Shown one piece after another: positions 1-64,000 of a stretch of DNA of 64,000 nucleotides. Location of the stretch: contig NC_043021.1 of assembly GCF_006345805.1 (NCBI RefSeq), positions 2,852,001 through 2,916,000 of the forward strand, in the 5' to 3' direction. The DNA is from Octopus sinensis. Taxonomy: Eukaryota. A program made the position numbers and the translations under genes. A model generated the notes under the pieces. The model saw nothing but the letters and a program-made list of their open reading frames with translations. It searched no databases and was not told the origin of the DNA. The stretch's first letter is position 1, and every line of letters starts with the position of its first letter.

Positions 1-1440
1 ATATAATATATATATATATATATATATAATATATATATATATATATAATATATATTATATATATATATATATTATATTTACACACGCACACATATATATA
101 TAATGATAATTAATATATAATAATAATATAATAGTAATAATAATAATAATAATAACAATAGGGAGTATAACTCCAAACTTACAGGGAAAATTCAATTTAG
201 TATGAAATAAAATTTCACAATATAAATATATAATATATAAATTAGAGAAAATATATAAATTATTGTTTATATGTTTATTGACAGAAAAATATGGATTTTT
301 AATTACTATATTTGTTGATTATAATTCAGATATATATTTTTATATATTTATTATTTCATAATTATTATATGTGAACTAAAATCTAAAAATATTAAGAGTG
401 ATTGTTTTGTAAAATAGTTTGGTAATTCAATATTAGAGTATAATTAGGTTAAAGATATTCCATAGTTTATTAATGTTTTTTATTAAGCTAAATTATATCC
501 TCACAGATAAATACATTTTCTATCTATTTACTCTATTTTTTTTACCCTGAATATTTAACATAATAAATGTATTGTAGGCAAATGGTCCTAATATTTTAAG
601 TTTCAAATTTAGTTAATGGAGTTTCTTCTATAAGAAAAAAATCATTATTTTATTTTTTTAATAAATATTGTTTAATTCTATTTGCTTATTTATTTAACTA
701 TTATTGTTATTATTGTTAACCCGAAGAGTGACTATATTTTTTAATTGAATTGATTTTCGATTAAATTTAAATGTAATTCGAATTTAATTTTCGCCATGAA
801 ATGTACATAGTTTTTTTTACTTATTATATATTGATTATTCATTTTTGTACTTTTTGTGATCTAGTTTAAAAAAAATATATTTTATTTTTTATTTATGATT
901 AGGTTTATATCTATCATTGTTTGAATTGCATAATAGTGGTTTTTCTCTAATTTATACACACACACACAATCAATCTTACTATAATTGGCATTGTGTCCAT
1001 CTGCCTGTACGTCTGTCTGTTCCCTCTTCACGGCTGGTTGGCTTGATCAAAATGGTTATGATATTTTTCGGGATTACAAAGACGGTTGACGGGAAGGATT
1101 TTAGCTTTAAAAAATCAGAAAGTATGATTTTTCGTGGATATCGATTTTTATAAAAAATTCACCAACCACGAGTAACTCTGGATTTTCATCGTATAGCTCG
1201 TGGCCCCATCGTAGATACAAAGGGAGTCACGAGGATGGTTAGTAGCAAAAGTAAAATGGGAAAAGTGTAAGTATATAGTGTGTGTGATTATTTAGTGGTT
1301 AATGAAGTGTGTCAGTCTGGAGCAGGATTCGATGCGGCTGTTGTTTACATCTCAGTTTTGTCAATCGAAATAACCCATGGTACAGAACATCCAGACATTA
1401 TTCGCATAGAACAGGAAACCACGTGATTGAGAAGCAAATG

Positions 1441-1866
1441 GGATCTTTTCAGTTTGCCCGGCAGTTTTTAAAAATAATTTCCACTGTAGCTAAACACTTT
1501 TAAAGTTCGTATACTGGTAGAATGTGTTTATAAAACATCTTTTTCTCTTGGCTTTATTGAGAAAATTCTATAGTTTGTAAGATATTTGTTGTTTTTTTTT
1601 CTTCAATTTCTGCAATTTCAACCAATCAATGACGTCTATTGAGGTGAAGACATTCTGTGCCGTATGAATATGTCCCTCGTTTAAGAAACAGATTGGGTTT
1701 ATTTACATTTCTGAAGAAAAAAAAGATACCCTTCCCCCCACCCCAAAACCTAACCCTAACCCTAAAACAGATTGAAATGCAATAGATCGATACTAGGGTC
1801 ATAATTATGGGTGACAATTTCATATGACACCGCTAGAAAAAACTGCTGGTCAAACCGAAAAGATCC
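1441..1866. mobile_element. Non-autonomous DNA transposon (MITE), GG-terminal TIRs, 8-bp TSD (Merlin-like)
   Basis: TIR GGATCTTTTCAGTTTG.../...CAAACCGAAAAGATCC. TSD AGCAAATG at 1433-1440 and 1867-1874. Confidence 0.85.
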
Positions 1867-2122
1867 AGCAAATGTCTTAACCACACAACCATGCTCGTAC
1901 TTATTGGTGTATGTTATAGAACGAAAAAATGATAAGAGAATTGGGCAAATCAAAGACATACAGAAACTTAGCAAATAATGAACGAGACAGATTAAAAACC
2001 ATAAAAATGAAAGAAACGATTAACCAGGAATATTATAGATGCAGTAGATTAGTACTTAGAACTAAATTTGAAAAATAAGATAAGAGGCATCTGTATTCTA
2101 GACATCTTTAGTAATAAATTGT

Positions 2123-2512
2123 GGAGGCACAATGGCCCAGTGGTTAGGGAAGCGGACTCGCGGTCATAGGATCGCGGTTTCGATTCCCAGACCGGGCGTT
2201 GTGAGTGTTTATTGAGCGAAAACACCTAAAGCTCCACGAGGCTCCGGCAGGGGATGGTGGTGATCCTTGCTGTACTCTTTCACCACAACTTTCTCTCACT
2301 CTTACTTCCTGTTTCTGTTGTACCTGTATTTCAAAGGGCCGGCCTTGTCACTCTCTGTGTCACGCTGAATATCCCCGAGAACTACGTTAAGGGTACACGT
2401 GTCTGTGGAGTGCTCAGCCACTTACACGTTAATTTCACGAGCAGGCTGTTCCGTTGATTCAGATCAACCGGAACCCTCGTCGTCGTAACCGACGGAGTGC
2501 TTCCATCCATCC
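2123..2512 (+). mobile_element. tRNA-derived SINE family A
   Basis: A box (TGGCCCAGTGG) and B box (GGTTTCGATTCC), (CCAT)n tail, 13-bp TSD AGTAATAAATTGT. Confidence 0.9.
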
Positions 2513-3014
2513 AGTAATAAATTGTAACAATTCCACTGGAAGCAAAGTGAGTTAACAAGACTAGAACAGGGAGAACAAGAAAAGAATGATTCCGTTTTGA
2601 GTACATTTTAAAAAGCTAAAATCCAGAAATTATATTTAGCGTGAATACAATAAAGCGCCAAATCCAGCATTCAGTCCTCAGAAAAGAAGGGGTTGAAAAA
2701 CAAAACAAAAAACTTGCTGTCTTCAATTCGTGCCTAATGTTGGGTAATGGCCGAAAGAGTACAATCGTGAATACAAGTGACTGGAAATGGGGTTCCTCTG
2801 AAAGAACTCAAGAATAACGTTACTCGTGAAGGTGCGCAGCTCGGAGATCGGGGCACCTCTTCAGTTCGATCTATTATTTCTCTGCATTGAGGGATCATAG
2901 CTCTGGTAACAATGGACAGGTGAGGATTTTGAATGTCACAGGAAAGAATCAGAAGATGGGAGGAGGCCTAGAGGTAGACAAAGAACAATAACAGGCAACT
3001 ATTCAGCTTTTATG

Positions 3015-3600
3015 GGAAAGAAAAAGAAGAAGAGGAAGGAGAAGGACGAGGAGGAGGAGGAGGAGGAAGAAGAAGAAGAAGAAGAAGAAGAAGGGAGGAG
3101 AAGAAGGAGGAGGAGGAGGAGGAGGAGAAGGAGGAGAAGAAGAAGGAGGAGAAGAAGAAGGAAGAGGAGGAGGAGGAGAAGGAGGAACAGAAGAAGAAGG
3201 AAGAAGAAAAAGAAGGAAGAAGAAGAAGATGAAGAAGGAGGAGGAGGAGAAGGAAGAGGAGGAGAAGGAAGGGGAGGAGAAGGAAGAGGAGGAAAAGGAA
3301 GAGGAGGAAAAGGAAGAGGAGGAGAAGGAAGTGGAGGAGGAGAAGATGAAGGAGAAGAAGGAAAAGAAGAAGATGAAGAAGGAGGAGGAGGAGAAGGAGG
3401 AGGAGGAGAAGGAAGAGGAGGAGGAGAAGATGAAGGAGAAGAAGGAAAAGAAGAAGATGAAGAAGGAGGAGGAGGAGAAGGAAGAGGAGGAGGAGAAGAT
3501 GAAGGAGAAGAAGGAAAAGAAGAAGATGAAGAAGAAGAACAAGAAGAACAAGAACAAGAAGAAGAAGAAGAAGAAGGAGGAGAAGGACGAGGATAAGGAT
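3015..3600. repeat. (GAA/GGA)n polypurine tract with higher-order repeats
   Basis: Almost pure A/G on the + strand. Confidence 0.95.
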
Positions 3601-3889
3601 TGGAAGTGGTCTAACTGAATGGTCTGCTAATAGTCTGAGCGAGACTGGAATCAAAACTGAAACCGAAGCATTTAATCTTTGGGGTGGAGGATCAAAGGTT
3701 TCTTGCTAGAAAGTACCAAATCCAGAATACACGCACACACTCACGCTCGCACACACACGCGCACACTCGCATGCAAAAACAATGGATATTGTCGTAATTA
3801 GTGGGTTAGATGATATTCAGCTCATGATCACAAAGTTGTGGATTCAATTCCTGGATCGGAACTCACGTTGTGTCCCTGAACAAAGCACT

Positions 3890-5270
<1,381 letters not shown>

Positions 5271-5303
5271 AAACCAAAATGCTCTGGTAACAAAAAATTT
5301 CAC

Positions 5304-5463
5304 AGCAGGAATGGTTGTGTGGTAAGTAGCTTGTTTACCAACCACATGGTTCCAAGTTCAGTCCCACTGCGTGGCACCTTGGGCAAGTGTCTTCTACTGT
5401 AGCCTCGGGCCGACCAAAGCCTTGTAAGTGGATTTAGTAGATGGAAACTGAAAGAAGCCCGTC

Positions 5464-5519
<56 letters not shown>

Positions 5520-5738
5520 TTGTGTGTGTGTGTTTGTCCCCTAGCATAGCTTGCCAACCGATGCTGGTGTCTTTATGTCCCCGTTACTTAGCGGTTCGGC
5601 AAAAGAGACCGATAGAATAAGTACTGGGCTTACAAAAGAATAAGTCCCGGGGTCGATTTGCTCGACTAAAAGGCTGTGCTCCAGCATGGCCGCAGCCAAA
5701 TGACTGAAACAAGTAAAAGAGTAAAAGAGTAAAGAGTA
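5304..5738 (+). mobile_element. SINE family B (GGCGCAGGAGTGGCTGTGTGG head, internal TA/TG microsatellite, GTAAAAGA tail)
   Basis: Multi-copy in window. Partial or diverged copies near 15180, 19311, 54880, 57440(-), 59060(-), 61007 and 62387(-). Confidence 0.85.
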
Positions 5739-6389
5739 ACAGACAAATCAAGTAAAGAACTGATTTAAGGAAACAAATTATTTTGCGACATTTTCCTTTA
5801 CAGTTTTGTTTCCTTGTTAATGCTATTAAATGACTGCCAAGGTCAACTTCGCTTTCATCCTTTCGGGGGTCGATAAAATAAGAACCAGTTGAACTCTGGT
5901 GTCGATGTAATCAACTTCTCCCCTCTCCTGAAATTCCTGAAAATTGGGGAGGGAGCATTCATTTGCATTCAATTCACATATCCCATTTCTAATGATAATG
6001 ATTCATCCATGATTTTTTTAATTGCAGAACAAAGTACTTCTGATAATCTGGTGGAGAAAGAACGACGAAGAAATCACTAGTAAAAGACTACAAACTATGA
6101 ACTAATTTGGAACATTCTCAAAGAAATTTACCATTTTAACTAACTATACTTTGCAAGGGAAAAAACAAAGGAAAAAAACGTTAGAGTTCTCTCCCTTGTC
6201 ATGTTTTACTTTCTTTTAACCCGCCTTGTAGCAATGGTTTTCGGTTATGCTGGGGAAATAGTTTAGTTGCGAGTTTAATCAACCAGCTCGACTTTGGTTG
6301 CTTTTGTTGTAAAGTTTGCTATTATTTTAGTGAACTCAATCTATAATATTGTAATGCTACGTAAATACAGATATGAACACAGACACATA

Positions 6390-7189
6390 GGATCTTTTCG
6401 GTTTGAACGGCAGTTTTTTTTAAAAAACTAAACACTTTTAAACTTCGTATACTGGTAGAATGTGTTTATAAAACATTTGGCGATCTTTCGTCTCTAGTAG
6501 ACCTTTCCGTCGATTTCCGTAAAATTTTTTTTTATTTTACATGTGGGCTTGCGGGAACTTTTGAAGTAATATACATACATATACACATTACACCGAGTAA
6601 AAAATTTCAGTTATCTCTTTCTTTCACACACACTAACAGAAGCACTTCACTTACACAACATACTGTCTGTCTCCTACACCCCATCAAACACACACACACA
6701 CACACATGTACATCAATGCTTTACATGCACGGTAACTTCAAAAGAACTTCCCTCGTCATACAATCGCTTTCTCTTAGTCTCTTTCGCTCTCATTACTTCA
6801 AAAGTTCCCGCAAGCCCATATGTAAAAAAAAAAAATTTTTTTTACGGAAATCGACGAAAGATTGCCAAACATTTTTTCTCTTAGCTTTATTGAGAAAATT
6901 CTATAGTTTGTAAGATATTTGTTGTTGTTTTTCTTCAATTTCTGCAATTTCAACCAATCAATGACGTTTATTGAGGTGAAAACATTCTGTGCCGTATGAA
7001 AATGTCCCTCGTTTAAGAAACAGATTGGGTTTATTTACATTTGTGAGGAAAAAAAGATACCCTTCCCCCAACCCACCCCTAACCCTAAAATAGATTGAAA
7101 TGCAATAGATCGATACTAGGGTCATAATTATGGGTGACAATTTCATATGACACCGCTAGAAAAAACTGCCGTTCAAACCGAAAAGATCC
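6390..7189. mobile_element. Second copy of the GGATCTTTTC MITE, carrying a nested MITE
   Basis: Near-identical to 1441-1866. TSD GACACATA/GACGCATA (1 mismatch). Confidence 0.85.
6479..6866. mobile_element. Nested MITE with long TIRs and 8-bp TSD
   Basis: GGCGATCTTTCGTC...GACGAAAGATTGCC with ~80-bp inverted arms. TSD AAACATTT on both sides. The empty site is visible in the 1441 copy. Confidence 0.85.
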
Positions 7190-7943
7190 GACGCATAAAT
7201 ACATTAGCAATCAAATCGACTATATTATGTTAAATTTGAATCCTGGTGATAAGGTAAAAAATATCAACATGTATTGTGGTATGTAGTTCTGGCAATTTTT
7301 TTTTAACGTTCTGAGTTCGAATCCTGGTGAGAGTAACAACGCTTTAAACCCTTACTGAGATACCGATAAACTAAAGTAGCAGTCAAGTGCCGGGTTTTAA
7401 ACTGTTCCTTCCTCACGTCTGAAAACATGTAGCCTTGTATTCACGTTAGAAATCAATAGTTCGGCAGTAATCGATACCCAGATGCAGATTAAACATTGTA
7501 AACGGAGGAGGGGAAAAAAATCAATGTCTGTAAAAGGTAAATTTTAACTGAAGTTTATGAGTAGGAAGTTGTGGCTGTTGTTTAGCTTTTGGTCAGTCTT
7601 TGCCAAGCAGAACTCTAGCTAAAGCCGCAGTTCCAGCCGTGACAAACACGCCTGTTTCGTGTGTTGGCTTTAGTCCTTTGACATTGCCTCCAAATCTGGG
7701 GCCTTTGTGGCCAATAAAAAGAAATCGTCGTCGTCACCACTACCACCACCACCATCATCATCATCATTGTCATCATCACTGAGTGAGAGAGCAATACATG
7801 CCATCAGAGTAACACTGGAGTACAGAAATACGAAGCCCAGTACATCTATTATAACTACCCGCCTGATAAGGGTACACCAGGCACATGCATCATAGCCATA
7901 TGTGTGCGACATGGTGACCTTATATCAAGATAAACAGAACTAC

Positions 7944-7982
<39 letters not shown>

Positions 7983-8344
7983 TACTATTACTATTATTAT
8001 TATTATTATTATTATTATTAAGTGAGAGAGCAGTGCATGCCATCAAACATTTTAAAGGATTTAGGTGGAATGTCTCACGCAGAACATGGTTTACTTTGAA
8101 CATTTTTGACAAAATTTCGTATTTTAGAAGTTATTTCAGTAGATATATAAAATCGGTTTTGTTCTGTTGAATATGTACATAGGGACCGAAACCGGACCTG
8201 CTTCCTCCTGATGATGTCTTTAGCTACTGAATCCGAAAAAGGAGCTGTAGAAGGTAGCGAACCACGAAACGTGGTTGGAATTCCTCTATGTACATATCTC
8301 TAGCTCTCCCTCTTCCTTTCTAAAAACGTGTGTTTACGCTCACG

Positions 8345-8382
<38 letters not shown>

Positions 8383-8483
8383 TACACACGAACCCATACG
8401 CACGCACACACACACATACACACCCACAAAAGTGTGCGAGGAAGTGTCTGTATAGTGAGCACTTAAGATAACGTCGAGTCAGG

Positions 8484-8908
8484 GACAGAGCCTCTGCTCG
8501 GTCGCACGGTCTGCTAGAAATAGCAGCTACGTCGCCCTAAGATTCCCCCTTTACCTTTGTACTGAACACTTTGCATGATCTGGTCCTCGGCTCCGTGTAC
8601 ATAGAAAAGAAAGTGATAATAAAGACGAGATAGTCACGGATGGAATGCCATAAAAAAAAAAAACTACTGTTTTGTATGATGACAGCAAAACATCAACAGC
8701 GACTGAGCCTCTGCTCGGTCGCACGGTCTGCTAGAAATAGCAGCTACATCGTCCTAAGATTCCCCCTTTACCTTTGTACTGAACACTTTGCATGATGTGG
8801 TCCTCGGTTCCGTGTACATAGAAAAGAAAGTGATAATAATAAAGACGAGATAGTCACGGATGGAATGCCATTAAAAAAACAAAAACTACTGTTTTGTATG
8901 ATGACAGC
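8484..8908. repeat. Tandem duplication of ~217 bp upstream of MSL3
   Basis: GAGCCTCTGCTCGGTCGCACGG at 8488 and 8705. Confidence 0.9.
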
Positions 8909-9814
8909 TAACTTGGAGCTAAACAATATCAACATCACTTGTTAAAAACCGATTCCGAGAGAATGGAAATAGTGGGTGATTTGTTGTTTCGATAAAATCG
9001 ATATTTAGGCTAATATTAATATTTATAAAAAACGTGCGCTGGTTTAGTATCAGGAAAAAGAACCAACTTTTTCTATGCTTAAGTGTATTTTTCATTTTAA
9101 TTTTAAAAAAATAATTTTTAATAATATTACTACTTTAAAAAAATAACGTTTGCTCTTTCTCTCTTATTACAAAAAAAATTATTTTAAATAATTTTAAAGT
9201 ATTCCGATTAAGAATAAATCTTTTAATCGGTTGCTTTATATTTCTGACAATCCCCAGTAATAAAGCAATTAATACTACAAGGAAGGGCTGAAGGTTGTTG
9301 AATCAAACAGGCTTATAAAGCAATTAAGGAAGGGAGGAGGGGGGAGATGGAAATCGATCCTATGTACGACAGCTGTAATTTAACTAACATTAACTAACCC
9401 AGAACAATACGCCCGTAATTCAGCTAAAAATAAAGTCCAGACTCAGTATTTTACAATGTTTACTACCGTAATTGTCACCTTTAGTTTAAATATCAGGCGT
9501 TTGTATACATTCGTGAGTTGTCTGTATAAAATATAAAATACAAAATGCATTAAATAAAATGGTGGGTGTTGGTACTTTAAGTATATAATATATATATATA
9601 ATGCGATGTAGTGCAAGTATATATATGTGAATGTATAGGTATGTTTATCTGTGTGTGTAGTTTTATTTGTGTGAATTGAAAGATACGTGCACACACTGAC
9701 AGGGGTCACAGTAAGCGTTCAAAAATAGTGTGCACATCACGACAGTCATAAACGCGAATGCTGCAAGGGGACATCCCATTTATACATGGCGGAGAACAAC
9801 ACGATATTAGTCCG

Positions 9815-9931
9815 ATGGCCTCTGGGAGATCTCGAGAACCAAGAACGTTGAAGTACAACTTCCATCTGGGGGAGCTGGTCCTGTGTTTCGAGCCGGATCC
9901 GACCAAAGCTAGGGTGCTCTACGATGCAAAG
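9815..9931 (+). CDS. MSL3: MSL3-like, coding exon 1 ([39 protein letters not shown]), start of chromo barrel domain
   Basis: [21 protein letters not shown] is the characteristic MSL3 N-terminal motif. ATG at 9815, donor AAG|GTTCGT at 9931/9932, phase 0. In-frame upstream ATG at 9758 is an alternative start. Confidence 0.93.
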
Positions 9932-10021
9932 GTTCGTGTTATGTAAGCATTTTTGGCCAACCCAAAATCAATGCATTGTTTGTGAGGAGACAGAAATATA
10001 CATACATGTATATACACACAC

Positions 10022-10078
<57 letters not shown>

Positions 10079-10145
10079 TTTTGTAGAGTAAGCTTTACAC
10101 ACAGAGCAGATATATACATACATGTATACACACACACACACACAC

Positions 10146-10204
<59 letters not shown>

Positions 10205-10338
10205 ATATATCTATACAATAATATGTTACATTACTCGATAGTCAAGATAAAACTCTGAGTTTCAGATGCCGAAGTGGGAATCCACGACATCTCTTCGGTT
10301 ATCTGGCTATTTGAAAAAAATATATATATATACACACA

Positions 10339-10387
<49 letters not shown>

Positions 10388-11294
10388 CTGCTGTGTGTGT
10401 AAAGCTTACTCTACAAAAATAATAATATAAACCTCATTTAAGAAAACACTTTGTTGTGTTTACGGTTTGTCATTTACCCTACGCCACAAAATTTAGTAAA
10501 TATAAATTTATATATATATATAAATATATATATAAATGTGTGTGTGTGTGTGCGTTTGTTTATATGTAACATCTAATGGTTAATATTCCTTAGAGGTTTT
10601 AAATTACGTATAGTTACGGTAAGCACATTATGAGAATTGTATTAATAGTTATTCGCTTGCAGGTAACGTATATATATATATATAGTATATATCATTATAC
10701 TCGCACACATATACTACACATATACAAATACAAAAGTAAATTTGTATTATATTAAATATATATATGCATACACAGTTCCAAAGTAAATATGTATATATAG
10801 TACATACACGCACATATACTAATATATCAATCTGTCTATCGATCGATCGACAGACTTATATATGCCTATGTAAAATGTAAAGTATACAATAAATATTATA
10901 TATATAAAATTATACATGTATCTAATACTGTATATATATTTTTATATATTTGTATATATTGTATAGACGTGTGCCTATATATATATATGTATGTATATAT
11001 AGCGAAACTTTCTTAAACTAGCAACACATAAACAAATATTACCCTTACGAGAATTTGAACCCCAAAGAAGGACCATATATGATGCGGTGTATAAAGCAAA
11101 ACTACCTGAAATCAAGAACGCCTAGACTAGTTCAATCCCACAAAAATTAAAATTTCAATGAAGGACAATTTATAACCACGAGAACACGAGATGCAAACTG
11201 TACTCACGTATAATTATTTATATATGCATGTATATATACATGTAGATGTAGGTACGTACATATATGTTTGTATGTATGCATATATTTTTATTTA

Positions 11295-11343
<49 letters not shown>

Positions 11344-11534
11344 ATATATATATATTATATATATAATATATATATATAATATATATATATATATGTATAT
11401 ATATCTATACAATAATATGTTACATTACTCGATAGTCAAGATAAAACTCTGAGTTTCAGATGCCGAAGTGGGAATCCACGACATCTCTTCGGTTATCTGG
11501 CTATTTGAAAAAAAAATATATATATACACACACC

Positions 11535-11569
<35 letters not shown>

Positions 11570-12481
11570 CTGCTGTGTGTGTAAAGCTTACTCTACAAAA
11601 ATAATATAAACCTCATTTAAGAAAACACTTTGTTGTGTTTACGGTTTGTCATTTACCCTACGCCACAAAATTTAGTAAATATAAATTTATATATATATAT
11701 AAATATATATATAAATGTGTGTGTGTGTGTGTGTGTGCGTTTGTTTATATGTAACATCTAATGGTTAATATTCCTTAGAGGTTTTAAATTACGTATAGTT
11801 ACGGTAAGCACATTATGAGAATTGTATTAATAGTTATTCGCTTGCAGGTAACGTATATATATATATATATAGTATATATCATTATACTCGCACACATATA
11901 CTACACATATACAAATACAAAAGTAAATTTGTATTATATTAAATATATATATGCATACACAGTTCCAAAGTAAATATGTATATATAGTACATACACGCAC
12001 ATATACTAATATATCAATCTGTCTATCGATCGATCGACAGACTTATATATGCCTATGTAAAATGTAAAGTATACAATAAATATTATATATATAAAATTAT
12101 ACATGTATCTAATACTGTATATATATTTTTATATATTTGTATATATTGTATAGACGTGTGCCTATATATATATATGTATGTATATATAGCGAAACTTTCT
12201 TAAACTAGCAACACATAAACAAATATTACCCTTACGAGAATTTGAACCCCAAAGAAGGACCATATATGATGCGGTGTATAAAGCAAAACTACCTGAAATC
12301 AAGAACGCCTAGACTAGTTCAATCCCACAAAAATTAAAATTTCAATGAAGGACAATTTATAACCACGAGAACACGAGATGCAAACTGTACTCACGTATAA
12401 TTATTTATATATGCATGTATATATACATGTAGATGTAGGTACGTACATATATGTTTGTATGTATGCATATATTTTTATTTA

Positions 12482-12521
<40 letters not shown>
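10205..12521. repeat. Tandem duplication of a ~1.19-kb unit in MSL3 intron 1
   Basis: CTATACAATAATATGTTACATTAC at 10211 and 11405. Copies differ essentially only in microsatellite lengths. Confidence 0.9.
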
Positions 12522-12537
<16 letters not shown>

Positions 12538-12787
12538 GTCTATATATTTGTGTTTTTACATATTTGTGTGTGTGTATATAATGTATATAAATATATGTAT
12601 ATATTTATGTATATATATGTATATATATATGTATGTATATATGTATGTATGTATATATGTTTGTTTATATATGTATGTATGTATATGTATGTATGTATAT
12701 GTATGTATATGTATATGTATGTATATATGCATATGTATGTATATATATATATGTATGTATATATATGTGTATATGTATATATATGTA

Positions 12788-14012
12788 CAGGGACTGGACA
12801 AAATGATGGAAACACCTAGCATCATAATTTTGAAATATCTATAAAACCATCAAAAGCTTATTTATTTTTATGTTTTTTGATTTATTATTATTAGTATTGC
12901 TTAATGCTTTGCTAAAATTGCTGTTTCTTTTCAGATATCATCCGAAAAAGGTAATTAAAATTCATTAAAATGACTGATCTATTGGACCTTGAAAGAGGTC
13001 AAATTGTTGGTGATCATATGGCAGGCGCTAGCGTAACGAAAACAGCCAAAATGTTTGGTGTATCAAGAAGTACCATCACGAAAGTAATGACAGGCTTTGA
13101 GAAAGATGGAAAAACTGCCTCTTGGAAACAAAACTCCAGAAGAAAACCAAAAGTTTCAGATAAGGACCGTTGAACTCGTATGCGAATTGTCAGAAAAGAT
13201 CACAAAAGTACAGGTCTCAGAATTACTGCAGAGCTTAATGGCCTTGAGAACCCCTTTTCCACAAAAACTTTTCGCCTGGAGCTGCACAAAGCCAGATTTT
13301 ACAGGAGGGCTGCAATCAGAAATCCACTGCTTTCAAAAACAAACATTGCAAAAACCTACAGAATTGGTCCCTAGAGCAGTGGAAGAATGTTATTTTCTTG
13401 GATGAGTCATCCGTTACCTTATTTCCAACCACTGGCCAAGTATACGTGTGGAGACAGCCAAAAGAAGCATTTGACCCAGACTGCCTTCTTCCAACTATTA
13501 AACATGGAGGAGGATCTGTGATGATCTGTGGGGGCCTATATCTTGGAAATCCACTGGCTGAATGGTTTCCCTTCATGGCAGAATTAATAGTCAAGACTAT
13601 TTAAGCATTTTATCTCATCAAATTCATCCTATGGTTGCGGAACTGTTTTCAGAGGGAAACACAATCTTCCAGGATGATAATGCACCAATTTACACAGCTA
13701 AAGTTGTTAATGAATGACACGAGGAACATTCTAGTGAAGTTGAACATCTTATCTGGCCACCACAGTCCCCCAAATTTATGGGACATTTTAGAAAAACAAG
13801 TAAGGAGTCAATATCTTCCACCATCATCACTACAAGAACTGGAAACTGTTTTAGCTGAAGAATGGACAAAAATTCCTTTGGAAATAATTCAAACATTGTA
13901 TGAGTCCATACCGCATAGAATTCAAGCTGTAATTATTGCCAAAGGCGGTCCTACCGTATATTAAAATAAATTTGTTTGAAATCTTAAGGTGTTTCTATTA
14001 ATTTGTCCAATC
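12788..14012 (+). mobile_element. Tc1-family DNA transposon fossil in MSL3 intron 1 (frameshifted transposase)
   Basis: TA plus TIR CAGGGACTGGACAAAATGATGGAAACACCT, right TIR AGGTGTTTCTATTAATTTGTCCAATC. ORF pieces with HTH (ERGQIVG...AKMFGVSRSTI), DES, KHGGGSVM, QDDNAP, NLWDILE, AVIIAKGGPTVY. Confidence 0.92.
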
Positions 14013-14849
14013 TGATCTAGCAGTGTTTCTACAGCTGGATGCCCTTCCTAATGCCAACCACTCTGAAAGTGACATAGGCGCTTTTTATGTGCCACCAGCA
14101 CAGGGGCCAGACAGGGCTGGCATTGACCACTTTTGGACAGTATTTTTTACATGCCACCAGCATCGACCACGTTTGGATGGTGCTTTCACTGGCATGGGAG
14201 CCAGTCAAGGCGGTGCTGGCATCAGCCACATTCGGATGGTGCTTTTTATGTGCCACTGGCATAGGAGCCAGTCAAAGCGAGGGGACTGGCATCAACCTTG
14301 TTTGGATGGTGCTTTTATGTGCCACCGGCATGGGGAGCCAGATAGGCTGTGCTGGCATCAGCCACAACTACATTTCCGTTTGATTGTGGAATGATTTGAT
14401 TTTGGTGTTGATATATTTGACTCAACAGGTCTCCCCAAGCATGGCATGCTGCCCTATGATCCAAGGCGCTTTTGAGTGGGCTTGTTATGCAACACTGGCA
14501 TAGGCTGCTACTGTGATCTCACTTTATTTGCTGGGTCTTCTCAGTCACAGTATACCTCTCTGAGGCCCAGTGTTTGAGGGTCATGCTTCACCACCTCATC
14601 CCATATCTTCCTGGGTCTCCCCTACCATGAGTTCATTCCAAATGTATATATATATATGTATATATTTATGTGTATATATATATGTGTGTGTGTGTCTGTA
14701 TATGTATATATATATATATATATGTATCTATCAAAAAGAATGTATAAATCACAAGATGAGTGTATCAATTAAAATATCATCATTGTTTAAATGTTCATTT
14801 TTTTCCCATGCTGGCTTTGGCTGGATGGTTCCACAGAATACAACAAACC

Positions 14850-15050
14850 AGTCTTGGCTGGGTGAAGTTCAGGGAATGTGGAGCATTGTTATATGGGAAA
14901 AGGTTCTCCTTGAACATGAAAGGAAGGGCTTATAGGAGTTGCGGGAAATCTGCAATGCTGTATGGGAATGAGACATGGTGTCTGAGGGAAAGTGAAATGG
15001 CAATTTTACGAAGGACCGAGGAGAGCAATGGTGAGAGGAATGTGTGGTGT
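14850..15050 (+). mobile_element. RTE-clade LINE fragment
   Basis: WVKFRE...LYGKRFSL..KGRAY.SC..SAMLYG.ETW, typical of the region after the RTE RT domain. Confidence 0.75.
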
Positions 15051-15610
15051 AAATGCAAGCTTAAAAGGTACCAATGCATGTTGGCCACCCTTAAATGTCT
15101 TACATATGTAAATATATGTGTATATATGTATGTGTATATATATGTATATATATATATATGCTCATAGTACTGCATTTCTGCTTAACAGCCTGTGTTGGTG
15201 TATTCACGTCCCCATAACTTAGTGGTTCAACAAAAGAGACCAATAGACTAAGTACCATGCTTATAAAAAAATAAGTACCGGAGTCAATGCATTCAACTAA
15301 TCATTCTTCAAGGTGGTGCCCTAGCATGGCCACAGTGTAATGAGTGAAACAAGTAAAAGATAAAGGAGACTGGATAAAATGCTTAGCGGCATTTTGTCTC
15401 TCTTTACAATCTGATTTCAAATTCTGCTGAGGTTGAATTTGCCTTGCGTTCCTTTTGGGGGTCGATAAAATAAGCATCACTCAAGTATAAGAGTTGATGC
15501 AATCAGCTTCCCCCGCCCACTAAAATCTGCTGGCCCTTGTTTTAAAATTTGAAACCATTTTTGCAGCAATTTAAAAATAATTTTTTTTGTTTTTTTATAT
15601 TTCTTTCAAG

Positions 15611-15693
15611 ATTTTGGACACAGCTTATGTGAAAGATAAATCGGGACGGAACATGCCTGCTTATCGAATTCACTTTCAGGGATGGAACAGCAG
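15611..15693 (+). CDS. MSL3: MSL3-like exon 2 (ILDTAYVKDKSGRNMPAYRIHFQGWNS)
   Basis: Acceptor ttctttcaag|, donor AG|gtattg. Chromo barrel IHFxGWN motif. Phase 0 to 2. Confidence 0.93.
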
Positions 15694-16571
15694 GTATTGT
15701 ACTTCTCTTGTTTTCGACTTTCAGTATTCTATAGGTCTAAACTCATTTAATTTTTTAGTATTCTGATTACTCTTACAAATGTAATGTCTATTTATTCACC
15801 TGTGCCACCGGCTAAAAAGCACCAATCTGATCGTGGCCGTTGCCAGCCTCGCCTGGCACCTGTGCCGGTGGTACGTAAAAAGCACCCACTACACTCACGG
15901 AGTGGTTGGCGTTAGGAAGGGCATCCAGCTGTAGAAACACTGCCAGATCAGACTGGAGCCTGGTGCATCCTTCTGGCTTCCCAGATCCCAGTTGAACTGT
16001 CCAACCCATGCTAGCATGGAGAACGGATGTTAAACGATGATGATAATTGTTTTGAGTTAAATATGAATTATCTCATAGCCTTCAGATTTTGATGGTATGA
16101 ATGTTTATTTTTAGAATAACATTGTGGCATAGGTGTGAGAGACCAGATCTGGCCATTTTCAACATGAAACCCGTAGAATATTTTAGCCAGATATGGATAC
16201 TTTAAATGCTAAAGGGTTAAAAACAATCCCTTTTTTTTTCCTGGTAAACAATATTCCTAAGTTGACATCAGTTTTCTCTGCCATTGAAGTGAAGGAATAA
16301 AGCAATATGATTAATTAATTAAGATTTACAGCACGGTTTGGAGTATTGGGCTGGTTCCCAGTTTCTCTGATGTAGATGTTCCTCCCTGGACCAGATGCCG
16401 GTCCATCACAGAATTATTCCTTTTCACTAGCTCAGTGGACTGGAGCAATGTGAAATGAATGTTTTTGGACGATATGTATATAATTGTATGTCTGTGATGA
16501 GCTTTGAAATATAAACAAAAAAAAAAATTTCCTCAATTTATGTTACCCTATGTTTCTCTAATTCCTTTCAG

Positions 16572-16664
16572 CTGGGACAGAACTGTTGGTGAGAACTACA
16601 TCTTAAAAGGCACCGAGGAAAACCGAACTCTAATGAAGCAGTTGGCAGAGACTGCAAAGTGCTA
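16572..16664 (+). CDS. MSL3: MSL3-like exon 3 (SWDRTVGENYILKGTEENRTLMKQLAETAKC)
   Basis: Acceptor cctttcag|, donor |gtaagt. SWDR...TEENR..L motif of MSL3/MRG15 chromo barrel. Phase 2 to 2. Confidence 0.92.
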
Positions 16665-16697
16665 GTAAGTAAAACTCAGCCCATCAATTGCTTTGTG

Positions 16698-17088
16698 TAG
16701 ATCGTACAAACAATAACTCTGAGCACCTTTTCAAACTCCACCCGTCTAACACCCGTGGACATATTTACAAAGTCAGAAAACAGCACAGCTCCCATGACTT
16801 CAGGAAACATTTTTTCACGCTGAGAGTTGCTGAAGCATGGAACAAACTGCCGGCGTCAGTTGTTAGTTGTCGGAGCACTGCATCCTTCAAAACTTCCATG
16901 CTTCCTGAGATTCGCCAACACTACACCTGATTTTCTCCCCTCCATACACACAGAGGCATGTATCTGACTCATACATTGTTCGCTTTCCAGACATTTGTAC
17001 ATTACTGCATATACTTTATACGCACTTTCTGACAAGTTGTGGTGCACCTGAGCACTGTTTACAATAATTTCATTATTATTTATTATTA
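16698..17088 (+). mobile_element. CR1-like LINE 3' end in MSL3 intron 3
   Basis: TRGH.YK......RKHFFT.RV..AWN.LP..VV motif, then a 3' UTR and (ATT)n tail. Confidence 0.8.
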
Positions 17089-17286
17089 TAGATGCAGAGA
17101 TAATACGTGCATCATCCTGATGCATGTATCATCTCTCGATCTTTGAGGGTTTTACTCTTGCCCCTCATCACTACCATATTATCTTTTTCCCATATCATCT
17201 ATTGTTTGATCTCCATTGTAGATTGATGTTTTCCATTTCAAATATAATCTGTTTTTACCAATTGGTTGTCTCTGTTTCAATTGCAG

Positions 17287-17455
17287 TCGTAACAACAAGG
17301 CCCGCAAGAACAAAATTGACGACATTTTAGAGAAGGCCTTTAAACATAAACCTCTGTCATTTGACAGTAGTAGCGACTGTGAGTCAAGTGAGGAATCCTC
17401 AGAGCCAGATGGAGATGCTAACAGAAACAACGGTCGGAATGGAACCAATGGAAAT
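17287..17455 (+). CDS. MSL3: MSL3-like exon 4 (basic, then Ser/acidic linker YRNNKARKNKIDDILEKAFKHKPLSFDSSSDCESSEESS...)
   Basis: Acceptor ttgcag|, donor |gtgagc. Open in the frame required by exons 3 and 5 (phase 2 to 0). Confidence 0.85.
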
Positions 17456-17853
17456 GTGAGCTCGACTTTTTGCTTTCTGTTTCTGAAATATCCTTTTTGT
17501 TATGTCTTCATCATTTTGTTGACGATTTTGTTAATATTAATGGTTCTATATTTAAGAGATGAGGAATTATGTACATTATTTATAGTTGTCGGATATTTGT
17601 CCTCATCTTGTTTGTTGTTAACACAATGTTTTGGCTGCTGTACCCTCCAGCCTTCATCAGGTGTCTTGGGGAAATTTCGAACCTGGGTTCTCATTCCTAA
17701 GGTATTTTTCAATGTTGTTATTATTATTCAGGTCACTGCCTGGAATTGAACTCGGAATCTTGGGGTTAGTAGCCTGTGCTCTTAACCAATACGCTATATG
17801 CCCATGGGCATATAATTAAATATATGTATTTAAATAAATATATAAATAAATAA

Positions 17854-17885
<32 letters not shown>

Positions 17886-18148
17886 TTTATTTTATATATT
17901 AGGGAATAAAAATTCCGGCATCACAGGGAAATGTATATGTTATTTAGAGATAGTAGACCCCATCATCACACCATATAAAAGAATTTTAATTTAATACTAC
18001 TCATTTCTCTGCTACACGTGTAGCAGAGAAATGGGTGAGTTCTCTCCCTTACTTAAGCTGGATGTTGATTATTTGTAATATTTGGCGAATGAAGTCTTTG
18101 GTCTCTTAAACCACAGAAACTAATAAACATTTAAAAAATTATTTGCAG

Positions 18149-18277
18149 AGAGATGACGACGAGGATGAGAACGAAGAAGAAAGTAATGATGTCGAGTCTG
18201 GAATCGAGCTGACCATTCCAAAAGTTCTTCGCCAGAAACTGGAAGAAGATTGCTACATGATTAACAAAAAGAAGAAA
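18149..18277 (+). CDS. MSL3: MSL3-like exon 5 (RDDDEDENEEE...IELTIPKVLRQKLEEDCYMINKKKK), start of MRG domain
   Basis: Acceptor tttgcag|, donor |gtaaat. IxIPxxLxxKLExDC..IN is the MRG-domain N-terminal helix. Phase 0 to 0. Confidence 0.92.
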
Positions 18278-18795
18278 GTAAATCCTTTTCACTGTTTTCC
18301 ATTTCTACACATTTACTAATTAGAACTACGGTCAAAGACGATAAAAGTAAAGTTGTATATAAACCCAAGATTCCTTTTTTTTTAACGACTTAGCTTTCAC
18401 TCCTTCTTGCCTCTATCTTCTTGGTCTTCCTCTTCTGCTAGTTCCTTTCACATGGATCTCTTGGCCTTTCTTTATGCAACTATTATCATCTACACACATT
18501 ACATGTCTGTACCAATGCAGTTGTCTCTCCTTCTCTCTCTCTTGCACACTACAGCTTCTTTCTCTCTCATCCAATTCTTCTCTAAGCTAATCCACATCTC
18601 ATTTGTTCTTGTATGCCAACATTATCTAACCAGCAGGTCATAATTGTTTGTTTGTTTCCTTCCTTCCCTCACCCGCCCTCTGCATTCAATGCTCATATTT
18701 CACTAATATGCAACATCCATACTTTCTACCTCAATACCATGGATGCTAAAGCATTAAATCTGTGTACAATAGTCAGAAAATTATTCTTAACTTAA

Positions 18796-19017
18796 CCCTT
18801 TAGCATTCAAAACCGGCCATATCTGGCCAAAATATTTAACCTGTTTTATATTGAAACTGACCAGATCCCACCTTTCATCTCAGCCCAACCATGTCGTTCT
18901 AAAACTAAAAAAATCACATCACCGAAATCTCTAAACTACAAGATAATGCATGATTAATTCAAACCATTTTAAATAAACAAACATCACATTTGACAGAATA
19001 ATCTGAACACTAAAGGG
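18796..19017. mobile_element. piggyBac-like MITE
   Basis: TTAA|CCCTTTAGCATTCA...TGAACACTAAAGGG|TTAA. Related copies near 15750-16220, 37096-38205 and 38230-38695. Confidence 0.8.
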
Positions 19018-19040
19018 TTAAATTATTTCTCTCTTTCCAG

Positions 19041-19183
19041 TTCCTGCGTCTTCCAGCCGAAATTAATGTTGTGTCGGTATTAGAAGGTTATGTCAAAAAT
19101 TTTTCCGTCAATGTTCTCTATGGTTTGTCTGACCGTTGTAAACAGAGAGGAAACGGTAAAAACCCTGCCATCAATATCAAAAG
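19041..19183 (+). CDS. MSL3: MSL3-like exon 6 (FLRLPAEINVVSVLEGYVKNFSVNVLYG...)
   Basis: Acceptor ctttccag|, donor AG|gttgga. LP...N...LE.YVK.F MRG motif. Phase 0 to 2. Confidence 0.9.
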
Positions 19184-20752
19184 GTTGGATTCTACTTTAA
19201 TTTCTGCAATTTATATATTTTTTGTGGCTTAATGGTTTAGCGAAAGAGGTCGATACAGTAAGTACCAGGTTTTAGAATAAGTACTGGGGTTGATATACAA
19301 TACTCTTGTTGCAGGCATGGCTGTGTAGTTAAGAAGTTTGCTTCCCAACCACAAAGTTTTGGGTTCAGTCCCACTGTGCGGTACCTTGTCCACATGCCAA
19401 CCAAAGCCTTGTGAGTGGACATGGTAGGTGGAAAATGAAAGAAGCCCTTTGTACATACATACATACATACATACAGATATGTTTATGATTTTGTCTCCAT
19501 GCCTTGACATAATGTGATTGTTGTGAGTGGGTGTCATTCATCTCCTACATTCTGCAAAACCATGCCATGCCATCATGAGGAAATATCACCTTGCTTGAAA
19601 ACAGGAGAGAGTTGGCAACAGGAAGGGCATCTGGCCATAGAAAATATACCTCACTAAACTCTTTGACCCATGCAAGCTTGAAAAAGTGAATGTTAAAACA
19701 GTAATGATGATGACTCCTGCTTTTAACTACAGTGAAATGCACCTAAGCATGGGACCTGTTTGTACCTAGCTGCTCTGTACTCAAATTGAGAGTTAACCAT
19801 TGGGTTACAGTCAGTGCTGCATGTACAACTATGTGGTTCAGTATTGTAGTGATTTAATTAACATATTAATACCAATCTGTGTGATCCATCCATCCTTCTC
19901 CACTCACTTTTCCTTAGAGACTTGCTAGATTCCCAAGCATGACCAACTGAGACTATGGACTTTATCCAACCATATCATTCTTGGTCTACTCCTAGGTCCT
20001 CCCCCACTGGTTGGCTCAGCTTGAAGAATCCATCTTGCGATTCTTTGCTGTGGCATTCTAATCACATGTCTGTGGTACCTCTCCATGCAGAGGCAGCTTG
20101 ACCTGGAGAGACTTCCTGTTGAGTAATGTTACCCTAGAGATTCTCTGGAGGAGAGCCCCATTTTGACAGTCATACTCTTTCGGTTATTACCCCATATTAA
20201 TGATCATAGATGAGGATAGGCATGACAACTTGATGGTGATGAGTCTGTAAGTCTACGATATCTCTGTATCATCACTGAACATTTTGTTGGTATGTGTTGT
20301 GCCTAGAATGAACATTGGTGATATTTCACATACTGTTGCTCTGATGAGACTAGCTCAACTCTCAGAATAGCTGAAAACTCATCATCATCATTGTATAACA
20401 TCCGTTTTCCATGCTGGCATGGGTTGGACAGTTTAACAGGAGCTGGCCAGCTGGGGAGCTGTCCAGGCTCCAATTGTCTGCTGTGGCAAGGTTTCTACAG
20501 CTGGATGCCCTTCTTAATGCCAACCACTTTACAGTGTGTGCTGGGTGCCTTTTACATTCCACTGGCACAGATGCATTTTATGTGGCACCTGGAAAGGACA
20601 AACCTGTATGTATGGATGATTGTGGTTTTACTTCGTTTGACGCATCTTCTCAAATACTGCAAATCGCCACAACCAATCATTTTGTTAATTCTTCTGGGTA
20701 ATTTGTTCTTAACCGTTTTCTTTTCCTTTTCTTTTTCTTTTTCCTGTTGCAG

Positions 20753-20875
20753 CATTCCTATATGTCGGGAAGTAGTAGATGGAATTCGTGTCTGTTTTGA
20801 CTTCTCTTTATCAACTATTTTATTGTACAGTTTTGAAAAAGATCATTATTCAAAGTTTATTAGTCATCGTTACAG
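20753..20875 (+). CDS. MSL3: MSL3-like exon 7 (SIPICREVVDGIRVCFDFSLSTILLYSFEKDHYSKFISHRY)
   Basis: Long polypyrimidine tract plus gcag|, donor AG|gtaaat. C.E.VDG.R..FD..L...LLY..E MRG motif. Phase 2 to 2. Confidence 0.93.
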
Positions 20876-22112
20876 GTAAATAACTTTTGTCATATTAAAC
20901 CCTGTCTCTCACTTTTTCTCTCTCTCTCACTCTCTCTCTCTCCTATATATCTATTTGTCCCCACTCTCTCTCCCCTATCTATCTATTCTATCTATCCCTC
21001 TCTTTCTCTATGTCTCTCTCTTTCTCTCTCTCTGGACACAACCATGACCAAATGGTTAATAAGTTTACTTTGCAATCATGAACTGGGATCAATTTCACTG
21101 TGTGAACTCTTCAGCAAGTCTTTCACCACACCTTGAGCTACACCTGAGCTTTGTGAATGAAATTGGGTTGACAAACCATTTGGAAACCTTTTGGATGGAT
21201 TTGGTCTTGTGATTAGACCCACAATGAGTAAAAGATTTTGTTGGGTACAACACGTGTTTCAAACCATTCTGGGTCTCTTCGGGTACATCAATAAAAAGTC
21301 TCACTAGAGATTTTCTGAGTCAGCTTACACACTGCTAGATGTCCATCAAATTCAAGAATGAATGAAAAACAGAGAAAAATTATTGAAATGCAAAAAATTC
21401 AAATATGAACGTGAAAATTATACATTCTAGTTTAGAGAAAATACAGGAGGATCAGTTAGTTATGATTTTATTCAACATATTCCCCTCTCAGATTCACACG
21501 CTTATCGCAGCAGTTGTGTGTGTGTGTCATCATCATCATCATCATCATCATCGTTTAACATCCGTTTTCCGCGCTAGCACGGGTTGGACGGTTTGACCGG
21601 GGTCTGGGAAGCCAGGGGCTGCTCCAGGCTCCAGTCTGATCTGGCAGAGTTTCTACGGCTGGATGCCCTTCCTAACGCCAACCACTCCGCGAGTGTAGTG
21701 GGTGCTTTTTACGTGCCACCTGCACAGGTGCCAGGCGAGGCTGGCAACGGCCACGGTCGGATTGGTGTATTTTACGTGCCACCGTCACGGAAGCCAGTCG
21801 AGGCGGCACTGGCATCGGCCACGAGTCGGATAGTGCTTTTTACGTACCACCAGACCAGGGGTCCTGGCTGGTTCAATTCGATTTCGATTTCGCTTGCCCC
21901 AACATGTCTTCGCAAGCAAAGGGGGTTGGCATGGGTGCCTGTTGTCGGATGAGGTTCTATATCGACTTCGCTTGCCTCAACAGGTCTTTGTGTCCAAGGG
22001 AGGAAAGGCATAATGTATGTATCTATTATTTTATTTATATATATATATAATGTATGTGTTTGTTATTTTATTTCCACACTGTATTAACATTGTGTTTCTA
22101 TATGTTTCACAG

Positions 22113-22923
22113 CCAACAGAAACTGTCATCGCCTCAGCCTGACACTTCCAGTTGTAGTCCTGTTAATAATAACACAAACAATTGCAGCAGCCAGTGTACC
22201 CCAGAATTCAGTTCTTCTTGCGAAACGGGTCAAAGAGATAAAATTCGCAGAATATCCGAGAACTGTGTGGCGAGGTCAAACTCTGAGGAAATCTCAACGG
22301 ACAGCGAGTGTTCAGTGTCTGTGGTTTCGGCACCACTGACGCGGCGGGTGACGAGACAGTCTGTCGCGGAAACGGCTAGAATCAGTCGGAAATCGAAGCA
22401 AAAGAAACGAATTAGTTCACGGAACACGGGTAGGTGGAAGCCGGTTGCTAAGTGCAGCAACAGTAGTACGGAAATCTCAAGTGATGGCTGTGGTAATGAC
22501 AACATCAATGGCAGCGGCGATTTCTCGGTGCCGTCTGCTAGCCTTTCCGCGACTCTTAGTTCTTCTATGTGCAGCAAAGATTCTAAACAAACTGCCAATC
22601 AAACGGACAGTTGGACGAATTGCCCCACCGAGGCTTCATTTCCGCAACACCAGCTGCACGATCAGCTGCAGTGGAACACACAGGGTGCAGTGAAGACCGA
22701 GACTGTTGACGCTGCATCTTCATCCTCTCCCACAACACCTTGCATGGCTTATTTCTGTGATTCGCATTTGAAAATTGAGGACAATCTGCCATTACCATCA
22801 TCCCCTTGCCCTCAAATTGCTGCTGTGATCAACCCGTCTTGTGCAGAATCAAATATGTTGTCACTTCGTCAGGCATTATTAAGTTCCTGTCATCGTTCAC
22901 CTTGTCAGGATCTTCTCAAAGAG
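22113..22923 (+). CDS. MSL3: MSL3-like exon 8: 811-nt Ser/Cys-rich insertion within the MRG domain
   Basis: Acceptor tttcacag|, donor GAG|gtaggt. Lies in the long non-repeat ORF 22054-22977. Phase 2 to 0 joins exons 7 and 9. Confidence 0.85.
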
Positions 22924-23089
22924 GTAGGTTTGTGCTTGCACGCACACACAGATGCATGCTCATGTACACATATATAAGTTTTTGGTGTTTTTTGTTTCAT
23001 ACCAGTCTTTATCTTTGCCAGTATGGTATATTCAGCTGTGTGTATTTTGTGAGTGGAGGTTAAGCAGAGAGAGAGAGAGAGAAAGACTG

Positions 23090-23133
<44 letters not shown>

Positions 23134-25496
23134 AGCTTTGCTGTGTGGCAAGAAGAATTTACGTAAGGCGGCGAGCTGGCAGAAACGTTAGCACACCGGG
23201 CAAAATGCTTACCAGTATTTCGTCCGCCGCTACCTTCTGAGTTCAAATTCCGCCGAGGTCGACTTTGCCTTTCATCCTTTCGGGGTCGATTAAATAAGTA
23301 CCAGTTACGCACTGGGGTCGATATAATCGACTTAATCCGTTTGTCTGTCCTTGTTTGTCCCCTCTCTGTGTTTAGCTCCTTGTGGGTAGTAAAGAAATAG
23401 GTATTTCGTCTGCTGCTATGTTCTGAGTTCAAATTCCGCTGAGGTCCTCATGATTGTGAGCCAAATACCCTAGACACTAACCCACATGCCTTCACTTGTA
23501 GTTCATTTACAAAGAACCTGTTCTTTGTATATCTATGTATGGAGATTGAAGTGTTTGGGGAAGACTGGAGTGCATTGTTTGGGAGTAATGAAAGCATGCT
23601 CCATGCTGGTATGGGTTAGATGCTTGACAGAATCTTATGTGTCCAAAGACTGCATTATGCTCCAGTGTCTGGCATGGTTTCCGTTGCTGGATGCCCTTCC
23701 TAATGCCAACCACAATGCAGCATGTCCTAGGTGTCCTTTGTTTTTTGCGAGCCATTGGCACTAGCAAGGTTGCCTCCACTTGGATTGTTGCAAGTTGATA
23801 GTTGTAAGAAAAGGATATAGAGGGAGAGAACTCCGGGGGTGGGGGGAGGAAGGACTGGGTGTAGTGGTTAGTGCGGTGCTTGTGGGAGTGTATATAACGA
23901 GTGTTGAGAAGTGGGAAGATGAATGGGCCGGGAGCGACTGAGTGGAGGTGACAAGATCCAAAGCAGCTCAAGGAGCAGAAGCCATTGTCCTAGCGGTAGA
24001 CGAAGTGGAGAGAAAGGAAGAACTGTGGTTAACAATTTTGCCTGACATGCTAACAATGCGGCCAAATTGCTTTCTACTTCAACTTCTACTACTGCTACTG
24101 CTACTGCTACTACTACGCTGCTGCTGCTGCTGCTGCTGCTACTACTGCTACTGCTACTACTACTACTACTAATAATAATAATAATAATAATAATTCTTTC
24201 TAAAAGAGCACAAGGTATGGAGTTTTCAGGAGGAAGGAGTTACTTGGTTACATCACATCAACCCCCAGTTCTTGACTGGTACTTATTTTATCAACCCCGA
24301 AAGGATGAAAGGCAAAGTTGACCTCAGTTGAATTTGAACTCAGAGTGTGAAGACGGATGAAATGCCCTTTAGCATTTCGCCCTATGGGCCAACGGTTTGA
24401 TGCTGAGTATTTTGTCTGATCCAGTAACTTATCTGCCAGCTTGTTGCCTTAATAATTATAAAAACCCTTTCTACTATAGGCACAAGACCTGAAATTGTTT
24501 TGGGGGTAGTGGGGAGTAGTCAATTACCCCATTGATCCCAGTATTTCACTGGTACTTAATCTATTGACTCCAAAAGGAGGAAAGGCAAAGTCGACCTTTC
24601 CAAAATTTGATCTCAGAATGTAAAGACGGATGAAATGCTGCTAAACATTTTGGGCAGTGTGCTAATGATTCTGCAAGCTCGCCTCCTTAATAGTAATAAT
24701 AATAATAATTCCAATTTTTGGCTCAAAGCCAGCAATTTTGGGGGCAGAGGTAAGTCGACTTGAATTCAGAATGTGAAGATGGATGAAATGCCGTTAAGCA
24801 TTTCGCCCGGTGCTCTAATGATTCTGTAAATTCACTGCCTTAAAGGAATGGTACTAAGTATTTGTCTTAATAATAATAATAATAATAATAATGGGTGGGA
24901 TGGGCAACATAACATGAAGAAATCTAACTGGCCCCACCTATGAGATCATGCACCGTCTATCTCATTATGAGATCACCTTGGTGCGCACATATGGTTGTTG
25001 TGATACATGTGCCTGGTGTACCCTTATCAGATGGGTAGTTGTGATGATGGGTATGTTTGGCTTCATATATTTGTACCCCTGTGTCACTTTGATGGCATGC
25101 AGTGCTCTCGCACTCAATAATAGTAATAATAATAATGATGATAATAATCACAAATTAAACTTAAATGTTGAAGTGAATCGAACGGCTTTTGTGTGTTTCT
25201 TAAATGGCTTACAAACACCTTCCACGCTGCAATTGTTTTCGTTTCAGCACACGATCTCAGATCAAATCACCTGCTATGCAAGTACATCTCTGATAATAAT
25301 AATAATAATGATATTAATAATAATGATAATAATAATAATAGCAATAATAATAATGATTTCATTTATTTGAGACTAGGGCAAAGAATGAGTAGGACAGTAC
25401 AAAGACAGACAAAAATGAAATGATAAAACATAAATAACAAAAAATAAATCTTTAATTAGATTTTTTATTTAACGAGATTGTTGTTCTTGCTTGCAG

Positions 25497-25632
25497 GTCT
25501 TCCATTCACAAACGGATCAAAGTAGTATTGATGAAATCTTCACGTGGAGATTGTTACCTCAATCTTTCTATAGTCAATGTCCTCCACAACCCTCCATCAT
25601 CTGTGGTCCTCAGCAATTGTTACGTTTATTTG
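25497..25632 (+). CDS. MSL3: MSL3-like exon 9 (VFHSQTDQSSIDEIFTWRLLPQSFYSQCPPQPSIICGPQQLLRLF)
   Basis: Acceptor ttgcag|, donor G|gtaagt. W.L.P....PS.I.G.Q.LLRLF MSL3 MRG motif. Phase 0 to 1. Confidence 0.92.
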
Positions 25633-25899
25633 GTAAGTAGTTCCATTTCAGTACATACGCTTAAGTTGATACCTGTAAACCCCCTTTTTTTTTTTGTGTT
25701 TGGATCAACTTACAGTAAGTTGGTGCCTTTGAACTTTTAACATTCTGCTGAAAATTTTCTAATTCAAAATCTCTGTCACATCATAATTGAGTAGGAAGTG
25801 TCTAAGTCTGGGTTGCTTTATTCAAATGTTTATAGTGTCTTTATTTGTGGTCAGGTTATAATGGAAATTGGCTGTATTGTGAAAAAGACTTTTTAAAAA

Positions 25900-26310
25900 A
25901 AATATTAATAGCCAGTGAAAGATCTTGGGAGTTCCACAAAGATTGCTATTTCTACACTGCCTTTGTTGACCTCGAGGTAGCTTTCGACGCGGTTGAGCAC
26001 ACACCCCTCTAGAAAATTCTCAAGCTTGTCAGTGCACCCACCAAGATCACTGCTCTGTTTTAATGGCTCTATAGCAATGCTGAGAGCTGTTTGGGTGAAT
26101 GGAAAAGATTCTGACTGGTCCTCTACCAACAGCAGAGTCAGACAGGGCTGTGTGGCTAACCCTGACCTTTTCAACTGTGTCATTGATTATCTGATGACCA
26201 GGGTCTGTGAGTGAGTCTCTGGCATTATCTTTGGGAACTACTACCTTACTGACCTGGAGTATGCGGACGATGTCACTCTGTTCAGCAATTTGATTGACCA
26301 CCTCAGGGTC
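25900..26310 (+). mobile_element. Degenerate LINE reverse transcriptase fragment (RTE-like)
   Basis: FVDL..AFDAV, VRQGCV..P.LFN and LEYADD motifs with frameshifts and stops. Confidence 0.75.
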
Positions 26311-26934
26311 AATCAAATTGCTGAATAAACAATTCAAGTGGTACAGGAGAGACACGTACTTATACTGTTGGGTAGGTTTGTATTGTATAAGATATTAAGG
26401 GTTTAAGGATTGCCTTAAAAATGCTCTAATACAGATAGGAATTGCAGCTGGTAATTGGGAGAGGGAGGCACAAGACTGTGATGGATGGAGGAAGACAGTG
26501 CATGATGTTTGTTTAAGGTTTAAGAGGTAGAGAGTGAAGTATGAGAGAATTAGGAGGGGGCTTAGAGGGGGGGGACATGTGGAAAGTGAGAGTGTTGCTT
26601 TTTGTGTGTGGTTTGTGGGAAGAGGTGTTTGAGTTTCACAGGAATTGACTCATGATAAACAGTGATGTGGCTATTAAAGTTCACAACAGAACATGTGTAA
26701 AATGTGGAAGGGTGTGCCTCTCAGCTGGAGGTCTGAAAAGACATGTTAAGGAGTGCATATGGTGGCACCTGTTCCTCTTGGCAGCCAGCACAGTTGTGCA
26801 GTATGAAATAAAATGTGTTAAAGTTTGGCTGGGCTTAAAAGTCATATAAGGGCATCACATGGCATCAGTAAAGAATCATTTCAGTAAAGCTTTTTGGCAA
26901 TGGGTTTTCTTGTATAACAAGGCTGCAGCTATGA

Positions 26935-26973
<39 letters not shown>

Positions 26974-27534
26974 ATATGTATGTATATATGTATGTAAGTA
27001 CGTATGTATGTGTATATATGTGTGTATATATGTGTGTATATATGTGTGTATATATATGTGTGTATATATATATATATATGTGTGTATATATATGTATGTA
27101 TATATATATGTATATATCATCATCATCGTTTAACGTCCGTTTTCCACGCTAGCACGGGTTGGACGGTTCGACTGGGGTCTGGGAAGCCAGAGGCTGCACC
27201 AGGCTCCAGTCTGATCTGGCAGTGTTTCTACAGCTGGATGCCCTTCCTAACGCCAACCACTCCGCGAGTGTAGTGGGTGCTTTTTACGTGCCAGGGGGTT
27301 CTGGCATCGGCCACGATCGGTTGGTGCTTTTAACGTGCCACCGGCACGGAAGCCAGCCACATTCGGATGGTGCTTTTTATGTGACACCGGCACAGGTATC
27401 ACAACTACTATTTCCATTGATATTGGTTCGATGTTCATGTACATGCACTTGACTCAACAGGTCTCCTCAAGCACAGCGAGATGTTCCGGGATCCAAGGTA
27501 CTTTGAATGGGCAGGGGCTTTGCGGAACTGGTAT

Positions 27535-27960
27535 TTATCTACATGGCAGTGAAACATGGGCCGTGACTGCTGAGGACATGTGTAAGCTTGCAAGGAATGA
27601 AGCCAGTATGCTCTGCTGGATGTAAAATGTCTGTGTGCACACTTGACAGAGTGTAAGTGCCTTGAGAGAAAAGTTGGACCTAAGAAGCATCAGATGTGGT
27701 ATGCAAGAGAGACAACTGTGCTTGTATGGTCATGTGGTGAGAATGGATGAGGACAGCTGTGTGAAACAGTGTCACACTCTAGCGGTTGAGGGAACCTGTG
27801 GAAGAAGTAGACCCAGGAAGACCTGGGATGAGGTGGTGAAGCATGACCTTTGAACATTAGGCCTCACCGAGGCAATGACTAGTGACCGAGACATTTGGAA
27901 ATATGCTGTGCTTGAGAAGACTTGGCAAGCCAAGTGAGACCATAACCCGTGGCCTATGCC
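27535..27960 (+). mobile_element. RTE LINE 3' fragment
   Basis: LHGSETWA, L..YGHVVRM and GR.RPRKTW.EVV..DL motifs. Confidence 0.8.
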
Positions 27961-28227
27961 AGGGGTGTAACCAACCCACTTATGTGTACCTTTCCTTCAT
28001 TGGACCTGGTTGGCTCTACACATCATGACATCTCTGGGGACACTAACCTAGGATGACCCCAGCCATATCAATCAAGAGCATGAAACAAGCAAGAAACAAA
28101 CAAACATCAGTTGTGCATGAGACTGTGCGGAGTATATACAATGTTCAAAATTCATGAAGCAAAGTAGATGTCAAAGACAAAGTTTATGATGACTGGGTGT
28201 CTGGCTAATCTGTGTGTGTGTGTGTGT

Positions 28228-28259
<32 letters not shown>

Positions 28260-28418
28260 ACTTTTTTTTAAGTGGTTGTAAATTATGGATTTAAATGGGA
28301 TGGAGTTACAAACCCATCTAATGTAGAGCAAATGTTATATGAATTGAAAATGGTGAAAGGTGAATCGTAGTACCTGACAAAGCTTAAAATTCACCAATTT
28401 ATATCTGTTTCATTTTAG

Positions 28419-28503
28419 TTAAATTACCAGAAGTGCTTGGCAAAATGGACTTGCCTGAACTAAAACTTGGAATACTTCTTGGATATTTGGAAAATTTCCT
28501 AGA
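28419..28503 (+). CDS. MSL3: MSL3-like exon 10 (VKLPEVLGKMDLPELKLGILLGYLENFL)
   Basis: Acceptor cattttag|, donor |gtaagt. VKLPE.LGKM is MSL3-typical. Phase 1 to 2. Confidence 0.92.
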
Positions 28504-28908
28504 GTAAGTGAAATATTTTTTTCATTTTGGTCACTTTTGAACATTATTTCATGTTGGATAATTGCAGTATAGAGAACTGGTGTGTTTCACTCCATGTCAA
28601 ACTAAAAGCCCACCTGTCTCACTCCTCGTCACACTGATAGCTTATGTGTTTCATTCTATTTCAAGCTAATAGCTTTCCTCTCTGACTCTTTGTCAAATCA
28701 GCTGTCAAATAAGAAGAACATCATAAAAGTGGTCCTTCTGTTCATTTGGTAGGCCCACTTGAGGGGCACAGGCAGAGATAATTGTCACTATACTATTCTG
28801 TAAGACAGCTTAAGCTTGAGCATTCTATCGCACACTCTGGCTACCTTTATGACCTTATCCAGCCACTTCCCTGTAAGAAGTATGTCCACACCATCTACCC
28901 CGTCACTG

Positions 28909-29610
28909 TTATTCGGTTGTTCTGAAAATAACGGCCGATTTCAGAAACATAAGTTTATTCTGGGAAAATTAACAATAGAAATGTTTTGATCAGTCAAAAT
29001 ATGAGCCCTGAACATCTATGCTTCTCTGCCATCAACATTGAGATTATTTATGCCTCGTTGATAAAAAACTTATTGGCTTTGATGCTAAGAAATCTTTGAA
29101 AGCTGATTCCACTTCTGGTTTGGACCTGAAAGTTTTATCACTTAAAAACGTGTTTAAATGCTTAAAAAATGTTAGTCAGTGGGTGAAAGATCAGGAGAAT
29201 ATGGAGGATGTGGTAAAGTCTCTGCAGCGTCACTCTTGGAACATGTGGCTTTGCATTATTGTGGAGCAGAATTGGGCCACACCAATTCACCAATGCAGGT
29301 CTCAATTTTTGCAAGTGAGCATGAATTTCAGCGAGTTGATTGCAGTAAACCTCTGCTGTAATGCTCTAATTGGCTTCCAGAAAGCTGTAATGGACGACAC
29401 CAATTGCAGACCACCAGACAGTCACCATAATCTTTGGCTGATGCAACTTTGGCTTTGGGAAGTGTTTAGGGGACTCATCACGATCAAGCCATTGGCCTGA
29501 TCATTCATGGTTATCATAAAGGATCCACTTTTCGTCATAAGTGACTATTTGGTCAAGAAAAAGATCATTGGTGTTTTGCAGAAAGAGCATCGAGCACACT
29601 TCAAAATACT
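28909..29610 (-). mobile_element. mariner (DD34D) transposon fossil, 5'-truncated, in MSL3 intron 10
   Basis: Minus-strand translation: IVTYDEKWILYDN, MVTVWWS, GPILLHNNAKPHV, HPPYSPDLSPTD, WQ.SIDVQGSYFD*. Several stops and an internal deletion. Confidence 0.88.
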
Positions 29611-29761
29611 GGATTTAAGACATTGATGTCCAAGATACAAAAGCAAAGTTTGAAGGGAGTAGTAGTCGTTTCCTTTGACTTTTAGATAGAAGCAAATAGA
29701 AAACAACATTTACTGACCAAAGACAACAAAAAATATTAAAAATAAAAATTTTGTTACACAT

Positions 29762-30157
29762 GAGTGGTTGTGTGGTAAGTAGCTTGTTTACCGACCATAT
29801 GGTTCCAGGTTCAGTCCCGCTGTGTGGCACCTTGGGCAAGTGTCTTCTACTATAGCCTCAGGCCGACCAAAGCCTTGTGAGTGGATTTGGTAGACGGAAA
29901 CTGAAAGAAGCCTGTCGTATATATATATATATATGTATGTATGTGTTTGTGTGTCTGTGTTTGTCCCCCTTGCATTGCTTGACAACCGATGCTGGTGTGT
30001 TTATGTCCCCGTTACTTAGCGGTTCGACAAAAGAGACCGATAGAATAAGTACTGGGCTTACAAAAGAATAAGTCCCGGGGTCGATTTGCTCGATTAAAGG
30101 CGGTGCTTCAGCATGGCCGCAGTCAAATGACTGAAGCAAGTAAAAGAGTAAAAGAGT
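29762..30157 (+). mobile_element. SINE family B
   Basis: Same sequence as the 5304 copy. Confidence 0.85.
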
Positions 30158-30402
30158 ATGGTAATAATGGGTATGAAGCTGAAAGTATGTCTTGGGTATG
30201 ATTTGCAATCTCCTCATCAGTAGTCCATAGATGTTTTCTTCTCCCTTATTTTTCTGACTACATAGTATGTGTGTGTTTGTATGCATGCATATATACATGC
30301 ATTGGAGGAGGTAGAGTGATTCACTTTACATTTGTAATATAGAACTTTCTTGAATGTCTTCCTTAATTTGTAATTCTTCTTTTTCTTTTGTGTTTGTTTC
30401 AG

Positions 30403-30463
30403 ATATATGGCAGCAAGACATGAAGATTTGTTTCCAGCTTCTGCTTATGTTGATGCAGTGTAA
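30403..30463 (+). CDS. MSL3: MSL3-like last coding exon (EYMAARHEDLFPASAYVDAV*)
   Basis: Acceptor gtttcag|, stop TAA 30461-30463. FP.SAYV C-terminal MRG motif. Total CDS 1950 nt = 649 aa. Confidence 0.92.
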
Positions 30464-30793
30464 AACAGATGTCTTTTGTTATTAATATTATTATTATTAT
30501 TATTATCATCATTATTTCTAGATCAGCAGAGTGGTTGAAAGGGTTAGAATGGCCGGACTAAATGCCTTGCAATATTATTTTAGTTATATCCTTTGACATT
30601 CAGAGTGCAGGTCCTGCTGCTTGGTGGGTGCAAAATGTGTTTGTGTGTATGTGTGTGTGTGTGTGTGGAGTTTGGTTGACTTTGGGATTGAAAAACAAAG
30701 ATAGAACACCAGTACCAGTTAAATACTAGGGTTGATTTACTTGAATGCATTCCCTCCCTCTCCTCTAATGTGTGGCTTTGTGCCTAAGTTAGA

Positions 30794-30837
<44 letters not shown>

Positions 30838-31005
30838 TATGTTTGACCTTTGCTTTACATTTGTACAAGTTGGCTCCAAGTCTCACCCAGAGACCTCAAG
30901 AGACAACAAGTTGGAAGTTCGTGTTGGTGTTATGCCTAGGGTGCCATATTTTTGGTTTTGTACTTAGTGTTGTACTAGTGAATGTTTAAGAATTATTATT
31001 ACTAT

Positions 31006-31037
<32 letters not shown>

Positions 31038-31469
31038 GGGATTGATGTAATCAATTTACCTCTCCCCCCAATCTTATTATTATTATTATGAAAACAAAGG
31101 CGGTAAGCTGGCAGAATTGGTCGGTTGATGGATGAAATGGTTAGCGGCATCACGTCCATCTTTACGTTCTGAGTTCAAATGCCGCAAAGGTCAACTTCCT
31201 GGCCATGTACCAACATTTGAAACTTATTATTATTATTATTATTATTAAGGTGGCAAGCTGGCAGAATTGTTAAACACATGCTGGGCAAAAATGCATCGCG
31301 GTATTTCATCCGCCTTTACATTTTGAGTTCAAATTCTGTCAAGGTTTACTTTGCCTTTCATTCTTTTGGGGGGGGTCGATAAATTAAGTACCAGTGAAAC
31401 ACTGGGGGGTCGATGTAATCAACTAGTCCCCTCCCCACAAATTTCAGGCCTTGTGCCTATAGCAGAAAG

Positions 31470-31489
31470 GATTATTATTATTATTATTA

Positions 31490-31534
<45 letters not shown>

Positions 31535-31632
31535 CATTATTATCATTAATTTATCATTATTATTATTATATTATTTTATTATTATATTATTATATTATTA
31601 TTATTATTATTATTATTATCATTAATATTATC

Positions 31633-31663
<31 letters not shown>

Positions 31664-31692
31664 ATTATTATTATATTATTATTATTATATTA

Positions 31693-31730
<38 letters not shown>

Positions 31731-31732
31731 TA

Positions 31733-31776
<44 letters not shown>

Positions 31777-31845
31777 CATTAATATTATCATTATTATTAT
31801 TATTATTATTATCATTAATATTATCATTATTATTATTTATTATTA

Positions 31846-31878
<33 letters not shown>

Positions 31879-32011
31879 CATTATATTATCATTATTTTAT
31901 TATTATTATTATTATTTTATTATTATTATATTATTATTATTATATATTATTATTATTATTATCATTATTATTATTATATTATTATTATTATTATTATCAT
32001 TAATATTATCA

Positions 32012-32043
<32 letters not shown>

Positions 32044-32089
32044 TATTATATTATTATTATTATTATCATTAATATTATCATTATTATTA

Positions 32090-32143
<54 letters not shown>

Positions 32144-32189
32144 CATTATATTATCATTATTATTATTATTATTATTATCATTAATATTA

Positions 32190-32230
<41 letters not shown>

Positions 32231-32337
32231 TATTATATTATTATTATTATTATTATCATTAATATTATCATTATTATATTATTATTTTATTATTATTATT
32301 ATTATTATCATTATTATCATTAATATTATCATTATTA

Positions 32338-32396
<59 letters not shown>

Positions 32397-32400
32397 ATTA

Positions 32401-32458
<58 letters not shown>

Positions 32459-32469
32459 CATTAATATTA

Positions 32470-32545
<76 letters not shown>

Positions 32546-32590
32546 CATTAATATTATCATTATTATTATTATTATCATTAATATTATCAT

Positions 32591-32622
<32 letters not shown>

Positions 32623-32656
32623 ATTATTATTATTATTATTATCATTAATATTATCA

Positions 32657-32707
<51 letters not shown>

Positions 32708-32710
32708 TAC
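31470..32710. repeat. ~1.2-kb (ATT)n microsatellite
   Basis: Direct reading. Confidence 0.95.
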
Positions 32711-33327
32711 TTATACAGCTTTGCTGAGAATGGTATTGGTGAACATAACAAACAGCATTTAGCATTACTTTACCGTTTGTTTCCCAGTAATGTTTATTCT
32801 TCCATGGAATTAATTCTTTAAAAAAGCTGGTTGCCCCTTTGCCATATATAACATCTGTTTGAAATAATAGCATTATAGAACATATAGAATTTGGTCAGTG
32901 TTACTGTTTAGCCCCAGGTCAACCATGATTAAATGTTTCCACGTCCATGACCATCACCTCTTGGTTTATTTCCTTCCCTTTTTTTTTTAATCAAGGGCTA
33001 AGACTACATTATCCAACGTATCCTTTATTTAAGGTGTAGACAGTAAGGTGTAATTTGAGGGAGATTTGTCTGCCATTTTCTGTAGATTAAGCTGCTATGT
33101 GTAGGTTCCCTTGTCAGCTTGTGATATTTATTGTAGTGCTTAGAGGGGGAATGATGTCTCTACTTCCTCATCATTCTCCACTCCTCCTTCCCCTCCATCT
33201 CATGGTGAGTGGCAGTAGTATCCTTGATGCTATATACATACCTGCTATATACTGGGGGACAGGCTTGAGGCATTCTTATTGCATTACCTTCTCAAAATTC
33301 AACATTGTTTTTACCATGTCATGAAAT

Positions 33328-33381
<54 letters not shown>

Positions 33382-34419
33382 TCATACACATACACACATT
33401 AATATACGCATACACATACATCAACATGCATATGTATATACTTGCACACATATTTATGTACAGACACATTCAAACACACATCAACATAGACACATGCACA
33501 CATATACATGCATGTATAGACATATGCATGTTGGCATCTACATATTCACATACATACACATGTAGACACATTTGAGCATATTCATATATAGGCACACACA
33601 CTAACACACACACACACACACATGCATACATGTTGATCACTATTTCTGATCAGAAGGGTGCCATCTTGTCTGAGCATATACACATACATACCTGCATATA
33701 TGCAAGCTACCATACATACACACATGCATCCATACTTTCATGCATGCATACATACATACATACATGCAGACACTTTTGTGTACACACATACACGCATGCT
33801 CACACATGTAGTCAAATGCACACACACAAAGATACATGTATTGGTGTAGCATTCTATCTTTTGCCGTCTCTAAATGTTTAAAACTGTTGTTCTCTAAACT
33901 ATTGATTACAAAGGAACAAGGTAGTTAATTAATTGGTGGTGGTCATTAGGAAAGGTATGGAGTATAATGTTTGTTGGTGTGAGGCTGTTGAGTAATTGGA
34001 AAGAGAGAATGGGGCCGTATTTCATAATATCTCTGGTCTGTTCATACATGAACATGCATGTCTGTATGTATGTATGCACACACATTCATGCACACCACGC
34101 ACACACACACACTCATGCACACCCACACAGGTAAACATGCATAGGCATGCCTTTGTGCAGTCATCATTTACTTGCACAAACACATGCATAATCTGCACAC
34201 AAACAGCTTCAGGTAGATAGGAGGGGCTGGTTTGGAAACTGAAACTAAACATGATGACGGGTCAGGCCCCGAAATATTAAGTATTTTCTCAACATCGATC
34301 ATGGTGAACCAGAACCTCCCCCACCCCCCACTTTTATTTTTTCTTACTTTTTCTGTTTTCAATTTTATTTTATTTATTTTTTTTTCAATTTTGGATTTTT
34401 TGGCCTTTAATTGTGTCAC

Positions 34420-35335
34420 GAATCTCATTTCACACCACATGGCATCACGTCACATCACATGAATTTCGTGTTAAACCATATGACTACCCATCACGCCACC
34501 CGGTCTTGCATTACACCATTACAACCTCACATCATGCTACATGGATTTCTCTTCTACAACATGGTTTCCCATCACACCATGTCAGGCAGCATCATTTTGC
34601 ATGTCATAACTTCCTTTGCATCATCATACCACATGACTTTCCATCACCCCCACATGATTCCGCATCATGTCACATGGTTTTCCATCCTTCCCTTTCTCCT
34701 TCATGACACCCCACCCCCTCCACATGACTTTCCATCATGCCACATATTTTGTCATCCTTTCCCTTCTCCCACATGACTCTCCCACATGACTCCCTCCCAA
34801 TAATTCACCATTCCTTTTGAATGACTTCCTGTTGTTCCTGTGACTTTGCATTATGCCACATGGCTTCCCATCATACTATCTCATGCAGCATCAGTTTGCA
34901 TGTCGTAGCTTTCTTTGCATCACATCACATGACTTCCTCTCCTTTGCCTCCACCCACATGATGTCCCTATCACTTTCTGTTCTCTCACAACACCTCATCC
35001 TTTCAAATGAATTCTCATCATGCTACGTTTCCCATCATACCCCATCATGCAGCATCGGTTAACATGTAGCTTTCTTTGCATCACATCACAATCCCCTCCC
35101 TCCTCCATCATCCCACGTGACTTCCTCTCCTGCCCCTCCTCCCACAAATGACATTCCCACCATCCTTCTCATCCCACAACACCTCATCCTTTCATATGAC
35201 ATCCCATCATGCCACATGGTTTCCCCATGGTACCTCATCATGCAGCATCACCTCACATGTCATGGTTTTCTTTGCACCACATCACATGACCTCCCATCAT
35301 GCCATATGACTTCCTATTACACCACATCACAAACT
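34420..35335. repeat. Degenerate CAT/CAC-rich minisatellite
   Basis: Recurrent block CATGGTTTCCCAT...GCAGCATCA...TTTGCATCACATCACATGACTT, about four times. Confidence 0.6.
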
Positions 35336-36434
35336 GTGTGTGATTATTTCTAATTTGTGTATCATGTAATTTAAAAAAAAAAATTTTGCTTTTGAAATCT
35401 TCATTTTTTTTTTGTTTTTAGAAGCCATTTTCCTCTTTTACTCTTTTTCCTTCTTTGTATCTCACGAGAAATAGCTGACACTTGGCAGTCACCAACTGTG
35501 CTCCTTATTTCTCTTTTGCCCAATGATTTAGAGATGCCAGACAAAATGTTTTGTGGTATTTAATTACATCCCTTTATATTCTGAGTTCAAATCCTGCCAG
35601 GGTCCACTTGGCCTCTTCTTTGTCCTGGAAAAATCTGTATAATAAAAGTACCGGTCAAACATTGAAGGGTCAGTTTAATCAACTGGTCTCTTTCCCCCCA
35701 GTTTCTAGCCTTGTGCCTATGTAAGAGAGATTATTATGTTTTCATTGGTTTTGTGTGGTTGTGCAGTGCTTAGCCTTGTTGCACCATTCAGGGGTGGGTG
35801 GGGCACTTCATGTTCTTGAGGTTTATGTAGCATTGATATAGAAGTGTGTTTCTATACTATATCAGTGTTGCTTTGTTGTGAGGTGTGTTTCTGGTATTGT
35901 GATGTAGTTTCCAGTGTTGTCAGGTTTGTTCATGATGTTAGGTTTTGTTTCTGGTGTTGTGAGATTTTGTTCCTGGAGTATTGGGCGTTTGTTTGCTGGC
36001 CTTAGGAAGGGCATCCAACTGTATTGTGAGATTTGTCCCCAGTGTTGTAAGATTTGGTTTCCAGTGTTGTGATGTTTGTTTTTTATGTTGTGAGGTTTTG
36101 TTTTTGATGTTCTGAATTTTGTTTCTGGTGTTGTGAGATTTGTTTCTGGTGTTATTTTAGTATCTTGTTTGTTGTGCAGTATCTTTTAGTCTCTTATTTG
36201 TTGTGCAATGTGAGTTGTGTTAGTTTGTTTGGTGGTGATGTTTGTGCCAGACTGCAGTTATGCAGTGTATGTGCCATGCAGGCTACTACATTACTGGATT
36301 GTTTAGGGTGTGTGTTGTGTGGCTTGTGATTCAGTATTTGATGGCGATTCAGTAGAGATCTGGTTCCCAGCCTCTTTCTCTACCCCTCTCCCTATCCCTA
36401 AGAAACGTTTGATTAATTATCACACTCCTACATA

Positions 36435-36855
36435 GGTGCAAGAGTGGCTGTGTGGTAAGTAGCTTGCTAACCAACCACATGGTTTCGGGTTCAGTCCCAC
36501 TGCGTGGCATCTTGGGCAAGTGTCTTTTGCTATTAGCCCCAGGCCGACCAATGCCTTGTGAGTGGATTTGGTAGACGGAAACTGAAAGAAGCCTGTCGTA
36601 TATATGTATATATATATATATGTATGTATGTATGTGTGTGTGTTTGTGTGTCTGTGTTTGTCCCCCTAGCGTTGCTTGACAACCGATGGTGGTGTGTTTG
36701 CGTCCCCGTCACTTAGCGGCTCGGCAAAAAGAGACCTATAGAATAAGTACTGGGCTTACAAAAGAATAAGTCTCGGGGTCGATTTGCTCGACTAAAGGCG
36801 GTGCTCCAGCATGGCCGCAGTCAAATGACTGAAACAAGTAAAAGAGTAAAAGAAT
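36435..36855 (+). mobile_element. SINE family B
   Basis: Same sequence as the 5304 copy. Confidence 0.85.
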
Positions 36856-37307
36856 AAGTAATATCATATTTGAAAATGAACACAAAAGTCACTTTTCTAA
36901 TAACTAGTTTATTTTCCAAAGACTGAATTACAATGTTCTTGATGTGCTTAACAGAGCAAAATTATTTCCTTGTGAGCAAGCTTAACCTTTTTGATACTAA
37001 ACCACTGGAGACCACACCTTGGTCCTATGACACAAATTCCCTGTTTTCAAGAGATTTAAATTAAAACCTTCCATCAGACTTCTAAGCTAATTTAATCCTT
37101 TAGCATTCGGATTATTCTGTGAAATGTAAAGCTTATTTATCCACATTGTTTTGAATTAATCACGCAATAATCTTGTAGCTTTGAGATCTTGATCATGTGA
37201 CTGTTTATGTTTACAATGACATAGTAAGGTAGGTGTGAGATGCCAGATCTAGCTGGCTTTGGCATAAATCAGGTAGAATATTTTGGCAGGATATGGCCAG
37301 TTTAAGT

Positions 37308-38188
37308 CAGGGGTTCTCAACCATATTTTATTTATGGACCCCTTTGCTTGCTATTTTATTCTGGTGGATCCCAATAGCCATTGGATGCTTTAAAAACTAG
37401 TTTTAGAGAAACTGCTTTCAAAATTCCGATTTTGTTTTTCACACATTAACTTGGCACGTAAAAAGCACCATCTGAATCGTGGCCGAAGCCAGTGCCGCCT
37501 CGACTGGCTTCCGTGCAGGTGGCACGTAAAAAGCACCATCCGAATCGTGGCCGATGCCAGTGCCGCCTCGACTGGCTTCCGTGCAGGTGGCACGTAAAAA
37601 GCACCATCCGAATCGTGGCCGAAGCCAGTGCCGCCTCGACTGGCTTCCGTGCAGGTGGCACGTAAAATGCACCAATCCGACCGTGGCCGTTGCCAGTGCC
37701 GCCTCGACTGTCTTCCGTGCAGGTGGCACGTAAACTGCACCAATCCGACCGTGGCCGATGCCAGCCGTGCCTGGCTCCAGTGCAGGTGGCACGTAAAAAG
37801 CACCCACTACACTCACGGAGTGGTTGGCGTTAGGAAGGGCATCCAGCTGTAGAAACATTGCCAGATAAGACTGGAGCCTGGTGCAGCCTTCTGGCTTCCC
37901 AGATCCCCGGTCGAACTGTCCAACCCATGCTAGCATGGAGAACGGACGTTAAACGTTGATGATGATGATGGTGAACTTGTGTAGATTGAACTATGTAAAA
38001 AATACTAGGGGAAAAAAAAAAGCTTAGCTGTTTCTTGCAAAACATACCAATACATACATCTAAAGTAAAATTTTTTCAGGGGACCATAAAATACTATTAT
38101 CAATCCCCAATTTACTGCTTTGTTGCATGTACCCACCAAAATCTTATTTGGACCCTCGGGCCATAAGGACCCCAGTTGTGAACCACTG
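37308..38188. mobile_element. hAT-like MITE nested in a piggyBac-like MITE, itself containing a retroposon
   Basis: CAGGGGTTCTCAACC...GTTGTGAACCACTG. 8-bp TSD GTTTAAGT/GTTTAAAT. Confidence 0.75.
37452..37972 (+). mobile_element. Retroposon family C ((GAT)n tail) with 5' tandem array of ~68-bp units
   Basis: Units start at 37453, 37521, 37589, 37657, 37725 and 37788, followed by GTGGTTGGCGTTAGGAAGGGCATCCAGCTGTAGAAAC core and GATGATGAT tail. Other copies near 14012(-), 15800(+), 19600(+), 20380(-), 21528(-), 23590(-), 27118(-) and 44100(+). Confidence 0.8.
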
Positions 38189-39834
38189 GTTTAAATGCTA
38201 AAATGTTAATGTTCTAAATGCCAGATTAACCCTTAAGCATTCTGATTACTCTATCAAATGTAATGCTTATTAATTCATGTTTTATTTGAATTAATCAGGA
38301 ATTATCTCATAGCTTTGTGATTTTGATGATGTGATTATAGGGAAGGTGTAAGAAGCCAGGTCTGGCCAGTTTGAACGTGAAGCTGGTAAAATATTTGGGC
38401 CGAATATGGCCAGTTTAAGTGCTAAAGAGTAGTAAAGGTAAAGGTTAGCTTTTTGAGTCATGCTGACTCATAAAGGCTGGTTTCCCAGTTTCCATGGCGT
38501 ATATATTCCCCACCTGGACGGGACGCCGGTCCGTCACAGAATTATTACTCACTTTTGCCAGATGAGTGGACTGGAGCAACGTGAAATGAAGTGTTTTTCT
38601 CAGGAACACAACGCGTCACCCAGTCTAGGAATCTTACGATCATGAGTCCAACACCCTAACCACTAAGCCATGCGCCTCCTTGTGCTAAAGGGGGAATAAT
38701 GACAAATTATATTTCACTAAGTCCCTCGTTATTTTCAAAATTAATCGAAACAAAGCATTGTGTATTTCAATAGAAACAAAGGGGTCGATTCTATTTCTGA
38801 GAAACAGTTTTAACGAAGCATACACTTCCCTTCTTTGCTTTACATAACTTGACATGCCATGTCAAAGAACACTCCAAAAGGTGTGGTCTCCTCTGGTGTG
38901 GAGCACGTGTTATGTCAGTATGTTATGTGATTGTATAGGCTGTGTGCTGTGGTATGTTTAGGTGTTGATTTTGCTTAGTATGTGTTGTGTTGGTTGTGCT
39001 TGTATTATTGGATGGTGACTATACTTGAGTATGTGTTGTATAGGTTGTGGTATTGAATTGTAAGTGCATTGTATGGGATGTAGGCTGTGCTTAGCAATCC
39101 TATATTATTATCATTATCATTAATATATTATTATTATTTTGCTAAGGTGCTGAGCTGGCAGACTCGTTTGCAGTTGGGCAAAATGTTTGGCTGCATTTTC
39201 TCTGTCTTACGTTCTGAGTTCAAATTCTGTCGAGGTCAGCTTTGCCTTTCATCTTTTCTGGGTTGCATACTGGGGTCAGTGGAACTGACTAGCCCCCTCT
39301 CCCCAAAATTTCAGACCTTGTCCCTATTGTAGAAAGGATTACTATTATTATTATTATTATTATTGCCTAGGCAACAGAAGCATGTGGTGGGAGGGATTAA
39401 ATGCCGGACTCTTACTTCATTTCCTCACTCTGTGTTCTGAGTGCAGCTCAGGTGAGGGCTCACTCTACTTCTTTCCATCCCTCCAGATTTTGTAAGCAAA
39501 GTAGCAGTCATTGCTTGGTGTTAATTTCAATGTCCCTGCCTCACTCCCCTAACCAAGAAATTGGGATCTTCTGTCTTCTGCCGACACTAGAAAAATTCTA
39601 ACATAATTTGTTACAATTATTGGTGGTGCTTGTTAGACGTGGATCAATTTAACTTATTCCCAGATTGTCGGATCAAATCCATTGCCGGGCACTTCATTCT
39701 GTTTCTAACCAGAATATTTTATTCCGCATTACCTCACTTCATCCAGCTGTGAATGTAACTCGCAAAATAGACTGGTGCTATCTCCATGATGCTATGAAAA
39801 GAAAACAAAAAAACAAAAAAAAAAAACTTAAGCT

Positions 39835-40232
39835 AGGCGCAGGAGTGGCTGTGTGGTAAGTAGCTTGCTTACCAACCACATGGTTCTGGGTTCAGTCCCA
39901 CTGCGTGGCACCTTGGGCAAGTGTCTTCTGCTATAGCCCCGGGCCGACCAATGCCTTGTGAGTGGATTTGGTAGACGGAAACTGAAAGAAGCCCGTCGTA
40001 TATATGTATATGTGCGTGTATGTTTGTGTGTGTGTTTGTCCCCCTAGCATTGCTTGACAACCGATGCTGGTGTGTTGACGTCCACGTCACTTAGCGGTTC
40101 GGCAAAAGAGACCGATAGAATAAGTACTGGGCTTACAAAAGAATAAGTCCCGGGGTCGATTTGCTCGACTAAAGGCGGTGCTCCAGCATGGCCGGCCACA
40201 GTCAAATGACTGAAACAAGTAACAGAGTAAGT
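39835..40232 (+). mobile_element. SINE family B
   Basis: Same sequence as the 5304 copy. Confidence 0.85.
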
Positions 40233-40604
40233 ACTGGACTCAACCCCTCCCCCCCAACCTTCTTCGGGTGGAGGTGATGTAGGGTGGGGTTGGGTGTGGG
40301 GGGTGGGGGTTTAAGGGAGTCGGTGGGGGGGGGGAATGATAGGGATTTGCAGATATTTGTTTTGATTTTGGTGTGATTGTTGGCACTATCTTGTTGCTGA
40401 AGACTGTGACTTTGGATTCTCTTCCTTATTTCTTCATCTGCTATTTTCCTTCTCACTCTTGCAGTCTCTCCTCTCCCGCCCCGCCCCTCCCCCCTCACCA
40501 TCTCTCTCAGCTTTCCTTCCTTCCTTTTGATTCAAGTGTCTCTGTTATACTTTCTAATAAATGGCAAGCAGCAAAAGGTAAACACGCATGAATGAATACA
40601 TATA

Positions 40605-40672
40605 CATAAATACTACATATTATACATATATATAAATATATATATATATATATCTATATATATATAATATAT

Positions 40673-40721
<49 letters not shown>

Positions 40722-41289
40722 ATATATATAAATATAATTATTATATATATAAATATATATATAATATTATAATATATTAAATATTATATATATATATATA
40801 TATATCTATATATATATATAATATATTAATATATATATATTATATATAAATATATATATAATATATAATATTATATCTATATATATAGTATATAAATAAT
40901 ATAATATATAATATATATATATATATAATATATATAATATATTTATATAAATAATATATATATTAATATATATATAATATATATATAATTATTATAATTA
41001 TATATATACATACATATATATATAATATATAATAATATATATATATATATATACAACATATATATATAATATATATAAATATATATATATATATAATACA
41101 TACATATATACTATATATATATATATATATATCACAATCAAGGAACGGCCATAATAGGCATACTGATTTAATATCTATATATATATATATATATATAATA
41201 TATATATATATATACGCATATACATGCATACATACATATATATATATATATATTATGATGATGATGATATACGCATATACATGCATACA

Positions 41290-41325
<36 letters not shown>

Positions 41326-41350
41326 ACATACAACGTATATATATATATAT
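40605..41350. repeat. (TA)n-rich low-complexity tract
   Basis: Direct reading. Confidence 0.9.
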
Positions 41351-41819
41351 AATTTCTTAAATTGCAAAAGCATTCACTTGCTGGCTTGTACCAGTCAACC
41401 CTATGCTTGTTCCATTCAACCGTTGGCTGAAGTCTCTCATCAAAAGCAAAAAAAAAAAAAAAAAAGGAAAGAAAAAATAATAATGAAACAAAATAAAATA
41501 AAAACAAAGCGAAAAAATAAAAGCAATTTTTTAATTTAATTTTTTTTCATAATCGTTTTTAATTTCCAATTTTTTTCCTATCTGTTTCAAAATTAAATTT
41601 GTTTCACTTTGTTTAACAGCTAAGTCCCTCTTTTTGCAGACCCTACAGCATGCTGAGCATCGTGGGGGCCAGTAAGCAGATAGGGTATTTTCAGGGTGCC
41701 TGTAGATATAGGTGGGGGCGTGATCCTTGGAAGGGGTAGTGTTACTCAGAGTAGTGTTAACTAGACATATCCTGGGACCAAGGGTGTCAATTCCAAATTT
41801 AAAAAAAAAGAAGACTATT

Positions 41820-42220
41820 GAGTGGCTGTGTGGTAAGTAGCTTGTCTACCAACCTCATGGTTCCGGGTTCAGTCCCACTGCGTGGCACCTTGGGCAAGTG
41901 TCTTCTGCTATAGCCCCGGGCCGACCAAAGCCTTGTGAGTGGATTTGGTAGACGGAAACTGAAAAAATCCGTCGTATATATGTACATATATATATGTGTG
42001 TGTGTGTGTGTGTTTGTGTGTCTGTTTGTCCCCCTAGCATTGCTTGATAACCGATGCTGGTGTGTTTATGTCCCCGTTACTTAGCGGTTCGGTAGAAGAG
42101 ACCGATAGAATAAGTACTGGGCTTACAAAAGAATAAGTCCCGGGGTCGAGTTGCTCGACTAAAAGGCGGTGCTCCAGCATGGCCGCAGTCAAATGACTGA
42201 AACAAGTAAAAGAGTAAAGA
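41820..42220 (+). mobile_element. SINE family B
   Basis: Same sequence as the 5304 copy. Confidence 0.85.
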
Positions 42221-42649
42221 AGAGAGAGAGAGAGAGAGAGAGAGTTAAAAGGCACTAAAGATGAAAAAAAGTGCAAACAAAAAACAATCACTGAAGCAAA
42301 ATTGTTGATTTAAATCTTTCGATATTTACACCTGTATCATTTCTAATTAACTTAGATTACCTTGTACGCGCAAGCGAAAGCAGGGTATTGTAATTACTCC
42401 TGTTTGTCTGTGTGTTTGCAAAATTTCTGGAAAACGGCTGAACGGATTTTCACCAAATTTGGCAGAAATACTCATTGGGTGAATGGCCCGAAATGATGAA
42501 AATTTGGTTTGATTATCTTCAACCATACATAAATGCATACATAGATATGCAACTGTGTGTGTGTGTGTGTACAGTGATGGATTCGAGGGTTTCGTTTATT
42601 TACGGGTTGATTTCTTAATTTTACCGGAGTATAAATACCTATCTCTTTC

Positions 42650-42840
42650 TCTCTTTTACTTGTTTCAGTCATTTGACTGCGGCCATGCTGGAGCACCGCC
42701 TTTAGTCGAGCAAATCGACCCCGGGACTTATTCTTTTTTGTAAGCCCAGTACTTATTCTATCGGTCTCTTTTTGCCGAACCGCTAAGTGACGGGGACATA
42801 AACACACCCGCATCGGTTGTCAAACAATGCTAGGGGGACA

Positions 42841-42897
<57 letters not shown>

Positions 42898-43123
42898 CAC
42901 ACACAGACACACATATTATAATATAATATATATATATATATATATATAATATAATCACGACAGGCTTCTTTCAGTTTCCGTCTACCAAATCCACTCACAA
43001 GGCATTGGTCGGCCCGGGGCTATAGCAGAAGACAACTTGCCCAAGATGCCACACGCAGTGGGACTGAACCCGAACCATGTGGTTGGTTAGCAAGCTACTT
43101 ACCACACAGCCACTCCTGCGCCT
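42650..43123 (-). mobile_element. SINE family B (inverted)
   Basis: Reverse complement of the 41820 copy. Confidence 0.85.
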
Positions 43124-43382
43124 ATAATAGTGATACTTAAAAAATAAAAAAAATATCGAGCTTACAAATTTTCTGATAAGCAGGTGGTCATATTATTCAT
43201 ATCCTAAAACGAACTGCAGTGCGTTTGATTCACCTGCCATCATTGAAAGATGTTGAAAATACTTCTTAAATTCTATCCAATAATTTCTATAATTATTTCA
43301 TTTTGTTCACTTTCTTTTTCATATGCGTGTGTCTAGATCATGGTGTACCTATGCGTGTAGACACGTGTGAGTACATAAATAC

Positions 43383-43767
43383 GGAGGCGCAATGGCCCAG
43401 TGGTTAGGGAAGCGGACTCGCGGTCGTAGGATCGCGGTTTCGATTTCCAGACCGGGCGTTGTGAGTGTTTATTGAGCGAAAACACCTAAAGCTCCACGAG
43501 GCTCCGGCAGGGGGTGGTGGTGATCCCTGCTGTACTCTTTCGCCACAACTTTCTCTCGCTCTTTCTTCCTGTTTCTGTTGTACCTGTATTTCAAGGGGCC
43601 GGCCTTGTCACTCTCTGTGTCACGCTGAATATCCCCGAGAACTACGTTAAGGGTACACGTGTCTGTGGAGTGCTCAGCCACTCACACGTTAATTTCACGA
43701 GCAGGCTGTTCCGTTGGTCGGATCAACCGGAACCCTCATCGTCGTAACCGACGGAGTGCTTCCATCC
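43383..43767 (+). mobile_element. tRNA-derived SINE family A
   Basis: Near-identical to 2123-2512. 10-bp TSD ACATAAATAC. Confidence 0.9.
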
Positions 43768-45287
43768 ACATAAATACATACATAGATATGCGACTGTGTG
43801 TGTACAGTGATAGATTCGAGGGTTTCGTTTATTTACGAGTTGATTTCTTAATGTGATATTTAAAAAAGAAAATCGAACTTACAAATTTTCCGATAAGCAA
43901 GTTTAGTCAAACACTTACAAAGCTTAATTAAGTTCAATTAAAAAGCAATGGCAAGCAAAGCATTGTAATTTGCGAAAAAATTTATCTGTGTGCAGGGTAC
44001 GCATTGCCCCCTCCAATGCCTTTTTTCATTACATTTCAGTTTTACTTCATAATATTTTTGAAGGATTCCTCATTATTTTCTTTTAATGCAGACCAGCACT
44101 GATAATGGTGCCACATCAAAAAGCACTGGTACCATGTAAAAACATTGGTGCTGGTGCCAGGTAATAAGAACCGTAGATATTACGTAAAAAAGTGCCACGT
44201 AAAAAAAACCCCACTGATGATGGTGATGCCACATCAAAAAGCACTGATGATGCCATGTAAAAAGCGCCCAGTGCGCTCTGTAAAGTGATTGGCGTTAGGA
44301 AGGGCATCAAGCCGTAGAAATATCCCAAAACTGGTGCCTGGTGCAGCCCTCTGGCTTGCCAGTTCCTGTCGAACCGTCCACCCCGTGCCAGCATGGAAAA
44401 CGGGCATTAAATGATGATAATGATGGTAGACTTAAGCCACCCCGTTCACCACCACCATCATCACACCACTTCCTGGTATCTTGGGTTACGTTCGGCAGAG
44501 AGTTCATTGTGCTTCAAGTATTCTGCTGCAAAGTAAGTCTCCGGTTTGAAGATACTTTCCTTCCCCCTTTCTGTCAGTTTTAGAGTCCCTGTAAAGGGTC
44601 ATGGCAGTATTCTCTGTCCTAATTATATTACAACAACAACGAGCAAATAAAATCTATTTTGTATTTTAAACCAGCCGAAAGAAACTAACTATCAGGACTT
44701 GGTCGACGAGAGACTTGCTTAGGGAAGACACACGGCCTCATTTCTGATAGAAATCGGTTGCCGTGGCTTTCCATCTAAGTCGGTGTGCTATTTCCGATTG
44801 AAGAATGGTTTGGAAACCAGACAACTAAAGAAAGCCACTAAGGAGATAGACGTGGCAGATGAAACTGGTTCAAGGGGGCTGTGGTTGATAAGAAACTGTA
44901 TGTGGAACCCTTCCGCTGGCAAATATTAATTCAATCCTAACTGTCCCATTAAGACGAAGCGTACAGGCTAAGGGACGTAACTTATGCGATCTGAGAAATC
45001 TGCTGATGATACGGGAATATTTTCGACATTGCAATGGATTTTAGAAGAGCCTGCAAAAATTCTGAGTATCTCCTGCAGTTTCTTCGTGGGTACAAAGCAT
45101 CTCCGCTTGTTTATTTCACCAGTAAAAACAAACAAACAAAACAAATAGTTCTCCGGATGGTATCTGCCGTGTGACTGTGTCTGTGCTGGAGCATTTGTGA
45201 CTCTTGTGCTTTACTTAAACATTTTAAGAGAAAGGGTTTTGTAGAAAATCCTCAACTAGGAATCTTTTACGAGAACTAATAAATACA

Positions 45288-45452
45288 GGCGCAGGAGTGG
45301 CTGTGTGGTAAGTAGCTTGCTAACCAACCACATGGTTCCGGGTTCAGTCCCACTGCGTGGCATCTTGGGCAAGTGTCTTCTGCTATAGCCCCGGGCCGAC
45401 CAATGCCTTGTGAGTGGATTTGGTAGACGGAAACTGAAAGAAGCCTGTCGTA

Positions 45453-45499
<47 letters not shown>

Positions 45500-45711
45500 G
45501 TCTGAATGTGTTTGCGTGTCTGTGTTTGTCTCCCTAGCATTGCTTGACAACCGATGCTGGTGTATTCACGTCCCCGTCACTTAGCGGTTCGGCAAAAGAG
45601 ACCGATAGAATAAGTACTGGGCTTACAAAGAATAAGTCCCGGGGTCGATTTGCTCGACTAAGGGCTGTGCTCCAGCATGGCCGCAGTCAAATGACTGAAA
45701 CAACTAAAGAG
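45288..45711 (+). mobile_element. SINE family B inserted in one unit of the tandem duplication
   Basis: Empty site visible at ~48670 in the sister unit. Confidence 0.88.
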
Positions 45712-45887
45712 TATGTCTGAAAACCCAGGATGCTTAGCTTGCCCACCGGAAGAAAATAAAGACGTTTTAAAAACAGTTGTACTAGAATAAAAGAAAAAAG
45801 AAGAAAACACTAGTCGAATGAAATGATTTAATTATTAATTAACATCCAAATATTTGTTGAAATTAACAAAAAAGTTTAGTTCTCTTT

Positions 45888-46038
45888 TTAACTACGAATT
45901 ACCCGTGAACATGGTAAAGTGATATAGAATGGACGCAGGACTGGTTGCTCTGTTATCTTGGTACAGCGTCCCAGCAAGGTTTTCATATCTGTTCCTGTTA
46001 TTGTGACAACTTGTTCGTCAGAGATCATGATGAAATAT
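45888..46038 (-). CDS. Hemopexin-repeat gene, distal alternative last exon A (KYFIMISDEQVVTITGTDMKTLLGRCTKITEQPVLRPFYITLPCSRVIRS*)
   Basis: Acceptor tttgtag|, phase 2 fits. Paralog of exon B. ATTAAA poly(A)-signal variant about 55 nt downstream (45827-45832, - strand). Confidence 0.72.
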
Positions 46039-46364
46039 CTACAAATAAAGACATTCGATGATAAAATTAAAATCATATATAGATACACAAATGCACACGC
46101 ACACACATTTATCAACAAATATACATGTACGCATGCATATTATGTTCACACTTCGGGAGACGAGAAAACGCTGAAAAGCTTGCAGAATTCGAACGCCGAG
46201 TTTGCTGTAAACCTTACAGCTGCGCTAACCACTGCCCCAAAGCTATATCAAAAGTTTGACCATCGAAATTGGAAGATTTAACCCAAATCATTTAGATTAC
46301 ATATAGCAGCAACTTGTCAGCGGAGAATATTATTAAATGTTTAATAATAATAATAATAATAATA

Positions 46365-46409
<45 letters not shown>

Positions 46410-46450
46410 TAGAGAGAGAGAGAGAGGAGAAGAGGGAGACAGTCAGAATT

Positions 46451-46489
<39 letters not shown>

Positions 46490-46574
46490 AAGAGGGAAGA
46501 GAGAGAGAGGAGAGAGGAGACAAGTCAGAAGTCAGAATTTATATATATATATAATCTATAATATATATATATAA

Positions 46575-46993
46575 TAATTTAATAAATAAAATATATGCAT
46601 ACATACATACATATATGTACGTACCTACATCTACATGTATATATACATGCGTTAAAAAAAGTCCGTTTCCTAGTTGTTTTTATGTTTTCGTTTCTCGTTG
46701 TGTTCTACGTTTATTTGTGGTGTCCTGTACTCACATATGTATATATACATGTAGATGTAGGTACGTACATATATGGTATGTATGCATATATTTTATTTAT
46801 TAAATTATTGTATGACTGAGCGCCCTCGCGTCGTTTCGTTTCGTTTCTTTTCTTTTCTCCCAGTAAGTTTTTATATATAATTAAGACGCGAACTCTGTAA
46901 TCCTTTGCTTGACCTTTTCTTCCTTCCTATCTGTCTTCCTCTTTGCCTGTCTCTCTCCTTCTTATTTTTTCACCCTTTCTGCTTTCCTTTCCG

Positions 46994-47026
<33 letters not shown>

Positions 47027-47705
47027 TCTCTCTCACTCCTCCTCATCTCTCTCACTGCCGAGTCGACTACCTACTTCCTTTCACTGTCAGCTTTCTACAA
47101 GTCAACATGACTTTTTTTGCGCTCTGAATTTTTCCATCGTCCAGACTTAAAAAAACAGCCCGTAATGTTGGTTTCTTTGTCCTGTTTTTATTCTTTATGT
47201 GTACTGTATTTTTTTGTATTTGTATTTTTATTTTGTATTTGTAATTGTATTTTATTTGTATTGCTTTTACGTCCTGTTCTTGTCACATTTTTTCTTTCCT
47301 TGTTTTTACCCCTCTGCAAAGGAATTTTATTTAATTCTTTTTCAGGAAGGACTGCATCGACGGGTCGTGTTCTGTACTTACCTTCGAAACACGCATTGAG
47401 TCGATCCAGGGACAGCTGATGAGGGAATATTCCTTGTATTGTTTGTCTTGTACTCTGTTTTTTCGTTGTTAAAAAAAAGTCCGTTTCCTAGTTGTTTTTA
47501 TGTTTTCGTTTCTCGTTGTGTTCTACGTTTATTTGTGGTGTCCTGTACTCATATATATATATATATATATGCATGTATATATACATGTAGATGTAGGTAC
47601 GTACATATATGTATGTATGCATATATTTTATTTATTTAATTATTGTATGACTGAGCGCCATCGCATCGTTTCGTTTCGTTTCTTTTCTTTTCTCCCAGTA
47701 AGTTA
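46575..47705. mobile_element. Non-autonomous element with direct ~220-bp terminal repeats and an inverted partial end (Penelope-like architecture)
   Basis: 46651-46870 is repeated at 47468-47705. 46580-46650 is the inverted complement of 46733-46803. Confidence 0.55.
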
Positions 47706-47947
47706 TATTATACTATATATATATAATATATATATATTATATATATATATATGACATACATACACACCACACTATATTTATACATACAACATATATAATA
47801 TATATGATGGACTATATCGTCTAGATACATATAGACGTTCAATTTGTATATTGTGATTAAATGTATGTGCTAGTTATACATACAGACATACCTACCATAC
47901 ATATATAGGTTGTATGTATGTATATATATATATATATATACGATATA

Positions 47948-47987
<40 letters not shown>

Positions 47988-48102
47988 TATATATATATAT
48001 GTGTGTGTGTATATATATATATGGTATTATATATATATATATACATACATGCATACAGCACGCACACACACACACACATATATATATACTATACACATGT
48101 AT

Positions 48103-48133
<31 letters not shown>

Positions 48134-48438
48134 CATATAATACATGCATATACTATATATATACAAACATATATGTGTATATATATGTATATACAGAAAA
48201 GGAAGAATTTTGATTATCCCTATGTGGTGAGTTGTAATATATATAAGAAATTATAGAAGGAAAATGCACACACTTTACATAGTTTTAATATAATTTTTAA
48301 TGTATCGACCGGTTTCACTTTCGTTATTCATGACATTTAGATTTGATAATTTAAATGCGTAATTTCGTAAGAAGAAATTTTTGGTCCATATTGTGTGTGA
48401 TAGTTTTGACACACACACATACACACACACACATACAC

Positions 48439-48469
<31 letters not shown>

Positions 48470-48674
48470 ACACACACACACACACATGAAGCAGCAGTTG
48501 TGTAGAAGAATAGAAATGGAAGAAGAGAGGTGTGAGAGGGAGAAAGAGAAAAAATGATATAGAGAAAAGGAAACAGAGTAAATAGCAATGGGAGAGCAGG
48601 TTAAAAGAAGACTACTTTGACTGAATATGAACTTATCCTCAACTAGGAATCTTTTACGAGAACTAAGAAATATG

Positions 48675-49002
48675 TCTGAAAACCCAGGATGCTTAGCTTG
48701 TCCACCGGAAGAAAATAAAGACGTTTTAAAAACAGTTGTACTAGAATAAAAGAAAAAAGAAAACACTAGTCGAATGAAATGATCTGAAAACCTAGGATGC
48801 TTAACTTTTCCACCGGAAAAAAATAAAGACGTTTTAAAAACAGTTGTACTAGAATAAAAGAAAAAAAGAAAACACTAGTCGAATGAAATGATCTGAAAAC
48901 CTAGGATGCTTAACTTCTCCACCGGAAAAAAATAAAGACGTTTTAAAAACAGTTGTACTAGAATAAAAGAAAAAGAAGAAAACACTAGTCGAATGAAATG
49001 AT
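48675..49002. repeat. Three tandem ~108-bp units (single copy in the sister unit)
   Basis: TCTGAAAACCyAGGATGCTTA... starts at 48675, 48783 and 48892. Confidence 0.88.
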
Positions 49003-49115
49003 TTAATTATTAATTGACATCAAATATTTGTTGAAATTAACAAAAAAGTTTAGTTCTCTTTTTAACTACGAATTATGTCCCTTGAACATGGAAAAGAGAC
49101 GGCACGCATGACTGG

Positions 49116-49209
49116 CTATTTTGTTATCTTGTTACAGCGTCCCAGCAAGGTTTTCATAACTTTTTCTGATTCTGTGACAATTTGTTCGTCAGCGTTCATG
49201 GTGAAATAT
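49116..49209 (-). CDS. Hemopexin-repeat gene, proximal alternative last exon B (KYFTMNADEQIVTESEKVMKTLLGRCNKITK*)
   Basis: Acceptor tttgtag|, phase 2 fits the previous exon. Retains terminal LLGRC (cf. MMP hemopexin WLGC). TAG follows five residues after the Cys. Confidence 0.7.
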
Positions 49210-49532
49210 CTACAAATAAAGACATTCGATTATAAAATTAAAATCATACATAGATACACAAATGCACACGCACACACATTTATCAACAAATATACATGTA
49301 CGCATGCATATTATGTTCACACTTCGGGAGACGAGAAAACGCTGAAAAGCTTGCAGAATTCGAACGCCGAGTTTGCTGTAAACCTTACAGCTGCGCTAAC
49401 CACTGCCCCAAAGCTATATCAAAAGTTTGACCATCGAAATTGGAAGATTTAACCCAAATCATTTAGATTACATATAGCAGCAACTTGTCAGCGGAGAATA
49501 TTATTAAATGTTTAATAATAATAATAATAATA

Positions 49533-50090
49533 AATGCCCTGATGCAGTGCCAGGCAGTGGCTCTCATGGCTTCTGATCTTAACCGATTGGAAGTGTTATC
49601 ATGTACATTGTTTTGTCTTGGTATAAAAGATGGACTACAGCAAATATTCTGCTCAATACCACAGATTTGCTTGTTAGTTGTTTGACCGTAACCAGTTGAG
49701 CATGTCCCTTAGTGGCTGACGATATGTGCGTCTCTGATCACGAGCAGAAGCAGTGAGGGAGCATCATAGTGATGTGTTGAGAGGGATGCTTTGGGGTTTG
49801 AATAATTCACCACTGGAAACATGGGTGTTTCGTTCAACATCATTAAACAACCCTTATTCAAGGACCTTTTGGACGGGATAGGCTACTCGACCAGAAGAAA
49901 ATTCTAACTGGGCCCCACCTGCAAGGTCATGTGCTGTTTATCTTGATATGAGATCACCATGTCGCGCACATATGGCTGTGATGCATGTGCCTGGTGTACC
50001 CTTATCAGACGGGTAGTCATGATGGGTATACTGGGCTTCGTATATTTTACCCCAGTGTCACTTTGATGGCATGAACTGCTCTCTCACTCA
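49533..50090. mobile_element. (AAT)n-inserted repeat element, with shorter copies at ~7780-7935 (opposite strand) and ~24890-25115
   Basis: Shared block GTGCCTGGTGTACCCTTATCAG...GTCACTTTGATGGCATG..CTCTCACTCA, always abutting trinucleotide microsatellite tracts. Confidence 0.65.
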
Positions 50091-50189
50091 ATAATAATAA
50101 CGATAATAACATATACAATACATACATACATACATACATCCATACATACATACATACATACATACATACATACATACATACAACATACA

Positions 50190-50269
<80 letters not shown>

Positions 50270-50318
50270 AATATTAAATTTCTAATATCTCATAGAGATA
50301 TGTACGTTGGTGGGAAGA

Positions 50319-50577
50319 TAGAATGGTTATCGTCAATTTAACGTGACAGTAGGGGATTCCACTACCGCTGTTAGCCCTAGGAAGCATCGACCCTCCTGAT
50401 GCTTCGACACATTTTCTTCCCGTGTCCTTATATATTTGTCTCGCCTTCGTAAATATATAAGGACACAGGAAGAAAATGTGTCGAAGCCCTCAGGAAGGCG
50501 TCGATGCTTCCTAGGGCTAAACAGCGGTGGTGTAATCCCCTACTGTCACGTTAAATTGACAGTATACAACCATTCTA
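50319..50577. repeat. Foldback palindrome (~120-bp arms, ~13-nt loop), probable MITE
   Basis: TAGAATGGTT...TGTCCTTATATATTT-loop-AAATATATAAGGACAC...AACCATTCTA. Confidence 0.85.
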
Positions 50578-50731
50578 TATATGCATATATATATATATAT
50601 TATATATATATATTATATATATAGAAGAGAGATAGAAAAGGAGGCATGTAAGCGTTCAGTGTTTGCCGAACAACCTGCACAGATGATTTGTATATTGTGA
50701 TTAATGTGGTGTATATATATATATATATATA

Positions 50732-50775
<44 letters not shown>

Positions 50776-50835
50776 ATCTATTAAGTGTAGGAAGAAATGG
50801 AGCTGAACGACGATTTAACAAAATTCCTTTTTATT

Positions 50836-50920
50836 ATTTTCTACATATGTTTCGAAGGCTGCAAAGTCCCTAATTCGGATTGAATAAGGAGTCCATTTTG
50901 CACGCTCTCTTCAGGAAAAT
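50836..50920 (-). ncRNA. Type I hammerhead ribozyme motif (Penelope/retrozyme-type, minimal stem III)
   Basis: Minus strand reads ATTTTC-CTGAAGA-G[long stem II]C-GAAAC-ATAT-GTA-GAAAAT. Core CUGAnGA and GAAA intact, GUA triplet, perfect 6-bp stem I, palindromic ACATATGT stem III. Confidence 0.7.
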
Positions 50921-51430
50921 CCAGGAACTTAATTCTCCAACAAAATGCACAACACTTTTCGACAAACGCTCACGAGGAGCCCATGGAATAAATGGCACAA
51001 ACTGTCTATCTATATGCGTTGACGCCAGACTGGGTGAAAGCAGAAGAGATTGTCCGTTGAGATAGTCAAGGTCAGAATCCGGTTAGCAGAAGGGGTGGGA
51101 CAGGAAATCAAAGAGTGTGAATGTATTCTGTATGACTGGTGTTTATATTTGAATTATTTAAGAATGAGTGTTAGAGTGTTTAGTGCGGAGAAATTGCTTT
51201 CATGTATGTGTGTGTGCGTCTATGTATGTGTGACAGTGTATTTCGAAGGCAGAAAGAGAGAGAGATATAGCAGGTATTAATGGTCAATAACTGAAAAACT
51301 GTGTCTGTGTGTTCGCATGTGACCACTTGATAGAGAGAGAGGGTGTCCACAATGGCCATTGCAGGATACAGTGCTGCTGTCACGGATGGCAGCAGTTCTT
51401 ATACTAACAGGAAGGGATATCCCCTTTCAA

Positions 51431-51471
<41 letters not shown>

Positions 51472-51962
51472 ATATAATACAGAAAAGGAAGAATTTCTAT
51501 TATCCCCACGCGGTGAGTTGTAATATATATATAAGAAATTATAGAAGGAAAATGCACACACGTTACATAGTTTTAATACAATCTTTAATGTATCGACCGG
51601 TTTCACTTTCGCTATTCATGACATTTAGATTTGATTATTTAAATGCGTAATTTCGTAAGAAGAAATTTTTTGGTCCATGTTGTGTGTAATAGTTTTGACA
51701 CACACACACACACACACACACATGAAGCAGCAGTTGTGTAGAATAATAGAAATGGGAAGAAGAAAGGTGTGAGAGGGAGAAAGAGAAAAAATGATATAGA
51801 GAGAAAAGGAAAGATAGAGTAAATAGCAATGGGAGAGCAGGTTAAAAGAAGGGTACTCTGACTGAATATGAACTTATCACATCTGTTTACTAGTTATCAC
51901 TGCATCAAAAAGAAAAAGGAAAGGAAAACAACCCATTTCTGATGAGAAAAAGGTTCACTTAC

Positions 51963-52111
51963 TTTTCACCTGAAAGGAAAGCGATTTCTTTGTTGACTGA
52001 CAGAATGGCGTCTAAATGGTTTGGTACACCAATGAAGAAGTCGTGGTACTTCAAAGTTGATTCGGGAGTCAACTGTTCATAATATGGCACCCATTCTCTT
52101 ATACTGTCATT
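51963..52111 (-). CDS. Hemopexin-repeat gene exon (NDSIREWVPYYEQLTPESTLKYHDFFIGVPNHLDAILSVNKEIAFLSGE)
   Basis: Acceptor cctttcag|, donor |gtaagt. F.GVP..LDA...F..G.KY matches the hemopexin repeat. Phase 0 to 2. Confidence 0.85.
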
Positions 52112-52309
52112 CTGAAAGGCGCATAAATGTTTAATAATAATGATAATAATAATAATAACAACAACAATAATAACAATAATATAATAATAATAATGGATAA
52201 TAATGAATAATGATAATAATAATAAGATAATGAATAATAATGATTAAATAATATAATAATAATAATAATAATGATGATGATAATAATACTGATAATAATA
52301 ATATTATAT

Positions 52310-52625
52310 CTCAAAATACAAAGACCTGGAAATAGAGGTAACTAGAATGTGGAATCTGAAAACAGAAACAATTCCTATCATAGTAGTGCATTAGGCATGA
52401 TAAAAAAATATTCAGACAAATACATAACAAAAACAACCGGACTTACAAACACATATAACATACAGAAAATTGCACTACTAGGCACTGCACACATCCTACG
52501 CAGAACACTTTCCATACAATAACCATCAGAGCATCACAACAAATCACACAGCACATACCCAAGGCACACAGAGCTGCGCTCGGTAGTGAAGTGAAAGCAC
52601 GCTATAAAATAAAACTACTGAATGA
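52310..52625 (+). mobile_element. R4/Dong-like LINE 3' end embedded in (AAT)n
   Basis: KYKDLEIEVTRMWNLKTETIPII...IQKIALLGTAHILRRTL, flanked by AAT repeats on both sides. Confidence 0.72.
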
Positions 52626-52860
52626 TAATAATAATAATAATGATAGTAATAATAATTATAATAATAATAAAAATAATAATAATGATAATAATGATAATAA
52701 TATAATAATAATAATAATTGATAATAATAATAATATGATAATGATAATAATAATAGTATGCTAATAATAATGAATGATAATAATAATAATAATATAATGA
52801 TGATATATATAATATATATAATATAGATAGAAAGGAGAGAGAGAGAGAGAGAGAGCGAAA

Positions 52861-52891
<31 letters not shown>

Positions 52892-53440
52892 GAGGGAGAG
52901 GGAGAAAGGAGGGATTCAGAATTTTGGATAATTCTTTATTAGCGAATTCGTTCGTTTACCGAATTCGCCATGGCAAAATTAAAACGGTAAAAACGGAACG
53001 GTTCATTGTTTATTTATTTGAATCGGATGTCTTTTTGCTTTCTTTAGAAAGGGAGAAAAATATTTTTGCTTTTTTTGGGGGGGGGAAAAAGATCAATCAG
53101 GTGACTCTGCTTGCCAGATTGATTTCAATCTCACCAGACAGCGGGATGTATGGTTGCTCTTAAATAAAAAGACCTTCCCTGGTGAAGAATGTACTCCCCT
53201 CCCCCCAGCATAGACTAGGCATAAAAGACATACACACTTACATGCATACATACATATATGCATTCAAACATGCACACACACATTCACAGACACACACACA
53301 AACACAGACACACAATTTTGACAAAAATGAGCTCAGAGAAAAATCTAGACTGGCCAGTGGCGCGTGCGCGCGTGCACACACGCATACGCACGCGCGCACA
53401 CAAGTACATATTGAAAGAAATGCAATTATCTTTACAACAT

Positions 53441-54035
53441 ATTCTTTGTGGTTTTCGTCACTGCCTACAATTTTGTTCCAATTGTTTTAAAATTTGGTAT
53501 ATTGATTACGTTTTGTATACTGATTATGAACATGAAATTCATTTTCCCAATAAATTCATAATTAAAAAGTTATTAGCCTTTAAAATTTTCAAAATTTGGG
53601 TATTTTAACCAATCAGGAGCGAGTATTTTACACATCACCGTGGCGAATACTTGTATTTCCGTAGTAACCAAAGCAAAGAAGCACCACGTGTTGCATAGCT
53701 GATTGCGAAGAACTGTTTCCAGAGTAACCAAAGATGCTGCGCATGTGCACAAAGAGAAAGAGATACGTGAAAGCTAATTTATCCTAGATTAATGTTTTGA
53801 CATGTCGATGTCCCCCTCCCCCCGGAGGATGGAAGAAGCAGCGAACGTACTGTTTTCTGATCGGCTGAAAATTCTGAAAATTTATCAAATTTTGAATAAT
53901 TGTAGCATTTTTGCGAAATTTTTCTAGAATAAATGTATAACACTTTCGGATTCAGCGTCAAAAATTACATCTATATGATACATTAAAAACATTTTAAAAA
54001 GATAATTGTAAACGGTGACGAAATCCACGAAGATC
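53441..54035. mobile_element. Degenerate TIR element related to 58249-58917
   Basis: Left TTCTTTGTGGTTTTCGTCAC...TACAATT pairs with right AATTGTAAACGGTGACGAAATCCACGAAGATC. Shares internal blocks (AAATTCATTTTC, GATTCAGyGT.AAAAATTACATC) with the 58249 element. Confidence 0.55.
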
Positions 54036-54239
54036 TTGGTGTTGTTTTTAATATTTAACTTGTATAGTTATTCGCTGAAATAAACTAAAATCTCCCGCTT
54101 ACTTTGAATAAAACCATTCATAAAAAATATATAAATTCCTCGTACTTAGTTTAAACAATACAACACAAGACAGTTCACTTATTAGCAATGAATAAAAATC
54201 GTTTGCGATGTACACAAGCAATGATTTGAATTAAACTGA

Positions 54240-54621
54240 TGGAAGCACTCCGTCGGTTACGACGATGAGGGTTCCGGTTGATCCGAATCAACGGAACAGC
54301 CTGCTCGTGAAATTAACGTGTAAGTGGCTGAGCACTCCACAGACACGTGCACCCTTAACGTAGTTCTCGGGGATATTCAGCGTGACACAGAGTGACAAGG
54401 CCGGCCCCTTGAAATACAGTACAACAACAGGAAACAGGAAGTAAGAGTGAGAGAAAGTTGTGGTGAAAGAGTACAGCAGGGATCACCACCATCCCCAGCC
54501 GGAGCCTCGTGAGCTTTAAGTGTTTTCGCTCAATAAACACTCACAACGCCCGGTCTGGAATCGAAACCACGATCCTATGACCGCGAGTCCGCTGCCCTAA
54601 CCACTGGGCCATTGCGCCTCC
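54240..54621 (-). mobile_element. tRNA-derived SINE family A
   Basis: Reverse complement of 2123-2512. TSD AATTAAACTGA. Inserted ~40 nt from a hemopexin exon donor. Confidence 0.88.
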
Positions 54622-54660
54622 TAAATTAAACTGAACAAGCATATCAAAGGACTGACTTAC

Positions 54661-54812
54661 TTTGAATACAAACACTCGCTCTACGTGTTCAAAATCTTTC
54701 ATGATCATGGCAGCGTCCGGTTTACTGAACACCTCATCACTGTGAGTTTTGGGGTAGCCGTAGTTTAAGTAGAACTTACCACCACTTAGAGAATACGACC
54801 ATACCTGGTTGT
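54661..54812 (-). CDS. Hemopexin-repeat gene exon (DNQVWSYSLSGGKFYLNYGYPKTHSDEVFSKPDAAMIMKDFEHVERVFVFK)
   Basis: Polypyrimidine tract plus acacag| acceptor, donor |gtaagt. GYPK, PDAA and terminal FVFK are hemopexin-blade motifs. Phase 1 to 0. Confidence 0.85.
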
Positions 54813-55841
54813 CTGTGTATTTAAAGAGTAAAAAGAAAAAAGAAATCAGTCGATGCGGTCCTGTCTGTTGATATGCATTTCGTTGTAAGAAGTTTGCTTT
54901 CTAACTACATGGTTCCTCGGGCAAGTGAGCTTTTGTATAGCCCCAGGTCGATCAAAGCCTTGTGAGTGGATTTGGTAGACAGAAACTGAAAGAAGCCCAT
55001 TGTATATACCTATAATATAAATCCCGTTCTATGTGTGTGTGTGTGTAAAAGATTATAACTGCCGTATTTTCCAACTGATTTTCTTCAGACTGGAAACATA
55101 CATTACTTATGTTACAGAGATGGTTTGAGACTTAAAGTTTTTCACGCAATGAGTAACGGGGCCGCTGGGGGTAGAGACTACCCCTTCATGGGTTACGTGA
55201 AGAAGGGAGGTAACTCTCTGCGAAGTAATTTTACAGTATTGTTGACTTGTGTAGTTATGTTGAACACCTGCTGTCGCGTGTAGGACGAACCGGGCTATAG
55301 GTCGACTCCATCGTAAAGTTCACTGCACCGCCTCCCTTTGGCCGGAAGGTGCAAACAATTTTATCTGTCTGATGGCTATGGCAAAAAAGGTTGTGCGATG
55401 GACGTGATTTAAAGGGCTGAAGACAGGCACTTTTATCTTCGGGCCAAGCCCTTATCAACAGCTGGAAAGCAAATGAGGGTGGAGAGCGAAGTGCTATAGC
55501 TCAGTAAATTTGTTAAAAGTAGTGAGAGTGGCTCGAGTAAGTGGATCCACTCTAAGCATGCAGCTGTAGGCTGGAATTTACTGAAGAGAGAGGAACACTT
55601 ACAATCGTGCATCTGGTGAGCAGGGTAACTCGGGATCTGCGAGGTTCCTCAGTCGCCCTTGGCTGGTACGCCCCCTGTTGTCATTTTATTGTTGTTATTG
55701 CTTTTATGGTTTACAAGTGTTTTATATAGACTCCACTGTCCTTTATTTTGTGTCATCCTCGTGTTTTGTGTGCGACGCTTGCGTCCAATAAAGAAAGAGT
55801 TATCGTTTTTTATGAATTAAGGTATTGCTTTTTTGCCTTAC

Positions 55842-55866
55842 CCGTGAACAACAATGCTTTTTGAGT
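55842..55866 (-). CDS. Hemopexin-repeat (MMP-like) gene, exon truncated by assembly gap (...TQKALLFT)
   Basis: Minus strand ACT CAA AAA GCA TTG TTG TTC ACG G|gtaagg. Phase 1 matches the next exon, giving LLFTDNQVWSY (hemopexin FF.G..YW pattern). Upstream part lies in the N gap. Confidence 0.65.
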
Positions 55867-55966
55867 NNNNNNNNNNNNNNNNNNNNNNNNNNNNNNNNNN
55901 NNNNNNNNNNNNNNNNNNNNNNNNNNNNNNNNNNNNNNNNNNNNNNNNNNNNNNNNNNNNNNNNNN
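55867..55966. other. Assembly gap (100 N)
   Basis: Run of N. Confidence 0.99.
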
Positions 55967-55978
55967 TAGAGTACTGAC

Positions 55979-56085
55979 TAATAATAATAATAATGATAAT
56001 AATAATAATAATATAATAATAATAATAATAATATGATGATGATGATGATGATGATAATAATAATAATAATAATAATATAATAATA

Positions 56086-56116
<31 letters not shown>

Positions 56117-56141
56117 TAATAATATAATGATAATAATAATG

Positions 56142-56174
<33 letters not shown>

Positions 56175-56339
56175 TAATAATAATAATAATGATGATAATG
56201 ATTGATAATGTAATAATAATAATAATATAATAATAATAATAATAATAATAATGATGATAATGATAATAATAATAATATAATAATGATAATAATAATAATT
56301 AATAATAATAATAATAATCATAATAATAATATAATAATA

Positions 56340-56390
<51 letters not shown>

Positions 56391-56428
56391 TAATAATAAT
56401 GATAATGATAATGATAATAATGATAATA

Positions 56429-56464
<36 letters not shown>

Positions 56465-56481
56465 TATTGATAACGATAATC

Positions 56482-56513
<32 letters not shown>

Positions 56514-56580
56514 AATAATAATAATGATAATAATAATAATAATAATGATAATAATGATAATAATAATGATAATAATAATG

Positions 56581-56611
<31 letters not shown>

Positions 56612-56622
56612 TAATAATAATA

Positions 56623-56692
<70 letters not shown>

Positions 56693-56715
56693 TATAATAA
56701 TAATAATTAATAATA

Positions 56716-56746
<31 letters not shown>

Positions 56747-56748
56747 TC

Positions 56749-56779
<31 letters not shown>

Positions 56780-56792
56780 TAACAACAACAAT
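55979..56792. repeat. (AAT/GAT)n microsatellite
   Basis: Direct reading. Confidence 0.95.
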
Positions 56793-57664
56793 GATTTTAA
56801 AGAGTGTATAAATAAAAATTGAAATATGAAATTAAAAATAAAAGATTTTAAAAAATCCTTTTCTTTTGTTTTTCTTCCTTACTAAATTTCTTCACCCAAA
56901 CAAAACAGAGTAACAAAAATAAATAAATAAATAAATATATAAATAAAAAGCAAAAATAATATGGTTTTGAATTTGTCACATAATTCAGAAATTTTCAAAC
57001 TGCAATATTTCAAGAAATTATATTGTTTTGCTGAAATGTTCAAAATAGAGCCGCTTTCTCTTTCCCCGGCCAGCTTTGTCTTGCCCTAATGATTGTACAC
57101 CTGCGTCATGTCAGTCGCAATGTGACTCACCAAACAATGTTTTTCACTGGTATTCCCCATCCCCGACCAAAATTCTACTCGTAAAGATTTCCTTTGTCAT
57201 TGAAGAGGAATTATTGCGGGAATGCTCACATTGCCATGCCGTTGAACATTCCACCAAAAGTAGATATATTTTGTTTTTGTAATTGGTTTGTAAACATTTG
57301 ATGTGAACTCGTGTGCTGAAACATATGTTGTTGTATCTGGGGTGGGTCATTATGCTAATAATGAATACACACACTGGTTTTGCTTCACTTTCTTATTATT
57401 TTTGTCAAATTAAGGCAGTGAACTCACGGAATTATTAGTATACTCTTTTACTTGTTTCAGTCATTTGATTGTGGCTATGCTGGAGCACCGCCTTTAGTCA
57501 AGCAAATCAACCCCAGGACTTATTCTTTGTAAGCCTAGTACTTATTCTATCGGTCTCTTTTGCCGAACTGCTAAGTTACGGGGGTGTAAACACACCAGCA
57601 TCAGTTGTCAAGCAATGTTGGGGGGACTAACCCAGACAGACAAAGACACACATACATATACATT

Positions 57665-57696
<32 letters not shown>

Positions 57697-58248
57697 GAAA
57701 AAACACCTTTTATTAATTCAAAATGAATAATTAAATTACACCATCTAGAAAATTACATATAACAGAAAAGTTAAAATTAAAATAACAATTAAAAAATAAA
57801 GATTAAGTAAATTACAAGAATAATATAATGTATATAATAGGTAGAAAAACGACACGTGTTTCGCTGCTATATTTAAGAAATAATTATAGTAGTAAGAAAT
57901 CACTTGCATATAAATATAGTCGCTCATCAGGTTAAAATATAATAGAACAGTAAAATAATTAATTAATAAATATACTTTCATTAACGGAATTTTTTTTTCA
58001 CTACAAATTCCGATATAATCTGAATCTATACCATCTGAAGTGTATTCATAGAAAAATTCATTCAAAAACATCCATTTTTCTGGACGTTATGAGGAAAGAA
58101 AGTCAGTAGGGAAGGGGGTACATATGTGTGGGCATGCTGCAAGCATACCTACACATGAGTGACTTCCTTCCCCGACATACTGACATATATTGTATGTATC
58201 TATAAAATGAAACTTGAAATTTCGTAAAATTGCGATGCCTGTTAGTAT

Positions 58249-58917
58249 GGATCTTTTCTGTTCGACTGCCACTTTTCAATTTTTTCACTTTTGTTCCAAT
58301 TGATTTCAAATTTGGTGTACTGATGTAGTTTTGTATGGTCGTTATTGTCATAAAATTCATTTTCACCATAATTAAATAAAGAATTAATAGCTTTTAAACT
58401 TTGCAAATTTAGGGTAATTTTACCAAATCGAAAGCCACAGACATATAAGGTGCCTGTTTCCATACTAACAAGCCAAGCGTTGGGAACTCTCCTGTATAAA
58501 CCACGAGTGTTTAGGAAAAATCATATTTCATTTGTTTACAGTTTGTTTTTTCTGCTCTTAAAACTATAAAATATGTTGTTTACTCTTTTTTTTTTTCGCT
58601 TTAAGCGCACATTGAATGTTTACTTGTCTATTTGTCCTTTTTCGCTTTTTAAATGCTTGAGACACGTGCCATCGTCGCAATGTTGACATTATTGTTTTGT
58701 CGTCTTACGATTGCAGTCACACACAAAATGACTGCTTCCAAATTCTGTTTTCTGACTGGGTAAAAATGATAAAACTTTAAATCTCTAACTTTAAAAAAAA
58801 AAAATTGCAGAAATAAGTGAATTATGCCCTGAGATTCAGTGTGAAAAATTACATCAAATTTTAAAATTTTCACTTAATTTTAAAATTTCAAAAAGTGCAA
58901 CCAAATAGAAAAGATCC
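58249..58917. mobile_element. Older GGATCTTTTC-terminal MITE
   Basis: Imperfect TIRs GGATCTTTTCTGTTCGACTGCCACTTTT / AAAAGTGCAACCAAATAGAAAAGATCC. No TSD retained. Confidence 0.6.
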
Positions 58918-61900
58918 CGTGTCTGTTTTTTTTAATTCCATTATAATCGTAATGTACACACTCTAAAAGGAATGAACACTTCATGCCTTCCGGTTACTGT
59001 ATATCATTCCTCATACGTTACCGGAAGTCCACAATAAGCATATATCTTTTAAAAATTATATCGAAGATATGACAGACTTCTTTCTGTTTCAGTCTACCAA
59101 ATCCGCCTACAATGCTATAGTTGGCCCAGGGCTTTAATAAAAGACACTTCCCCGAGGTGTCACACACTGGGACTGAACTCAACTCCAGGTGATTGGAAAG
59201 CAATCTACTTAACCACACAGCCACCACGCAGTACCTATGATTTGTTTCCCCATTATTTAACGATGTAGACTGGTGTACATGAGTCATTAATCAATCAACT
59301 AAGAACGGATCGATATTCGATTGAGTATTCTGTCTGTTGTAGCAGACGACTCACAACGAAATGTAGACTGTACGATGTCTGCGGATGCAAACGTCGATGG
59401 CTTGGTTGTGTAGTTAAGAATTTCACTTCACAATCACGTGGTTCCGGGTTCGCAGCAACACTGAGCAGCTCTATAAGCAAGTATCTACGACTGTAGGTCT
59501 TTGTTAGACAAATAAAAACTTTGCGAGTGAAATTCGGAAGACTGTGATTGTGCGGAAGACCATTGCGTGTATGTGAGATTGTATGTATGTGAGCAGGTCT
59601 TTCTCTCTCTCTGTAGTCGAGTAATATGTATCTGATTATGGCATATAACTTGTTAAAAAGTTACCGTTGATTTCATGTTCACTATTGCACTTAGCAACCC
59701 ATCAGACTTCTGTGCTCCCGGCTTTACATGCATACATACACACATACATACATACACACACACACACACATACACACACATACATACATACATACATATT
59801 CGTTTCCCTACTCGCAATTTTATCGAATGCAGCTGTGCATCGTTAACCAGATACAGGAGATGTCCTCTTAGGGTTAAAATATCACAGTAGAGTCCGCTCG
59901 AACGGACAGCCAAGTTAAAGAGTCTACGAATATATATATGTTCGTCGTGCCTGCAGGACAGGACAAGGGACATGTTTGTGTGTGTATTTCACTTACAGGG
60001 TTTATTTTTTTGTTCGTTTGCTTTGTATCATCTCAAATGGGAAAATGTCACTTGAAGGCAGCAAAATCATTGCAAGGTTCCGTGTGTTCATTTGACGCCA
60101 TTTTGATTTTGCTCAAACGCCTGCTACGAACGCGCAGGCGATGTTGTAAATATTTTCTTTAAAGTAAAATATTCAGTATCTTAGGTTTGTTTGTTTTTTT
60201 AATCAGTATCAAGGAACATCGGTTTAAACAATCATTTAGAAAATTAAATATCATGGCTAGACATAATGCAGTGAGGCAAGTGGAGAGACGTGATGAGTTT
60301 AACGCCATAAAGAAACTTATATTAGGCAAAACCAAGACAGCAAAGATGTTTTGTTTGTTCATAGTCTGCTTCGCCTTTCTACAAGAATTACTGTATATTT
60401 CATTGTGTGGGTAGGTAGATACAATTTGCCTTTTCTTCTTTGTATTTCATTTCTGCTTTTATAGACATTAAGGTTTTGTTGTAAAATCTAGAAGGTACGC
60501 GGAAATACTTTAGGTATAACTACAAAAGTGTGCTCCTTTCTGAAAATTAAATAGTTTTTAATGAAATTTTCCAGAAATATCTTTTAAATGGTGTAGATGA
60601 CGATTAAATAGGAATTTGTCGTGAACATATTTTTTGATGGGAGTGAGAGGAGGGAGTTTCGTATAATTTACACGACTCCACTTTGTTTCCTCATACGTTT
60701 TGATGCAGTAGAATTCAATTATGCTAAACAAAAAATTGTTTTGAGGACAGTTCCACCATTCTCCCTTCTGGAATTTGTCACATAAGTATTTTTTTAATAA
60801 AATGTAAATTTCCAGGCCTATTGCATGCCAAACAACCCTACTCAGCAAATTCACCACCGATAAGTTTTTTCTTTTTCTTTTTTAAATTATACCAGTATCT
60901 CTGAAAATTTTCTCTTTTTCAAAATATATTCATTTATCAAATTCCAGGAGGAAAAGGATGGAATAATCTTTAAAAGTAATTTTCTCAACATAATTTCAAT
61001 ATTATAGGTGCAGCCATAGTTGTGTGGTAAGAAGCTTGCTTCCCAACCACATAAGTTCGGGGTTCAGTCCAACTGCGTGGCATCTTGCGCGAGTATCTTC
61101 TACTATAGTTTTGGGCAGACCAAAGGTTTGTGAGTGAATTTAGTAGACAAAAACTGAAAGAAGCCCGTCGTGTATGTGTATGTGTGTGTGTGTGTGCATG
61201 TATGTCTTTGTGTCTGTTTGTCCCCCGCTACCGCTTGACAACTGGTGTTGATTTGCTTTTGGTCCCGTAACTTAGCGGTTTGTGGTCGGTTCATTCAACT
61301 AAAAGTTCTTCAAGGCAATGCCCAAGCATGACCACTGTCAAATGACTGTAACAGATAAAGGATGAAAGGTAATTGTAGTCTACATCATCAAAACACAGGA
61401 AACAAAGTCGACATGCGTGAAATATCCCGCCTCACACGCCTTTCTTTTTTTACCTTAAATTCCGATATAATCAATCGCATAATCTATATCATCTGAAAGT
61501 TTTTCGTAGAAAATTTCACTAAAAAAATACCCATTTTTTCTAAAAGTTATGAAGAAATAAAGTCGATGGGTATATACTTATGTAGTTATGCCTTTTTTTC
61601 TGTATTTCTTTTTTTATGCTTGTAAAATCAATAAGGTACAAGAAAACGCTGTACACCTTAGAAAATGGCTGTAAAATGTTTATCGTGAAATGTTCTTTCC
61701 TTTTTTTATTCATTATCTACTTATTTTATAACATGGTTGATCTCTTTTTAAATGGGCACGAAGAAAGTCTGAGATTAAATCCATCAAAGTCAAGCTTTGC
61801 CTTTCATCCTTCTGGAGTCAATTAAAATATAGCACCAGTGAAGTAGTGGCACTAATCTTATTCCTGCAATGTATCTCGGATGAGAACGAAACTATATTGG

Positions 61901-62544
61901 TTTCAAATTTTTGGCACCAGGCCAGCAATTTCGGGGGAAGGTGGGTAAATCGATTGCATCAACCACAGTGCTTATCAACACCGAAAGGCGGAATTTGAAA
62001 CTCTGGGTAATATTTCTTTCAAGTTTTGACAAAAGGCTAACAACTTCCGGTAAAGGGATAAGTCGAAAACATCGCCCTCAGTGGGTGATCGGTACTTATT
62101 TTGGCGACCCCGAAAGGATGAAAGGGCAAAGTCGACCACGGCGAACTCAGAATGTGAAGACGGACGAAACGCCGCTAAGTATTTTGCTCTGCGTGATAGC
62201 GATTCTGCCAGCTCACCACCCTATGAATGGAACTGTATTGAGAGAAGTCATTTGACGGAACAAGGAGTGAGTATATTAATCGAAAGGGGTACGGAACCAG
62301 CATGATGTGGCAGGGGTAAACCAGCATATGGTGTCGGGCCCCGCTGCTGATATTGGGGGCTGCGTTCTATACCTTGACCTGAGCATATTTCAGTTTCCGT
62401 CTACCAAATCCACTCACAAGGCATTGGTCGGCCCGGGGCTATAGCAGAGGACACTTGCCCAAGATGCCACGCAGTGGGACTGAACCCGGAACCATGTGGT
62501 TGGTTAGCAAGGTACTTACCACACAGCCACTCCTGCGCCTATCC

Positions 62545-62645
62545 AATATTTTTTTTAATGTTTCAGTAGAGGTTCCTTTTATGCTTCTTATTTCTTTAGG
62601 TAAGCAGTTGAATAGTTGAGGACCTCTAAACATCAGGCTGATACA
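62545..62645 (-). mobile_element. LINE ORF2 C-terminal fragment
   Basis: SL.FRGPQLFNCLPKEIR...LK..LD motif, interrupted by a SINE B copy. Confidence 0.6.
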
Positions 62646-62959
62646 ATAGAATAATAGATTGTACAGAATATACACATTTAATGTTTGTTTGTTGCTGTTT
62701 TCTTAGACATAAAGATCTTAAAATTTCCAGTCGTTTTCCTTTGACGTTTCACTTCGTGTGCGTGCGTGTGTATGTGTGTGTGTGTGTGTGTGTATGTGCA
62801 TGGGTATGTGTGCATGGGGGTGGAGTGGTTAGGGCTGTGATGATGCTTAAATTTTCTTTTTTTTTAACCACAAATAAAACTTTGATGTTTTACTGACTGA
62901 GCTGTAGCCTACGCTACAACTACTACCATCAACGCCACTTTCGCGACTGGTACCACTGC

Positions 62960-63130
62960 AGATACTGCTGCTGCTGCTACAGCAGCTGCTAACTACTACT
63001 ACTACTACTACTGCTGCTGCTGCTGGTACTACTACTACTACTACTACCACCATTACCACCACCACCACCACTATTTCTACTACTACTACTACCACCACCA
63101 CCACCACCACTACCACCACCACCACTATTT

Positions 63131-63168
<38 letters not shown>

Positions 63169-63277
63169 GCTACTACTACTACCACTACCACCACCACCAC
63201 TATTTCTACTACTACTACTACTACTGCTGCTGCTACTACTACTACTACCACCACCACCACCACCACCACCACTATTT

Positions 63278-63318
<41 letters not shown>

Positions 63319-63361
63319 GCTGCTACTACTACTACCACTACCACCACCACCACTATTTCTA

Positions 63362-63393
<32 letters not shown>

Positions 63394-63436
63394 ACTACTA
63401 CTACTACTACCACCACCACCACCACCACCACTATTT

Positions 63437-63478
<42 letters not shown>

Positions 63479-63943
63479 TCGCTGCTGCTTTTCTGTTATA
63501 ACTATCATCATCATCGTCACCACCACCACTACTGCCGCTTCTGCAACTACTATTATTACTACTGCTACTACCTCCACCACAGCTATTTTTCTATTACAAC
63601 AACCATCACCAACACCACTACTACTACTACTACTACTTTCTTACGATTGCCAGCATTGTTACTACTATTAATACAGACATCGCTACTACTACTACCGCCT
63701 CCACTACTTACTTGTACTACATATTACCACCGCGATAAATGCTTTCATTATCGCGACCATCTCCACTACCGCCTTCACCTCTCTTCACCACTGCTACTAC
63801 TACCACTGCTTTTTTTTTTCCCTACCACCACGACTACTACTATTAATTTTCTATCACAACTACCAACATCAACACCACCCATCCACGCCCCCCCCTGCGG
63901 TACCCACCCCCCAACGCCCAGCCCAGCTCCGCCCCCCCCCACT

Positions 63944-63975
<32 letters not shown>

Positions 63976-64000
63976 TCACCACCACCACTACTACTACTAC
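62960..64000. repeat. (CTA/CCA/CTG)n trinucleotide tract
   Basis: Direct reading. Confidence 0.92.

Follow-up and report, generated by a model that had tools for sequence, protein, structure and literature searches.

The 64,000-nt stretch of O. sinensis DNA analyzed here (NC_043021.1, positions 2,852,001 to 2,916,000; hereafter the window) carries on its minus strand the 3′ part of a gene with two last exons. Used as a query, the penultimate exon identified one protein among four candidates, an O. vulgaris protein labeled 'metalloproteinase-19-like' in its source annotation. Searches with O. vulgaris proteins P0001 and P0002 (tblastn) located the third-last coding exon, which encodes hemopexin blades II-III, at 54661..54812 (49/49 residues identical), and the penultimate coding exon, likewise identical to P0001 over 49/49 residues, at 51963..52111. 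The phase-2 donor of the latter, at 51963, is common to both last exons. The coding part of the proximal last exon (49116..49209) comprises 30 codons and a TAG, ends five residues past the closing Cys and has the length of the corresponding part of O. bimaculoides P0122. That of the distal last exon (45888..46038) comprises 49 codons and a TAG; the putative ancestral stop is read as CAA, resulting in 19 extra residues with a fifth Cys. A candidate poly(A) signal ATTAAA, identified by motif only, lies about 200 nt behind the acceptor in each copy (49002..49007 and 45827..45832, both on the minus strand). Over the five exons shared by both forms, all 191 residues are identical to O. vulgaris, and the window, judged from its sequence, derives from an Octopus very close to that species.

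The gene is split in the assembly. A gap of 100 N is found at 55867-55966, 1 kb above the third-last exon, and three 5′ exons are located on a 3-kb unplaced contig (G000:C8042:616-2402); these exons are absent from the 200 kb beyond the window, and the catalytic exons (residues 125-323) were not found in the O. sinensis assembly. O. vulgaris P0001 combines propeptide, matrixin and hemopexin domains: it contains a cysteine switch PRCGLPD, identically encoded on C8042, a matrixin domain (PF00413, 160 bits, cut-off 24) with the motif HEFGHTLGLPH, and a four-blade hemopexin domain (PF00045, 23.3 bits, cut-off 21.3) closed by its first and last Cys, C261 and C451. On these three domains, the gene product is classified as a matrix metalloproteinase (MMP; M10A). 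Zinc-dependent proteolysis and secretion are predicted, the N-terminus of P0001 being hydrophobic. Further MMP paralogues with 50-60% identity in the catalytic exon are present on seven contigs of the same assembly (C13055, C10921, C18, C20, C811, C3 and C25:0.85-0.88 Mb), none of which matches the duplicated last exon. The O. maya 'MMP-19' is probably another paralogue, as the primers in the accessible part of that report match neither the window nor C8042 within three mismatches (PMC8976471). Elsewhere in the window, a Ser-rich open frame of 308 codons on the plus strand (22051-22977) is probably an exon of a neighboring gene, and a 68-nt tandem repeat of five copies lies within a dispersed repeat at 37384-37791. 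Two adjacent plus-strand open frames at 13248-13964 read like what we take to be a broken Tc1/mariner transposase.

In line with the preliminary description, the tandem duplication is limited to the terminal exon. Unit 1 (48638..51878, 3241 nt) holds intron sequence, the proximal last exon and its 3′ region; unit 2 (45251..48637, 3387 nt) holds intron sequence with inserted repeats, the distal last exon and its 3′ region. Both units lie on the minus strand and join at GAT, a 3-nt microhomology. The duplicated segment starts 85 nt past the donor of the penultimate exon and therefore includes the last exon only. At 49209 as well as at 46038 we recovered the features previously listed for both copies, namely a TTTGTAG acceptor, completion of the phase-2 codon from the 51963 exon and the sequence MKTLLGRC. 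Two homologous 3′ coding exons are thus found in tandem within one gene, and a search of the genome DNA with exon plus flank returned two full-length matches among the 18 listed, the other 16 being scraps of 44-90 nt.

Only about 1.2 kb of the two units can still be aligned; their middles barely align and carry different repeats. Specific to unit 2 is a high-copy repeat at 46640-47720 (2596 first-look candidates, the best others 94% identical), bracketed by direct repeats at 46661-46879 and 47479-47717, a layout resembling that of Penelope-like pseudo-LTRs. The 3′ region of this unit additionally contains a SINE-like insertion near 45285-45713. Specific to unit 1 are a 260-nt imperfect palindrome (87%) in the intron at 50318-50578, perhaps a small inverted-repeat element, and a 109-nt tandem repeat of three copies in the 3′ region (48675..49002). 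Contigs of sequence runs X7 and X8, described below, show a 111-nt step back at this repeat, which is therefore not peculiar to this assembly.

Both ends of the gene are already present in the public O. vulgaris annotation, as two adjacent records of 456 aa (CAI9740584.1, proximal end) and 475 aa (CAI9740583.1, distal end) that are identical over their first 426 residues, up to the junction. According to the available part of the source, splice forms were added to that annotation by transcript-based PASA updates (bioRxiv 2023.05.16.540928). Public sequence runs X7, X8, X10 and X16 (four of the 24 listed) were compared over 45715-46420 only. None of the listed runs is recorded as RNA; X7, X8 and X16 were guessed to be RNA, X10 is genomic in pattern, and X8 and X16 are marked as transcript-derived because of their spliced junctions. 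The X8 proximal-type contig has 255 loose letters, the first 30 of which are the exact end of the 51963 exon. In X16, and in that run alone, a distal-type contig carries 22 letters of the 51963 exon upstream, compared with a bridging standard of 31 in the tool used. This contig also carries A20 and R23, both of which mark O. vulgaris P0002; a proximal counterpart did not appear among the pieces displayed for this run. The word length used to assemble these contigs is presumably 31. The 22 letters and the 8 nt common to both exons add up to 30, which is what the overlap at a 31-mer fork should be, and with this word length the X16 fork would imply both junctions in that run. A retrocopy is an unlikely source of the spliced contigs, since the penultimate exon, whose last 30 nt form their loose end, has a single genomic locus.

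Both exon types also occur in X10 and in X7, in the latter without a junction piece. The distal exon of X7 and X8 matches that of the window; distal-type contigs of these runs continue unspliced into the intron, and no distal junction was seen in them. Contig depths in X7 and X8 are 1264-1543 for the proximal and 76-167 for the distal type, one figure per contig that does not represent an isoform ratio. Of the two junctions that the preliminary description proposed to look for, 51963->49209 is hence present in X8, while 51963->46038 is found in X16 only, with 22 nt on its upstream side, and not in X7 or X8. Its proposal of alternative last-exon choice in one hemopexin-domain gene is supported by the O. 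vulgaris isoforms and by the contigs joining 51963 to each copy, and we consider it very probable that the gene has alternative last exons.

Comparison with other species suggests which end came first. O. bimaculoides P0122/P0123 ends in CKKISK, the length of the proximal exon (known from annotation only, not from DNA), and P0003, Argonauta P0128 and P0129 end two to four residues past the Cys, so that O. bimaculoides and three other close relatives all end two to five residues past it. Relative to O. bimaculoides, the distal copy shows seven clear changes (N5I, I10V, E13I, S14T, E15G, K16T and K30E) plus the lost stop, and the proximal copy two (S6A and D17V), positions 3 and 26 being ambiguous. 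At the nucleotide level the asymmetry between the distal and proximal branches is 11 versus 2 (p 0.022). The proximal exon is likely to represent the ancestral type and the distal exon the derived type. The short copy had been viewed as a potential new, shorter C-terminus; instead, the short end appears to be the ancestral form and the distal tail to be former 3′ UTR carrying an extra Cys, C469. The reading frame and stop position of the distal exon are identical in O. vulgaris. The accessible text of bioRxiv 2023.05.16.540928 dates the split between O. vulgaris and its sister species at 2.5 Mya and that from O. bimaculoides at 34 Mya; if the window species is the sister of O. vulgaris, the duplication falls between these two splits.

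Divergence between the two units is markedly uneven. Earlier counts over the 30 shared codons (13 substitutions, 11 amino-acid changes and no purely synonymous codon) proved exact, as did the near-identity of the intron flanks, with 2 differences in 303 nt between 49210..49512 and 46039..46341, both on the minus strand; an (ATT)n repeat bounds the upstream side. The reported 6-nt and 3-nt indels are confirmed, but since they lie past the stop of the 49209 copy, they affect coding sequence in the 46038 copy alone. From the acceptor to the distal stop, 21 of 145 aligned nt differ. The downstream region, described as almost identical, is so for the following 79 nt (one substitution and one indel) but not further out, where divergence is 3-6% plus indels. 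Outer non-coding stretches differ at 6/149, 12/217, 8/130 and 1/31 positions, or 27/527 (5.1%) in total. The duplication is thus about 5% old, with a flank too similar and an exon too different for that age. As a consequence, the contrast between exon and intron drawn in the preliminary description is inflated by homogenization of the flank: relative to the outer unit, the exon excess is about 3-fold, not 20-fold.

Several observations point to gene conversion, for which a test of the flanks had been suggested. Divergence between copies is 0.7% in the flank versus 5.1% in outer DNA (p 0.0003), and an identical run of 284 columns has a probability of about 5e-6 at 5.1%. The flank piece of X10 (organism D; one contig) differs from the window at 5 letters and one gap in 291, or about 2%, so that strong conservation of the flank is unlikely; the flank is thus more alike between paralogues than between species and than its age predicts. 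At codon 20, moreover, the window has ACC and X10 has AGC, each in both of its copies, and the proximal contigs of X7 and X8 disagree with one another, as is compatible with copies exchanging sequence. These data are best read as gene conversion, and we regard local conversion of the flank as probable, with good confidence.

We next consider the divergence of the exon itself. Between copies, dN is 0.19 and dS 0.052 (dN/dS 3.7), with a replacement-to-synonymous ratio of 12:1, and dS equals the outer non-coding yardstick of 5.1%. The positive-selection pattern inferred earlier reaches significance when the exon is compared with outer non-coding DNA (13/90 versus 27/527, p 0.004), but not on the two copies alone, for which dN/dS is not significantly above 1 (p 0.16-0.18, or 0.09 with transition bias). 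The divergence peak remains significant after correction for scanning (p 0.001), and loses significance when the yardstick is set at its upper 95% limit of 7.4% (p 0.09). Between the window and O. vulgaris, 0/191 residues differ in the shared exons versus 6/79 in the last exons (p 0.0005), the proximal exon contributing 3/30 (p 0.002). All six listed distal-exon variants in X10 and X16 are replacements, two of them within one codon; the differences total nine, of which the remaining three could be synonymous. Pooling gives a replacement-to-synonymous ratio of 18:1 (p 0.02-0.055). However, 5 of the 13 changes sit in codons 13-16, and once this cluster is counted as one event, p is 0.085 for the comparison with outer DNA and 0.18 for the branch asymmetry, the tests ranging from p 0.05 to 0.18. 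Adaptive divergence of the distal exon is likely but unproven, and we give it about an even chance or slightly better.

The same data could be explained, with a lower probability that makes this a tentative alternative, if the distal exon were a minor, leaky copy under relaxed constraint. It would be spliced occasionally through its kept acceptor, its changes would reflect neutral drift and one complex mutation, and the divergence peak would persist because diverged DNA converts poorly. The non-significant dN/dS of the two copies, the clustering of five changes, the loss of the stop with its predicted disordered tail and the exclusively unspliced distal contigs in X7 and X8 all agree with such decay. 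So do changes at conserved positions: distal N5I alters a position at which 77% of 105 relatives have D or N, and G23R in the O. vulgaris distal exon affects a position that is Gly in 66%. The domain is, in addition, fast-evolving anyway, given that 26/154 residues of the shared exons differ from O. bimaculoides. Yet relaxed constraint predicts a rate near 5%, compared with the 14-17% seen. It also sits poorly with the frame and stop position kept in O. vulgaris, with the rapid change of the proximal exon between species, and with the tail indels, both of which are multiples of three, in contrast to six of the seven non-coding indels in the units.

Models of both O. vulgaris isoforms were built with 107-row alignments. 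The models share the same fold with blade IV intact (pLDDT 91 and 89), and the best structural match is proMMP-1 (1su3, E 1.8e-35). The exon is predicted to encode strands 426-431 and 436-439/441, the last helix and the closing Cys, in agreement with the earlier assignment of the changes to the fourth blade. In the models, the cluster of changes falls on residues 436-442, at the end of what is predicted to be the outer strand of blade IV and in the loop after it, and it raises the hydropathy of codons 10-17 from 0.06 to 0.86. The tail (residues 457-475) is predicted to be disordered (pLDDT <50); a hydropathy scan rejected a GPI or membrane anchor, the tail being too short and too polar (best 15-residue hydropathy 1.0).

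Taken together, we lean, somewhat beyond an even chance, towards an explanation that combines duplication, alternative ends, selection on the distal copy and conversion of the flank. A tandem duplication would have given the octopus MMP gene two last exons, whose frames are open in two species and each of which is found joined to the upstream exon in public contigs. Transcripts would splice to 49209 and end at the ATTAAA there, presumably the main form, or skip 49209 in favor of 46038. Of the two copies, the proximal one has likely retained the ancestral end, and selection has likely driven the divergence of the distal one where the outer strand of blade IV is predicted, with the adjoining intron likely homogenized by gene conversion. 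The distal product would be a secreted MMP with an unchanged catalytic domain; its blade-IV edge would have lost charge (ESEK to ITGT), and its flexible tail and unpaired Cys could alter partner binding or self-association. By analogy and from the models, the likeliest function may be to present partners with a different surface, perhaps combined with dimerization through a disulfide bond at C469. More speculatively, and with rather low confidence, the locus may represent neofunctionalization in progress within a single gene: a blade-IV edge rebuilt by selection and a 3′ UTR recruited as a Cys-bearing tail within a few million years, held against ongoing conversion, with last-exon choice determining whether the product stays monomeric or binds new partners or dimerizes via the free Cys.

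It is improbable that, within this preferred explanation, divergence was driven by prey or pathogens in an arms race of the kind seen in venom proteins. The product would be a secreted protease with a fast-changing surface, and metalloproteases, of unstated family in the accessible text, occur in posterior salivary gland proteomes of O. vulgaris. Weakly opposing such a driver, the catalytic-side exons are unchanged between species, and the terms 'matrix metalloproteinase', 'MMP19' and the O. bimaculoides locus number occur zero times in one supplement of the salivary gland paper, in which naming may differ. Searches of literature and supplements yielded no gene-specific proteomic data, with no match in three of the four supplement files of PMC9699675, and the toxin-like role raised in the preliminary description found no link to venom in the text or supplements covered.

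Still less credible is that polishing of the assembly, and not gene conversion, made the intron flanks nearly identical, a reading that would leave the rest of the explanation standing. At 46169, both window copies do carry a letter not shown by X7, X8 or X10. Against this, the two exon types of X10 leave from one common 30-nt upstream word, X7, X8 and X10 each show a single flank piece (contigs can drop variants), and two real differences persist between the window flanks. Finally, we discount almost entirely that a misassembly has set two alleles of a single locus side by side as the two units, a concern raised earlier. The assembly is broken nearby (the gap at 55867 and the 5′ exons on C8042), and the X10 exon pieces have similar depths (5.1 and 5.3) with a common downstream piece of about 10, as expected of alleles but also of paralogues. 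However, both ends are assigned to one gene in the assembly of another species, and both types occur in all five sources able to show both (window, O. vulgaris record, X7, X8 and X10; probability at most 0.03 if alleles, with the reservation that RNA samples may have been pooled). The units, moreover, join at a 3-nt microhomology and not a long overlap, and are 5% apart with unalignable middles.

In the open literature, to which the search was confined, we found no paper describing this duplication. Known tandem-exon swaps of C-termini are mostly ancient, and their first steps are rarely visible. In the octopus case, the breakpoints and a conversion tract are preserved, variants are segregating and an outgroup shows the ancestral end, which makes the early fate of such a copy, selection or leak, directly testable. 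Its scope is one gene in one species group, and no general rule is changed by it.

The arrangement has clear counterparts. In human, as reported in the available portions of two studies, 77 of 236 substitution events derived from tandem exon duplication are C-terminal, and, as in octopus, a duplicated 3′ coding exon yields homologous C-termini through alternative poly(A) or last-exon use (PMC8373072, PMC9741552). Unlike the human events, which are mostly older than 500 million years with conservative changes, the octopus case is young (about 5% neutral divergence), still converting and marked by its 12:1 excess of replacement changes. Exon 5 of the human red and green opsins, under gene conversion, similarly combines high exon divergence with low divergence of the flanking intron, and the octopus exon likewise groups by orthologue across species (3/30 versus 11/30 residues), as far as the accessible text allows comparison (PMC3924837). 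In contrast to the opsins, the octopus duplicates are two exons within one gene, their peak is built on 13-21 changes and they are known from sequence alone. Drosophila Mmp1 is also a single MMP gene with several C-termini generated by 3′ alternative splicing; there, according to the part of the article available, the isoforms keep the whole hemopexin domain and differ beyond it (secreted versus GPI-anchored), whereas in octopus a homologous copy takes the place of half of blade IV (PMC5353688). With respect to function, homodimers of MMP-9 and MT1-MMP need strand 4 of blade IV, with a conflicting MT1-MMP result implicating blades II/III, in the accessible text of PMC3678729. The octopus changes cluster comparably at the predicted outer strand of blade IV, where, unlike for the human enzymes, binding is predicted by analogy only. 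With half of blade IV as their only difference, the two ends of the gene offer natural variants of an MMP at a site that has been linked to dimerization in the human enzymes. As a whole, the locus is a young and well-preserved case of tandem-exon C-terminal substitution with a divergence peak, a mechanism already known.
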